From: Macrostomum lignano
Taxonomy: Eukaryota
Reading direction: 5' to 3'
Assembly: GCA_002269645.1 (NCBI GenBank)
Contig: NIVC01000037.1
Span: 868,001-932,000, forward strand
Length of the DNA stretch: 64,000 nt
Shown here: in pieces, positions 1 to 64,000 of the stretch
How positions within the stretch are numbered: position 1 is the stretch's first letter
Layout: each line of letters begins with the position of its first letter
The notes under the pieces: model-generated
What the model saw: only the letters and a program-made list of their open reading frames with translations
What the model was told of the DNA's origin: nothing
The model's database searches: none
Position numbers and translations under genes: made by a program

Positions 1-905
1 CTGATCTCTCTCTCTAATCTCTCTGATCTCTCTCTGATCTCTCTGATCTCTCTGATCTCTCTCTGATCTCTCTGATCTCTCTGATCTCTCTCTCTGATCT
101 CTCTGATCTCTCTGATCTCTCTCTCTGATCTCTCTCTGATCTCTCTCTGATCTCTCTGATCTCTCTGATCTCTCTGATCTCTCTGATCTCTCTGATCTCT
201 CTGATCTCTCTGATCTCTCTGATCTCTCTCTGATCTCTCTCTGATCTCTCTGATCTCTCTCTGATCTCTCCCTGACCTCTCTGATTTCTCTCTGATCTCT
301 CTGATCTCTCTCTGATCTCTCTGATCTCTCTGATCTCTCTCTCTGATCTCTCTCTCTGATCTCTCTCTCTCTGATCTCTCTCTCTGATCTCTCTCTCTGA
401 TCTCTCTGATCTCTCTCTCTGATCTCTCTTATCTCTCTGATCTCTTTCTCTGATCTCTCTCTCTGATCTCTCTCTCTGATCTCTCTCTCTGATCTCTCTG
501 ATCTCTCTCTCTGATCTCTCTGATCTCTCTGATCTCTCTCTCTGATCTCTCTGATCTCTCTGATCTCTCTGATCTCTCTGATCTCTCTCTCTGATCTCTC
601 TGATCTCTCTGATCTCTCTCTCTGATCTCTCTGATCTCTCTGATCTCTCTGATCTCTCTGATCTCTCTGATCTCTCTCTCTGATCTCTCTGATCTCTCTG
701 ATCTCTCTCTCTGATCTCTCTCTGATCTCTCTCTGATCTCTCTGATCTCTCTGATCTCTCTGATCTCTCTGATCTCTCTGATCTCTCTCTGATCTCTCTC
801 TGATCTCTCTGATCTCTCTCTGATCTCTCTGATCTCTCTCTGATCTCTCCCTGACCTCTCTGATCTCTCTCTGATCTCTCTGATCTCTCTCTCTCACTGA
901 TCTCT
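1..905. repeat. Compound microsatellite of GAT(CT)n units
   Basis: Continuous ctctgatctct-type units with a variable number of CT; runs off the window start. Confidence 0.95.
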
Positions 906-980
906 CTCTGGCATCCCTAATTAGACTTTAATAAAATGTTTTTAAAACTATACTTTGCATAAATCAGGCAATTTTAAAAT

Positions 981-1205
981 TCAAAGCAGACGTTGATTTG
1001 CCCTGGCTGTTGAGCCGCGGAGATCATGGCGCTGGCTGCCTGTGGCTGCGTGCTGAACACTACCAGTCTCTTGGGACTTCGTTAACAGCGCTCGAATTGT
1101 TGAACCTGATCGGCCAAATTGGCGAGCAGCTGCGCTGATGGATGCACCAGCTTCTAGCATGCCAACAGCGCGCCATCGTTCAGCGTCTGTCATATGCCTG
1201 ACCAT
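981..1205 (-). mobile_element. Tc1/mariner transposase N-terminal (paired-like HTH) fragment, truncated
   Basis: MVRHMTDAERWRAVGMLEAGASISAAARQFGRSGSTIRALLTKSQETGSV matches the Tc1-like N-terminus pattern RAVGMLxAGxSxxxVARxFGxSxSTIxxL...TGSV. There is an early stop, no DDE domain and no matching TIR pair. Confidence 0.75.
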
Positions 1206-2399
1206 TGTCACGTGTACTGTTGCACCCCAACCCCAACCCTTTTGTACTCTCACCCTGGAATTCACTCTCACCCAGCTTTAGCCACGCCGTGGCGCAAGTT
1301 ACGTCACTTGCAGTTGAGGTGAGAGAGAAGTCGCCTCTCTCGGTAGGGTGGTGGTTTTGACTGTTGCTGAGTGTACCTGGGATACGGAATCCAAGAAACA
1401 CTGCGAGCACCCTTGAAGCAGCTGTCACAAGGGCTATCATTTGGTTGCCGGCTGCTTTCCTGTACAAATAATCAGAAATGGTTGCGAGAGTCAGCCTTAC
1501 TGACTCGTTGGTTTGTGACGAAGGCAAACCAACTAACAATGCGCAACTTGGGGCCAATAGTAATTTGTTAGTTATTTGTGTGGACAGCTAGCTGAGAGAG
1601 TCACAATGGTCTTACTGCAAATGGAAGACGAATGTCTGTTTAAAAAAATTCGCCGTTGTGTTATAGATTCTTGCTCATGACAGTTTGTTGTTTGTGAAGG
1701 GGCGGAGGAGAGACAGGGGAGAGGTGATTTGTGGGTGATAATGGGAGAGAGTGGGTGGTGGAGGTGTATAACAACTTATAGTGAGAGAGAGAGAGACAAA
1801 GTGGGTGATAATGGGAGAAAGTGGGTGCCAGAAGTCTGGTGGCATTGGGAGACACAGGGTTAAATTGGTTGCACTGACTATTCAGGCCGGACGTTCAAGA
1901 AGAAAAAGAAGAAGCGTTGTTTCTCTTTCTCTCTCCATCTCTCCTAAAAGAGAGCGGCGAGTGTGAAGCAGGCAGAAGCAGATGCCGGCTGTTCAAAGCC
2001 GATAAAGAAATTGTCCAGCTGAAAGAAGAAAATCGTTGAAAAATCGGGGCGGCGGAAGAGACGGGCGTGCAGGTGGGCTGGCGGGCTGGCATTGTGGAAA
2101 AGTCATTAGCACCCGTTGGCGCCTGGCGGCTCTGGGCGCAGTTTTCAATTTCACATTTCCGATCGACTTCACCGACATCTCGCCGCTTCACGCGAATTCC
2201 AGCCTCCAATTAGTAGAGCGCGAAATTTGCCTCATCAAGCTGGGAGGTGGGGAGGGGAGACGGAAACTCTGGGGATGTCACGCAAACCGATTCAGCCGGA
2301 CAGAATCTCATCTTGAGCTGGGCTTTGCGATCTAACTTGTGCTCACACTTTCACCTCAGCTGCTATTCTGTCCGCATGATTCTCAGTCTGGCACTCTGA

Positions 2400-2930
2400 T
2401 TGTCTCACGCTTAATCTCACTCTGTGACTCTCTCCGTCTTACCCTAAATCTCACTCTGTGACTCTCTCCGTCTCACGCTTAATCTCACTCTGTGACTCTC
2501 TCCGTCTCACCCTAAATCTCACTCTGTGACTCTCTCCGTCTCACCCTTAATCTCACTCTGTGACTCTCTCCGTCTTACACTTAATCTCACTCTGACTCTC
2601 GTAATCTCAACCCTTAATCTCACTCTATGACTTTCTCAATCTCACTCTGAATCTCACTCTGTGTCTCTCTCCGTCTCACCCTTAAGCTCACTCTTTGATT
2701 CTCTCCGTCTCACCCTTAATCTCACTCTGTGACTCTCTCCGTCTCACCCTAAATCTCACTCTGCGTCTCTCCCAGTCTCGCACTTAATCTCACTCTGCGT
2801 CTCTCCCAGTCTCATACTTAATCTCACTGTGTCTCTCTCAATCTCACAATTAATCTCACTCTGTGTCTCTCTCAGTCTCACCCTTAATCTCACTCTGTGA
2901 CTCTCTCGGTGTCACTCCTAATCTCATTTA
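2400..2930. repeat. Minisatellite, ~34-bp unit ttaatctcactctgtgactctctccgtctcaccc
   Basis: About 15 degenerate tandem copies. Confidence 0.9.
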
Positions 2931-2951
2931 GTAAAGTTTTCATTACCAATC

Positions 2952-2996
2952 TGAGACTCTCCGGCTGTGCCCTGGCCGCACAGCCGGAGAGTCTCA
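2952..2996. other. Perfect 19-bp inverted repeat with 7-nt loop
   Basis: tgagactctccggctgtgc-cctggcc-gcacagccggagagtctca. Confidence 0.9.
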
Positions 2997-3180
2997 CTTC
3001 TGGGATTTGTGTGGAAGCCACTTCCCCCGCTATTTTATCCCATTTTCAGAGCGCGAACCGGTCTTAAATTAAGCCCTAAATTGCTTGCTTTGCCGCCATG
3101 AATTATGCATGCCAGTTGCCTCCGCATCTGTTTCTGAAGCCGAACTGTGACAACAGCTTCCAGTGCCCTGTGACTTAGCG

Positions 3181-4155
3181 ATGGGTCAGCTGTGAATCTA
3201 GATGGGTCAGGTTTGTGTCTAGATGGGTCAGGTTTGTATCCTAGATGGGTCAGGTTTGTATCTAGGTGGTTCCAGATGGTTCCAGGTTTGTGTCTAGATG
3301 GGTCAGGTTTGTGTCTAGATGGGTCAGGTTTGTATCTAGATGGGTCAGGTTTGTATCTAGGTGGTTCCAGATGGTTCCAGATGGTTCCAGGTTTGTGTCT
3401 AGATGGGTCAGGTTTGTGTCTAGATGGGTAAGGTTTGTGTCCAGATGGGTGAGGTTTGTGTCTAGATGGGTAAGGTTTGTGTCTAGATGGGTCAGGTTTG
3501 TATCTAATATGGGTTAGGTTTGTGTCTATATGGGTCAGGTTTGTATCTAATATGGGTGAGGTTTGTGTCTAGATGGGTCAGGTTTGTATCTAATATGGGT
3601 TAGGTTTGTGTCTATATGGGTCAGGTTTGCATCTAGATTGGTCAGGTTTGCATCTAGATGGGTCAGGTTTGTATCTAGGTGGTTCCAGATGGTTCCAGAT
3701 GGTTCCAGGTTTGTGTCTAGATGGGTCAGGTTTGTGTCTAGATGGGTTAGGTTTGTGTCTAGATGGGTCAGGTTTGTATCTAGATGGGTTAGGTTTGTGT
3801 CTAGATGGGTCAGGTTTGTGTCTAGATAGATCAGGTTTGTATCTAGATGGGTCAGGTTTGTGTCTAGATGGGTCAGGTTTGTGTCTAGATAGATCAGGTT
3901 TGTATCTAGATGGGTCAGGTTTGTGTCTAGATGGGTCAGGTTTGTGTCTAGATAGGTCAGGTTTGTATCTAGATAGGTCAGGTTTGTATCTAGATGGGTT
4001 AGGTTTGTGTCTAGATGGGTCAGGTTTGTATCTAGATGGGTCAGGTTTGTATCTAGGTGGGTCAGCTGTGCATCTTGATGGGTCAGCTGTGCATCTAGAT
4101 GGGTCAGCTGTGCATCTTGATGGGTCAGCTGTGCATCTTGATGGGTCAGCTGTGC
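3181..4155. repeat. Minisatellite, 21-bp unit tctagatgggtcaggtttgtg
   Basis: Tandem copies; produces the LDGSGLC / SRWVRFV ORFs. Confidence 0.95.
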
Positions 4156-4794
4156 ATTTCGGCCAGGTCAGCTATGAGTAAGGATGATCCTTACCGGACT
4201 CATCCCACAGCTGTTTTAAAAAATGAATATTTGCAAAACTTTACGTTCGAGTCGAAGTTCTCGAGTTTCAGTCTGAGCAGAATCCGGCTGCCACAAAAAC
4301 TAAGAGGGGGGGCAAATAGCCTGCCAGAATGATAGCAAAAATCATGGAAATTTTTTGCTCGGAAGCAGAGCAACTTCTGCCGCGGCAGGTGAAAAAATCC
4401 CGACAGAAACGTAGTCAGGATAAGCCAGTTCGTCACGATGCCTCTCGATAGACAACCTGCTTTTCCATGAAACCCCTGCTTGAGCACGACTCGGCTCTGA
4501 TTTGGGGACCTTGTTTTTTCTGGATCTAAAAAAATATTGCAACTTTTTTTCCAATCCTGAAGGCCTGTCTGGTCTCGTATCGGTAGACAAGTTTATAGCG
4601 AGGGGCATTCTAGATCTGGATGACTGCTCCATAACACTGAAGCCTCTGACAAACCGTCAAAATTGTTGTTTCCTGAAGTGACCTTTTCACAGGTTGCAGT
4701 TTTAACCAGATTAAACCCTTGCTGTGTTCGTTTCTGCCCCGTCTCTTTGGTGTGAAAGCAGAAACACTTTGCTGTGACATTTTGCTAGTGAATT

Positions 4795-6097
4795 TGGTTC
4801 CAGTCCAGATGGTTCCAGTCCAGACAGTTCCAGTCCAGAGGGTTTCCAGTCCAGACAGTTCCAGTCCAGATGGTTCCAGTCCAGATGGTTCCAGTCCAGA
4901 CAGTTCCAGTCCAGAGGGTTTCCAGTCCAGACAGTTCCAGTCCAGATGGTTCCAGTCCAGACAGTTCCAGTCCAGAGGGTTTCCAGTCCAGACAGTTCCA
5001 GTCCAGATGGTTCCAGTCCAGATGGTTCCAGTCCAGATGGTTCCAGTCCAGATGGTTCCAGTCCAGACAGTTCCAGTCCAGAGGGTTTCCAGTCCAGACA
5101 GTTCCAGTCCAGATGGTTCCAGTCCAGATGGTTCCAGTCCAGATGGTTCCAGTCCAGATGGTTCCAGTCCAGATGGTTCCAGTCCAGATGGTTCCAGTCC
5201 AGATGGTTCCAGTCCAGATGGTTCCAGTCCAGATGGTTCCAGTCCAGATGGTTCCAGTCCAGATGGTTCCAGCCCAGATGGTTCCAGTCCAGATGGTTCC
5301 AGTCCAGATGGTTCCAGTCCAGATGGTTCCAGTCCAGATGGTTCCAGTCCAGATGGTTCCAGTCCAGATGGTTCCAGTCCAGATGGTTCCAGTCCAGATG
5401 GTTCCAGTCCAGATGGTTCCAGTCCAGATGGTTCCAGTCCAGATGGTTCCAGTCCAGATGGTTCCAGTCCAGATGGTTCCAGTCCAGATGGTTCCAGTCC
5501 AGATGGTTCCAGTCCAGATGGTTCCAGTCCAGATGGTTCCAGTCCAGATGGTTCCAGTCCAGATGGTTCCAGTCCAGATGGTTCCAGTCCAGATGGTTCC
5601 AGTCCAGATGGTTCCAGCCCAGATGGTTCCAGTCCAGATGGTTCCAGTCCAGATGGTTCCAGTCCAGATGGTTCCAGTCCAGATGGTTCCAGTCCAGATG
5701 GTTCCAGTCCAGATGGTTCCAGTCCAGATGGTTCCAGTCCAGATGGTTCCAGTCCAGATGGTTCCAGTCCAGATGGTTCCAGTCCAGATGGTTCCAGTCC
5801 AGATGGTTCCAGTCCAGATGGTTCCAGTCCAGATGGTTCCAGTCCAGATGGTTCCAGTCCAGATGGTTCCAGCCCAGATGGTTCCAGTCCAGATGGTTCC
5901 AGTCCAGATGGTTCCAGTCCAGATGGTTCCAGTCCAGATGGTTCCAGTCCAGATGGTTCCAGTCCAGATGGTTCCAGTCCAGATGGTTCCAGTCCAGATG
6001 GTTCCAGTCCAGATGGTTCCAGTCCAGATGGTTCCAGTCCAGATGGTTCCAGTCCAGATGGTTCCAGCCCAGATGGTTCCAGTCCAGATGGTTCCAG
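4795..6097. repeat. Minisatellite, 15-bp unit gttccagtccagatg
   Basis: Near-homogeneous array that is open in several frames (MVPVQ, DGSSP, WFQSR, DWNHL). Confidence 0.97.
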
Positions 6098-6582
6098 TTC
6101 AGTTTGTTCGACAAGGGTCCATAAACTGATCCTGCCGCAGCCATGGTTCCAGTCCAGATGGCAGCAGAGGGGTCCATGGAATGATTGCCAGACCGGTTCG
6201 CCTGTCAGTCAGTTGGTCAGTCGGGCTTAGGAATGAGGATTAGCTGTGGGGCTGTTTATTCCGATACCGATTTGCTTGGCATGCACTCGCACTGGATCGG
6301 GTCGGCCACCGCCTCCCCCCTTCCATCTTCGAGCCGCGTGTGGGCGGATCTCCACCCCCAAGGCCTGAACCTCCCCGTTCGCGTATACGTGTAAGGGGCA
6401 TTGGGAACAACTCGGCTTCTGCCAGTCTTCCTAAAGTTCCCAAGGTTCCCCAATCCTTGTGCCAACGGCTGTCTGTGGGAAATTTATCCCAATAGTGATT
6501 TATAGAATCCCAACCCGTAGCTTATCCCAGCCAATTCAATTTTTCAATTGAATTTTTGTGCTTTTCTTATCAAATTTTACCA

Positions 6583-7405
6583 ATCTAACACCAATCTAAC
6601 ACCAATCTAACACCAATCTAACATCAATCTAACACTAATCTAACACCAATCTAACACAAATCTAACACAAATCTAACACAATCTAACACTAATCTAACAC
6701 CAATCTAACACCAATCTAACACCAATCTAACACTAATCTAACACAAATCTAACACCAATCTAACACAAATCTAACACCAATCTAACACTAATCAAACACT
6801 AATCTAACACCAATCTAACACAAATCTAACACCAATCTAACACCAATCTAACACCAATCTAACACTAATCTAACACTAATCTAACACCAATCTAACACAA
6901 ATCTAACACAAATCTAACACCAATCTAACACAAATCTAACACAAATCTAACACCAATCTAACACCAATCTAATACCAATCTAACACCAATCTAACAGCAA
7001 TCTAACATTTATCTAACACCAATCTAATACCAATCTAACACCAATCTAACACCAATCTAACACTAATCTAACACTAATCTAACACCAATCTAACACAAAT
7101 CTAACAAAAATCTAACACCAATCTAACACAAATCTAACACAAATCTAACACCAATCTAACACCAGTCTAACAACAATCTAACACTAATCTAACACCAATC
7201 TAACACCAATCTAACACTAATCTAACACCAATCTAACACCAATCTAACACCAATCTAACACAAATCTAACACAATCTAACACCAATCTAACACCAATCTA
7301 ACACCAATCTAACACCAATCTAACATTGATCTAACACCAATCTAATACCAATCTAACACCAATCTAACACCAAGCTAACACCAATCGAACACCAATCTAA
7401 CACTA
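6583..7405. repeat. Minisatellite, 11-bp unit ccaatctaaca
   Basis: Direct tandem copies. Confidence 0.95.
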
Positions 7406-8028
7406 ATCTAACCAACCTCACCCAAAACCAACATGAGACCAACCTGACTTAAAATCGCAGTGGGCTGATCAGGTGAACAGAAACTAGAAATAATGCAGAT
7501 TACAGGCAGCATCCCTCTCCATCCAACTCCCCGTATCTGCAAGCTTAGCTGAGTTCCCACGCCCACCTACGCAGTCTCCGTCAGCCGCATCCAAGGCTCG
7601 CCTACCTCTTGATGTCGTTTCTCAGCCTCTGAGCCTTATCAAACTTGCATGCAGACCAGACTTGCATCCGCCTCTCTCATCTCCATCTCGCTTGCTCAAG
7701 AGTCCCGCCGTCACTCACTCACTCACTTATGCAGTTCTACCCGCCCCCATTACCCCTTATCAGGGCGTACTTCATTTTCTCTCCAAGGCCTCACCTGCCT
7801 GCCAGCTCTCCGGGTTTCGGCAAAGTCAGCGAAGTGTGAAATCAGCGAGTCACCCCAGATTGTAGTTGACTTTACTCACAGCCTGCAAAGTGCTTGCTGC
7901 TGATTGAGATTGAGCGCGAGGCTGAGATTCACTCAGCGAGACATTGAGGATGGAGACTATATTGTTTTTACATAGAGAGATCGGAGATAAGACTGTGAGA
8001 TTCACTCCTATACTGCTCAGACTTACAG

Positions 8029-8842
8029 AGATGAGATCGGAGATGAGATCGGAGATGAGATCGGAGATGAGATCGGAGATGAGATCGGAGATGAGATCGG
8101 AGATGAGATCGGAGATGAGATCGGAGATGAGATCGGAGATGAGATCGGAGATGAGATCGGAGATGAGATCGGAGATGAGATCGGAGATGAGATCGGAGAT
8201 GAGATCGGAGATGAGATCGGAGATGAGATCGGAGATGAGATCGGAGATGAGATCGGAGATGAGATCGGAGATGAGATCGGAGATGAGATCGGAGATGAGA
8301 TCGGAGATGAGATCGGAGATGAGATCGGAGATGAGATCGGAGATGAGATCGGAGATGAGATCGGAGATGAGATCGGAGATGAGATCGGAGATGAGATCGG
8401 AGATGAGATCGGAGATGAGATCGGAGATGAGATCGGAGATGAGATCGGAGATGAGATCGGAGATGAGATCGGAGATGAGATCGGAGATGAGATCGGAGAT
8501 GAGATCGGAGATGAGATCGGAGATGAGATCGGAGATGAGATCGGAGATGAGATCGGAGATGAGATCGGAGATGAGATCGGAGATGAGATCGGAGATGAGA
8601 TCGGAGATGAGATCGGAGATGAGATCGGAGATGAGATCGGAGATGAGATCGGAGATGAGATCGGAGATGAGATCGGAGATGAGATCGGAGATGAGATCGG
8701 AGATGAGATCGGAGATGAGATCGGAGATGAGATCGGAGATGAGATCGGAGATGAGATCGGAGATGAGATCGGAGATGAGATCGGAGATTAGATCGGAGAT
8801 TAGATCGGAGATGAGATCGGAGATGAGATCGGAGATGAGACT
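8029..8842. repeat. Minisatellite, 12-bp unit gagatgagatcg
   Basis: Homogeneous array (SEMR ORF). Confidence 0.97.
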
Positions 8843-9582
8843 GTGAGATTCACTCTAACTACTATGCAATAATATCTATAGTACATTTACAAGCCGTAGC
8901 TTCGGACATGAGCTCAGTGACTCGCAAAAAATCCTCTGGTAAAAACGTTTCTCCCAGAGCATGGCTGAGCAAGTATTCTCTCACTAATCTTATTTCTCTT
9001 TCTCTCACTCTCAAAATCTCATATTTTCGTATTTGATTTGCCGCCAACCCCCCCCCCCAATACCAGCTGGAGCGGATTTGAACTCAAACTCTAGGGAGAG
9101 CTGAAAGAAAGCAATTTTTCTCGCCGACCCACCTCGCCGGCCCCAGTAACTGCCGGATTTGATAGCTGAGCAATGCCCCGGGCCGGCTGCACTGGGATTT
9201 CGGGAGAGTGCGAGCCAAAACTGAGGCGAGCCGGAGCTGCCCTGTTTTATTTTGAGTCCGGCCCCGAGTTAATTTTCAGCGGCCGGACTGGCCGAAAGAA
9301 ATAAAAGGAAATGTGGGAAAGAGAAAAAGAAGAGGAGACAGGATGGATGAGAGAGTGAAGGGGGGCAGGCGCCCGATAGGAAACCGGAGACAAGGAGCGG
9401 CAGACCGCACGCACAAGGGGGGGGGTCCAATGGTAACTCGCCGCGAGCCTCGGCCACAGCTTGAGAAGGCTAATCAGGCACGCGGCTGCTACTTGAACAT
9501 CTGTGCAGTGCAGATGTAAGCGCGAAGAGCTCAGCGCTTGCTGGGTACTCTCGAGAATTCCGCAACATCCCTGTGTCTCTGG

Positions 9583-10770
9583 GAATCGATCATGTGTCTT
9601 TCTAGGAATCGATCATGAGTCTTTCTTGGAATCGATCATGTGTCTTTCTAGGAATCGATCATGAGTCTTTCTTGGAATCGATCATGTGTCTTTCTAGGAA
9701 TCGATCATGAGTCTTTCTAGGAATCGATCATGAGTCTTTCTTGGAATCGATCATGTGTCTTTCTAGGAATCGATCATGTGTCTTTCTAGGAATCGATCAT
9801 GTGTCTTTCTAGGAATCGATCATGTGTCTTTCTAGGAATCGATCATGAGTCTTTCTAGGAATCGATCATGAGTCTTTCTTGGAATCGATCATGTGTCTTT
9901 CTAGGAATCGATCATGTGTCTTTCTAGGAATCGATCATGAGTCTTTCTAGGAATCGATCATGAGTCTTTCTTGGAATCGATCATGTGTCTTTCTAGGAAT
10001 CGATCATGTGTCTTTCTAGGAATCGATCATGTGTCTTTCTAGGAATCGATCATGTGTCTTTCTAGGAATCGATCATGTGTCTTTTTAGGAATCGATTATG
10101 TGTCTTTCTAGGAATCGATCATGTGTCTTTCTTGAAATCGATCATGTGTCTTTCTAGGAATCGATCATGAGTCTTTCTTGGAATCGATCATGTGTCTTTC
10201 TAGGAATCGATCATGTGTCTTTCTAGGAATCGATCATGTGTCTTTCTAGGAATCGATCATGTGTCTTTCTAGGAATCAATCATGTGTCTTTCTAGGAATC
10301 GAGAATGTGTCTTTCTAGGAATCGATCATGAGTCTTTCTTGGAATCGATCATGTGTCTTTCTAGGAATCGATCATGTGTCTTTCTAGGAATCGATCATGT
10401 GTCTTTCTAGGAATCGATCATGTGTCTTTCTAGGAATCGATCATGTGTCTTTCTAGGAATCGATCATGTGTCTTTCTAGGAATCGATCATTTGTCTTTCT
10501 AGGAATCGATCATGTGTCTTTCTAGGAATCGATCATGTGTCTTTCTAGGAATCAATCATGTGTCTTTCTAGGAGTCGATCATGTGTCTTTCTAGGAGTCG
10601 ATCATGTGTCTTTCTAGGAATCGATCATGAGTCTTTCTTGGAATCGAGAATGAGTCTTTCTAGGAATCGATGTGTCTTTCTCTGAATCGATTTATGTGTC
10701 TTTCTTGGATTCGATCATGTCTTTATAGGAATCAAGAATGTGTCTTTCTGTTCAGCGAGAATGTCTTTCT
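9583..10770. repeat. Minisatellite, 23-bp unit ggaatcgatcatgtgtctttcta
   Basis: Tandem copies that degenerate at the right end. Confidence 0.95.
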
Positions 10771-12486
10771 AGGAATCGTCTAAATCCGGAATCGAATCCG
10801 GTTTCGAAATAAAAATAATTTAGTATATTACGGTCCTAGACTTCAGATTGCGTCGGATGGCCGGATGAGGGTCGCCGATGCCTCCTCTGCGAACCTGCCG
10901 ACTATTGGCGCCGGCTGGGCGCATCCGCTAGGTTGAACCTTGGTATATTTTACCTTGGGGTTGCGATAGGGACCTTGCGGCCTAATCGCGGCCCCGTCAG
11001 CAGTAAGTACGAGCTAAGTTGGCTCCCGACGCAGTTGCAGCCAGTCCATTGAAAACTGGCATCTATTGTTTTGTCCCATCACCCCCCACTCCTCTTGTCA
11101 GTCAGTTTCTCCATTCGAGGGAAATACGTGTGCGACTTGACTGTAGGAAATCCCCTACCAAGCGTGGAGAGACAGATCCACAGAGACAGAGACAGGAAAT
11201 TGAAACAAGTATTGGCTGCTGGTAGATCATTTTTTTCTCTTTATTTCAGCCGGGTAGGATGAAGCCAATGGACTCCTATTGGCCGTTATAGTTGCTGGGT
11301 GGGAGCAATGAGGATGGATTGAAGGTTGGCCCGATGGGAGCAGGTTCCCCCCCCCCCACACACACAAGAAAGCACCTTTCATGCGCCGGCTTGCGAGCGA
11401 GTAAGCGGCAGCGCCGCACGCAGGGAAGGAGACTGGAGGATGGAGCAATTTCTCTGCCCTCTTTACCCCCCCCACCCTCAGATCCCGCCAAATCCACCGG
11501 CCGGGCTGACGGGCCAGTCAAGGGGGTATTAGGCGAGCCAAGTCGCTCACGGAGGTCGAGAGAGAAAAAAGAAAAGGAGGGAGAGAAAGAGAGGCAGGGA
11601 GCCGCTGAGAAGCTTGAAATAGAACGAGGCAGCCGCCCGACGACGCTGCAACTTCAACTTCTTCAACGGCGGCCATCCCGCCTGTTTTCTATCGCCACTC
11701 TTCTCTCTCTGTGTGTGTGTCTGTCTGCCTGTCCGGCCTTACCGCTTCACTGAAGGCTCCGTCCGCAAGAAGGAAAAGCAGAAAAGGAGAAAAAGGAGCT
11801 GCCTCGAGGCTCGCAGCGGGCGAAGAGACCTGGAGAAGGGATCAGTATTCAGAAAGTCTACGGATCGGACTTCCTTCCAGCCCGTGCCCAGGCTCCGTTT
11901 GCCTCCCCATCAGTCCAGACAGGGCTTCACTTTACTTCTCAGCTCTTTTACCCTTTCAAGCCTTACCTCTTCTCCCTTCTCTCTCCGTAATCCCAGGACT
12001 GAGGGTGAGGCGGCGGCAAGGGAACAGTCGGGCATCCGGTTTCCCAATCCCCGGCTGTGTTGCGGGACAAAGAAGCGGGACCGGCCAGCAAAAGCAAATC
12101 AGAGCAGGCCTCGTCTCGGCACCAGCATCAGAAGTTTGCATCCTCTCTGGCAGTCGGCGACAGTCCAACGCGAGAGGCGCTTCCAGAGTGCGGTAAGACT
12201 CAAAAGTGGAAAGCTGTATACTCAGGCGCGGATTACTCTGCCCCTCTGCTCAGCTGTGCTCAGCTCAACCTCTCGCAGCCCGCTTCAAATACTATCATCA
12301 TCATGTTTCTTCTTTGTGTCACAAGGCTGCCACGCCCACTGGGTAGAGAGCAGGCAGAGACACGGGAGGGCAAAGAAGAGAGGGGAATGGAACGGCCGGG
12401 AAGACTCGTTGCGAAAGAAACAGACGGACAAGAAGCGTTTGTTCTTTGCAGTTTTGTGCGCCCGCCCGCTCTGTGCACTGGGCTAC

Positions 12487-12487
<1 letters not shown>

Positions 12488-12563
<76 letters not shown>
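12488..12563. repeat. (GACA)n microsatellite
   Basis: Pure run. Confidence 0.97.
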
Positions 12564-12564
<1 letters not shown>

Positions 12565-13199
12565 CACTGTCCTATTTCTCCTATTTCTGCATTAGCAGAC
12601 CTGCTTGACCTGCACAAAAGCGAGATGGAATAGCAAACGGGAAGCGCAGAGTCGGCCAGCTGGGTCATCCCCCTTTTTGCAGCGTTTCAAGACCAAAAAG
12701 TCCGTGTCCTATTACCTAATTTCAGCCCGCCATGCAGTCTCCCTCTGGTCCGTGATTTTTTTTGCTTCTTTTCCCCACCCTCCAGGTCTGCCTGCGCAGC
12801 CTGCCGCCACACAGCCGCCACAGCCGCCGCCACCGCTGCTGCTGCCGCTGCTGTTGTTGTAGAAGAGGGACGTTGGGCCACTGATTGCCCGGACCGCTGC
12901 CGGCAGCCAGGAGAGATTGTGTCCCCACTTCCCCGGGGCCAGCCCGGGATTGCCCCTATTCCTCCCCCAGTCCCCCCTCTCTCTCTCTCGCCCTGACCCG
13001 CGGAAACCACCGGGCGTCCTTTCGGTTCAGCGCCAAAAACTCTCCTGGCCTCAGATCCGCCCTCTTTCTTTGCCCTGCAGCGAATTGGCTCGGTCAAAGC
13101 TGCCCCTCCTCTTCTCTCCGCCAACGCGCTCTCTCCGCTGGCCCCGTCGCCACCCCCTCACCGCCAGGAAGAGGAGGAGGCGGCAAAGCGCGACCCGTC

Positions 13200-14539
13200 A
13201 TGAATTCTGACGAGCCGGTAGTTCGTCTGGCGAAGGCGGAGTTTCTCAGGGCGCTGGACACATCGGCGCGGAATTACACAACCGGCAGAAACTTCGGCGT
13301 CGGCGGAGGCGGCGGCGGCGTCGGTGGTGTCCCCAATCGAACGCACGCAGCATTCTCGGTGCCGCCCCCGGCAGTTGCCATGGCGACAACAATCAACTCG
13401 CTGATCCCGGCTCCGCCAACTTCGCCTAGTAGCCGGCCGCCAACCCCGGTGCTGCTCTATTCGCTCGGGTTCGGCCTGGCCGGCCTGACGCTGGTTGCTC
13501 AGCTGGCGCTCGCCCTGCTGGCCATCGCGCGGGCCTGCGGGCGCCGGCGCCGACAGCACGCCGACTGCCTCTACGGCCTGTGCGCCCACGCCGCTATCAT
13601 CGGCGCTGTCCAAGGCGGCTACGTGACGGTGACGCACACTTTGCTGCTGGCCCGCGGTCCGGAGGGCCTGGCCGACCCGCTGTGGCGCGTCAACTGCAAG
13701 GCCTACCTGTTCTGCCGCTCCCTGCTCCCAGGGCTGTTCCTGCACCTGCTCGCCAGCGTCGGCGTGGCCTTCAAGACCATCCGGTACCCGCCAGGCGCTG
13801 CTCCAGCAGCCTCTGCGGCAGGGCGGGCGGCCTGGCCGTGCACTGCCTGCCTTGGGCGATGTGCAGCGGCGCCCTGCTTCCGGCTTTAGTGCTGCACAAA
13901 GACGTCACCGAGGCCGCGATTCGAGCGGGTCGCTGCACCGTCCCGGAGCTCTGGCCTTGGCTGGCGCCACTGCTGGTGCTGTTCGGCCTACCGCAGGTGG
14001 CGCTGCTGCTGCTCACCTGTCTTCTCTGCGCTTTCCGGCCCTACGCCACCGGCGATGAAGACGAAGATGCCGACGACTCGCTGGAGGATGCGGCCAACAA
14101 CGGCGAGGGCGAGCTACGGCCGCCGGGCTACCTGCCGGCTGCCAACCACCTGAACCAGGGGCAGCCGCAGTCGCCGCAGTCGCGCACTCTGCTCCGCGGC
14201 CGCCCGATGCGCATCGCCCGCCTGCTGCTGATTGTGCTCAACTGTCTTGAGGCGGCCACCCAGCTGCCTTACTCCATCATCAGTCTGCTGCAGACTGTGC
14301 TGCGAAACCGGCAGGCCAGGCATCTCATACCGGATGACACAGTTGACATTGCATTCTGGCTGCACATGGCCTTCTTCCCCGTGGCCAGCGTGTTCCTGGC
14401 GGCCCTGGTGGTCCAGCTGGACAAGGCCTACCAGCTCACCGAGCGGGATCTGCACCAGAGAGGCGGTGCGAAACCGTCCAGAGGCGGAAACGGGCCAGAC
14501 GAAGTTCTGTACACGGCCAGCATGCTGTCTTCGGTGTGA
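13200..14539 (+). CDS. Divergent intronless class-A (rhodopsin-like) 7TM GPCR with a 1-nt frameshift near 13790 (assembly error or pseudogene)
   Basis: ATG at 13200; N-terminal N-glycosylation sequons NYT and NRT. Frame 1 gives TM1-3 ending CKAYLFCRSLLPGLFLHLLASVGVAFKTIRYP (TM3 Cys and DRY-like RYP). The second frame gives TM4 LAVHCLPWAMCSGALLPALV, an ECL2 Cys (GRCTVP), TM5 LFGLPQVALL, TM6 ATQLPYSII and TM7, with stop at 14537-14539. One extra base at ccg-gcc (13790) joins the two frames. Confidence 0.7.
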
Positions 14540-14564
14540 CCTCACTTTGAGATCCGCAAAACTG

Positions 14565-14805
14565 TTTCACAGCAGCCTGAGTGCACAGTCGGTGTGACAC
14601 ACAGCAGCCTGAGTGCTCAGTCGGTGTGACACACAGCAGCCTGAGTGCTCAGTCGGTGTGACACACAGCAGCCTGCATGGGTGCTCAGTCGGTGTGACAC
14701 GCAGCAGCCTGCATGGGTGCTCAGTCGGTGTGACACACAGCAGCCTGAGTGCTCAGTCGGTGTGACACACAGCAGCCTGAGTGCTCAGTCGGTGTGACAC
14801 GCAGC
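14565..14805. repeat. Minisatellite, 32-bp unit cagcagcctgagtgctcagtcggtgtgacaca (GPCR 3-prime flank)
   Basis: About 7 copies just after the stop codon. Confidence 0.9.
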
Positions 14806-15649
14806 ATTAGTAAAAATCCCCTATACAATTTATCCGATTTCGTCCTGCTAGTCAATTTCGCGAATTGTCTATTGAGTATTTCATATTCTGATAAACAAAT
14901 TTGTGACTTCAACGCTTGTAAATTGCTGAGGTATTCTCTCTCTCTCTCTCTCTCTCTCTCAACGTTAATGAGTTTCTCAAAAAAATTAGACACTGCTTTT
15001 TTACGATGAGGCACGAGAATGCACAAATACAGTTGTGTAGCATATTTGGCATCGCGCTTCAATGCTTGCGTCAAATTAATTATTTATAGCATAATTCATT
15101 GTATAATCCTGAGTACGACACGTTCATGAAGAAATTTAGAAAGCAGAAATGTGTTTGTTTCCGAGAAATTTCTGCGCGAGTCTTTTTTTGCCAAGCATTC
15201 AAGAGATCCAGTGAGGGAGTTTCTTGTGAACAAAAATCGCTTTGAGATCTCCCTTTCATTCCCAGAACGCCTCGGTGAGGCGCCGGCCACTCGGCCGGCA
15301 TGAGGGCTCCGCCAGATTGCGAAGCAGTCTCTCTCTTTACACGTTTCCTTTAGTCCTGCCAAACCCGTCTCAGGTTCCCTTGAGAAATTGATGGAATGGG
15401 ACGGAGAGGGAGAGGCGCCCGGCCTGTTCCACGGCAGAGGGGGGCCGAGAGTCGCGGGACTTCAGCCCTCGAATTTCCAGCATCCTCCCTCAGCGCCCAC
15501 GCCTCATCTGTCCCGAGGGCACACGATGGGAGCGAAGCGAAAGCCCAACATACGGACGGGATACAAACTGGGTGGGATTAGTGGTTTCGCTTTTCCTGTG
15601 TGCTTGAGGTTGCCACGGGCACAAAGACAAAAGTTCCGCAGCAGCCCTG

Positions 15650-17023
<1,374 letters not shown>

Positions 17024-17893
17024 CCATGATATCGCTTTATCCGCATTTTACTGTGATCTATCATTTATCAGAAATTTCAGAAACATCAGAAAAGGCTATG
17101 CTTTGCAATCTGTCAAAAAAGATGCCAGCTATAAATCATCCGCAATGCCTCTCAGGTCTCCGGCCCCATCAAAACCAGAGGGGCGGAGCACTAAGGGGTC
17201 GCAGCGAGGCTGAGGCCCGGGCACAAAAATCGAGTTAGCAATGCAAAGCGCAACGCCTTCTAGCTCACGAGGCTCGGCCTAAATACGAGTAAGAAGCTGC
17301 GAGCGCCTTCGCCTTCATCATCTACTTTGCCCCCCCCCCTCTCCCCTGTTCTCAGCATCCCTTCAGTGCCCATTATTTCTCTAATTATACTATAGGCCGC
17401 TCCCCACGTGGCCCCTCTGTTGCTAAGGCAGATGAAGCAAAGCAGATTTTCTCCCGAGTTAGAAAAAAATAAAGTTGCGGAAGCAAGCGCTGAAGGCTCC
17501 TCCAAGGTGGAGGGCCTGGCGGGGAGCGGCACCCGATCCTAAGCCGATTAGCCAAGAATTCTTTGCGAAAAGACTGCTTAAATTCTTCCTCACAAATTGG
17601 AACTCTTTGAAACTGACTTGCAAAATTTAAATGGTTCGAGACTGTACACCCTGTGTGAGCGTCCGCGTGCCTGCCTACAGTATTGGCGCTTGTACGCTTT
17701 TATGTGATCAGAAGTCAGCGTAAAGGGCTGTGGGACGATGTCATCGAAGTCGTTGCGCCGGGGTGCCCCCACAGCCGTCTTGCAATTATTATTTTATTAT
17801 TAAACACCTTTCAGCCTACTTCCAGTAGGAAGCAAGGACTATACTTTAAAGGAAGGAGCCTGACCTCAATTTTCAAGGAATGCATGTAGAACA

Positions 17894-18175
17894 GGGGTTG
17901 TAGCCTAGTGGTTAGAGCGTCGGTCTAGCGATTTGAAGGTCGGGGGTTCGATTCCCGATCCCACTGGAAAAAATAGTGTCCTTGAGCAAGACACTTCACT
18001 CTGTATTGCTTCAGTTCACCCAGCTGTAAAATGGGTGCCAGCATTAGCTGGGGTAATTGAGGGTGTGTGTGGCGACCCTCCAGTCCTTGGACTGAACAGC
18101 CGTACGCAGCCTTCAGATGCGCCGCGCAATAGCTGCGGCTGAGCTGTCGGTTGCACATCTGGCCCAAATAGGGCA
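17894..18175 (+). mobile_element. tRNA-derived CORE-SINE (MIR-like core)
   Basis: tRNA-like head with Pol III A box tagcctagtggttagag and B box ggttcgattccc. It is followed by gtgtccttgagcaagacacttcactc...cttcagttcacccagctgtaaaatggg, which resembles the CORE domain gtgaccttgggcaagtcacttaacctc...cctcagtttcctcatctgtaaaatggg. The 3-prime boundary is approximate. Confidence 0.85.
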
Positions 18176-18364
18176 GGTGTAATCAATTATTATCAAATGT
18201 AGAAAGCTAATTTTTTTCGCAATTTAATCTTTTAATCTTTAATTAATCTTTAATTAAAGATCTTTAATCTTTAATTTAATCTTGCACCAAGCTTCTTACT
18301 TTCCTTTCTAACTTTCTCCATGTTAATCCGAGTGGCGACAACGGTGGTGGTGGGTGTCATGGGG

Positions 18365-18700
18365 TGTAGCTGGCGCCCCTTCTGTAACTGGCGCCACCTC
18401 TGTAGCTGGCGTCCCTCTGTAGCTGGCGCCCCCCTCTGTAGCTGGCGCCCCTTCTGTAGCTGGCGCCCCTTCTGTAGCTGGCGCCACCTCTGTAGCTGGC
18501 GTCCCTATTTACCTCGCGACCTTTCTGTAGCTGGCGCCCCTCTGTAGCTGGCGCCCCTTCTGTAGCTGGCGCCACCTCTGTAGCTGGCGTCCCTCTGTAG
18601 CTGGCGCCCCTTCTGTAGCTGGCGCCCCTTCTGTAGCTGGCGCCCCCTCTGTAGCTGGTGTCCCTCTTTACCTGGCGACCTTTCTGTAGCTGGCGCCCCG
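18365..18700. repeat. Minisatellite, ~19-bp unit tgtagctggcgcccc(t)tc
   Basis: Tandem copies with a TGGCGCC core. Confidence 0.9.
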
Positions 18701-19199
18701 CCTGAAGGTAGGCGGGTAAAAGGCGTAGCGTATTGTAGACCAGAACACAAAGGAAAATTACTCGATCTGTCTATTGACTTGATTGCGCATAACTCAATTA
18801 GATGTATTTGCACAGAGTTTCTGTCACAAATTGCCTCTAGATGGTTGCTAGGTTACAAGGCATAACAATAGGGCTCATGACTGCCTCTGTTGTACTACGT
18901 ACACTGTGAGGCCTGCACAGCCCAACTGGTCGACTGTTTGACAGCCAATAACCCCAGAATCCAATTAGTCGGTGCCCAGTTATTGACTTATCCGCAGCTG
19001 CCATGCATGGCCCAAACATGGCCTAATTGGCTGAGCATCGCGGTGGATAGGGGGAGAGAAATGGGAGCAGAATGTAACGATACAGACTGCGATCCAGTAT
19101 TTCAGTCACGAAAAAGACTGCGCATACTCCAAGATTGAATTCGAGAAAACTGATACCCAATACATAGGAAATTGAAAGTTATCGAAGCAGCGACAGGCA

Positions 19200-21334
19200 A
19201 TGAAACCACAGACACCACCAAATAGCGAAAATGAAGGAGACAATTTCTTTGGTTTTGAGCTGTCCAGCCGCCTGACTGAGTGCGTGCGGTGCGATGACGT
19301 GCAGCGGATGCTGGCGGTGCTGTCTGCAGCTGGCCTCGGACCCGAACACCTCAGCGGCCATCTAAGCACCGACGCTGAGATGCAGCGATCGACTGGCTGC
19401 TGGACGAGATCCTCATCGGGCCGCACTTCATCTGCTCAGCGCTGCAGCGTCAGCTTCAGCACAATCGTTCACCTCAGCGTGCTCAGGCAGAGCTCACGGG
19501 TGCTGAGCTTCATCTCTACTGAACAGCCTCACCTGCTCATGATGCGAGACGATTCTGGCTCAGGTGTGCTGCACTGTCTGGCGGAGGCGAGCGTGCTGCT
19601 CCGGCGGAAGAGTGCTACCGGCGGAAACAGTAACCTCTCGGAGCAGTTCGACGCGTTCCAGACTCGACTGCTCTCCATGCTGAGCGACGTCGAGAGTCCG
19701 TACTCAGAGCAGCAGTGAGTCCGATATTGTGTCTCATGTCACATGTGTGAGTGAGCTCGAGCACTGTCTACGCAGCTGGTCATGCAGTCTCGCTCCGTTT
19801 CAGATCGGCATCGAGTCTGCTGCACTCGCTGTGTCTCATGGAGAACTCGGACGGACTGAGACCGCTGGAGTTATCTGTTCTCATCGGAGCATACTCCACA
19901 TTTCAGTGCATCCTGCACGTAAAAGGCTACATTCTGAGTAAGCAGGTGAGTCACGGCATTCGAGTTCGCAACACGTTCGACCTGCGGGAGTACGATCTGA
20001 TGAAGGGTGAGCGGAGGGACAAGAATCCCATGCTCATGCTCACTCTGATCTCGGCGTCGGAGGCGGATCCACTGTCGGAGTCGGGACTGCTCGAGTGTCC
20101 CGTCATCAAGAAGTGGATGAAAGCAATTTTCCTTGACATGCGCGGCACTGTGATGCTGAAAAGCATGTTTCTACCAACAATAGTGACCTATATGAGTCCT
20201 CTGACTCCGTTCATAGTTGCGGTGGCCAGCTTTGTCCAATTCGGTCACTACCTGCAGGTTGGATATCGGGAACACATTGGCTACTTGAGGTCGCAACTGC
20301 CCAGAGGTGTCTTTGGTGCCTCGAATACCAGCGCTCAAGAGCTCGCGGTGGATTTTGTGCGGTCCAGTTGCTCCTCCCTGCAAATTCTGGCTTTCCTCTC
20401 CAACAGGTCCAATCCAGACAACAACGCCGTGATCTGTGTTTCCCCCGTTTTTTTCAACGATGTGAAGCGCTACGAGGTGTTTCGGCTACCTCTCCTGATT
20501 CCGTTGATAGTTTTGGGGTATCTGCTAGTTCAGGCTGTCATCATTGTGCACCGGACAAGGATAGTCCTCCGCAGTCCCCGATGGATGCCTCGCAGATCGA
20601 ATTATCTCGTGCAGAGTCGTTTCTATGACAACGTGTTCATAATGAGCTTCATCAGTGGCCTGGTGTATGTCAGTAGCACTTTGGTTATGCTCTGGATGCT
20701 GGACTGTTCAGACTATGTGCTGGACCCTGCTACTGAAAACTACCGACTGCAAGTATTGTCAAGTGTCTCAGAGTGCTCCGCTGTTCTATTCATTTTCTTC
20801 AATCTGTTCAGCATCATTGAAGTGTACGAGATGATACTTAAACACGTGGCCTTCTTAGCCATCTGCTTTCGCTGGATGCTGGCCAAGTTTTTAAACTCCA
20901 TTCCACTGCTGTTTATCTGGGCCTACCTGGTGTTTGGCACCCTTCTGTACCTTGCCGACGTTAATGGTACCGATTTTCAATCGCATTTCGCAGTATTCTA
21001 CTCACCGATGCTGTTGATTGTCAACCTGCTCCAGCTGTCGCCAAGGCTGTCTGTAATGATTTTGCACACTCTGTTCGCTCTCATCGTGACCATTAACATC
21101 CAGAACCTACTCATTGCCTACATTTTTCATGCGTTCAGTCACGTGGCAGTCAATTTCGAATTGATCTACCAGCTATCCAGCCTTAACTGCTCCTTCAAGG
21201 CGTGGAAGTTCTATTGGTTTCTAACTCGAATGCTCCGCTACTGGGCAAAGGAGGAGCAGGAGCCAAGGTACGTCCTGACCGTTTGCAGCTTGCGGCCACC
21301 TCGCAGCCGATTTTTTGACACGAACCGAAGCTGA
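19200..21334 (+). CDS. TRPV-like cation channel, copy A (exons 19200-19714 and 19804-21334; 681 aa)
   Basis: An 89-nt intron (CA|GTGAGT ... ctcgctccgtttcAG|A) joins the two ORFs in frame. Degenerate ankyrin motifs (DDSGSGVLHCLA, NSDGLRPLELSVLIG), TRPV-type linker FDLREYD (cf. YDLxxID), LLECPVIKKW pre-S1 motif, multiple TM segments, S5 LLFIWAYLVFGTLLYL and S6 INIQNLLIAYIFHAFSHV (cf. LNLLIAMM). Confidence 0.75.
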
Positions 21335-22528
21335 AGCGGAATAATTTTGGAAATCAGCCCAGTCTTAAACTGCATGCATCGGTCATTTTTACAGCTAACA
21401 GATGAAAATGCGATGAAAAACATATGCAGCATCTTCAGTCTTTAACCTTTTATTCTGAATTATAGTATGAATACTTACACTAAAGTCAGTTAGCCGATGA
21501 AGAGGACTCCAACTACTATAGCTATGTAAGTGGTATAAAATAAAAAAAATAAGGGCGTAATGTTTGCTAAGAGTAATAACTTGGAAAATACACAAATATT
21601 TCTGGCAACTTGGCCCGATTGGTTTTGGATAACACGCGACTAACGAGAGAGACAAAAAACTCATAACGTTTCCGCTTCGAGTATAAAACGATTAAATCTA
21701 CATGTATATTTATTTAAATCACTAGTAAATTTCTTCTCTTCCGTGAATCTTAAAACCTTAGAACCTTAGAAAATTTATGGCTTATTTTCATCTCCATGCA
21801 CGCTACCTTATGTTACTTAGAGTTTTTTGCACTTATTAGTATTATTATTAATAAAATATTTTTGATATATTTTTCATAGGCACAGTGAAGTGTACATGCC
21901 TAACGATAAATAAATTAGGGCCGCTGTGCACTCATGTGTGAGTGTGTGCCTGTGCGTATGACTGCGTACGTATCCGCGCGCTTGTGTGCCTGCTCAGGGG
22001 AGTCGGCGGAATGGGCAGCAATGCCTCTCGCCGGTTGTGTGACAATGTCGCTTACTGCCTCTAATAAAAACGGTAAATGCCCGTTCGATGCAATGTATCC
22101 TACAAAAATAGAAAAATTTGTTTAAAGAACACTAAGACTTACTTATGCTGATTCTGCTTTGTAATAAGCAAAATGAGGCCTTCAAACGATTTTCAATAAT
22201 CTGGCATCCCCTGCTACAACCAATGGTCCATAGAACCAACCAAAAAGTCGATAAGACTAGTTAAGGTTGTAAAAAGAATGCTTAAATTTACTACTCAAAT
22301 TATTGATAACACACTGAGCAAGCAGTGTGTTATCAATAATTCTCAGAAATGTAATTAAGTCGATAACGCTTCCTGGATGGCTGTGCCAACTCTGTGTGAA
22401 TCGACGAGTAGAGAGCGACTCAACAAACATTTGCACTTCGGAAGCAAGAGGCAATCATTTATAAAGAGAGGTGGGCGGTAGCTGAAATGTAGTCAAGGGA
22501 TACTCTTGAGTGCTCAGTATCCAAGACC

Positions 22529-24616
22529 ATGCCTCAAGAAGATTCAGGATTTTTCTTCGACCCTGAGCTGTCTAATCGCCTGACGGAGTGCCTGCGGTGC
22601 GATGACGTGCAGCAGATGCTGGCGGTGCTGTCTGCAGCTGGCCTCGGACCCGAACACCTCAGCGGCCATCTAAGCACCGACGCTGAGATGCAGCGATCGA
22701 CTGGCTGCTGGACGAGATCCTCATCGGGCCGCACTTCATCTGCTCAACGCTGCAGCGTCAGCTTCAGCACAATCGTTCACCTCAGCGTGCTCAGGCAGAG
22801 CTCACGGGTGCTGAGCTTCATCTCTGCTGAACAGCCTCACCTGCTCATGATGCGAGACGATTCTGGCTCAGGTGTGCTGCACTGTCTGGCGGAGGCGAGC
22901 GTGCTGCTCCGGCGGAAGAGTGCTACCGGCGGAAACACTCGCCTCTCGGAGCAGTTCGACGCGTTCCAGACTCGACTGCTCTCCATGCTGAGCGACGTCG
23001 AGAGTCCGTACTCGGAGCAGCAGTGAGTCCGATATTGTGACTCATGTGTGAGTGAGCTCGAGCACTGTCTCGCAGCTAGTCATACAGTCTCGCTCCGTTT
23101 CAGATCTGCATCGAGTCTGCTGCACTCGCTGTGTCTCATGGAGAACTCGGACGGACTGAGACCGCTGGAGTTATCTGTTCTCATCGGAGCATACTCCACA
23201 TTTCAGTGCATCCTGCACGTAAAAGGCTACATTCTCAGTAAGCAGGTGAGTCACGGCATTCGAGTTCGCAACACGTTCGACCTGCGGGAGTACGATCTGA
23301 TGAAGGGTGAGCGGAGGGACAAGAATCCCATGCTCATGCTCACTCTGATCTCGGCGTCGGAGGCGGATCCACTGTCGGAGTCGGGACTGCTCGAGTGTCC
23401 TGTTATCAAGAAGTGGATGAAAGCAGTTGTTAGCGAGATGTCCTGCGCCATGTACATGCACAGAGCAGCCATTGTCATATTCACTTTGATCTTCTCTCCC
23501 ATTACATTTTCGTTCGGGACCATATCCGCGATGCTGTGCGGCGGCTACCAGCTGCAGTTGGGGTTCTCCGAGTTCACCCAATATATGCGGTCGCTGATTA
23601 ATGGCTCGCTGTCCAACGGGTCCTCAACCGAGGAATTCATTCGGCATGGCTGCCAGCCAGAAAACCTATTCCGCTTCCTGATCACGGATCTAAATCCCGC
23701 GAACAGCCGTGTGCTGCTCCGGTCTCCAGTTTTCTTTACGCGGGTCACCCGGTCCAACATCATTGCAAATCTCATCAGCGTCCTGATCCTCTTAGCAATA
23801 TTTCAGGCCTTTAGACTGGTCACCATTGTTTACAACGTTGTCAAAGATCGACAGTTCTATTCATCCCGATGGATGCCTGCCTCCAAGTCGAATTTTGTAG
23901 TTCAGTCGCACTTCTATGACGCAGTGTACGCGCTGTGCTTTGCAACGGGTCTGATCTATATAGTCTTGGCCAGCTTGTTGAGCAGATTCCTAGACTGCTC
24001 AGCTCTTGTCCTGGGCATTTCCAGCGGCACTTTCTGGCTGTCGGTGCTAACGCAATCCGCTGAGTGCTCGGCTGTTTTGTACTTCTTCTTCAACATGTTC
24101 GGCCTATTTGAGGCCTACGAAATGGCAGTGAAGCAGGCGGCTTTTCTCAGCATCTGCTTCCGGAAGATGTTGGTGAACTTCCTGCTGGTACTGCCGCTGC
24201 TGCTAGTCTGGGCCTACCTGGTGTTCGGCACCCTGCTCTACATGACAGACTTTCGAGGCCAGGAGTTTAGCTCGCATCGTCACGTGCTGTACTCCCCGCT
24301 GCGGCTGATTATTAACACGGCCAACCTGCCGCACCGGCTGTCTACCAGCCTTCTGCACACGCTGTTCGTTATCAGCGTGAGCATCAGCGTGCAGAACTTC
24401 ATCATTGGCTATATTGTGAGCGCGTTCAAAGAGGTTTCGTCAAAATTTGACATTGTATACCATTTGAGCGGCTTGGATGCTGCCTTGCGCACCTGGCGTC
24501 TCTACCCGGGTCTGCTCAGGGTGGTGCATCTGTGCAGGAGTAGCCGGAGTCCATTCTGTAAGAGACCGAGCAGCACTGCAATCCGGGTGTGGAGTCTTCG
24601 ACCAACGGCCGGATAA
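22529..24616 (+). CDS. TRPV-like cation channel, copy B (exons 22529-23022 and 23104-24616; 668 aa)
   Basis: Same architecture as copy A. The homologous intron (81 nt, 23023-23103) has the same GTGAGT donor and tttcag acceptor and restores the frame. S6 reads ISVQNFIIGYIVSAFKEV. Confidence 0.75.
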
Positions 24617-25634
24617 GATAGTAGATATTAAAGTGGTTTTTTGTGGTTTTTTATGCAATTCCTTTCTTCCTTTTTCGACCAGCATGACTGCTGTGTTCTT
24701 CGAAGATTTACCAAGAGAATGGCGTGTTCCGTTCATCAACTAAGCTCGCAGTGCCATGAAAAATGCATTGTGCATTCATGTAACCCATCAATGTTAACTT
24801 TAGCTCGTACCGACCTATTGATATCGTTGAAATTTCTGTAAGACCGACCGTCTGATCATTTTTTCCAGCCGTTCTACAATAAATATTTGAGATGAATCGA
24901 TTGTATCGTGACGATAACTTTGCTTTAATAAAATGAAAAAAACTATATTATCCAAGAGTACTTATCGGTAGACATTACGGCACTACTTTCAATAGAGTGT
25001 GCAGTGTATTTACAGAAATCTATAAACGCAAAGCATATAGCAGCAGGGTTAGATAAGTCCCGGATTTTGCCACCAAATGTAGGCGTAACCGAGAAAACGA
25101 GTCGCAAGCGCATGCCCTTTAAAATAATTGCTTTTTCATAGCGGATAGAGGGATCGCGGCGTAATTATAAGTAATAATTGATAGATAAGTATTTATGCGT
25201 ATAGCATTATAGAAGTTTGCACGCAAGAGATATATAAACACTTATTAGCATCGATTTAGTGGTGGTTTCGCTACCTCTGTCGCAACTTTGCGACCAACCA
25301 GAGACAGAGACGCGAGCAGAAGTACATGATAAGGTCATTGTCTGCGTTGCTATGGAGTGACTGCAGCGAAACAAGCGCTGAGACACTGCCCGGGAGGGGA
25401 AATAGAATCTGAGTTGCTAGACAAACGTATAACAAGTGTCGAATGAGAAAGGATATTACACAGGCGGGAACTGGTTTTGCATTGACAGACAAATTCATTG
25501 CTTTTCGCGGTAGCTCGGTTTGCTGCTTAATGTTTAACGGTCGATTTTTGAAACGCGCTGGCTTGCTTTTCTGACGAATCATTTTCTAGCACTTGCTTTA
25601 GAGTGTTTTAAGAGGAGTAACGCGGCCCTTTAGA

Positions 25635-26215
25635 GTGAGTTACACCGGGGTGCCAGTGTCGAACAGTGTCAGTGTGTCCACCAGGGTGCCAGTGTCGAAC
25701 AGTGTCAGTGTGTCTACCAGGGTGCCAGTGTCGAACAGTGTCAGTGTGTCCAGCGGGGTGCCAGTGTCGAACAGTGTCAGTGTGTCTACCAGGGTGCCAG
25801 TGTCGAACAGTGTCAGTGTGTCCAGCGGGGTGCCAGTGTCGAACAGTGTCAGTGTGTCTACCAGGGTGCCAGTGTCGAACAGTGTCAGTGTGTCCAGCGG
25901 GGTGCCAGTGTCGAACAGTGTCAGTGTGTCTACCAGGGTGCCAGTGTCGAACAGTGTCAGTGTGTCCAGCGGGGTGCCAGTGTCGAACAGTGTCAGTGTG
26001 TCTACCAGGGTGCCAGTGTCGAACAGTGTCAGTGTGTCTACCGGGGTGCCAGTGTCGAACAGTGTCAGTGTGTCTACCGGGGTGCCAGTGTCGAACAGTG
26101 TCAGTGTGTCTACCGGGGTGTCGGTGTGTCTAACGGAGTGTCAGTGTGTCTACCGGGGTGTCGGTGTGTCTAACGGAGTGTCAGTGTGTCTACCGGGGTG
26201 TCTGTGTCTATCAGA
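25635..26215. repeat. Minisatellite, 36-bp unit gtgccagtgtcgaacagtgtcagtgtgtctaccagg (Post2 3-prime flank/UTR)
   Basis: About 13 copies plus a degenerate tail. Confidence 0.93.
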
Positions 26216-26519
26216 GTGTCAGTGCCTCTACCGGGGCATGTCAGAATCTCTTCTGGAGTGTCAGCGCATCCACAGGAGTGTCAGTGCATCGGAAGGAGTG
26301 TCAGCGTCTCTACAAGTTTTGGATAGATACATGGGTACAGATTTTCCGGGACCAAAATGGGATACCAAAGGTCGCAGTCTCTCTAGAGTCTGACACCCGA
26401 TCGATATTTCCAGCTTGGCTTCCCCTCTGGATTCCCTTCTGAGCAGCAAATCAAAGAAGCAGCAGCTTCCTCTGCGTGGATTCTGCTAGGAAGAATAATC
26501 GATTGATTCGGGTCGAGCG

Positions 26520-26798
26520 TCAAGAGCAAATGCCGCCCTGCGGATGGACTACAAGCGAGGGATCCTTCAGGTCCACGCCTTGGTGGTGCATGTCCTCCTG
26601 CTTGAAGCTGCCCAGCTGCTCCATGTGGCCCATCAGCATGGCTCCATGATGGTGCAGGCCGTGATGATGCTGCTGGTGAAGCTGATGGTGAGCCATGGCT
26701 GGACTGACTGACTCGGCTGACACGTTGTCCTCGGATGACCTTGTCCTGGTCTGCAGCTTCTTCTTCTTCATTCGACGGTTTTGAAACCACACTTTCAC
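26520..26798 (-). CDS. Post2: Posterior Hox Post2, last exon (homeodomain helix 3 and His-rich C-terminus)
   Basis: Acceptor ctcgcccgcAG|GTG; VKVWFQNRRMKKKKLQ...HHQLHQQHHHGLHHH...GICS*. Confidence 0.93.
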   Translation of the reverse strand: MKVWFQNRRMKKKKLQTRTRSSEDNVSAESVSPAMAHHQLHQQHHHGLHHHGAMLMGHMEQLGSFKQEDMHHQGVDLKDPSLVVHPQGGICS

Positions 26799-27349
26799 CT
26801 GCGGGCGAGTGAGCGGGACAATCTCCATCATAGTGAGTCTGACGGACTTTTAGGACATTCCAAATGATAAAAAAGTGTTCTTTTTAATAAAAGGTTCGCA
26901 ATCAAAACAGGATAGATCTACTGGGGTATTGTGAGACAGACTTTTAAGGATTCTACTCTCATCGCCACTACAAGTAGTTGACCAACCCTTACGAAAGGGT
27001 AGCGATAGGGTCAGATTGGTTCGAGTAGACTCCCACAGTCACAATCACTTGTTACGGCTGGGGTTAGGGTTAGGGTTGCACACCCAAAGCACCCATATTA
27101 TTCCCCGCGGTGAGTCCGAGGTTTATTGTCAGTTCTATCTATAGCAATGCACCACAGAATCGCGAAAGAAGTTCCTGATTAATCTGAAAATATGATGATC
27201 CACTCGCTTTCCATAAATAATGAACTGTGTTTTTTAGACTACGTTCTCCGGTCTGTCATAGACTAATTTTTTTCGAATAAGTTGTATAATATAATTAGTA
27301 GTCTACTTCCTAGGGTGACTATCAATAGTATGAAACGAGCATGGCTTAC

Positions 27350-27486
27350 CTGACGCTCAGTCAGATGCAGTTGGCAAGAAATTTCCCATCGTTTTTGCCG
27401 GGTGATGTAGGCGTTCATGAGGAACTCGCGCTCCAGCATGGCCGTCTGGTAGCGAGTGTACGGCTTGCGCTTCTTGCGGCTGCGCA
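27350..27486 (-). CDS. Post2: Posterior Hox Post2, homeobox exon (homeodomain residues 1-44)
   Basis: Acceptor cccccgcAG; [45 protein letters not shown]; donor CAG|GTAAGC at the classical homeodomain 44/45 position. KPYTRYQT and [12 protein letters not shown] are spiralian Post2 signatures (Post1 has YSKYQ and KPKRWELS). Confidence 0.95.
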
Positions 27487-27509
27487 CTGCGGGGGCGGCG
27501 GTGGGGGAG

Positions 27510-28260
27510 AATCAGGTGAGGCCGGGTGGGGAATCACGTGAGAAGGGGTGGGGAATCAGGTGAGAGCGGGTGGGGAATCACGTGAGAAGGGGTGGGGAAT
27601 CAGGTGAGAGCGGGTGGGGAATCACATGAGAAGGGGTGGGAATCAGGTGAGGGCAGGTGGGGAATCACGTGAGAAGGGGTGGGGAATCAGGTGAGAGCGG
27701 GTGGGGAATCATGTGAGAAGGGGTGGGAATCAGGTGAGAGCGGGTGGGGAATCAGGTGAGGGCGGGTGGGGAATCAGGCGAGAGCGGGTGGGGAATCAGG
27801 TGAGGGCGGGTGGGGAATCAGGTGAGGGCGGGTGGGGAATCACGTGAGAAGGGGTGGGGAATCAGGCGAGAGCGGGTGGGGAATCAGGTGAAGGCAGGTG
27901 GGGAATCAGGTAAAGGCGGGTGGGGAATCAGGTGAGGGCGGGTGGGGAATTGTGTGAATTGCAGGAGGATAATCAAGGGGAATTGCGGGAGGGGAATCAG
28001 GGGAATTGCGGGAGGATAATTAGGGGAATTGCGAGAGGATAATCAGGGTATTGCGGGAGGATAATCAGCAGGGGAAGTGCGGGAGGTGAATCAGGGGAAT
28101 TGCGGGACGTAAATCAGGTGAATTGCAGGAGGGGAATCAGGGGAATTGCGGGAGGTGAATCAAGCTAATTGCGGGAGGTGAATCAGGTGAATTGCGGGAG
28201 GTGAATCAGGGGAATTGCGAGGGGGATCACGTGAATTGCGGGAGAGGAATTGGGTGAATT
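27510..28260. repeat. Two adjacent G-rich minisatellites in the Post2 intron (ggggaatcaggtgagggcgggt; ggggaattgcgggaggtgaatca)
   Basis: Units of ~20-23 bp. Confidence 0.88.
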
Positions 28261-28667
28261 CTTCTTAATAAAAAACAGACGGACGAGTTGGCCTCTTTCC
28301 TCTAGGATAGGGTCTACAAACAGAAATTTTTGCAAAAAAGATTGCGCTAAAAGCCACACTTCCCCTTAGACAGTTTAGGATCAATTAGTAAAATGCGCAG
28401 ATTAACCATAAATTTTCTTTGATAATCATCAGACTCCGCGCAGACGCCAGTAGCAACTGTCAAAAGGCCAGCACGCTATTTCTTGTCTCTTGGCTTTTAA
28501 AAGGTGAGGCGCTCTCAGCAACAGGGCAGATGATCGGTCAAATTTGGGTAGCTGCCTGGAAGCTGCTAATGGATTTTTCGGTTTTTAAGTGCCGCTAAGA
28601 GAGCACAGGTGACCCCCATTGACCCCCCCCCCTCCGTGGACCCCGAAGCCCCGTGGGATGCACGTAC

Positions 28668-28842
28668 CGCCGGCTGCGGAGTCTGGATCAGCGAACTCGT
28701 CCAGCCGGGCAGCATCATCTCGTGCGGAGCAAACAGGTACGAGCCACCGCCGACGCCACCGCCAGCGCCGCCGACTCCGACGACACCTCCGCGAAGCTGC
28801 TGCTGCTGCTGCTGCTGCTGTTGTTGTTGCTGTTGTTGCTGA

Positions 28843-28874
<32 letters not shown>

Positions 28875-29447
28875 ATGATGATGACTGTGAACTGCTGCAG
28901 CGGCCGCGGCCCCATAGAAGTCGGTGGGCGAGTGCAGGCCGGGGCGGCCGTGCCCGAAGCTGTGCGGGAAGCCGCCGCCAGTGGCAGCGGCCATGTGGCT
29001 GAGGAGGCCCTGCGACTGGGCCGCCTGCATGAAGTCCGGCGGGCCCGGGTACGCGCACGGGATCGGCGTGCCGCACTTGCCGACGCCGCCTGAACCCGGA
29101 TGACCCGGCATGCCGCCGCCTCCGCCGCATCCGCCGTTCACCGCCTGGGCGCTGCCGTAGTGAACTCGCGGATCGTACGGCCACATGTTGGCCGCGGCCT
29201 GCAAAGCTCCGTACCCGCCGCCGCCGCCGACGCTCCCGCCGCTGCTGTTGCCGTCGCTGTTGCGGCCGTCTTGAGGAAGCGAGCCGACGCAGCCTCCACC
29301 GCCGCCGCCACCGCCGCCGCCGCCAGAGCCCGACATTGCAGCAGCTGCGGCTGCTGCTGAAACTGCGGGCCCAGCGATTGCGGCGTAGGACGGTAGGCGG
29401 GAGCCGGGCGGGAACAGCCCGCTGCCGCTGGTTTCCATGGATACCAT
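28668..29447 (-). CDS. Post2: Post2 first coding exon (low-complexity Gly/Ala/Gln/His-rich N-terminus)
   Basis: MVSMETSGSGLFPP...MWPYDPRVHYGS...poly-A, poly-G, poly-H/Q...EMMLPGWTSS, with a Trp near the end as in posterior Hox proteins. The best donor is GCG|GTACGT at 28667, but its phase does not match the next exon (see findings). Confidence 0.72.
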
Positions 29448-29509
29448 GCTGTGCTCACCTGATTTAAGAATATAATTACGGATTCGATTTTTTTAATGCT
29501 CGACCCGTT

Positions 29510-30168
29510 TTCCAGGCTATGACTCATTCTCCAATCTATGACTCATTCATTGAGCAATAACCCATTCTTTAGGCTATGACTCATTCTCCAATCTATGACC
29601 CGTCCTACAAGTTATGACCCATTCTCCAGGTTATGACCCTTTCTCCAAGTCATGACCCAGGCTATGATCCAGACTATGACCCATTCTCCAGGCTATGACC
29701 CATCCTTCAATCCATCTGTATGCTATGACCCATTCTTCAATCCATCTGTACGCTATGACCCATTCTTCAATCCATCTGTACGCTATGACCCATTCTTCAA
29801 TCCATCTGTATGCTATGACCCATTCTTCAATCCATCTGTACGCTATGACCCATTCTTCAATCCATCTGTACGCTATGACCCATTCTTCAATCCATCTGTA
29901 CGCTATGACCCATTCTTCAATCCATCTGTATGCTATGACCCATTCTTCAATCCATCTGTACGCTATGACCCATTCTTCAATCCATCTGTATGCTATGACC
30001 CATCCTTCAATCCATCTGTACGCTATGACCCATTCTTCAATCCATCTGTACGCTATGATCCATCCTTCAATCCATCTGTAAGCTATGACCCATTCTTCAA
30101 TCCATCTGTACGCTATGACCCATCCTTCAATCTATCTGTACGCTATGACCCATTCTTCAATCCATCTG
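29510..30168. repeat. Minisatellite, 30-bp unit tatgacccattcttcaatccatctgtacgc, just upstream of the Post2 ATG
   Basis: Tandem copies. Confidence 0.93.
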
Positions 30169-30799
30169 CTCATGCCAGCTGTCAAACCAGCGAGCAGTTT
30201 TGAGTGCAGAGCCAGAGCTGAAGTCAAACCCCAAACGGAGGGATTTCAAAAACTCCCCCCAATGCTCCATCCGATCCATCCCCAGGCCGGCCGGACCCTC
30301 CACTGCTCCCCAAGTCGGCAATAAAGTCGCAATTAATAATTGAGGAAAGGAGAGGGAGAGCGAGAGGCGGAGAGGAGAGCCGCTGGGCAGAGTAATAAAA
30401 ACTAACTTTTATCGCTTTTCAGTCAAACAAAAGAAGCAGCCATGAGGGCAAAAGGATGTAAAAAGCGAAAGGCGGATGAGGTGGATGGTATGGGAGATTT
30501 CTAAGGGGATATCGGCCGGGGCGGGGATCGCAATTCTGCTGTTGTTATAGGCTTGACCATCTGATGGGAGATTTTCTTTGGGATTTCAGCAGCGCTGTGT
30601 GCTGATTGGGAGCCACCTGACGGGGCATTAATTCGTAAGTAGGGGGATCTGAATGTCTAGCAGGGGATTGGGGCTGGTGCTAATTAGGGGGATATAAAAT
30701 TTGCCGAGCTAATTATTTTGTACTTGCTATCTAATCTGACTCGTTTGGAATTCAGTTTCTGTGCCGCGCTCCAGGGTATTTTTCGGGATCGGAATTTTT

Positions 30800-31860
30800 G
30801 AGATTGTGAAGCGTGGAGATTGTGAAGCTTAGGGGTTGTGAAGCTTGGGGATTGTGAAGCTTTGGGATTGTGAAGTTTGGGGATTGTGAAGCTTGGGGAT
30901 TGTGAAGCTTGGGGATTGTGAAGTTTGGGGATTGTGAAGCTTGAGGATTGTGAAGTTTCGGGATTGTGAAGTTTGGGGATTGTGAAGCTTGGGGATTGTG
31001 AAGCTTCGGGATTGTAAAGCTTGGGGATTGTGAAGTTTGGGGATTGTGAAGCTTGGGGATTGTGAAACTTGGGGATTGTGAAGCTTGGGGATTGTGAAGC
31101 TTGGGGATTGTGAAGCTTGGGGATTGTGAAGCTTGGGGATTGTGAAGCTTCGGGATTGTGAAGCTTGGGGATTGTGAAGCTTTGGGATTGTGAAGCTTGG
31201 GGATTGTGAAGCTTGGGGATCGTGAAGCTTGGGGATTGTGAAGCTTGGGGATTGTGAAGCTTGGGGATTGTGAAGCTTGGGGATTGTGAAGCTTGGAGAT
31301 TGTGAAGCTTGGGGATTGTGAAGCTTGGGGATTGTGAAGCTTGGGGATTGTGAAGCTTGGGGATTGTGAAGCTTGGGGATTGTGAAGCTTGAGGATTGTG
31401 AAGCTTGGGGATTGTGAAGCTTGAGGATTGTGAAGCTTGGGGATTGTGAAGCGTGGAGATTGTGAAGCTTGGGGATTGTGAAGCTTGGGGATTGTGAAGC
31501 TTGGGGATTGTGAAGCTTGAGGATTGTGAAGCTTGGGGATTGTGAAGCTTGGGGATTGTGAAGTTTAGGGGATTGTGAAGCTTGGAGATTGTGAAGCTTG
31601 AGGATTGTGAAGTTTGGGGATTGTGAAGCTTGGGGATTGTGAAGCTTGAGGATTGTGAATCTTGGGGATTGTGAATCTTGAGGATTGTGAAGTTTGGGGA
31701 TTGTGAATTTTGGGGATTGTGAAGTTTGGGGATTGTGAAGCTTAGGGATTGTGAAGCTTGGGGATTGTGAAGCTTGGGGATTGTGAAGCTTGGGGATTGT
31801 GAAGCTTGGGATTGTGAAGTTTCGGGATTGTGAAGTTTCGGGGTCGTCAAGTTTCGGGAT
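30800..31860. repeat. Minisatellite, ~15-bp unit ttgtgaagcttgggga
   Basis: Tandem copies. Confidence 0.93.
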
Positions 31861-31871
31861 TGGGAAATTGG

Positions 31872-32293
31872 GTATTTAGAGCTTGTGTATTTAGAGCTTG
31901 GGTATTTAGAGCTTGTGTATTTAGAGCTTGGGTATTTAGAGCTTGGGTATTTAGAGCTTGGGTATTTAGAGCTTGGGTATTTAGAGCTTGGGTATTTAGA
32001 GCTTGGGTATTTAGAGCTTGGGTATTTAGAGCTTGGGTATTTAGAGCTTGGGTATTTAGAGCTTGGGTATTTAGAGCTTGGGTATTTAGAGCTTGGGTAT
32101 TTAGAGCTTGGGTATTTAGAGCTTGGGTATTTAGAGCTTGGGTATTTAGAGCTTGGGTATTTAGAGCTTGGGTATTTAGAGCTTGGGTATTTAGAGCTTG
32201 GGTATTTAGAGCTTGGGTATTTAGAGCTTGGGTATTTAGAGCTTGGGTATTTAGAGCTTGGGTATTTAGAGCTTGGGTATTTAGAGCTTGGGT
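31872..32293. repeat. Minisatellite, 15-bp unit tatttagagcttggg
   Basis: Homogeneous; abuts the previous array and shares agcttggg with it. Confidence 0.95.
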
Positions 32294-32814
32294 AGGCTAG
32301 AGCTGGAGTAGTTACAACCTAGTCAACCATTACGGTCTCAGTTTAGGTTTCAGGCGCAGAGGTCAGAGTGGGGGCACAAGTGTACCTACAGAAATTGTCA
32401 ATCGTAAATTATTCTATTCTGAAACAGTCACTGGGTGGTGGCACAATACAAATCAACTCTGATGGCTTTTATTGCTAATCAAGCCAACCAGTCCTGTGGG
32501 CCCCCCTTTCGCCTATCGATATCTCTGTAGTCAGGTGGGTGCTGTTTCGGTTAACAATTGAAATTCCGCACGTTGGCAACAAGGGCTTGTAAATCATGGC
32601 TGAGCAACTGAGCCAACATTTATATAGCGGCTGCAAGAATTCTGCCTGTGCGGATGGCTAACTTCGGCGGCAATAGGAACTGCAGGCTCGCTTCAGTGGA
32701 GGTGTCGGCTTGGAGACTAAACACACACCTGGGTCATTGACCCCCCATAGATCGAGGCGACATGACTACTGCTGTGCCTAACGTCATTTAAACTTGCGGT
32801 AGATAAATACAGAT

Positions 32815-33202
<388 letters not shown>

Positions 33203-34107
33203 TCCATCCAAGTCATGGATGGAAGACATCTTTGCACTTGTCCCAGAAGTCAGGCCATGCAATTTGCTCCCCATTTTCCCCTCCTCGCCCCTTGGGAGGC
33301 AGCGGGTATCCCCAACTGACCGACAGAGCGCTTGTAAATTTATTTATAAGCGGAGTGAGATTTCGTATACTCCCTTCGGCTTTTAGGAAATGAGAGATTT
33401 TATTTCGCAATTGAATTCCAGAGGGACACAGTGGCTTGCTGGTGTGAGCTGTGAACTGGGGCGGCAAAGGGAGGGTTGGTCTTCTGAATGCCTCTAGCTC
33501 CATCCTCTGACCCTCAGGGAGTGACAATAGGGACAGGGAGTGACAGTGACAGTAGTAGTGACAGTACTCTCAGTCTGCCGAGAGCTCCCATCCTCTGACC
33601 TGAGGGAGTGACATTCTGCCGAGAGCTCCCATCCTCTGACCTGAGGGAGTGACATTCTCCTAAAATTGCTCCTATAGAAGCAGGCTAGCAAGATATGAAG
33701 CCATAGAGAGTCTTGCTAGGGGCGCAAAAGCAGCTGGATTCGCCGACTTGCTTCTATTTTTATTATTGCTGGCTTTTTAGGCTCACATTTTACTGGCCGC
33801 CGCTGCTTCCGGCGCTACTGACAATCCGACAAACCTCTTGGAACATTCTCTACACTTGCAGCAAATCTTCTTTTCTTCATAGCTAAACAGACAGGGGCGG
33901 GCGCTGCCCCCTTGTTATGCCCGAGACGGGAGGCCTCCCCTATGCTTTATGGCTCAGCGCCGCGATACAGCGAGTGGTTGGGGGAGCGGAGCGCCATAAA
34001 CTCGGATCATTTCAAATTCCTCCTGCATTTTTCCTTTTTCGCGCTTCTTTTTTCTTTTTGGGCATTTGCTTTTAGTCTGCTTGTCTGTTCTCCTGTCTGC
34101 CTGCCTG

Positions 34108-34202
34108 TCAGTCAGTCAGTCAGTCAGTCAGTCAGTCAGTCAGTCAGTCAGTCAGTCAGTCAGTCAGTCAGTCAGTCAGTCAGTCAGTCAGTCAGTCAGT
34201 CA

Positions 34203-34253
<51 letters not shown>

Positions 34254-34590
34254 AGTCAGTCAGTCAGTCAGTCAGTCAGTCAGTCAGTCAGTCAGTCAGT
34301 CAGTCAGTCAGTCAGTCAGTCAGTCAGTCAGTCAGTCAGTCAGTCAGTCAGTCAGTCAGTCAGTCAGTCAGTCAGTCAGTCAGTCAGTCAGTCAGTCAGT
34401 CAGTCAGTCAGTCAGTCAGTCAGTCAGTCAGTCAGTCAGTCAGTCAGTCAGTCAGTCAGTCAGTCAGTCAGTCAGTCAGTCAGTCAGTCAGTCAGTCAGT
34501 CAGTCAGTCAGTCAGTCAGTCAGTCAGTCAGTCAGTCAGTCAGTCAGTCAGTCAGTCAGTCAGTCAGTCAGTCAGTCACCCACTCACTTA

Positions 34591-34638
<48 letters not shown>

Positions 34639-34747
34639 AGTCAGTCAGTCAGTCAGTCAGTCAGTCAGTCAGTCAGTCAGTCAGTCAGTCAGTCAGTCAG
34701 TCAGTCAGTCAGTCAGTCAGTCAGTCAGTCAGTCACCCACTCACTCA

Positions 34748-34791
<44 letters not shown>

Positions 34792-34968
34792 AGTCAGTCA
34801 GTCAGTCAGTCAGTCAGTCAGTCAGTCAGTCAGTCAGTCAGTCAGTCAGTCAGTCAGTCAGTCAGTCAGTCAGTCAGTCAGTCAGTCAGTCAGTCAGTCA
34901 GTCAGTCAGTCAGTCAGTCAGTCAGTCAGTCAGTCAGTCAGTCAGTCAGTCAGTCAGTCAGTCAGTCA

Positions 34969-35007
<39 letters not shown>

Positions 35008-35020
35008 GGTCTGTCTGTCT
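34108..35020. repeat. (CAGT)n/(CTGT)n microsatellite
   Basis: Mostly pure run with a few interruptions. Confidence 0.97.
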
Positions 35021-36149
35021 GTCTGTCCTCTCTAACTTCTGTTTGTTAATCTTTTCCCTCTTCTCGCAAAGAAGTAGCACCTAAAACAGCAAGCACAATT
35101 AATCAAAGCAATCGCTCACCTGTTCACTCAGAGATGGTGTCAGTCAGTAAGCTTCAGTAAGGACAGACTGCTTGCAGTTTGTTGCAAGAAACTTTGCTCG
35201 GGAAATCTGCGACAAAAGATGGTAGTGTAGTCACTTGAATTAGCAGATGCTCCGTAACGCTGCCCCCTCATGCTGCAGTCATTCCTACAACTGGGACAGG
35301 CAGAGCCTGGCTAATTAAACTCTAAATTTATCTGTTATACACAAGCTGCTGCTGCTGCTGATGTGTGGATGTTTTTACACAGAAAACAATACCTTAGTTG
35401 AGCATAAGCAAGCAGTTGGGAAGCGGGCATCAAGATATCCAATAAAGCGCTAGAAACAGTCTGCTTGGGAAAGTGGGAAGGGCAGAGGCACAGAGGAGCG
35501 GGGGGAGAATGAGGTGGGGCTTAGCCAATTGGAGAGTTAAAAAACTTCGGGGTTAGGGTTGTGCAAGGCTAGACAATGAATGAGCAAGCAGCAGCATGCG
35601 TACACGCCCGTCCTTTGATCTTTGCCGCCACATTCTGGCATGCAGAGGGCCAGAAGGGTGTGATTGCGCCCCGTCCGTGCACCCATATTGGAGCGGGCAA
35701 AGTGTAAAACATTGCACTGCCCAACTGGTTAAACCTACGAGCTAACAACCCTCCAAAAAGCCTACTAGAATTACTAGTACTACTCGCTATTATACTACTG
35801 TAGGGATAGGCCTGCAGCAGCTGGGGGTGCTGGCCACCCACACCCATAGGCAAACCCAGTTTACTGCAGTCGAGGCTCACCCACCATGTAACTTGTAATA
35901 AAACAACTAAACATGACCCACAGAGTGAATTCATTGCTATTTTTTTCGATATTTTAGATTTTCTATGAACACTCAGACTGCATTAATTTGGCACGGGAAA
36001 CCATCTTGATGTTTGGTCTCACACCTGCCAGTGCCCAGTCCCCTGAATTCGCACATCATTTGCTCCTGAGAGCTCAGGTTTACAACTTAGAATTATCCAA
36101 ATAATGAGTATAGTTTTCTACAGTCGGGAATGAAATTTGCGCTAATGTT

Positions 36150-36410
36150 TTACACTCATTTTAGCACTCATTTCTGGCACCAACTCAACACTTTTTTATG
36201 GCGCCAATTTAGCACTTATTTCTGGCGCCAATTTAACACACATATCTGGCGCCAATTTAGCACTCATTTCCGACGCCAATTTAGCGCCCAATTCTGGCGC
36301 CAATTTAACGCCCAATTCTGGCGCCAATTTAACACACGTTTCTGGCGCCAATTTAACACTCATTTCTGGCGCCAATTCAACACTCATTTCTGGCGCCAAT
36401 TTAGCAATAA
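36150..36410. repeat. Minisatellite, 24-bp unit aatttagcactcatttctggcgcc
   Basis: About 10 degenerate copies. Confidence 0.88.
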
Positions 36411-36924
36411 TTTTAGGAGCGAATCAAAATTTAGCAATAATTTCAGATTTATTTATTCTTTAGTATAGCCTTTTAAAACATGCATTTTTCGCAACTTTCG
36501 AAAAGTCTATAGGACAGAGCATCTGCCATCGTAGCGGTGTCCATCGGTATGCACTCGCGATGCAGCTGCAAGCAGCTGGGGAAAAGAGGATTGTCCATCT
36601 GCTTCCGCGGCTGCATGGATGCATGCGGGGAACAGAGATTTTCTTAGGATCCCAGATCCCGGCCCCAGAGTTGGAATATCTATCTTTCATCTGGGCCCCT
36701 CCAACAATAAGAGGCTGCATGGACAACTAAACTAGATTTGTTGGCTGGTTTGAAACATTTTCATGTCGCCTTTGAAAACCTGTTAGTCCTGTGATCCCCT
36801 ATTCCTCTTGAGTGGTTGAATTCGTTAAGAAAGTTATTAGAAAATGACGCACCTCATGCGGCATTATATGATGACAGAAAATTGAAGACTTTGGGTATAG
36901 TTCAAAACTTCTTTTGGAACTGAG

Positions 36925-37455
36925 AGATGCCATTTTGATCTGAAAGGTGTCATTTCAGGTCTGAGAGGTGCCATTTTTGGCTCTGGGAAGTGCCATTTTT
37001 AACCTGAGATGCCATTTTAGATCTGAGTGGTGCCATTTTGATCTGAAAGGTGCCATTTTTAAATTCATATTGCTATTTGAATCTGAAAGGTGCCATTTTG
37101 AATCTGGGAGGTGCCACTTTTAATCTGAGAGGTGTCATTTTTAATTTCATGTTGCCATTTGAATCTGAGAGGTGCCATTTTGAATCTGAGAATGAGTGCC
37201 ATTTTAGATCTTAGTGGTGCCATTTTGGATCTGAGAGGTGCCATTTTGGATCTGAGAGGTGCCATTTTTAACCTGAGAGGTGCCATTTTGGATCTGAGAG
37301 GTGCCATTTAAGATTTGAGTGGTGCCATTTTGGATCTGAGAGGTGCCATTTAAGATTTGAGTGGTGCCATTTTGGATCTGAGAGGTGCCATTTAAGATTT
37401 GAGTGGTGCCATTTTGGATCTGAGAGGTGCCATTTTGGATCTGAGGTATGCCATT
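36925..37455. repeat. Minisatellite, 21-bp unit tctgagaggtgccattttgga
   Basis: Tandem copies, most containing GCCATTT(T). Confidence 0.9.
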
Positions 37456-38694
37456 TTTGTCGTGTGGAGCCACTTTGTATTTGGTTATTAATGCCAACTT
37501 GATTCTATTTTGGATCTAACAAGAGCAAGAACTAAAACTACACGGTATTCTATGGGACGCATGACATTAGCGCGCATTATTTAACTACTCTCAGTGACAC
37601 AAGCGCGCATCTTAAATGCATGAGTACGATGAATACCTGGAACCACGAAGCGGAGCCTCGACATAAGGAGTTGCTGCAACTTAAATTGCGACTGAAGAGA
37701 CGGTCTGAGGAGCTAGAGCAGCGCCGGTCTGAAGGATGATTTTGAATTGCAGACTGCGCATCTGCTTCCATGGCGACCATGGGATCGGGTTTGCGGAAGT
37801 CGAAAGTATACATTGCATCGACAGAGTCGCAGAATCCTCACACCGCTGCTTGAGGACGCCAATGGCCCCTTACAAACGAGGTTACTCTCGATACCCCGGA
37901 GAGGTTCTGAATTAGGCATTGAAGGTGTCAATGTGCTCCAAGGACCAGTGGCCACCCCAGATGGTGAGGTGACTGCCGTCAGAATTGTCTGCGCGTTTGT
38001 GTCCATGCCGTGTTTGCGTGCTTATGTCAAATATTGTAAAAACATACACATGCGCGCTAATGTCACGCGCGCTTATTCCATAGTCTATCTCAGCTGAACT
38101 GCGTTAATTCGCACTCTGTCACACTTCATTCATCAAGCAGCAACTCCGTCTGCAGAGAGGGGAGGCCATGAATATGGATGCCAAGGTCTTGCGAGCTTGA
38201 AGTTTTGTTTAAACAAAAACTCGCGCTTACACGAACCAGTGCGCAAGTTGCGCTCCCGCGAAATATAAAGAGGCCTTATTCACAGATGCGGATTGAGAGT
38301 GCGCAGATTATGAAATCAGCAGCTTCACTTGCAACTGCGGGTTACAAACGTGGTTATATTGTCAACAAAAAACTTGCAAAACTGATCTGAAATTGGGATT
38401 TTTATACGAGGGGGGGCCTCTTCACTTAATCCTGTTCTCCCATATAAATAGGCCAAATCTTGATCGCTTTGTTGAATTTAGTTTGCCAGGGTTTATGGCA
38501 CCTCACATGGCAACTAATTATAACAATGCTGCTATATACTGCTGCTGCACTGACTTTGATTCTGGTCTGCTGCTGCTGCTGCAGTTAAAGGTAACTATGC
38601 AGTTATCTGCTGTGCGAATCTTGACCTGCTTTTTGTACATGCCGGTTAAAATACTTGAACAGAATAAAGAACCCAATGCCGACCTTCCACTTGA

Positions 38695-39250
38695 GTCTCT
38701 GACGCTTAACCCCAGTGGTTGTTGCTTAAGTCTCTGACGCTTAACCTCAGTGGTTGTTGCTTAAGTCTCTGACGCTTAACCCCAATGGTTGTTGCTTAAG
38801 TCTCTGGCGCTTAACCCCAGTGGTTGTTGCTTAAGTCTCTGACGCTTAACCCCAGTGGTTGTTGCTTAAGTCTCTGACGCTTAACCTCAGTGGTTGTTGC
38901 TTAAGTCTCTGACGCTTAACCTCAATGGTTGTTGCTTAAGTCTCTGGCGCTTAACCTCAATGGTTGTTGCTTAAGTTTCTGACGCTTAACCTCAGTGGTT
39001 GTTGCTTAAGTCTCTGGCGCTTAACCTCAGTGGTTGTTGCTTAAGTCTCTGACGCTTAACCTCAGTGGTTGTTGCTTAAGTCTCTGGCGCTTAACCCCAA
39101 TGGTTGTTGCTTAAGTCTCTGACGCTTAACCCCAATGGTTGTTGCTTAAGTCTCTGGCGCTTAACCTCAATGGTTGTTGCTTAAGTATCTGGCGCTTAAC
39201 CTCAATGGTTGTTGCTTAAGTCTCTGGCGCTTAACCTCAATGGTTGTTGC
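38695..39250. repeat. Minisatellite, 35-bp unit gtctctgacgcttaacctcagtggttgttgcttaa
   Basis: About 15-16 copies. Confidence 0.95.
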
Positions 39251-41734
39251 CTGAATCAGTCTTTACCACAATTACCCACAAGGGGCGACTCCAGTGGTCA
39301 GCTGCCCTCCCCATACCGGAGAAATTGGGGGAGGTCATGACACTCTATAGCTCGGAAAAATGAACTTAACCCCTTTTTTTACAAGGAGGGGGGCGGCGGG
39401 TGGGGGCATCTGACCCCTCAGAATTAAAGCTAAGCAATAATCTCAAATGTCAGGAGGGGGCAGCTGCCCCCCCCCCCCTGTTTCTGCTGTGCCTGCGTAC
39501 GCACTAGCGGGCACCCAATTCCTGGAAATCTCGCAGAGATTTGAGAGACGACGCTGACAATAAAAAATGCCCAACATTTCCAGGCCGCACCTCCGTTTGA
39601 GTAAAGCTGGCCGCATGCCCGTGGGGGAAGTGGGGAAGAATCTAATAGGGGATCTAACAACTCCCCCAAAACGGTCAAGGCGCGTTGATCCATTCTTCCT
39701 AATAATATTCTTCCCTTTATTTCCTTCTCGATTCTTCGGCTCTGCTTCCTCTTTTTGCCCATATTCCCCATTGCCCGGTCGTAAAAATCTCTTATATTTA
39801 GGCTGTTGTATGGGGGCGGGCGAATGAATGGGCGGTCGGTTTGGGGAAATGAGAAGAAGGCGGCATGGGAGATAAGCTCAAAGATTTAGAGAGAGAGAGA
39901 GAGCTACAGAGCCGGCTCCGCCGACAAAGCATTATGAAAAAGGAAATGCGTGGAAAGCTGAGATGCAGCTTGAGTGCTCTGCAGCTACTGTCAATGGAAG
40001 ATTCTGCAGTTCATTCCATGCAGATGCAGCCTTCTCTGTGCTCCAAGTCTAATATGTGAGGATAAGGGATAATTAAACCAAATGGCCAGAGGAGGCGGGA
40101 GGGAAGAGATTGGGGCAGAGAGGCTGCTCGAATGCAGATTAAAGCTCGGCGAGGGTTGAGCAGTGTGGGCGACTCCATCTCCATTTCTTGCTTCCTTGCA
40201 GAGCGATAAGGAAATTCGAATAGCAACTGCAGGACGGCAAGCAGGCTGTCAGCCTCGCGGCCCACCCGCGCGTTAATTGCATGCGTGTACGGACAAAATA
40301 TGCTTTATGACACCAGCAAATATCCCTCATCTCTCTCGGCCCCTCTCACGTGGCGCATTCTCCGCTGCACCTCCTTCCCTCCATCAGCGTCCCGTGTTGA
40401 CAATAGCAACCAACAGTAAAATCCCGAGCAACGCTAAGTGGCCGAAGATTTACTGTTTCTGCCTGACTGACCGCTCTAGCGAATACGCCAGGGGATATCT
40501 ATACTTAATCGAGGGGATCCGATGGGATATTGATAGCTAATTGCACCTTGCGCAAGGTGGCTTTTTTTGGTCGCCGAAACCCCCCTCAGAGGTCGCCGCC
40601 CCAGCAACTCGCTGGGTGGAATATATAGCAAGGCCATGCAGGCTTGCTATAGGGTAATAAAATTGCGCAATCAACCAGGACCTCCGCCCCAGCCGCCCGC
40701 CGCCGCCGCCCCATCCGGAGCCAACCCTCGTGCGGTCCGCTCGATTTTTCGAATTTTTATGGGATCTAAAGGGGGGCTGCATTGTTGGTGCTGCAATATC
40801 TAACCAATATCTATAACTCTCCCTGTCTCTCTCCCTAATGCTCGCTGGGCACGTGCCCTGAGATACCGCCTGCCTTTCTGCTTTGGCATTTTTATATCAA
40901 GGACGCTGAGTCGCTGACAGACACTGCTGGCGAGCTCGGTCGGGCGGCTATGGAATTGGTGAAACAGACAGCAATAAAAATGTCCCCCCCATTCGTCAGA
41001 CTAATCGACAATGGCGGTACGGGGCCGAACTTGTGGGGGTGTATACTCAGTGTTCACTGCTCTGCTGCTCCCATGGATATTCAACCGTCTGCTCAATGCT
41101 GTCCTAAAGGACTCCTTGCATTGTTCGATAGTTGAGTAAAATTCATGCATAATGTTTTACATCAGCTGTTTAGGTTCAGTTTTAAACTTTTGGTATCTTA
41201 TTCGGCATCTAAAGACTCAATAAACACTCGGTTTTTAAGCTATAAATGTTTAACTAGGCATCTAAACACCCAGTTTTGTAGCTAAAATGTTCTACTCGGC
41301 ATCTAAACACCCAGTTTTGTAGCTAAAATGTTTAACTAGGCATCTAAACACCCAGTTTTGTAGCTAAAGTGTTTAACTTGAGCATCTAAACACCAAATAT
41401 GGAGAAAATTGCGCAATTGTATACACAGGTTATGAAACAAAAGTATTGGTATATGGTACCGCCTGTTACTTGGGTGAAAAATATTTAGCAAAGAGTTTCA
41501 AAGATTGCGTAATACCCCGTGAGAATTGAGAAACTTTCAATTTTCCTGCCTGCATGTATGAAATAGGTGCGAAATTCTACAAATTTGCAGCGTTAGTTCC
41601 AGGTCCAACCGTTTCCTGCTAGCAAAGTCGTTATAATAACGAAATTAATTACAAAATAATTACAAAACCAAATTTTGCTTTAAAAAATATTTGAGCAAAA
41701 AGGAATGTTTGAAGCTATACAAATAATAGAAAGG

Positions 41735-42205
41735 GCGACACGGGGGAGAGGGAAACACGGTGGGAGAAGAAGACACGAGGAGAGAGGGAGACACGGGGAG
41801 AGAGGGAGACACGGTGGGAGAAGAAGACACGAGGAGAGAGGGAGACACGGGGAGAGAGGGAGACACGGGGAGAGAAGGAGACACGGGGAGAGAGGGAGAC
41901 ACGGGGAGAGAGGGAGACACGGGGAGAGAAGGAGACACGGTGGGAGAAGGAGACACGGAGAGGGAAGGAGACACGGTGGGAGAAGGAGATACGAGGAGAG
42001 AGGGAGACACGGGGAGGGAAGGAGACACGGTGGGAAAAGGAGACACGGGGAGAGAAGGAGACAGTGGGAGAAGGAGATACGAGGAGAGAGGGAGACACGG
42101 GGAGGGAAGGAGACACGGTGGGAGAAGGAGACACGGGGAGAGAAGGAGACAGTGGGGGAAGGAGATACGAGGAGTGAGGGAGACACGGTGGTAGAGGGAG
42201 ACACG
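41735..42205. repeat. Purine-rich minisatellite, 18-bp unit ggagacacggggagagag
   Basis: Tandem copies. Confidence 0.92.
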
Positions 42206-44061
42206 AGGGCGGCATCCGGCATGACAAGTAACAACCCAGAGGGAGTGCATATTTGTCAAAAGCAGTGTATAGTGTCAGTCCCAGCTGCCAATTAAGTCTA
42301 AAAGCTCTATCCCTCAACAGCAATTTCCGCTGCCCAACATCAACCTCAATTTCGCCCCCCCTTAATTCCTTGTTAGCGCCGCCGCTTTTGTCGCCTTGCA
42401 GTATAGAATTTAACGACGAGGAATTATAATGGTGCTATAAATGGCGCGCAGGCTGCAGCGGCGGGCTTCAATTACAGTTCCTCAATCCGCTGCCCCTAAC
42501 CCTTCCCTATTTTCATTGCAATGGTCGCTTAAGCCTTGTTACCTTTTTTATGGGAGGCCTCTCCGCGCTTTAGGATGCCGTGAGTGGAGCGAGTGTGCCA
42601 GCAGTGCGTCGCGTCCGCTTATAATAATGTATTGGCGCTGTGGGTTCCTCTCCCAGCCACCGCTTTTTTAATGAGAACTATATTGCCGGATTTTATGGAG
42701 TCCAACCCGCGGCTGAGAAGATTATATAAAGGGGGCCTTGGGCGGAAAAGAGGGGAAAGCGGGTTGGGACCCTGGGAGGGGGGAGGGGGACACACTGGGG
42801 GAGGCCCTCCCAGCTTCCTTGGCCCTCTCCCTGCCTCTGGGGCCTAGCAGCCAGTTGGAGCTGTCCCCGCTCAACGCAGGCCTCTCTCCATTGGCTGCAC
42901 TCGATGCCCGCCTCGCCGCTCCGCCAGCCCCCGCCCTCCTCCCTCCCGTCTTTCCGCTCTGGCTGCCAGGGGGGGGAGGGTAGGCGGCCGGCGGTGTGAC
43001 CCGCCTTCTTCTAAGCGCTAATCCCAGGCTGCCCACAGCCCCTTCCGCATATTGATCCGGGGGGCTCTCGGTGAGATTTGCTCTCTTCTTTAATTTAGGC
43101 AAGGAGTAGAAACAGGCTTGCCCGGAAAAGTTGAGAGATCTATCCCGATCCCCCCCCCCTGACCGGAGACTGGGCCATGGCCTCCTGAGACCAGTAAAAA
43201 CATTTTTGGATTTTGTGCGGCTGCCTTGACTGACGGCTCGGGATGAGAGAGGAAGGCGGCGGGTGGCGAGGGGGGTTGAGGGAGAGTCGAGCGGAGGCCG
43301 GTCGTAAAACCTTGGCCCCGGGAGCCATAAACCGGTATCCAGAGGTCTGATTACCATTTACCCCCCCCCCCCTCAACTCAGCCATTGCTCACTCTTTGCT
43401 GTGCTGGGTCTTCTACTCACTGTCTCTTGCGCGCTGTGCTCAAACCTATACTGAGACAGACAGTGAGAGACAGTATAGGTATAGGGGGCCGCGGGTGTGA
43501 GAACTATCCTATATAGTGTCATATTATAAAAGTTTTTATGTCGATTCTTCAACTCGGCCTTGCCCCAAATTGTTTGTCTGTTAACCAAGGCTCGCCAGAT
43601 TTCGTCCCATATAGACAGTAGATCTTGTGACTCCACCATCGAATACGATTAACATAAAATTATAGAAAATACATCTTTGCTTAATTCTTTCATCCAGAGA
43701 ACTGAATGATTCAAGAAGTATTGAGAAGCGTCCAGTACATATTACTAAAGTTTTTTGTGCCAAGTTTTTTACAGCCACACACTATAGAATGTCGAATTTA
43801 CCATACAAACTTTTATTAGCGTTTATGGCAGGGGCTACGAACAGTTTAGCATTAAATAAGCCTAATTAAAGGGTCCTACAGTTTGTGCATGCATCTAAAA
43901 AGGTGTTGCTCATTCATATGCCCGCGCCGTCTGCAGTCAGTGTGTTTATGATATGCGAGCTTCTCAATTAGACAAGAGCCGTTGGCCTGTAGCTTGAATA
44001 GAAATTATCAATCCCTGCAGCTAAGACGGTGTTTTAGCAGGAGAAAAAGAATGCTGGAAAG

Positions 44062-44445
44062 TGTGGTGCTGGCGCCCCTGGTGCTGGCGCCCCTGGTGCT
44101 GGCGCCCCTGGTGCTGGCGCCCCTGGTGCTGGCGCCCCTGGTGCTGGCGCCCCTGGTGCTGGCGCCCCTGGTGCTGGCGCCCCTGGTGCTGGCGCCCCTG
44201 GTGCTGGCGCCCCTGGTGCTGGCGCCCCTGGTGCTGGCGCCCCTGGTGCTGGCGCCCCTGGTGCTGGCGCCCCTGGTGCTGGCGCCCCTGGTGCTGGCGC
44301 CCCTGGTGCTGGCGCCCCTGGTGCTGGCGCCCCTGGTGCTGGCGCCCCTGGTGCTGGCGCCCCTGGTGCTGGCGCCCCTGGTGCTGGCGCCCCTGGTGCT
44401 GGCGCCCCTGGTGCTGGCGCCCCTGGTGCTGGCGCCCCTGGTGCT
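44062..44445. repeat. Minisatellite, 15-bp unit ggcgcccctggtgct
   Basis: Perfect copies. Confidence 0.97.
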
Positions 44446-45099
44446 GAAGACTGTCAGCTCAGATGAAATGTTATTTCCCATAGAATTACGAGTAAATACT
44501 TTCTATTTTTAATCTTTCTCTTACGAGTAAACCATCCATCCATCCACTTGGAAACAAACAATAATTCTTCACTTTATGCCAGTTCTCGGATGTTGCCTGC
44601 GCTTCGTGGCATGCACAAAAAACTGGGGCACTGCAGAAATATAAAAATATGAAAACGCCGCATCCACCTACATTTGAAAGAAGCGGCGGCGGCGGCAGCT
44701 GACACAGTCGAGGCCGGCATTTGGTTGGAGTGGGGAGAGGAAGTTTTATAGCTGGGCTGCTTGAAGCATTTGCTGGCACATGATGGCAGCTGATTCTGCA
44801 GGAGACATCAATAAAATATCAGGGATTAGCATGCATGTGGGGCGGCGGTGTCCGCAGCAAGTTTTATTGTATAGTTTCGAATGCTTTGCCCCCCTCATTT
44901 AGCATATTTTGCAGCTCCATGCAGAATTGAATTTCTGTTTCATATTTAGTTAGACGCATGCTTTATGACGGCATCCATCCATGTTGACTTGGCGTGCCGT
45001 CGCGCGCATGGCAACCCGCTACTCTTTGGACTCGAGCCGAAGCTTGAAATGCAGTTCCGGTGATTTATAATCGCTATGGATTTGCTCTGGAACACAGGG

Positions 45100-45300
45100 A
45101 TGTGATTGCGGTATGTGCATGTGAACACAAGGCCGGATGTGATTGCGGCATCTGCATGTGAACATAGGGATGTGTTTGCGGCATCTGCATGTGAACATAG
45201 GGATGTGATTGCGGCATCTGCATGTGAACATAGGGATGTGATTGCGGCATCTGCATGTGAACATAGGGATGTACAGGGATGTGCTTGCGGCATCTGCATG
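45100..45300. repeat. Minisatellite, 33-bp unit gatgtgattgcggcatctgcatgtgaacatagg
   Basis: About 5-6 copies. Confidence 0.88.
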
Positions 45301-45894
45301 TTAATATGTACATACTAAATAAATTATGTGAACGCATAATAGATGCAATATGTGAACAGGTGAACGCAGAAGCTTGAACTGATGCCTTGGTGGGTTGGTA
45401 GAACTTAAAAGAAAAATTCACTCGATGGAACAGTTCATTAAAATGTGAGCATGCAGGTGAATTTTGGCGCAAAAAATGTAGCCAATCCACTCTGTTTGGC
45501 TCTCTAACATAACTTTAAAATCAGGCCATGCTACTCGAACGCAGTCCTTTCCTTCGCCTGCGATTATAACTTTTCTGCTCTCATGGAATTTTTTTCGGGA
45601 ATGTTGCTTTTCATCTCAAGCGCTCTGCAATAACGTTAACAGTTTCAAAATTATGCAGAAACAACAGCAACAGGTGTAAAAGGCGCTCCTGCTGGGAGCT
45701 TCTGCAGCTACGGCAATCTTTTGCTGGCTTTGTGTAGCGAAATTGCTGGGAGAGACGGAGTGGAAGGCGAGAAGGAACCGAGAACCGCAGTCTGCTTTAA
45801 TTAAGATCTGTAGCAAATCAGTACTCCCTGTGGTTCTCACTCTGTCCTGACACTGGAGCGGCTGCAAATTATATCCACATTATGCTAATGCTGC

Positions 45895-46402
<508 letters not shown>

Positions 46403-48434
46403 AAATCATGCAGTAGAGCTGCAATGGAGGACATAACTCAGTTAAGTATTTTTGTAACCAACGGGGACTTGTCGATGTTTGCGTCAGAGGCCCTCAGCGA
46501 AGCGTCAGTGAAGTGCGCAGCCCGCGAACCCCCCTCCACGCTAGCGCTTCAACATCCACTTGGGTTGCGAAAGCAGAAAAACGCAAGCTCTGCTTCTGGC
46601 TCTTCTACAAGCGGAGGGCTTGCTGGTTGTCTCTCTTTTTCTCTCCCTCTTTCTGTTTGCGCCATGGCGTCCTATAAAACTTTTACGATCAAACAATAAA
46701 ACACTCCGCCCTCAACTTCTGCATATGCTCCGGCTCTCTTCTCTACCCTCGTTCACTCTCTCTTTCTCTCTGTCTATCTCGCTCCTCTTCATCCGACAAA
46801 AGCCTCTCTTCGGTTTGCCCGACTGTTTTGTTTCTTTTCCAACGAGAGGGGGCGTCGGCGGTGCCTTTGACTCGACCTGCCCGCTATCCCCCAACCCCGA
46901 CTCAGCCCCCTGCTGTTTTATCTGCTTCTGGGAAATGCCCCACCCCACAGACAGACGGGTTTTTCAACACAGACGCTTTTTCTCTAAGGAAACAAGAATC
47001 AAAGATCGGTTTCTCAAGCTGCATTATCAATATGCCAATTGGCTGCAGATATCTGTATATCTGCAGATCTAGCGCAGCAATCCAGTGAGGATTTACCATA
47101 GACATGCGTGATTATCATCAAGACTACCAAAACTAATAGGCTGCAGGGCGATGAAACTAGATAAAAACGTCGAGACACGTCGAAACGTTGAGTTTTTTGT
47201 CTATGGCTGAGAGTGTCTGACCTAAAACCTCACTTGGTGAGAATGTCTTATGGTAAAAACAGAGAAATCCACGCATCTGAATCCACATGCTGTGTGCTTA
47301 TGTAAAGACAAAAGACAAGAGAGGAGATATGAGAGAGAGAAGAGAGAAAAGAAAGGGAGCTGAGAAGAGACACAAGCCATATTGTCTATGGTAAACCCTG
47401 GCTCTGGTGCTATGCTAACTACAGTATAGATTATGTAAAGCATGTCTCAGTATTGGTATAATTAGTTGAATTAGTTGATAAACTATACATTCAATCAATG
47501 GAATTCTAGCCATAGACACCCACCAAATGGGTGGCCACACTGTTATGTGACTTCGGCATAAATGTCTATGGTTCAATGCCTAGCCTATAACATGGCATGG
47601 ATACCCGCTGGCATATTGTGTTTTACTCATTTTATTTCTTCCTCCATAACCTATGCAATCAGATTTGGCTATCTATACGATATTGTTTTTTTGTTGTTTT
47701 TTGTCTGGTTTCCTTAATGCTGATAATGCAATGGTTGCGGTTACACTGTACTCTGCAGGCTGTTGAAGGTCACTCAGACTGTGCAGCCAGCGCCCCCCCC
47801 CCACCCCAGCTTGGCTCACTGATTTCACTTCAAAGGGACGCCGCCGCCCTGTTTGTAGGCAGGATTAACAAAGATGCCTTTGGCGCGCTGTTGGGATAGC
47901 AGCCGCAGGAGGCATATAAATTCTGCGCTAAAATCTCTGGGTAAAGGGGGTGCGGGGTGTTCAGGTGCAGGCGCAAACTTCTGCGGCGATATTGCAACTA
48001 AACTTACCCCCCCCCCCTCTATGTAGCGCGGCTATCTGCTATACAGTAATTGTTATTAACGCAAATTTTACTTTCCCTGTGCAACTTAACATAAGCTTAA
48101 AAAATACACTAAACCTGCGGAATTCAATGGAATGCTTTCAACTAATATTTAGCGACGCAATTTTCTTGAATTTTTGGAAGCAGTTTGTTAAATCTTAATC
48201 TGTAGCCATGCAGGGTTGGAATTTGAGTATTCGTTTGAAAATAATTACTTTATGCAAGATATTTCAGTGAGTGAGTGAATCGCTGCCCCCTGGAAGTATC
48301 GATACAAAAAAGAGCTAGTTGCTACTAGCAGTAACAATGCTTGAAGTTAGAATATAACCGCTTTTGTATGTCTGCGTTTTAACAAACCTTAGTTCAGGTC
48401 AGCTCAGGAGTTTGACGCATGAGGGTAGGCAGAC

Positions 48435-48800
48435 GGTACAGGATGGTAAAAATGGTACAGGATGAATTATAGGTTAGTACAGGATGGTAAAAATGGTACA
48501 GGATGAATTATAGGTTAGTACAGGAGGGTAAAAACGGTACAGGATGAAATATAGATTAGTACAGGATGAAATATATATCAGTACAGAATGAAATATAGAT
48601 TAGTACAGGATGAAATATAGGTTAGTACAGGATGGTAAAAATGGTACAGGATGAATTACAGGTTAGTACAGGATGGTAAAAACGGTACAGGATGAAATAT
48701 AGATTAGTACAGGATGGTAAAAATGGTACAGGATGAAATATAGGTTAGTACAGGATGGTAAAAACGGTACAGGATGAAATATATATTAGTACAGGGTGAA
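48435..48800. repeat. Minisatellite built on a gtacaggatg core
   Basis: Alternating ggtacaggatgaaatatagattagtacaggatggtaaaa units. Confidence 0.88.
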
Positions 48801-49094
48801 ATATTGATTGATAAACGATGGAAAGGACGCTGCAATAAATGGTCAAAGAAATTTTACTTTCGTCGCCCACTTTTATATCTGCATGCCTAATTTGCTACTA
48901 GTAGTAATACTTGCAGATTTCTATTACTATGGAATTCGAACCTAGAAATTTCAGGCCAAATGAGGTCCTTGTCTTATACGATATATAAGTTCAGAGAGCG
49001 TTATTTGGTAGAGTACGACTGAGTAGAGCCCGTAATCAATTGAGGACGAGTGACTTGTACAAGACTGTACGCAGAAAGCCGAGAGAGGACCAGA

Positions 49095-49640
49095 TTTGTA
49101 CAGGATTGTAGAGACATTAGTACAGGATTGTAGAGACATTAGTACAGGATTGTAGAGACATTAGTACAGGATTGTAGAGACATTAGTACAGGATTGTAGA
49201 GACATTAGTACAGGATTGTAGAGACATTAGTACAGGATTGTAGAGACATTAGTACAGGATTGTAGAGACATTAGTACAGGATTGTAGAGACATTAGTACA
49301 GGATTGTAGAGACATTAGTACAGGATTGTAGAGCCATTAGTCAGGATTGTAGAGCCATTAGTACAGGATTTTAGAGACATTGGTACAGGATTTTAGAGAC
49401 ATTGGTACAGGATTTTAGAGACATTGGTACAGGATTTTAGAGACATTGGTACAGGATTTTAGAGACATTGGTACAGGATTTTAGAGACCTTGGTACAGGA
49501 TTTTAGAGACATTGGTACAGGATTTTAGAGTCATTGGTAGAGGATTTTAGAGACATTGGTACACGATTTTAGAGACATTGGTACAGGATTTTAGAGACAT
49601 TGGTACACAATTGTTGACATTGATACAGGGTTTTAGAGAC
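49095..49640. repeat. Minisatellite, 22-bp unit agtacaggattgtagagacatt
   Basis: Tandem copies with a polarised variant (ggtacaggattttag) at the right end. Confidence 0.93.
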
Positions 49641-49699
49641 ATTGGTACGGCATTGCAGAGGCATTGGGGAAATATATTGCTGTTGCTGGCCATGGCAGG

Positions 49700-49795
49700 C
49701 AGGTATTCCTGTAGATACGAGCTTCTGCTTTTGAGGTGTGAAAACTGATACAGCCATTTCGAAGTCAGCAAAAGCTTGCATGTACAGGACACCCG
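49700..49795 (-). ncRNA. mir-993: pre-miRNA miR-993 (Mir-10 family)
   Basis: The 3p arm (49725->49703) GAAGCUCGUAUCUACAGGAAUAC is 19/23 identical to insect miR-993-3p GAAGCUCGUCUCUACAGGUAUCU as I recall it, with an identical seed. The 5p arm (49791->49769) UGUCCUGUACAUGCAAGCUUUUG resembles miR-993-5p UACCCUGUAGUUCCGGGCUUUUG. The arms pair with two mismatches and one bulge, giving 2-nt 3-prime overhang geometry. There are 43 nt between the arms. Confidence 0.9.
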
Positions 49796-49929
49796 GACTC
49801 TCTGCTGTTTTCGTTCACCTGACTTTAGTTGCTTGACTTTGAGTTGCTTTCCAGTTCGAATCGCTTTTGCACCGGCCCTCTTTTAGTCTGTCTGTTTCTC
49901 TCTCTTCTGGGCAAGTTGCTTTTATGCCA

Positions 49930-49937
49930 CTTTTATA
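49930..49937 (-). promoter_or_regulatory. Candidate TATA box (TATAAAAG) for pri-miR-993
   Basis: On the minus strand ~140 nt upstream of the 5p arm, flanked by CATAAA motifs at 49921 and 49960. Confidence 0.4.
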
Positions 49938-50227
49938 GCAGCCCCTTCTCCAAGAATATTTTATGGGTTCCTGCAGCCTCTTAAAACTCGACCCAGTGGG
50001 GGGTTACAAGCAACTAGCTCAAAACTCTGAAATTTTATTATAACAAATCGTGTCCTTCGAGCATCTGATTCTACATGAAGTTTTGCCGCAATTGCAGCAG
50101 TGTATGGCGCGCTTTGACTGCTGAACACTATGGGCTGTCACCCGCGGACACCGAGAGCTAGGAGTCTGGCCAGCAGGCAATGGAGCTCTGGTTTGGCTGG
50201 AGGGCATTTTTCCACACATCTTTGGGC

Positions 50228-50508
50228 TTTGTGAAATTTCGGTTTTGTGAGATTTCGGTTTTGTGAGATTTCGGTTTTGTGAGATTTCGGTTTTGTGAGA
50301 TTTCGGTTTTGTGAGATTTCGGTTTTGTGAGATTTCGGTTTTGTGAGATTTCGGTTTTGTGAAATTTCGGTTTTGTGAGATTTCGGTTTTGTGAAATTTC
50401 GGTTTTGTGAGATTTCGGTTTTGTGAAATTTCGGTTTTGTGAGATTTCGGTTTTGTGAGATTTCGGTTTTGTGAGATTTCGGATTTGTGAAATTTCGGTT
50501 TTGTGAAA
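50228..50508. repeat. Minisatellite, 16-bp unit gagatttcggttttgt
   Basis: Tandem copies. Confidence 0.93.
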
Positions 50509-51439
50509 CGATACCCCAAGGAAAATTTCCTAAAATGTGTTTACTAAAATGTAATTTCCAGAAAAAAGGCGTTTACTTACTTACCACTCGCTACTTGCCG
50601 CTGCTCCATGCGATCTCTGTCAAGCCTGTGGACTAATGGTCTGCATCATACTACAGTGCATATGAGGGTAGGGTTTGTTCATGCAGCAGCTCGAACGCGA
50701 CTGACAATAGAAGCATTTGAAACTCTACTAGCTATTCTACTGCTAATTTCAACCAATCAACTCTTAGCTGTAGAAGAGATTGGGGCCAGCGCGAGTTTAT
50801 TGCGTTTTTTGGCATCCAGGCTGACCAAACCCATTCTTAAAGCTTGAAGTGAAAGGCAACCCGCCGTGGCTGTGAGTTTCAGTTTGTCGCTCAAAATATG
50901 AACTAGAGCGGTTTGTGTAGCTGAAACTTACTACCAAATGACCAAAACTATACCCAATGACTATAACAAAACTACTATTCAATGATTAAAGCTACTACCC
51001 AATGACCGAAACTACTAACCAATGACCAAAACTACTACCAAATGACCAAAACTACTACCCAATGACCAAAACTACTACCAAATTACCAAAACTACTACCA
51101 AACGAACAAAGCTCATCCCGAAACGGTGAAGCTACCACACAATGACTCAGTAATTATGTAACCCTTCAACAGTTGACCTGTAGTGCACATAACAAGGCAT
51201 AACAAGGCTTGTCAGAAATAAAATTGAGCAAAGTAAAAATATTTGAGCATTGCTGATAAATGTTTGATTCCACACCAGAGGTGAATGAAGATATACTCAT
51301 GAAAGTATACTACTGTTTTGTTCTACGGTATACTATTATCATGTTGTAGAGTCAGTAGCAAGTACGGGCCATCCAAGTTCAAATTATATGATTTTTAAAT
51401 ACAATATTCGTATTTGAAACATTTAGAATCTCCAACTCG

Positions 51440-52385
51440 TGATCATGTCTGTGTGAATCTAATCGGAGCGGATCATGTCTGTGTGAATCTAATCGGAGCG
51501 GATCATGTCTGTGTGAATCTAATCGGAGCAGATAATGTCTGTGTGAATCTAATAGGGAGCGGATCATGTCTGTGTGAATCTAATAGGAGCGGATCATGTA
51601 TCTGTGAATCTATAGGAGCGGATCATGTCTGTGTGAATCTAATAGGGAGCGGATCATGTCTGTGTGAATCTAATAGGGAGCGGATCATGTCTGTGTGAAT
51701 CTATAGGGAGCGGATCATGTCTACGTGAATCTATAGGGAGCGGATCATGTCTGTGTGAATCTAATAGGGAGTGGATCATGTCTACGTGAATCTATAGAAG
51801 CGGATCATGTCTGTGTGAATCTATAGGGAGCGGATCATGTCTACGTGAATCTATAGGAGCGGATCATGTCTGTGTGAATCTAATAGGGAGCGGATCATGT
51901 CTACGTGAATCTATAGAAGCGGATCATGTCTGTGTGAATCTATAGGGAGCGGATCATGTCTACGTGAATCTATTGAAGCGGATCATGTCTGTGTGAATCT
52001 ATAGAAGCGGATCATGTCTACGTGAATCTATAGAAGCGGATCATGTATGTCTATTTGAATCTACAGGGGGCGGATCATGTCTGTGTGAATCTATAGGGAG
52101 CGGATCATGTCTACGTGAATCTATAGAAGCGGATCATGTCTGTGTGAATCTATAGGGAGCGGATCATGTCTACGTGAATCTATAGAAGCGGATCATGTCT
52201 GTGTGAATCTATAGGGAGCGGATCATGTCTACGTGAATCTATTGAAGCGGATCATGTCTGTGTGAATCTATAGAAGCGGATCATGTCTACGTGAATCTAT
52301 AGGAGCGGATCATGTATGTCTATTTGAATCTACAGGGGGCGGATCATGTCTACGTGAATCTACAGGGGCGGATCATGTCTGCGTG
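51440..52385. repeat. Minisatellite, ~30-bp unit gtgaatctaatagggagcggatcatgtctgt
   Basis: Tandem copies with variants. Confidence 0.93.
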
Positions 52386-52849
52386 AGTAAATCTCATTGC
52401 AGATCATGGGCATGCGTGAGCGTAATTCTGCGAGCGTATTGAAGAATTGTTTTAAATTTTGTTAAACTCAAGTAAAAGATTTTACACTCGTAGAACATAT
52501 CTGTTGGTAATTTCTTTACCAGATAGCCAGATTAGAAGGATCATCAAGCACTTGTTATTCGAACACATGCCGAGTCAGACTCAATCAATTAGTCATAAGT
52601 ACAGCTCGCTGGCGCACAACAGACAGATCGGGCAAAGAAATAGTTTTCCTTTGATGTCTACCGACGCCAAGGTGCGAGGGGTGTGGGACGGAGTGCTTAT
52701 GATGCATAAGTCCCAGTAACGGCTAAGCTGATTTTCCATCGATTGCCCTCCAGCAAAAATCGCTTTTTTTAGCGTTTGGGTTGGAGTTTTGAATGCTGAC
52801 TGATGATCCACAGATGGAGGAAGCTGGTTTAGCGACTTTTGCACTCGTT

Positions 52850-54580
52850 TGATGTAACATGTAGCATTTTACACACGTTTATGTAGCATGTAGCATTTTA
52901 CACCCGTTTTATGTAGCATGTGGCATTTTACACCCGTTTTATGTAGCATGTAGCATTTTACACCCGTTTTATGTAACATGTAGCATTTCACACCCGTTTT
53001 ATGTTGCATGTAGCATTTCAAACCCGTTTTATGTAGCATGTAGCATTTTACACCCGTTTTATGTAGCATGTAGCATTTCAAACCCGTTTTATGTAACATG
53101 TAGCATTTCACACCCGTTTTATGCAACATGTAGCATTTCACACCCGTTTTATGTAACATGTAGCATTTTACACCCGTTTTATGTAACATGTAGCATTTCA
53201 CACCCGTTTTATGTAGCATGTAGCATTTTACACCCGTTTTATGTAACATGTAGCATTTTACACCCGTTTTATGTAGCATGTAGCATTTTACACCCGTTTT
53301 ATGTAGCATGTAGCATTTTACACCCGTTTTATGTAACATGTTGCATTTCACACCCGTTTTATGTAACATGTAGCATTTCACACACGTTTTATGTAGCATG
53401 TAGCATTTTACACCCGTTTTATGTAACATGTAGCATTTCACACACGTTTTATGTAGCATGTAGCATTTTACACCCGTTTTATGTAACATTAGCATTTCAC
53501 ACCCGTTTTATGTAACATGTAGCATTTCACACCCGTTTTATGTAACATTAGCATTTCACACCCGTTTTATGTAACATGTAGCATTTCACACCCGTTTTAT
53601 GTAACATTAGCATTTCACACCCGTTTTATGTAACATGTAGCATTTCACACCCGTTTTATGTAACATGTAGCATTTCACACCCGTTTTATGTAACATGTAG
53701 CATTTCACACCCGTTTTATGTAACATGTAGCATTTCACACCCGTTTTATGTAACATGTAGCATTTCACACCCGTTTTATGTAACATGTAGCATTTCACAC
53801 CCGTTTTATGTAGCATGTAGCATTTCACACCCGTTTTATGTAACATGTAGCATTTCACACCCGTTTTATGTAGCATGTAGCATTTTACACCCGTTTTATG
53901 TAGCATGTAGCATTTCACACCCGTTTTATGTAGCATGTAGCATTTTACACCCGTTTTATGTAGCATGTAGCATTTTACACCCGTTTTATGTAACATGTAG
54001 CATTTCACACCCGTTTTATGTAGCATGTAGCATTTCACACCCGTTTTATGTAGCATGTAGCATTTCACACCCGTTTTATGTAGCATGTAGCATTTTACAC
54101 CCGTTTTATGTAGCATGTAGCATTTTACACCCGTTTTATGTAGCATGTAGCATTTCACACCCGTTTTATGTAGCATGTAGCATTTTACACCCGTTTTATG
54201 TAGCATGTAGCATTTCACACCCGTTTTATGTAGCATGTAGCATTTCACACCCGTTTTATGTAGCATGTAGCATTTTACACCCGTTTTATGTAGCATGTAG
54301 CATTTCACACCCGTTTTATGTAGCATGTAGCATTTTACACCCGTTTTATGTAGCATGTAGCATTTCACACCCGTTTTATGTAACATGTAGCATTTTACAC
54401 CCGTTTTATGTAACATGTAGCATTTTACACCCGTTTTATGTAACATGTAGCATTTTACACCCGTTTTATGTAACATGTAGCATTTTACACCCGTTTTATG
54501 TAACATGTAGCATTTTACACCCGTTTTATGTAACATGTAGCATTTTACACCCGTTTTATGTAACATGTAGCATTTTACAC
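52850..54580. repeat. Minisatellite, 30-bp unit cattttacacccgttttatgtagcatgtag
   Basis: About 57 copies (MLHKTGVKCY ORFs). Confidence 0.96.
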
Positions 54581-55416
54581 CGATGTTGCGTAGTTTTTTA
54601 GACAAGGCTTATGCAACTTTTACGCTCGCTTTGTTAGCTTTTTAAATTTTTACATGATAATGTCGTTCTGTTTTATGTAGGCAAGCATAATTTAAGTCAG
54701 TCATTGATGGAGAAAATTTTCCCAGAAAAAAAACTTGCAAAAGACCATTCCAGGTCCTCAGTTCTCCCTTCCTAAATCCCACTCATTCGTTCGTCCCGTC
54801 TGTCTCTGCCATTCTTGATCCTAATCTGCTGCTCTCAGATCTCTCCCTCTCTCTCTGTTGTAATTGTCCAAAACAACGTAATCCCATTCGGAATTGGGAT
54901 TTCCCCACTTTCGCTCAGCAGGGATATAAGTCTGTCTAAGTCCCGGCGAATAGATAATTAATTACTCCCCCCCCCCTACCAACCCCTCGAACTCCTGCTG
55001 GATTGGAAATTAGCATAGCCAAGGACTCCTAGAACCAGTGTCTGGTGGCCTCTAATTTTAGATTGATTCAATATCAGGAAACATTTCAAACCTTAAACAA
55101 TTTAAACACTTTTCAGACAATAGGAGTCCTCATCCAATACTTGGTCTACGAGATCATTCATTGTCTGAAATTCAGCCTGAAGAGTCAACTATAATCAGTC
55201 ACCAATCCACTCACACACTCGTTTGGAAAGTACGAGTAGCTAAAGTTGATATCGTAAGAGAGTGTAGAAACACAATTGTCTATGGCAAAAACCACAAGCC
55301 AGACAGTGCACTCAAAAGCTGTGCATCTCTCCATTCAGTCATGCACAAGAGAAATCGGAATTTTCTTTTTTTGTCTATGGCAGACCCCCGCTTGAGAAGA
55401 ATCAAGTTGCTTTGGG

Positions 55417-57028
55417 CAGGGGCGTCACCATGGATTTTATGGTGGGGGGGGGTGACAAAGCCAAGAATTCTATCTGTACATGTACATGACTAAATTCGTA
55501 CATTTCCATTATTTTAAGAATCATTTCAGCTCATTTTAGCGCCGCAGGCACTCATTTTGGCGCCGCAGGCACTCATTTTAGCGCCGTAGGCACTCATTTT
55601 AGCGCCGCAGGCACTCATTTTAGCGCCGAAGGCACTCATTTTGGCGCCGCAGGCACTCATTTTAGCGCCGCAGGCAATCATTTTAGCGCCGCAGGCACTC
55701 ATTTTGGCGCCGCAGGCACTCATTTTAGCGCCGCAGGCACTCGTTTTAGCGCCGCAGGCACTCATTTTAGCGCCGTAGGCACTCATTTTAGCGCCGCAGG
55801 CACTCATTTTAGCGCCGCAGGCACTCATTTTGGCGCACTCATTTTAGCACCGCAGGCACTCATTTTAGCACCGCAGGCACTCATTTTAGCACCGCAGGCA
55901 CTCATTTTAGCGCCGCAGGCACTCATTTTAGCACCGCAGGCACTCATTTTAGCACCGCAGGCACTCATTTTAGCACCGCAGGCACTCATTTTAGCGCCGC
56001 AGGCACTCATTTTAGCGCCTCAGGCACTCATTTTAGCACCGCAGGCACTCATTTTGGCGCCGCAGGCAATCATTTTAGCGCCGTAGGCACTCATTTTGGC
56101 GCCGCAGGCACTCATTTTAGCGCCGCAGGCACTCATTTTAGCGCCGCAGGCACTCATTTTAGCGCCGCAGGCACTCATTTTAGCGCCGCAGGCACTCATT
56201 TTAGCGCCGCAGGCACTCATTTTAGCGCCGCAGGCACTCATTTTAGCGCCGCAGGCACTCATTTTAGCGCCGCAGGCACTCATTTTGGCGCAACAGGCAC
56301 TCATTTTAGCGCCGCAGGCAATCATTTTAGCGCCGCAGGCACTCATTTTGGCGCCGCAGGCACTCATTTTAGCGCCGCAGGCACTCGTTTTAGCGCCGCA
56401 GGCACTCATTTTAGCGCCGTAGGCACTCATTTTAGCGCCGCAGGCACTCATTTTAGCGCCGCAGGCACTCATTTTGGCGCACTCATTTTAGCACCGCAGG
56501 CACTCATTTTAGCACCGCAGGCACTCATTTTAGCGCCGCAGGCACTCATTTTAGCGCCGCAGGCAATCATTTTAGCGCCGCAGGCACTCATTTTAGCGCC
56601 GCAGGCACTCATTTTGGCGCAACAGGCACTCATTTTAGCGCCGCAGGCACTCATTTTAGCGCCGCAGGCACTCTTTTTAGCGCCGCAGGCACTCATTTTG
56701 GCGGCGCAGGCACTCATTTTAGCGCCTCAGGCACTCATTTTGGCGGCGCAGGCACTCATTTTAGCGCCGCAGGCACTCATTTTAGCGCCGCAGGCACTCA
56801 TTTTAGCGCCGCAGGCACTCATTTTGGCGCAACAGGCACTCATTTTAGCGCCGCAGGCACTCATTTTGGCGGCGCAGGCGCTATATTTTGTCACCCTGAA
56901 GCAAAATTATTGATTTCCATAACGGGTCAAAGTGAGGGTGGGGGGGGGCAAAGCATGGGCATGTCCCCTCCATAGATTTTACTGGGGGGGACATGTCCCC
57001 CCTGTGTCCCCTGGTGGAGACACCCCTG
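55417..57028. mobile_element. Non-autonomous hAT-type DNA transposon filled with a 21-bp minisatellite
   Basis: Left TIR CAGGGGCGTCACCA (55417-55430); right TIR reverse complement CAGGGGTGTCTCCA (57015-57028), 12/14 match. Identical 8-bp flanks GCTTTGGG at 55409-55416 and 57029-57036 form the TSD. The interior 55530-56878 is (ttttagcgccgcaggcactca)n. Confidence 0.85.
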
Positions 57029-57702
57029 GCTTTGGGGAATAAGCTTGCACTCCAAATGCTGGCGCTAGCACTCCTTGACTTATCTAGCCGCCATACGGAA
57101 TGGAACTGAGCGGGTGATGGTCCGACACAGAGGGGACCTACCCCTGGGGGGCTTAAAAGATTGATGGGTTAATGTTAATAATAACGCCAAATATGGGAAT
57201 ACGATTTTGACCTGTCGTCTTTTGACTTCGAATTCTTATAAAATAGTTGAAGCAGTCTTGGTTTCGAAACTCAAGTCTCAAGGGTCCTGTCTGTCGGTCG
57301 GTTGTGGGATCTGACTTGAGCGGAGTATGAGAAATATGGTTAATGGGAGTGGCGTGTGTATATATGTAGGAATCTTCAAGGCGACTGAACACGAGGTGAA
57401 TCCCTGTGAGACAATTGCTATCGTTTTTAAAAATCAATGGCCCTGTTTACCTGACTGATCTTCTCCCAAAAATAAGTCTGGAAGGAAATGGCAACGGTTG
57501 GCGGAGGCATAGCAACCCAACTTCCGCATGGAGGCGCTGGCCAAGCATTGGATAGCGGCGTGTCATTAATTATCATTAGCGATTTTGAAAAATGCGACCC
57601 TAAGTCGAACGAGAGTGCGCAGGCCTGCTAGATAACCTGGTATATCTGGTTTTGGAATTTTGCTGCCTTCAAAGGATATAGGAGTAGCTTTAGATCCCAC
57701 TG

Positions 57703-59213
57703 AGGAACGGGGATTTAGGTACACTGATCCCACTGAGGAACGGGGATTTAGGTACACTGATCCCACTGAGGAACAGGGATTTAGGTACACTGATCCCACT
57801 GAGGAACGGGGATTTAGGTACACTGATCCAACTGAGGAACGGGGATTTAGGTACACTGATCCAACTGAGGAACGGGGATTTAGGTACACTGATCCCACTG
57901 AGGAACGGGGATTTAGGTACACTGATCCCACTGAGGAACGGGGATTTAGGTACACTGATCCAACTGAGGAACAGGGATTTAGGTACACTGATCCCACTGA
58001 GGAACGGGGATTTAGGTACACTGATCCCACTGAGGAACGGGGATTTAGGTACACTGATCCCACTGAGGAACGGGGATTTAGGTACACTGATCCCAATGAG
58101 GAACGGGGATTTAGGTACACTGATCCCACTGAGGAACGGGGATTTAGGTACACTGATCCCACTGAGGAACGGGAATTTAGGTACACTGATCCAACTGAGG
58201 AACAGGGATTTAGGTACACTGATCCCACTGAGGAACGGGGATTTAGGTACACTGATCCCACTGAGGAACGGGGATTTAGGTACACTGATCCAACTGAGGA
58301 ACGGGGATTTAGGTACACAGATCCCACTGAGGAACAGGGATTTAGGTACACTGATCCCACTGAGGAACGGGGATTTAGGTACACTGATCCCACTGAGGAA
58401 CGGGGATTTAGGTACACTGATCCCACAGAGGAACAGGGATTTAGGTACACTGATCCCACTGAGGAACAGGGATTTAGGTACACTGATCCCAATGAGGAAT
58501 AGGGATTTAGGTACACTGATCCCACAGAGGAACAGGGATTTAGGTACAGAGATCCCACTGAGGAACAGGGATTTAGGTACACAGATTCTACTGAGGAACA
58601 GGGATTTAGGTACACTGATCCCACTGAGGAACAGGGATTTAGGTACACTGATTCCAATGAGGAACATGGATTTAGGTACACAGATCCAACTGAGGAACAG
58701 GGATTTAGGTACACAGATTCTACTGAGGAACAGGGATTTAGGTACACAGATCCCACTGAGGAACAGGGATTTAGGTACACTGATTCCAATGAGGAACATG
58801 GATTTAGGTACACAGATCCAACTGAGGAACAGGGATTTAGGTACACAGATCCCACTGAGGAACAGGGATTTAGGTACACAGATCCAACTGAGGAACAGGG
58901 ATTTAGGTACACAGATTCTACTGAGGAACAGGGATTTAGGTACACTGATCCAACTGAGGAACAGGGATTTAGGTACACTGATCCCACAGAGGAACAGGGA
59001 TTTAGGTACACAGATCCAACTGAGGAACAGGGATTTAGGTACACAGATCCCACTGAGGAACAGGGATTTAGGTACACTGATCCAACTGAGGAACAGGGAT
59101 TTAGGTACACTGATCCCACAGAGGAACAGGGATTTAGGTACACTGATCCAACTGAGGAACAGGGATTTAGGTACACTGATCCCATAGAGGAACAGGGATT
59201 TAGGTACACTGAT
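57703..59213. repeat. Minisatellite, 33-bp unit gatcccactgaggaacggggatttaggtacact
   Basis: About 45 copies. Confidence 0.96.
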
Positions 59214-60294
59214 CCGGCTGTGAAAGAGGGACAGTAACAGAAGCATACACCATAAAATTCGTGGTTAATGCATTAATTAGATAAAAATATAATGTTTGCA
59301 GCCAGTTTCTAACAAATATCTTATTAGTCGCTGCATTTTTTGTTCAAATGCATATCATGTAATATACTCATCATATCATATCATGTACTCGTACTTTGGC
59401 ATTGGCTACCGTCTAGACAGATTTTTCTGTCTGCTTTCTTGGCTCGTTAATAATAAAAAGAATAAATGAAAGATAGGTAAGGTAGTGAGAGAGAGAGATT
59501 TGTTCTCAAACGCATATCTGCAGAGGCCAGAAATTTGTGGGTACTATTATTCTGCTTACATTGCTATTTAGTGCCATTATAATGTGCTATTCAAGCACTC
59601 CAGTCGAGAGAGAGAGAGAGTTAAGTTGCTATACTGACTTTTGCGCCCTCAAGTGCAGCTCTCCTCAAACCCTCCGGCGGTTCAGGGTCCTCTCGTAGCT
59701 TTGATGCTTGCCGCCGGCACTGTTTCCAGACTGCCTGCTAGCTGCCGTTTCTCTGGCCCGGGGACTTCTGAAAACAGAGGTCCTTGGACGGGCGTAGTTT
59801 CCAAATTTCGGGTCTGCTAGTAGTCCATGGCTCAGGCGGCGCCTTCGTCTGCCTTTCTCTTTCTGCATAGAATGGTGTGGAATCGAGATGGTCGGCCCGG
59901 AGTCAAAGGCTCTCTCCCTCTCTCTCTGGGCTCCTGCGCCACCTGCGGCAGCAGCTAGCAGCAAAAAAAGTTAGAAAAAATCCAGTCAAAAAAAGAAACC
60001 AAACCCCTCTCATTGCGCACTAGAAATGTTATAAGCCATAGCGCCTACAGTGGGCGGTACACGCAATTGTAGCGGGTTCTCTGCCTGAAACAGAAGCCAT
60101 AAATTTTGCCGCCTGTCTCAGGCTCTGCCACCCCCACCCCCCTCCCTCAGAACCCATTCGGCCGAAACTCTATCTTGGCTATATTGAACAATTAGTTTAT
60201 GGAGTTAATAATATTCTAACTAAATAAACAGGTATATAGCTGCTAGCTATTCTGACCGTACTAAATGTCTGCCATGACCTAGTGTCAGAGTGAG

Positions 60295-61460
60295 ATGCTG
60301 GCGCCACAACCACATTAGTGTCAGCTGCTGGCGCCACAACCACCATATTGTCAGCAGCTGGCGCCACAATCACATTGTGTCAGCAGCTGGCGCCACAATC
60401 ACATTGTGTCAGCAGCTGGCGCCACAATCACATTAGTGTCAGCTGCTGGCGTCACAACCACCCTAGTGTCAGCTGCTGGCGCCACAACCATCTTAGTACC
60501 AGCTGCTGGCGCCACAACCACCATATTGTCAGCTGCTGGCGCCACAACCACCATATTGTCAGCAGCTGGCGCCACAATCACATTGTGTCAGCAGCTGGCG
60601 CCACAATCACATTGTGTCAGCAGCTGGCGCCACAATCACATTAGTGTCAGATGCTGGCGTCACAACCACCCTAGTGTCAGCTGCTGGCGCCACAACCATC
60701 TTAGTACCAGCTGCTGGCGCCAAAACCACCATATTGTCAGCTGCTGGCGCCACAACCACCATATTGTCAGCAGCTGGCGCCACAATCACATTGTGTCAGC
60801 AGCTGGCGCCACAATCACATTGTGTCAGCAGCTGGCGCCACAATCACATTAGTGTCAGCTGCTGGCGTCACAACCACCCTAGTGTCAGCTGCTGGCGCCA
60901 CAACCATCTTAGTACCAGCTGCTGGCGCCACAACCACCATATTGTCAGCTGCTGGCGCCACAACCACCATATTGTCAGCAGCTGGCGCCACAATCACATT
61001 GTGTCAGCAGCTGACGTCACAACCACCCTAGTGTCAGCTGCTGGCGTCACAACCACCCTAGTGTCAGCTGCTGGCGCCACAATCATCTTAGTACCAGCTG
61101 CTGGCGCCACAACCACCATATTGTCAGCTGCTGGCGCCACAACCACCATATTGTCAGCAGCTGGCGCCACAATCACATTGTGTCAGCAGCTGACGTCACA
61201 ACCACCCTAGTGTCAGCTGCTGGCGCCACAACGATCTTAGTATCAGCTGCTGGCGCCACAATCACATTAGTGTCAGCAGCTGACGTCACAACCACCATAT
61301 TGTCAGCAGCTGGCGCCACAATCACATTAGTGTCAGCTGCTGGCGCCACAACCACCCTAGTGTCAGCTGCTGGCGCCACAATCACATTAGTGTCAGCTGC
61401 TGGCGCCACAACCACCCTAGTGTCAGCTGCTGGCGCCACAACCACCCTAGTGTCAGCTGT
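60295..61460. repeat. Minisatellite, ~24-30-bp unit tgtcagctgctggcgccacaaccacc, with a 208-bp higher-order repeat
   Basis: Identical minus-strand ORFs at 60399, 60607 and 60815 show the 208-bp periodicity. Confidence 0.92.
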
Positions 61461-61863
61461 TGTCACGGCGGCCGTAATAGTCAGGGCACTCCTAGTTTCA
61501 GGTAGAGTAGATCGAAACAGTCCTATTGATAATGAGTCTACTATCAATAATTGGGAAAAACTCCAATTCGGAATGATTATTCCCCAGCCCCCTCCCCCCG
61601 GTACACCTCGCCGCCTCATCTCTTCGCCTATTCGCCAGCGTTTAGGCGAGAGAATCCAGGAGGAGGAGAGCCGCCCCCCTCCCCAGGCCCGGCCGCTCCG
61701 GACCAACCGGCCGTTTTCAAGCCGGGTCGCGTGCGAATTAAATCTCTCTCTCTCTCTCTCTCTCTCACCCTCTCTCTAATATAACTGCCAGATTTGATTC
61801 GATTTTTAAAGCCGCCCGCTGCGACAACTATCTATTCCATATATCAGACATATATTAAACCCG

Positions 61864-62131
61864 ATGACTGGGGTGCAGCGCAACTCGCAGCAGCACAGAG
61901 CAGGGATGCATCAGCAGCATCAGCAGATGCTGCATGGCGGTCTACCACATCCAATCTATCCCTGGATGATGGAGACTCGAGGCCACAGCGCTGGCGGAGC
62001 AGGAGGCGGCGGCGGTGGCGGTGGCCATAGCCGATCCGCTTCAAGGACAGCTCAGTCGGGACGTCAGTCTGCAGTGGACGGCGTCGGCTTTGACATGGAA
62101 TCGGCGACCGAGTTTAGCAAAGGAGATGCTG
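61864..62131 (+). CDS. Hox gene hexapeptide exon, probably Hox3-like; homeobox lies beyond the window
   Basis: MTGVQRNSQQHRAGMHQQHQQMLHGGLPHPIYPWMMETRGHSAGGAGGGG...; YPWM at 61957-61968; strong donor G|GTAAGT at 62132 (phase 1). The (Y/F)PWMxE(S/T)R context and a linker of more than 50 aa are typical of paralogy group 3. The ATG follows an in-frame stop at 61807. Confidence 0.75.
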
Positions 62132-62159
62132 GTAAGTGAAGACTTTGAAGCTGCGGAGA

Positions 62160-63797
62160 GATGGGCGAGAGAGAGAGAAATGCAGGGAGATAACAGAGAA
62201 GGGAGATAAGGGAGATAAGAGAGAAATGTAGGGAGATAACAGAAACGCAGGGAGGTAAGAGAGAAATTGCAGGGAGATATGCGAGAGCGAGAGAGAAATG
62301 CAGGGAGATGTGCGAAAGAGAGAGAGGAATGCAGGGAGATGCGCGAGAGAGAGAGAGGAATGCAGGGAGATGCGCGCGAGAGAGAGGAATGCAGGGAGAT
62401 GCGCGAGAGAGAGAGAGGAATGTAGGGAGATGTGCGAGAGAGAGAAATGCAGGGAGATGTGCAAGAGAGAGAAATGCAGGGAGATGTGCGAGAGAGAGAA
62501 ATGCGGGGAGATGTAGGGAGATAAGAGAGAAACGCAGGGAGATAAGAGAGAAACGCAGGGAGATAAGAGAGAAGCGCAGGGAGATAAGAGAGAAACGCAG
62601 GGAGATAAGAGAGAAACGCAGGGAGATAAGAGAGAAGCGCAGGGAGATAAGAGAGAAACGCAGGGAGATAAGAGAGAAGCGCAGGGAGATAAGAGAGAAA
62701 CGCAGGGAGATAAGAGAGAAGCGCAGGGAGATAAGAGAGCAACTCAGGGAGATAAGAGAGCAACGCAGGGAGATAAGAGAGAAACGCAGGGAGATAAGAG
62801 AGAAACGCAGGGAGATAAGAGAGAAACGCAGGGAGATAAGAGAGAAACGCAGGGAGATAAGAGAGAAACGCAGGGAGATAAGAGAGAAACACAGGGAGAT
62901 AAGAGAGCAACGCAGGGAGATAAGAGAGAAACGCAGGGAGATAAGAGAGAAACGCATGGAGATAAGAGAGAAACGCAGGGAGATAAGAGAGAAGCGCAGG
63001 GAGATAAGAGAGAAGCGCAGGGAGATAAGAGAGAAGCGCAGGGAGATAAGAGAGAAGCGCAGGGAGATAAGAAAGAAACGCAGGGAGATAAGAGAGCAAC
63101 GCAGGGAGATAAGAGAGCAACGCAGGGAGATAAGAGAGCAACGCAGGAGATAAGAGAGAAGCGCAGGGAGATAAGAGAGCAACGCAGGGAGATAAGAGAG
63201 CAACGCAGGGAGATAAGAGAGAAACGCAGGGAGATAAGAGAGCAACGCAGGGAGATAAGAGAGCAACGCAGGGAGATAAGAGAGCAACGCAGGGAGATAA
63301 GAGAGAAACGCAGGGAGATAAGAAAGAAACGCAGGGAGATAAGAGAGCAACGCAGGGAGATAAGAGAGCAACGCAGGGAGATAAGAGAGAAACGCAGGGA
63401 GATAAGAGAGAAACGCAGGGAGATAAGAGAGAAACGCAGGGAGATAAGAGAGAAACGCAGGGAGATAAGAGAGCAACGCAGGGAGATAAGAGAGAAACGC
63501 AGGGAGATAAGAGAGCAACGCAGGGAGATAAGAGAGCAACGCAGGGAGATAAGAGAGCAACGCAGGGAGATAAGAGAGCAACGCAGGGAGATAAGAGAGC
63601 AACGCAGGGAGATAAGAGAGAAGCGCAGGGAGATAAGAGAGCAACGCAGGGAGATAAGAGAGAAACGCAGGGAGATAAGAGAGAAACGCAGGGAGATAAG
63701 AGAGCAACGCAGGGAGATAAGAGAGCAACGCAGGGAGATAAGAGAGAAACGCAGGGAGATAAGAGAGAAACGCAGGGAGATAAGAGAGCAACGCAGG
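62160..63797. repeat. Purine-rich minisatellite, 21-bp unit gcagggagataagagagaaac, in the Hox intron
   Basis: Tandem copies (REIREKR / LSYLPAL ORFs). Confidence 0.95.
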
Positions 63798-64000
63798 AAG
63801 AAAGAATTCGGAGTCAGAGAAAGAAACGCGGGCAGATACGGAGAGAGATAAACGCAGTGAAAGGGCATGAACTGACTGTGTGTGAACAGAGACAGCAAGC
63901 CCCTTTGCTATAATATTTTAACTCCACGCGCGTATCAAAGTCGCAAATGGATGCTCTTCAGGCTGAGAATCGAGCCCAGTCAGTCCCGATGCCTGCGCAG

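Follow-up and report, generated by a model that had tools for sequence, protein, structure and literature searches.

The minus strand of positions 49805 to 49690 very probably carries, in the genome of a spiralian, a bona fide, sequence-divergent and predicted functional orthologue of mir-993 (MirGeneDB Mir-10-P4), a microRNA gene of the protostome Hox cluster. The locus lies in the 64,000-nt stretch of DNA that was analyzed as a whole (the window), and a hairpin of this family had been proposed at this place in a preliminary description. Four independent lines of evidence speak for the miR-993 call: an independent covariance model, an arm-by-arm comparison with the paralogues, base pairing in the register of the family, and an asymmetric distribution of substitutions. 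The analysis establishes the sequence of the locus, its hairpin, its family homology and paralogue assignment, its strand preference and its signature of constraint. For Mir-10-P4, whose loss has been reported in several molluscs, the locus contributes an orthologue from a spiralian. The coordinates of the hairpin, of its parts and of the neighboring features are collected in Table 1.

Table 1. Features of the hairpin locus and its surroundings; positions count from the first letter of the window.
Feature	Position	Strand	Description
Predicted mature miR-993-3p (Mir-10-P4 3p)	49703..49725	-	GAAGCUCGUAUCUACAGGAAUAC, seed AAGCUCG; exact match
Predicted 5p (star) arm	49769..49790	-	GUCCUGUACAUGCAAGCUUUUG; MFE pairing to the 3p arm, 2-nt 3' overhangs
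Long apical region with small internal stem	49726..49768	-	Spacing of the predicted arms about 43 nt, of which about 37 are unpaired (fold)
Whole pri-miRNA hairpin (predicted)	49690..49805	-	Fold and covariance-model match
Candidate TATA box TATAAAAG	49930..49937	-	About 140 nt upstream of the hairpin base; weak evidence
Two minisatellite arrays	48436-48774, 49098-49588	-	Immediately downstream of the hairpin on the hairpin's strand
Hox-gene hexapeptide exon	61865..62134	+	MTGVQRNS...PIYPWMMETRGHS...KGDAG, followed by gt; ATG 61865, GT donor near 62134
Post2-type posterior Hox gene	26523..29447	-	Three exons, complete-looking; exon 1 from 29447 to about 28600, Gly/Gln-rich

Read on the minus strand, the hairpin locus comprises GCAGAGAGUCCGGGUGUCCUGUACAUGCAAGCUUUUGCUG...AAAAGCAGAAGCUCGUAUCUACAGGAAUACCUGCCUGCC. 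The mature 3p arm that had been noticed in the preliminary description is present as an exact 23-mer, GAAGCTCGTATCTACAGGAATAC, of which the window holds one copy (49725..49703, minus strand), and the pairing 5p arm was found where predicted (49790..49769). The corresponding 116-nt RNA folds into a single hairpin with a minimum free energy (MFE) of -42.1 kcal/mol (z -3.46), a stability that none of 200 dinucleotide shuffles equaled. The hairpin is the minimum-energy structure that had been anticipated, and it is retained in both the MFE and the centroid structure of a 191-nt context. Given the 3p start of the family at G49725 and 2-nt overhangs, the predicted precursor is 88 nt long (49790..49703). 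Below the inferred Drosha cut, the lower stem comprises approximately 10 bp broken by a 4-nt bulge, shrinking to approximately 5 bp in the 191-nt MFE structure, and the 3' flank contains CNNC motifs from +15, +18 and +21. That the hairpin is not seen in the open reading frame track is trivially true, and Rfam misses it as well. The minus-strand TATAAAAG reported upstream of the hairpin is indeed present (49937..49930); as a post-hoc promoter pointer it is weak, since the window has three copies of the 8-mer (both strands counted) and 30 of TATAAA.

For the family assignment, we used a pattern of 19 fixed bases derived from the arthropod mature miR-993-3p sequence (GAAGCTCGTNTCTACAGGNAT), which has one match in the window at 0 mismatches, while shuffles with 3 mismatches permitted give 0.02 matches. 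The expectation for such a 19-base match to a mature miRNA, calculated from the pattern, is approximately 5e-7 in 128 kb. We realigned 15 published arthropod mir-993 precursors (alignment in supplement 5 of PMC4862073) and derived from them, with the candidate left out, a covariance model (R1). Scanning the 64 kb with R1 yielded a sole significant locus, 49788..49705 (minus strand; 26.9 bits, E 2.9e-5), and neither R1 nor Rfam scans of the window returned a second hairpin of the Mir-10 family.

The 3p arm of the hairpin contains the mature family sequence GAAGCUCGUnUCUACAGG with the seed AAGCUCG. It is identical to miR-993-3p at 21 of 23 positions in scorpion and at 20 of 23 in Tribolium and Metaseiulus, and to the Mir-10-P4 3p arm of Eisenia at 17 of 22, whereas the other Mir-10 paralogues share only 13-16 positions with it in their 3p arms. 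The comparison set consisted of Eisenia Mir-10-P1, P4, P5, P6 and P7 (supplement of PMC6160089) together with arthropod mir-10 and mir-993. Among all Mir-10 paralogues compared, the 3p arm is therefore nearest to P4, and the P4 seed is intact. Public metagenome contigs were scanned with the 3p 20-mer CAGAAGCTCGTNTCTACAGG, which was found at 27 loci; as 25 of these are full mir-993 hairpins, this 3p sequence is nearly diagnostic of mir-993. Together with the pairing and substitution patterns described below, these results support the identity proposed in the preliminary description.

The locus is a divergent member of the family. Environmental mir-993 loci score 61-96 bits with R1, against 26.9 bits here. 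In Rfam scans, run at the gathering scores over the window and by E-value over both the locus and the window, no miRNA match was returned at the hairpin, and RF00104 (mir-10) was absent even at E<=10. Rfam has no separate mir-993 family. Canonical mir-993 loci exceed the RF00104 gathering score of 47.5 bits (51.8 and 60.5 bits for environmental loci L003 and L005, respectively), and divergent natural variants reach 29-33.5 bits, below the gathering score. A genuine family member can thus lie under the Rfam mir-10 threshold, and Rfam-based annotation would miss this locus. The sole miRNA match in the window is to mir-341 (34928-35022, plus strand); with 28.9 bits, where the gathering score is 90, it was rejected as chance-level. 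Four environmental hairpins (L001 2357-2456, L002 88-181, L010 576-661 and L022 4937-5026) combine an invariant 3p arm with a variant 5p arm (UGUAC, GCGAGC, CCGAGC), resembling that of the window, and score under the Rfam mir-10 gathering score. These variant 5p arms indicate that the 5p arm of mir-993 evolves freely in several lineages.

Divergence of this extent raises the question of whether the locus is a decaying mir-993 relic that is no longer processed, comparable to the loss of Mir-10-P4 in several molluscs (Crassostrea, Lottia and Melibe are scored as lacking the paralogue). The low R1 score and the missing Rfam match would agree with decay, as would the setting of the hairpin, with minisatellite arrays to either side and tandem repeats making up 42% of the region. 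The 5p arm is identical to the Mir-10-type sequence UACCCUGUAGAnCCGGGCUUUUG at 16 of 22 positions and retains the CCUGUA and GCUUUUG blocks, and has lost its seed (ACCCUGU changed to GUCCUGU); the lower-stem sequence that is conserved in arthropods is absent at this locus. Decay, however, should strike both arms and abolish the pairing between them. Over the 22 columns of the duplex, the changes relative to the arthropod consensus amount to six on the 5p side and two on the 3p side, so that the 3p arm has kept both its high identity to miR-993-3p and its seed. The duplex nevertheless pairs in 20 of 22 columns in the family register, compared with 16-20 in 17 published arthropod and earthworm precursors and with a minimum of 16 paired positions asked of a family duplex. 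Six random substitutions in the 5p arm would retain at least 20 pairs with p = 0.002, under a heuristic that takes the arthropod consensus to approximate the ancestor. The pairing is specific to this register, with 82% of cells paired and at most 47% when the arms are slid. Formal covariation on the mir-993 set did not reach significance, the family being too conserved. A conserved 3p arm facing a changed yet pairing 5p arm indicates that selection probably acts on the 3p product and on the stem. This pattern argues against a decaying relic, which we consider very unlikely.

We also considered whether the functional gene resides on the plus strand, running in the direction of the YPWM gene, or whether the locus is transcribed bidirectionally as in iab-4/iab-8, with the 5p arm GUAUUCCUGUAGAUACGAGCUUC as a Mir-10-P1-like product. 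The plus strand forms a hairpin as well (-37.9 kcal/mol, z -2.5) and is matched by R1 at 16.8 bits, and its 5p arm is identical to Eisenia Mir-10-P1f at 17 of 22 positions and to mir-10 at 16 of 22. Such resemblance is in keeping with the quasi-palindromic nature of Mir-10-family hairpins: the antisense strands of true mir-993 loci (L003-L027) score 28-46 bits with the sense-strand R1, which is above the score of the locus studied here. These antisense scores mirror the near-palindromic hairpins of the family, and since antisense strands score this high, strand calls based on model scores alone are unsafe. Other observations speak against the plus strand. Its 5p arm has UUCCUGU and is without the invariant Mir-10 seed ACCCUGU, and conservation peaks at the 3' end of the would-be 5p product, the reverse of what is expected for a 5p product. 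Four G:U pairs of the minus strand become A:C mismatches on the plus strand, the plus-strand fold is 4 kcal/mol weaker, and the R1 score is 10 bits lower than on the minus strand. Because the plus strand lacks the seed, gains A:C mismatches and scores lower, we assign the gene to the minus strand and regard a plus-strand or bidirectional gene as highly unlikely.

Finally, a chance hairpin made of local repeats that merely resembles miR-993 is effectively refuted: the arrays directly downstream hold 36 copies of TCCTGTAC on the 5p-arm strand and a 22-mer resembling a repeat unit is found inside the loop, but the similarity between repeat units and hairpin is not significant (p ~0.09), and both the low expectation for the 19-base match and the predominance of mir-993 hairpins among the environmental loci with the 3p 20-mer stand against it. 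The same lack of significant similarity led us to reject the idea that the hairpin derived from, or was the source of, the flanking minisatellites.

The motif TCCTGTAC corresponds to the core of the 5p arm; the two arrays together hold 36 copies, and only one other copy is present in the window. Plus-strand RNA from the arrays would consequently match the seed of the predicted 5p strand 36 times (TACAGGA), and it is conceivable, albeit speculative, that array transcripts of this strand might interact with miR-993-5p. Tandem repeats are a general feature of this DNA, with 47 merged arrays of mostly 15-60 nt units accounting for 42% of the 64 kb. Among them are a perfect 15-mer repeated 25.5 times (44064-44446) and approximately 126 copies of ATCT (45900-46402). 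Most of the long open reading frames are read-through of arrays, for which Pfam matches are absent or spurious and of low complexity. A tRNA-like sequence at 17894-17963 (plus strand) scores 33.5 bits with Rfam, barely over the gathering score, and receives no call from ARAGORN; a tRNA pseudogene or a repeat derived from a tRNA would be a possible explanation.

The genomic context of the hairpin was analyzed on both sides. Approximately 12.1 kb separate the hairpin from the ATG of an exon that encodes a YPWM hexapeptide, the two lying on opposite strands and head to head, so that the distance of about 12 kb and the antisense orientation given in the preliminary description hold. The exon reads ...LPHPIYPWMMETRGHS..., in which E-T-R follows YPWM-M. 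Flanks of the hexapeptide differ between paralogue groups, with ..PWMKESR in PG3, ..PWMKEKK in PG2 and ..PWMKK/RK in PG4/5. The window sequence YPWMMETR has E-[ST]-R after the hexapeptide, which on the basis of these flanks we take to be a Hox3 signature. The gene is probably Hox3. The microRNA had been put forward as independent support for this call; it is consistent with it, as is the YPWMMETR flank, and neither is proof or can certify Hox3 alone. A protein search with the YPWM exon found no homologue at E<=1, and only fragments of homeobox exons, none with a hexapeptide, were retrieved when a generic Hox3 homeodomain plus hexapeptide served as the query. The homeobox of the YPWM gene lies past position 64000. 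The intron after the YPWM exon opens with an AG-rich minisatellite of approximately 1.6 kb, with units of 21-58 nt (62172-63805, plus strand), that runs nearly to the end of the window; the homeobox exon therefore follows that of the hexapeptide at a distance of 1.9 kb or more.

The only homeobox within the 64-kb window is that of the Post2-type gene. It is encoded in two pieces (27511 to approximately 27370, then approximately 26806 to 26523), with an intron after residue 44 of the homeodomain; the part following the split is VKVWFQNRRMKKKK, and the VKVWFQNRRMK motif is present. The homeodomain occupies a single open reading frame in the nine top database relatives that were read, compared with the intron-split form found here. 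The best named relatives are lophotrochozoan Post2 proteins (Platynereis, Maculaura, Phoronopsis, Acanthochitona and Antalis, covering an annelid, a nemertean, a phoronid and molluscs; 56-80% identity), which places the source among the spiralians. As the best matches reach at most 80% identity, in the homeodomain only, this spiralian is a fast-evolving one. On the contig of the closest Post2 relative (L028), no mir-993 was found within 10 kb on either side.

The published position of mir-993 is between Hox3 and Dfd, which bears out the earlier statement that miR-993 is found between Hox3 and Hox4, and its Hox position is conserved among protostomes (PMC3394115). Transcription opposite to the Hox genes in arthropods, which had also been proposed, receives indirect support. 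In Strigamia, BLAST coordinates of mir-993 ascend while those of mir-10, which we take to lie on the Hox strand, descend on one scaffold, and in Ixodes the reverse is seen. A further observation comes from the environmental contig L007 (1-10908), probably of an acariform mite, in which a minus-strand pb-type homeobox has mir-993 (plus strand, 6063-6148) approximately 5 kb upstream of it, in divergent orientation. This order resembles that in Tetranychus, where mir-993 adjoins pb, and it fits mites without Hox3.

The head-to-head pair of the YPWM gene (plus strand) and mir-993 (minus strand) matches what would be the ancestral arrangement of Hox3 and mir-993. On the other side of the hairpin, Post2 is found at approximately 20 kb in tandem orientation, where the ancestral neighbor is Dfd, convergent. 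The ancestral arrangement is thus retained by half only, on the anterior but not on the posterior side: the ancestral position claimed in the preliminary description agrees with the Hox3-like exon, and it does not agree with the far neighbor, which is Post2 rather than Hox4/Dfd. The observed order and strands do not call for breakup of the cluster, which had been assumed, since they would be explained exactly by one inversion of the Dfd..Post2 block. If so, minus-strand Lox2, followed by Lox4, would be expected to the left of the window, and Dfd at the far breakpoint beside Post1. The order Hox3-like (plus), mir-993 (minus), Post2 (minus) in this way provides a simple and testable inversion model of cluster rearrangement. 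The hairpin is moreover an independent marker of position for the anterior portion of a Hox region that has been rearranged. One might further speculate that mir-993 and Hox3 were kept as a head-to-head pair through a shared bidirectional regulatory region in this rearranged, fast-evolving spiralian. We deem this unlikely on balance; if true, it would be the first sign that the linkage of the miRNA with Hox3, and not the whole cluster, is the constrained unit.

The locus is a divergent new member of a well-known family and leaves the knowledge of miRNA action unchanged; the proposed mechanism is canonical biogenesis and repression through the 3p seed. A minus-strand primary transcript, possibly starting near position 49905, would fold into the 49805..49690 hairpin. 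Drosha/Pasha would crop the 88-nt precursor at the predicted sites, and Dicer would cut off the long apical loop. The 3p strand GAAGCUCGUAUCUACAGGAAUAC would then enter Argonaute, with the 5p strand as the putative passenger, and the loaded strand would be predicted to repress mRNAs with CGAGCUU seed matches. The 3p seed is matched 2-3 times per strand in the window, which is what chance would give (approximately 4 expected). The 3p arm is the mature Mir-10-P4 product in annelids and most arthropods (PMC12257675), although among insects arm usage has switched (PMC2956262).

Compared with known systems, the hairpin is closest to mir-993/Mir-10-P4, with which it shares the 3p sequence and the seed AAGCUCG, the CAGAAGCUCG...CUACAGG core, the hairpin register and the 3p-type conservation (PMC4862073, PMC12257675), as well as the location on the opposite strand beside a probable anterior Hox gene. 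A long loop is also found in the Drosophila and Anopheles genes, and that of the window is unusually long. The 5p arm differs in having GUGUCCUGUAC where the family has UACCCUGUAG. The 3p arm ends in AAUAC and, like that of Metaseiulus, has an A at position 10; the posterior neighbor is Post2 instead of Dfd. With mir-10 (Mir-10-P1; RF00104), the locus has the superfamily, the hairpin architecture and the CCUGUA/UACAGG stem base in common, but the mir-10 5p seed occurs on neither strand of the window hairpin, and the 3p arm is identical to mir-10 3p at only 13-14 of 23 positions. The gene mir-10 sits between Dfd and Scr, on the Hox strand. Like iab-4/iab-8, the locus is a Hox-cluster hairpin that can be folded on both strands; the two have no sequence similarity, and iab-4/iab-8 serves as a model for the bidirectional alternative only. 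The gene mir-993 is present in annelids and in nematode Hox clusters, and the annelid Mir-10-P4 genes (Eisenia efe-mir-993a/b; Capitella and Platynereis) represent the same paralogue in spiralians, with the 3p arm as the mature product. The Eisenia mature sequence begins one nucleotide earlier than the 3p arm predicted for the window, whose seed register is therefore tentative. Its 3p arms are AGAAGCUCUGCUCUACAGGUAU or ..CCGUUCUACGGGUCU, so that the 3p arm of the window, at 17 of 22 identical positions, is nearer to the arthropod form.
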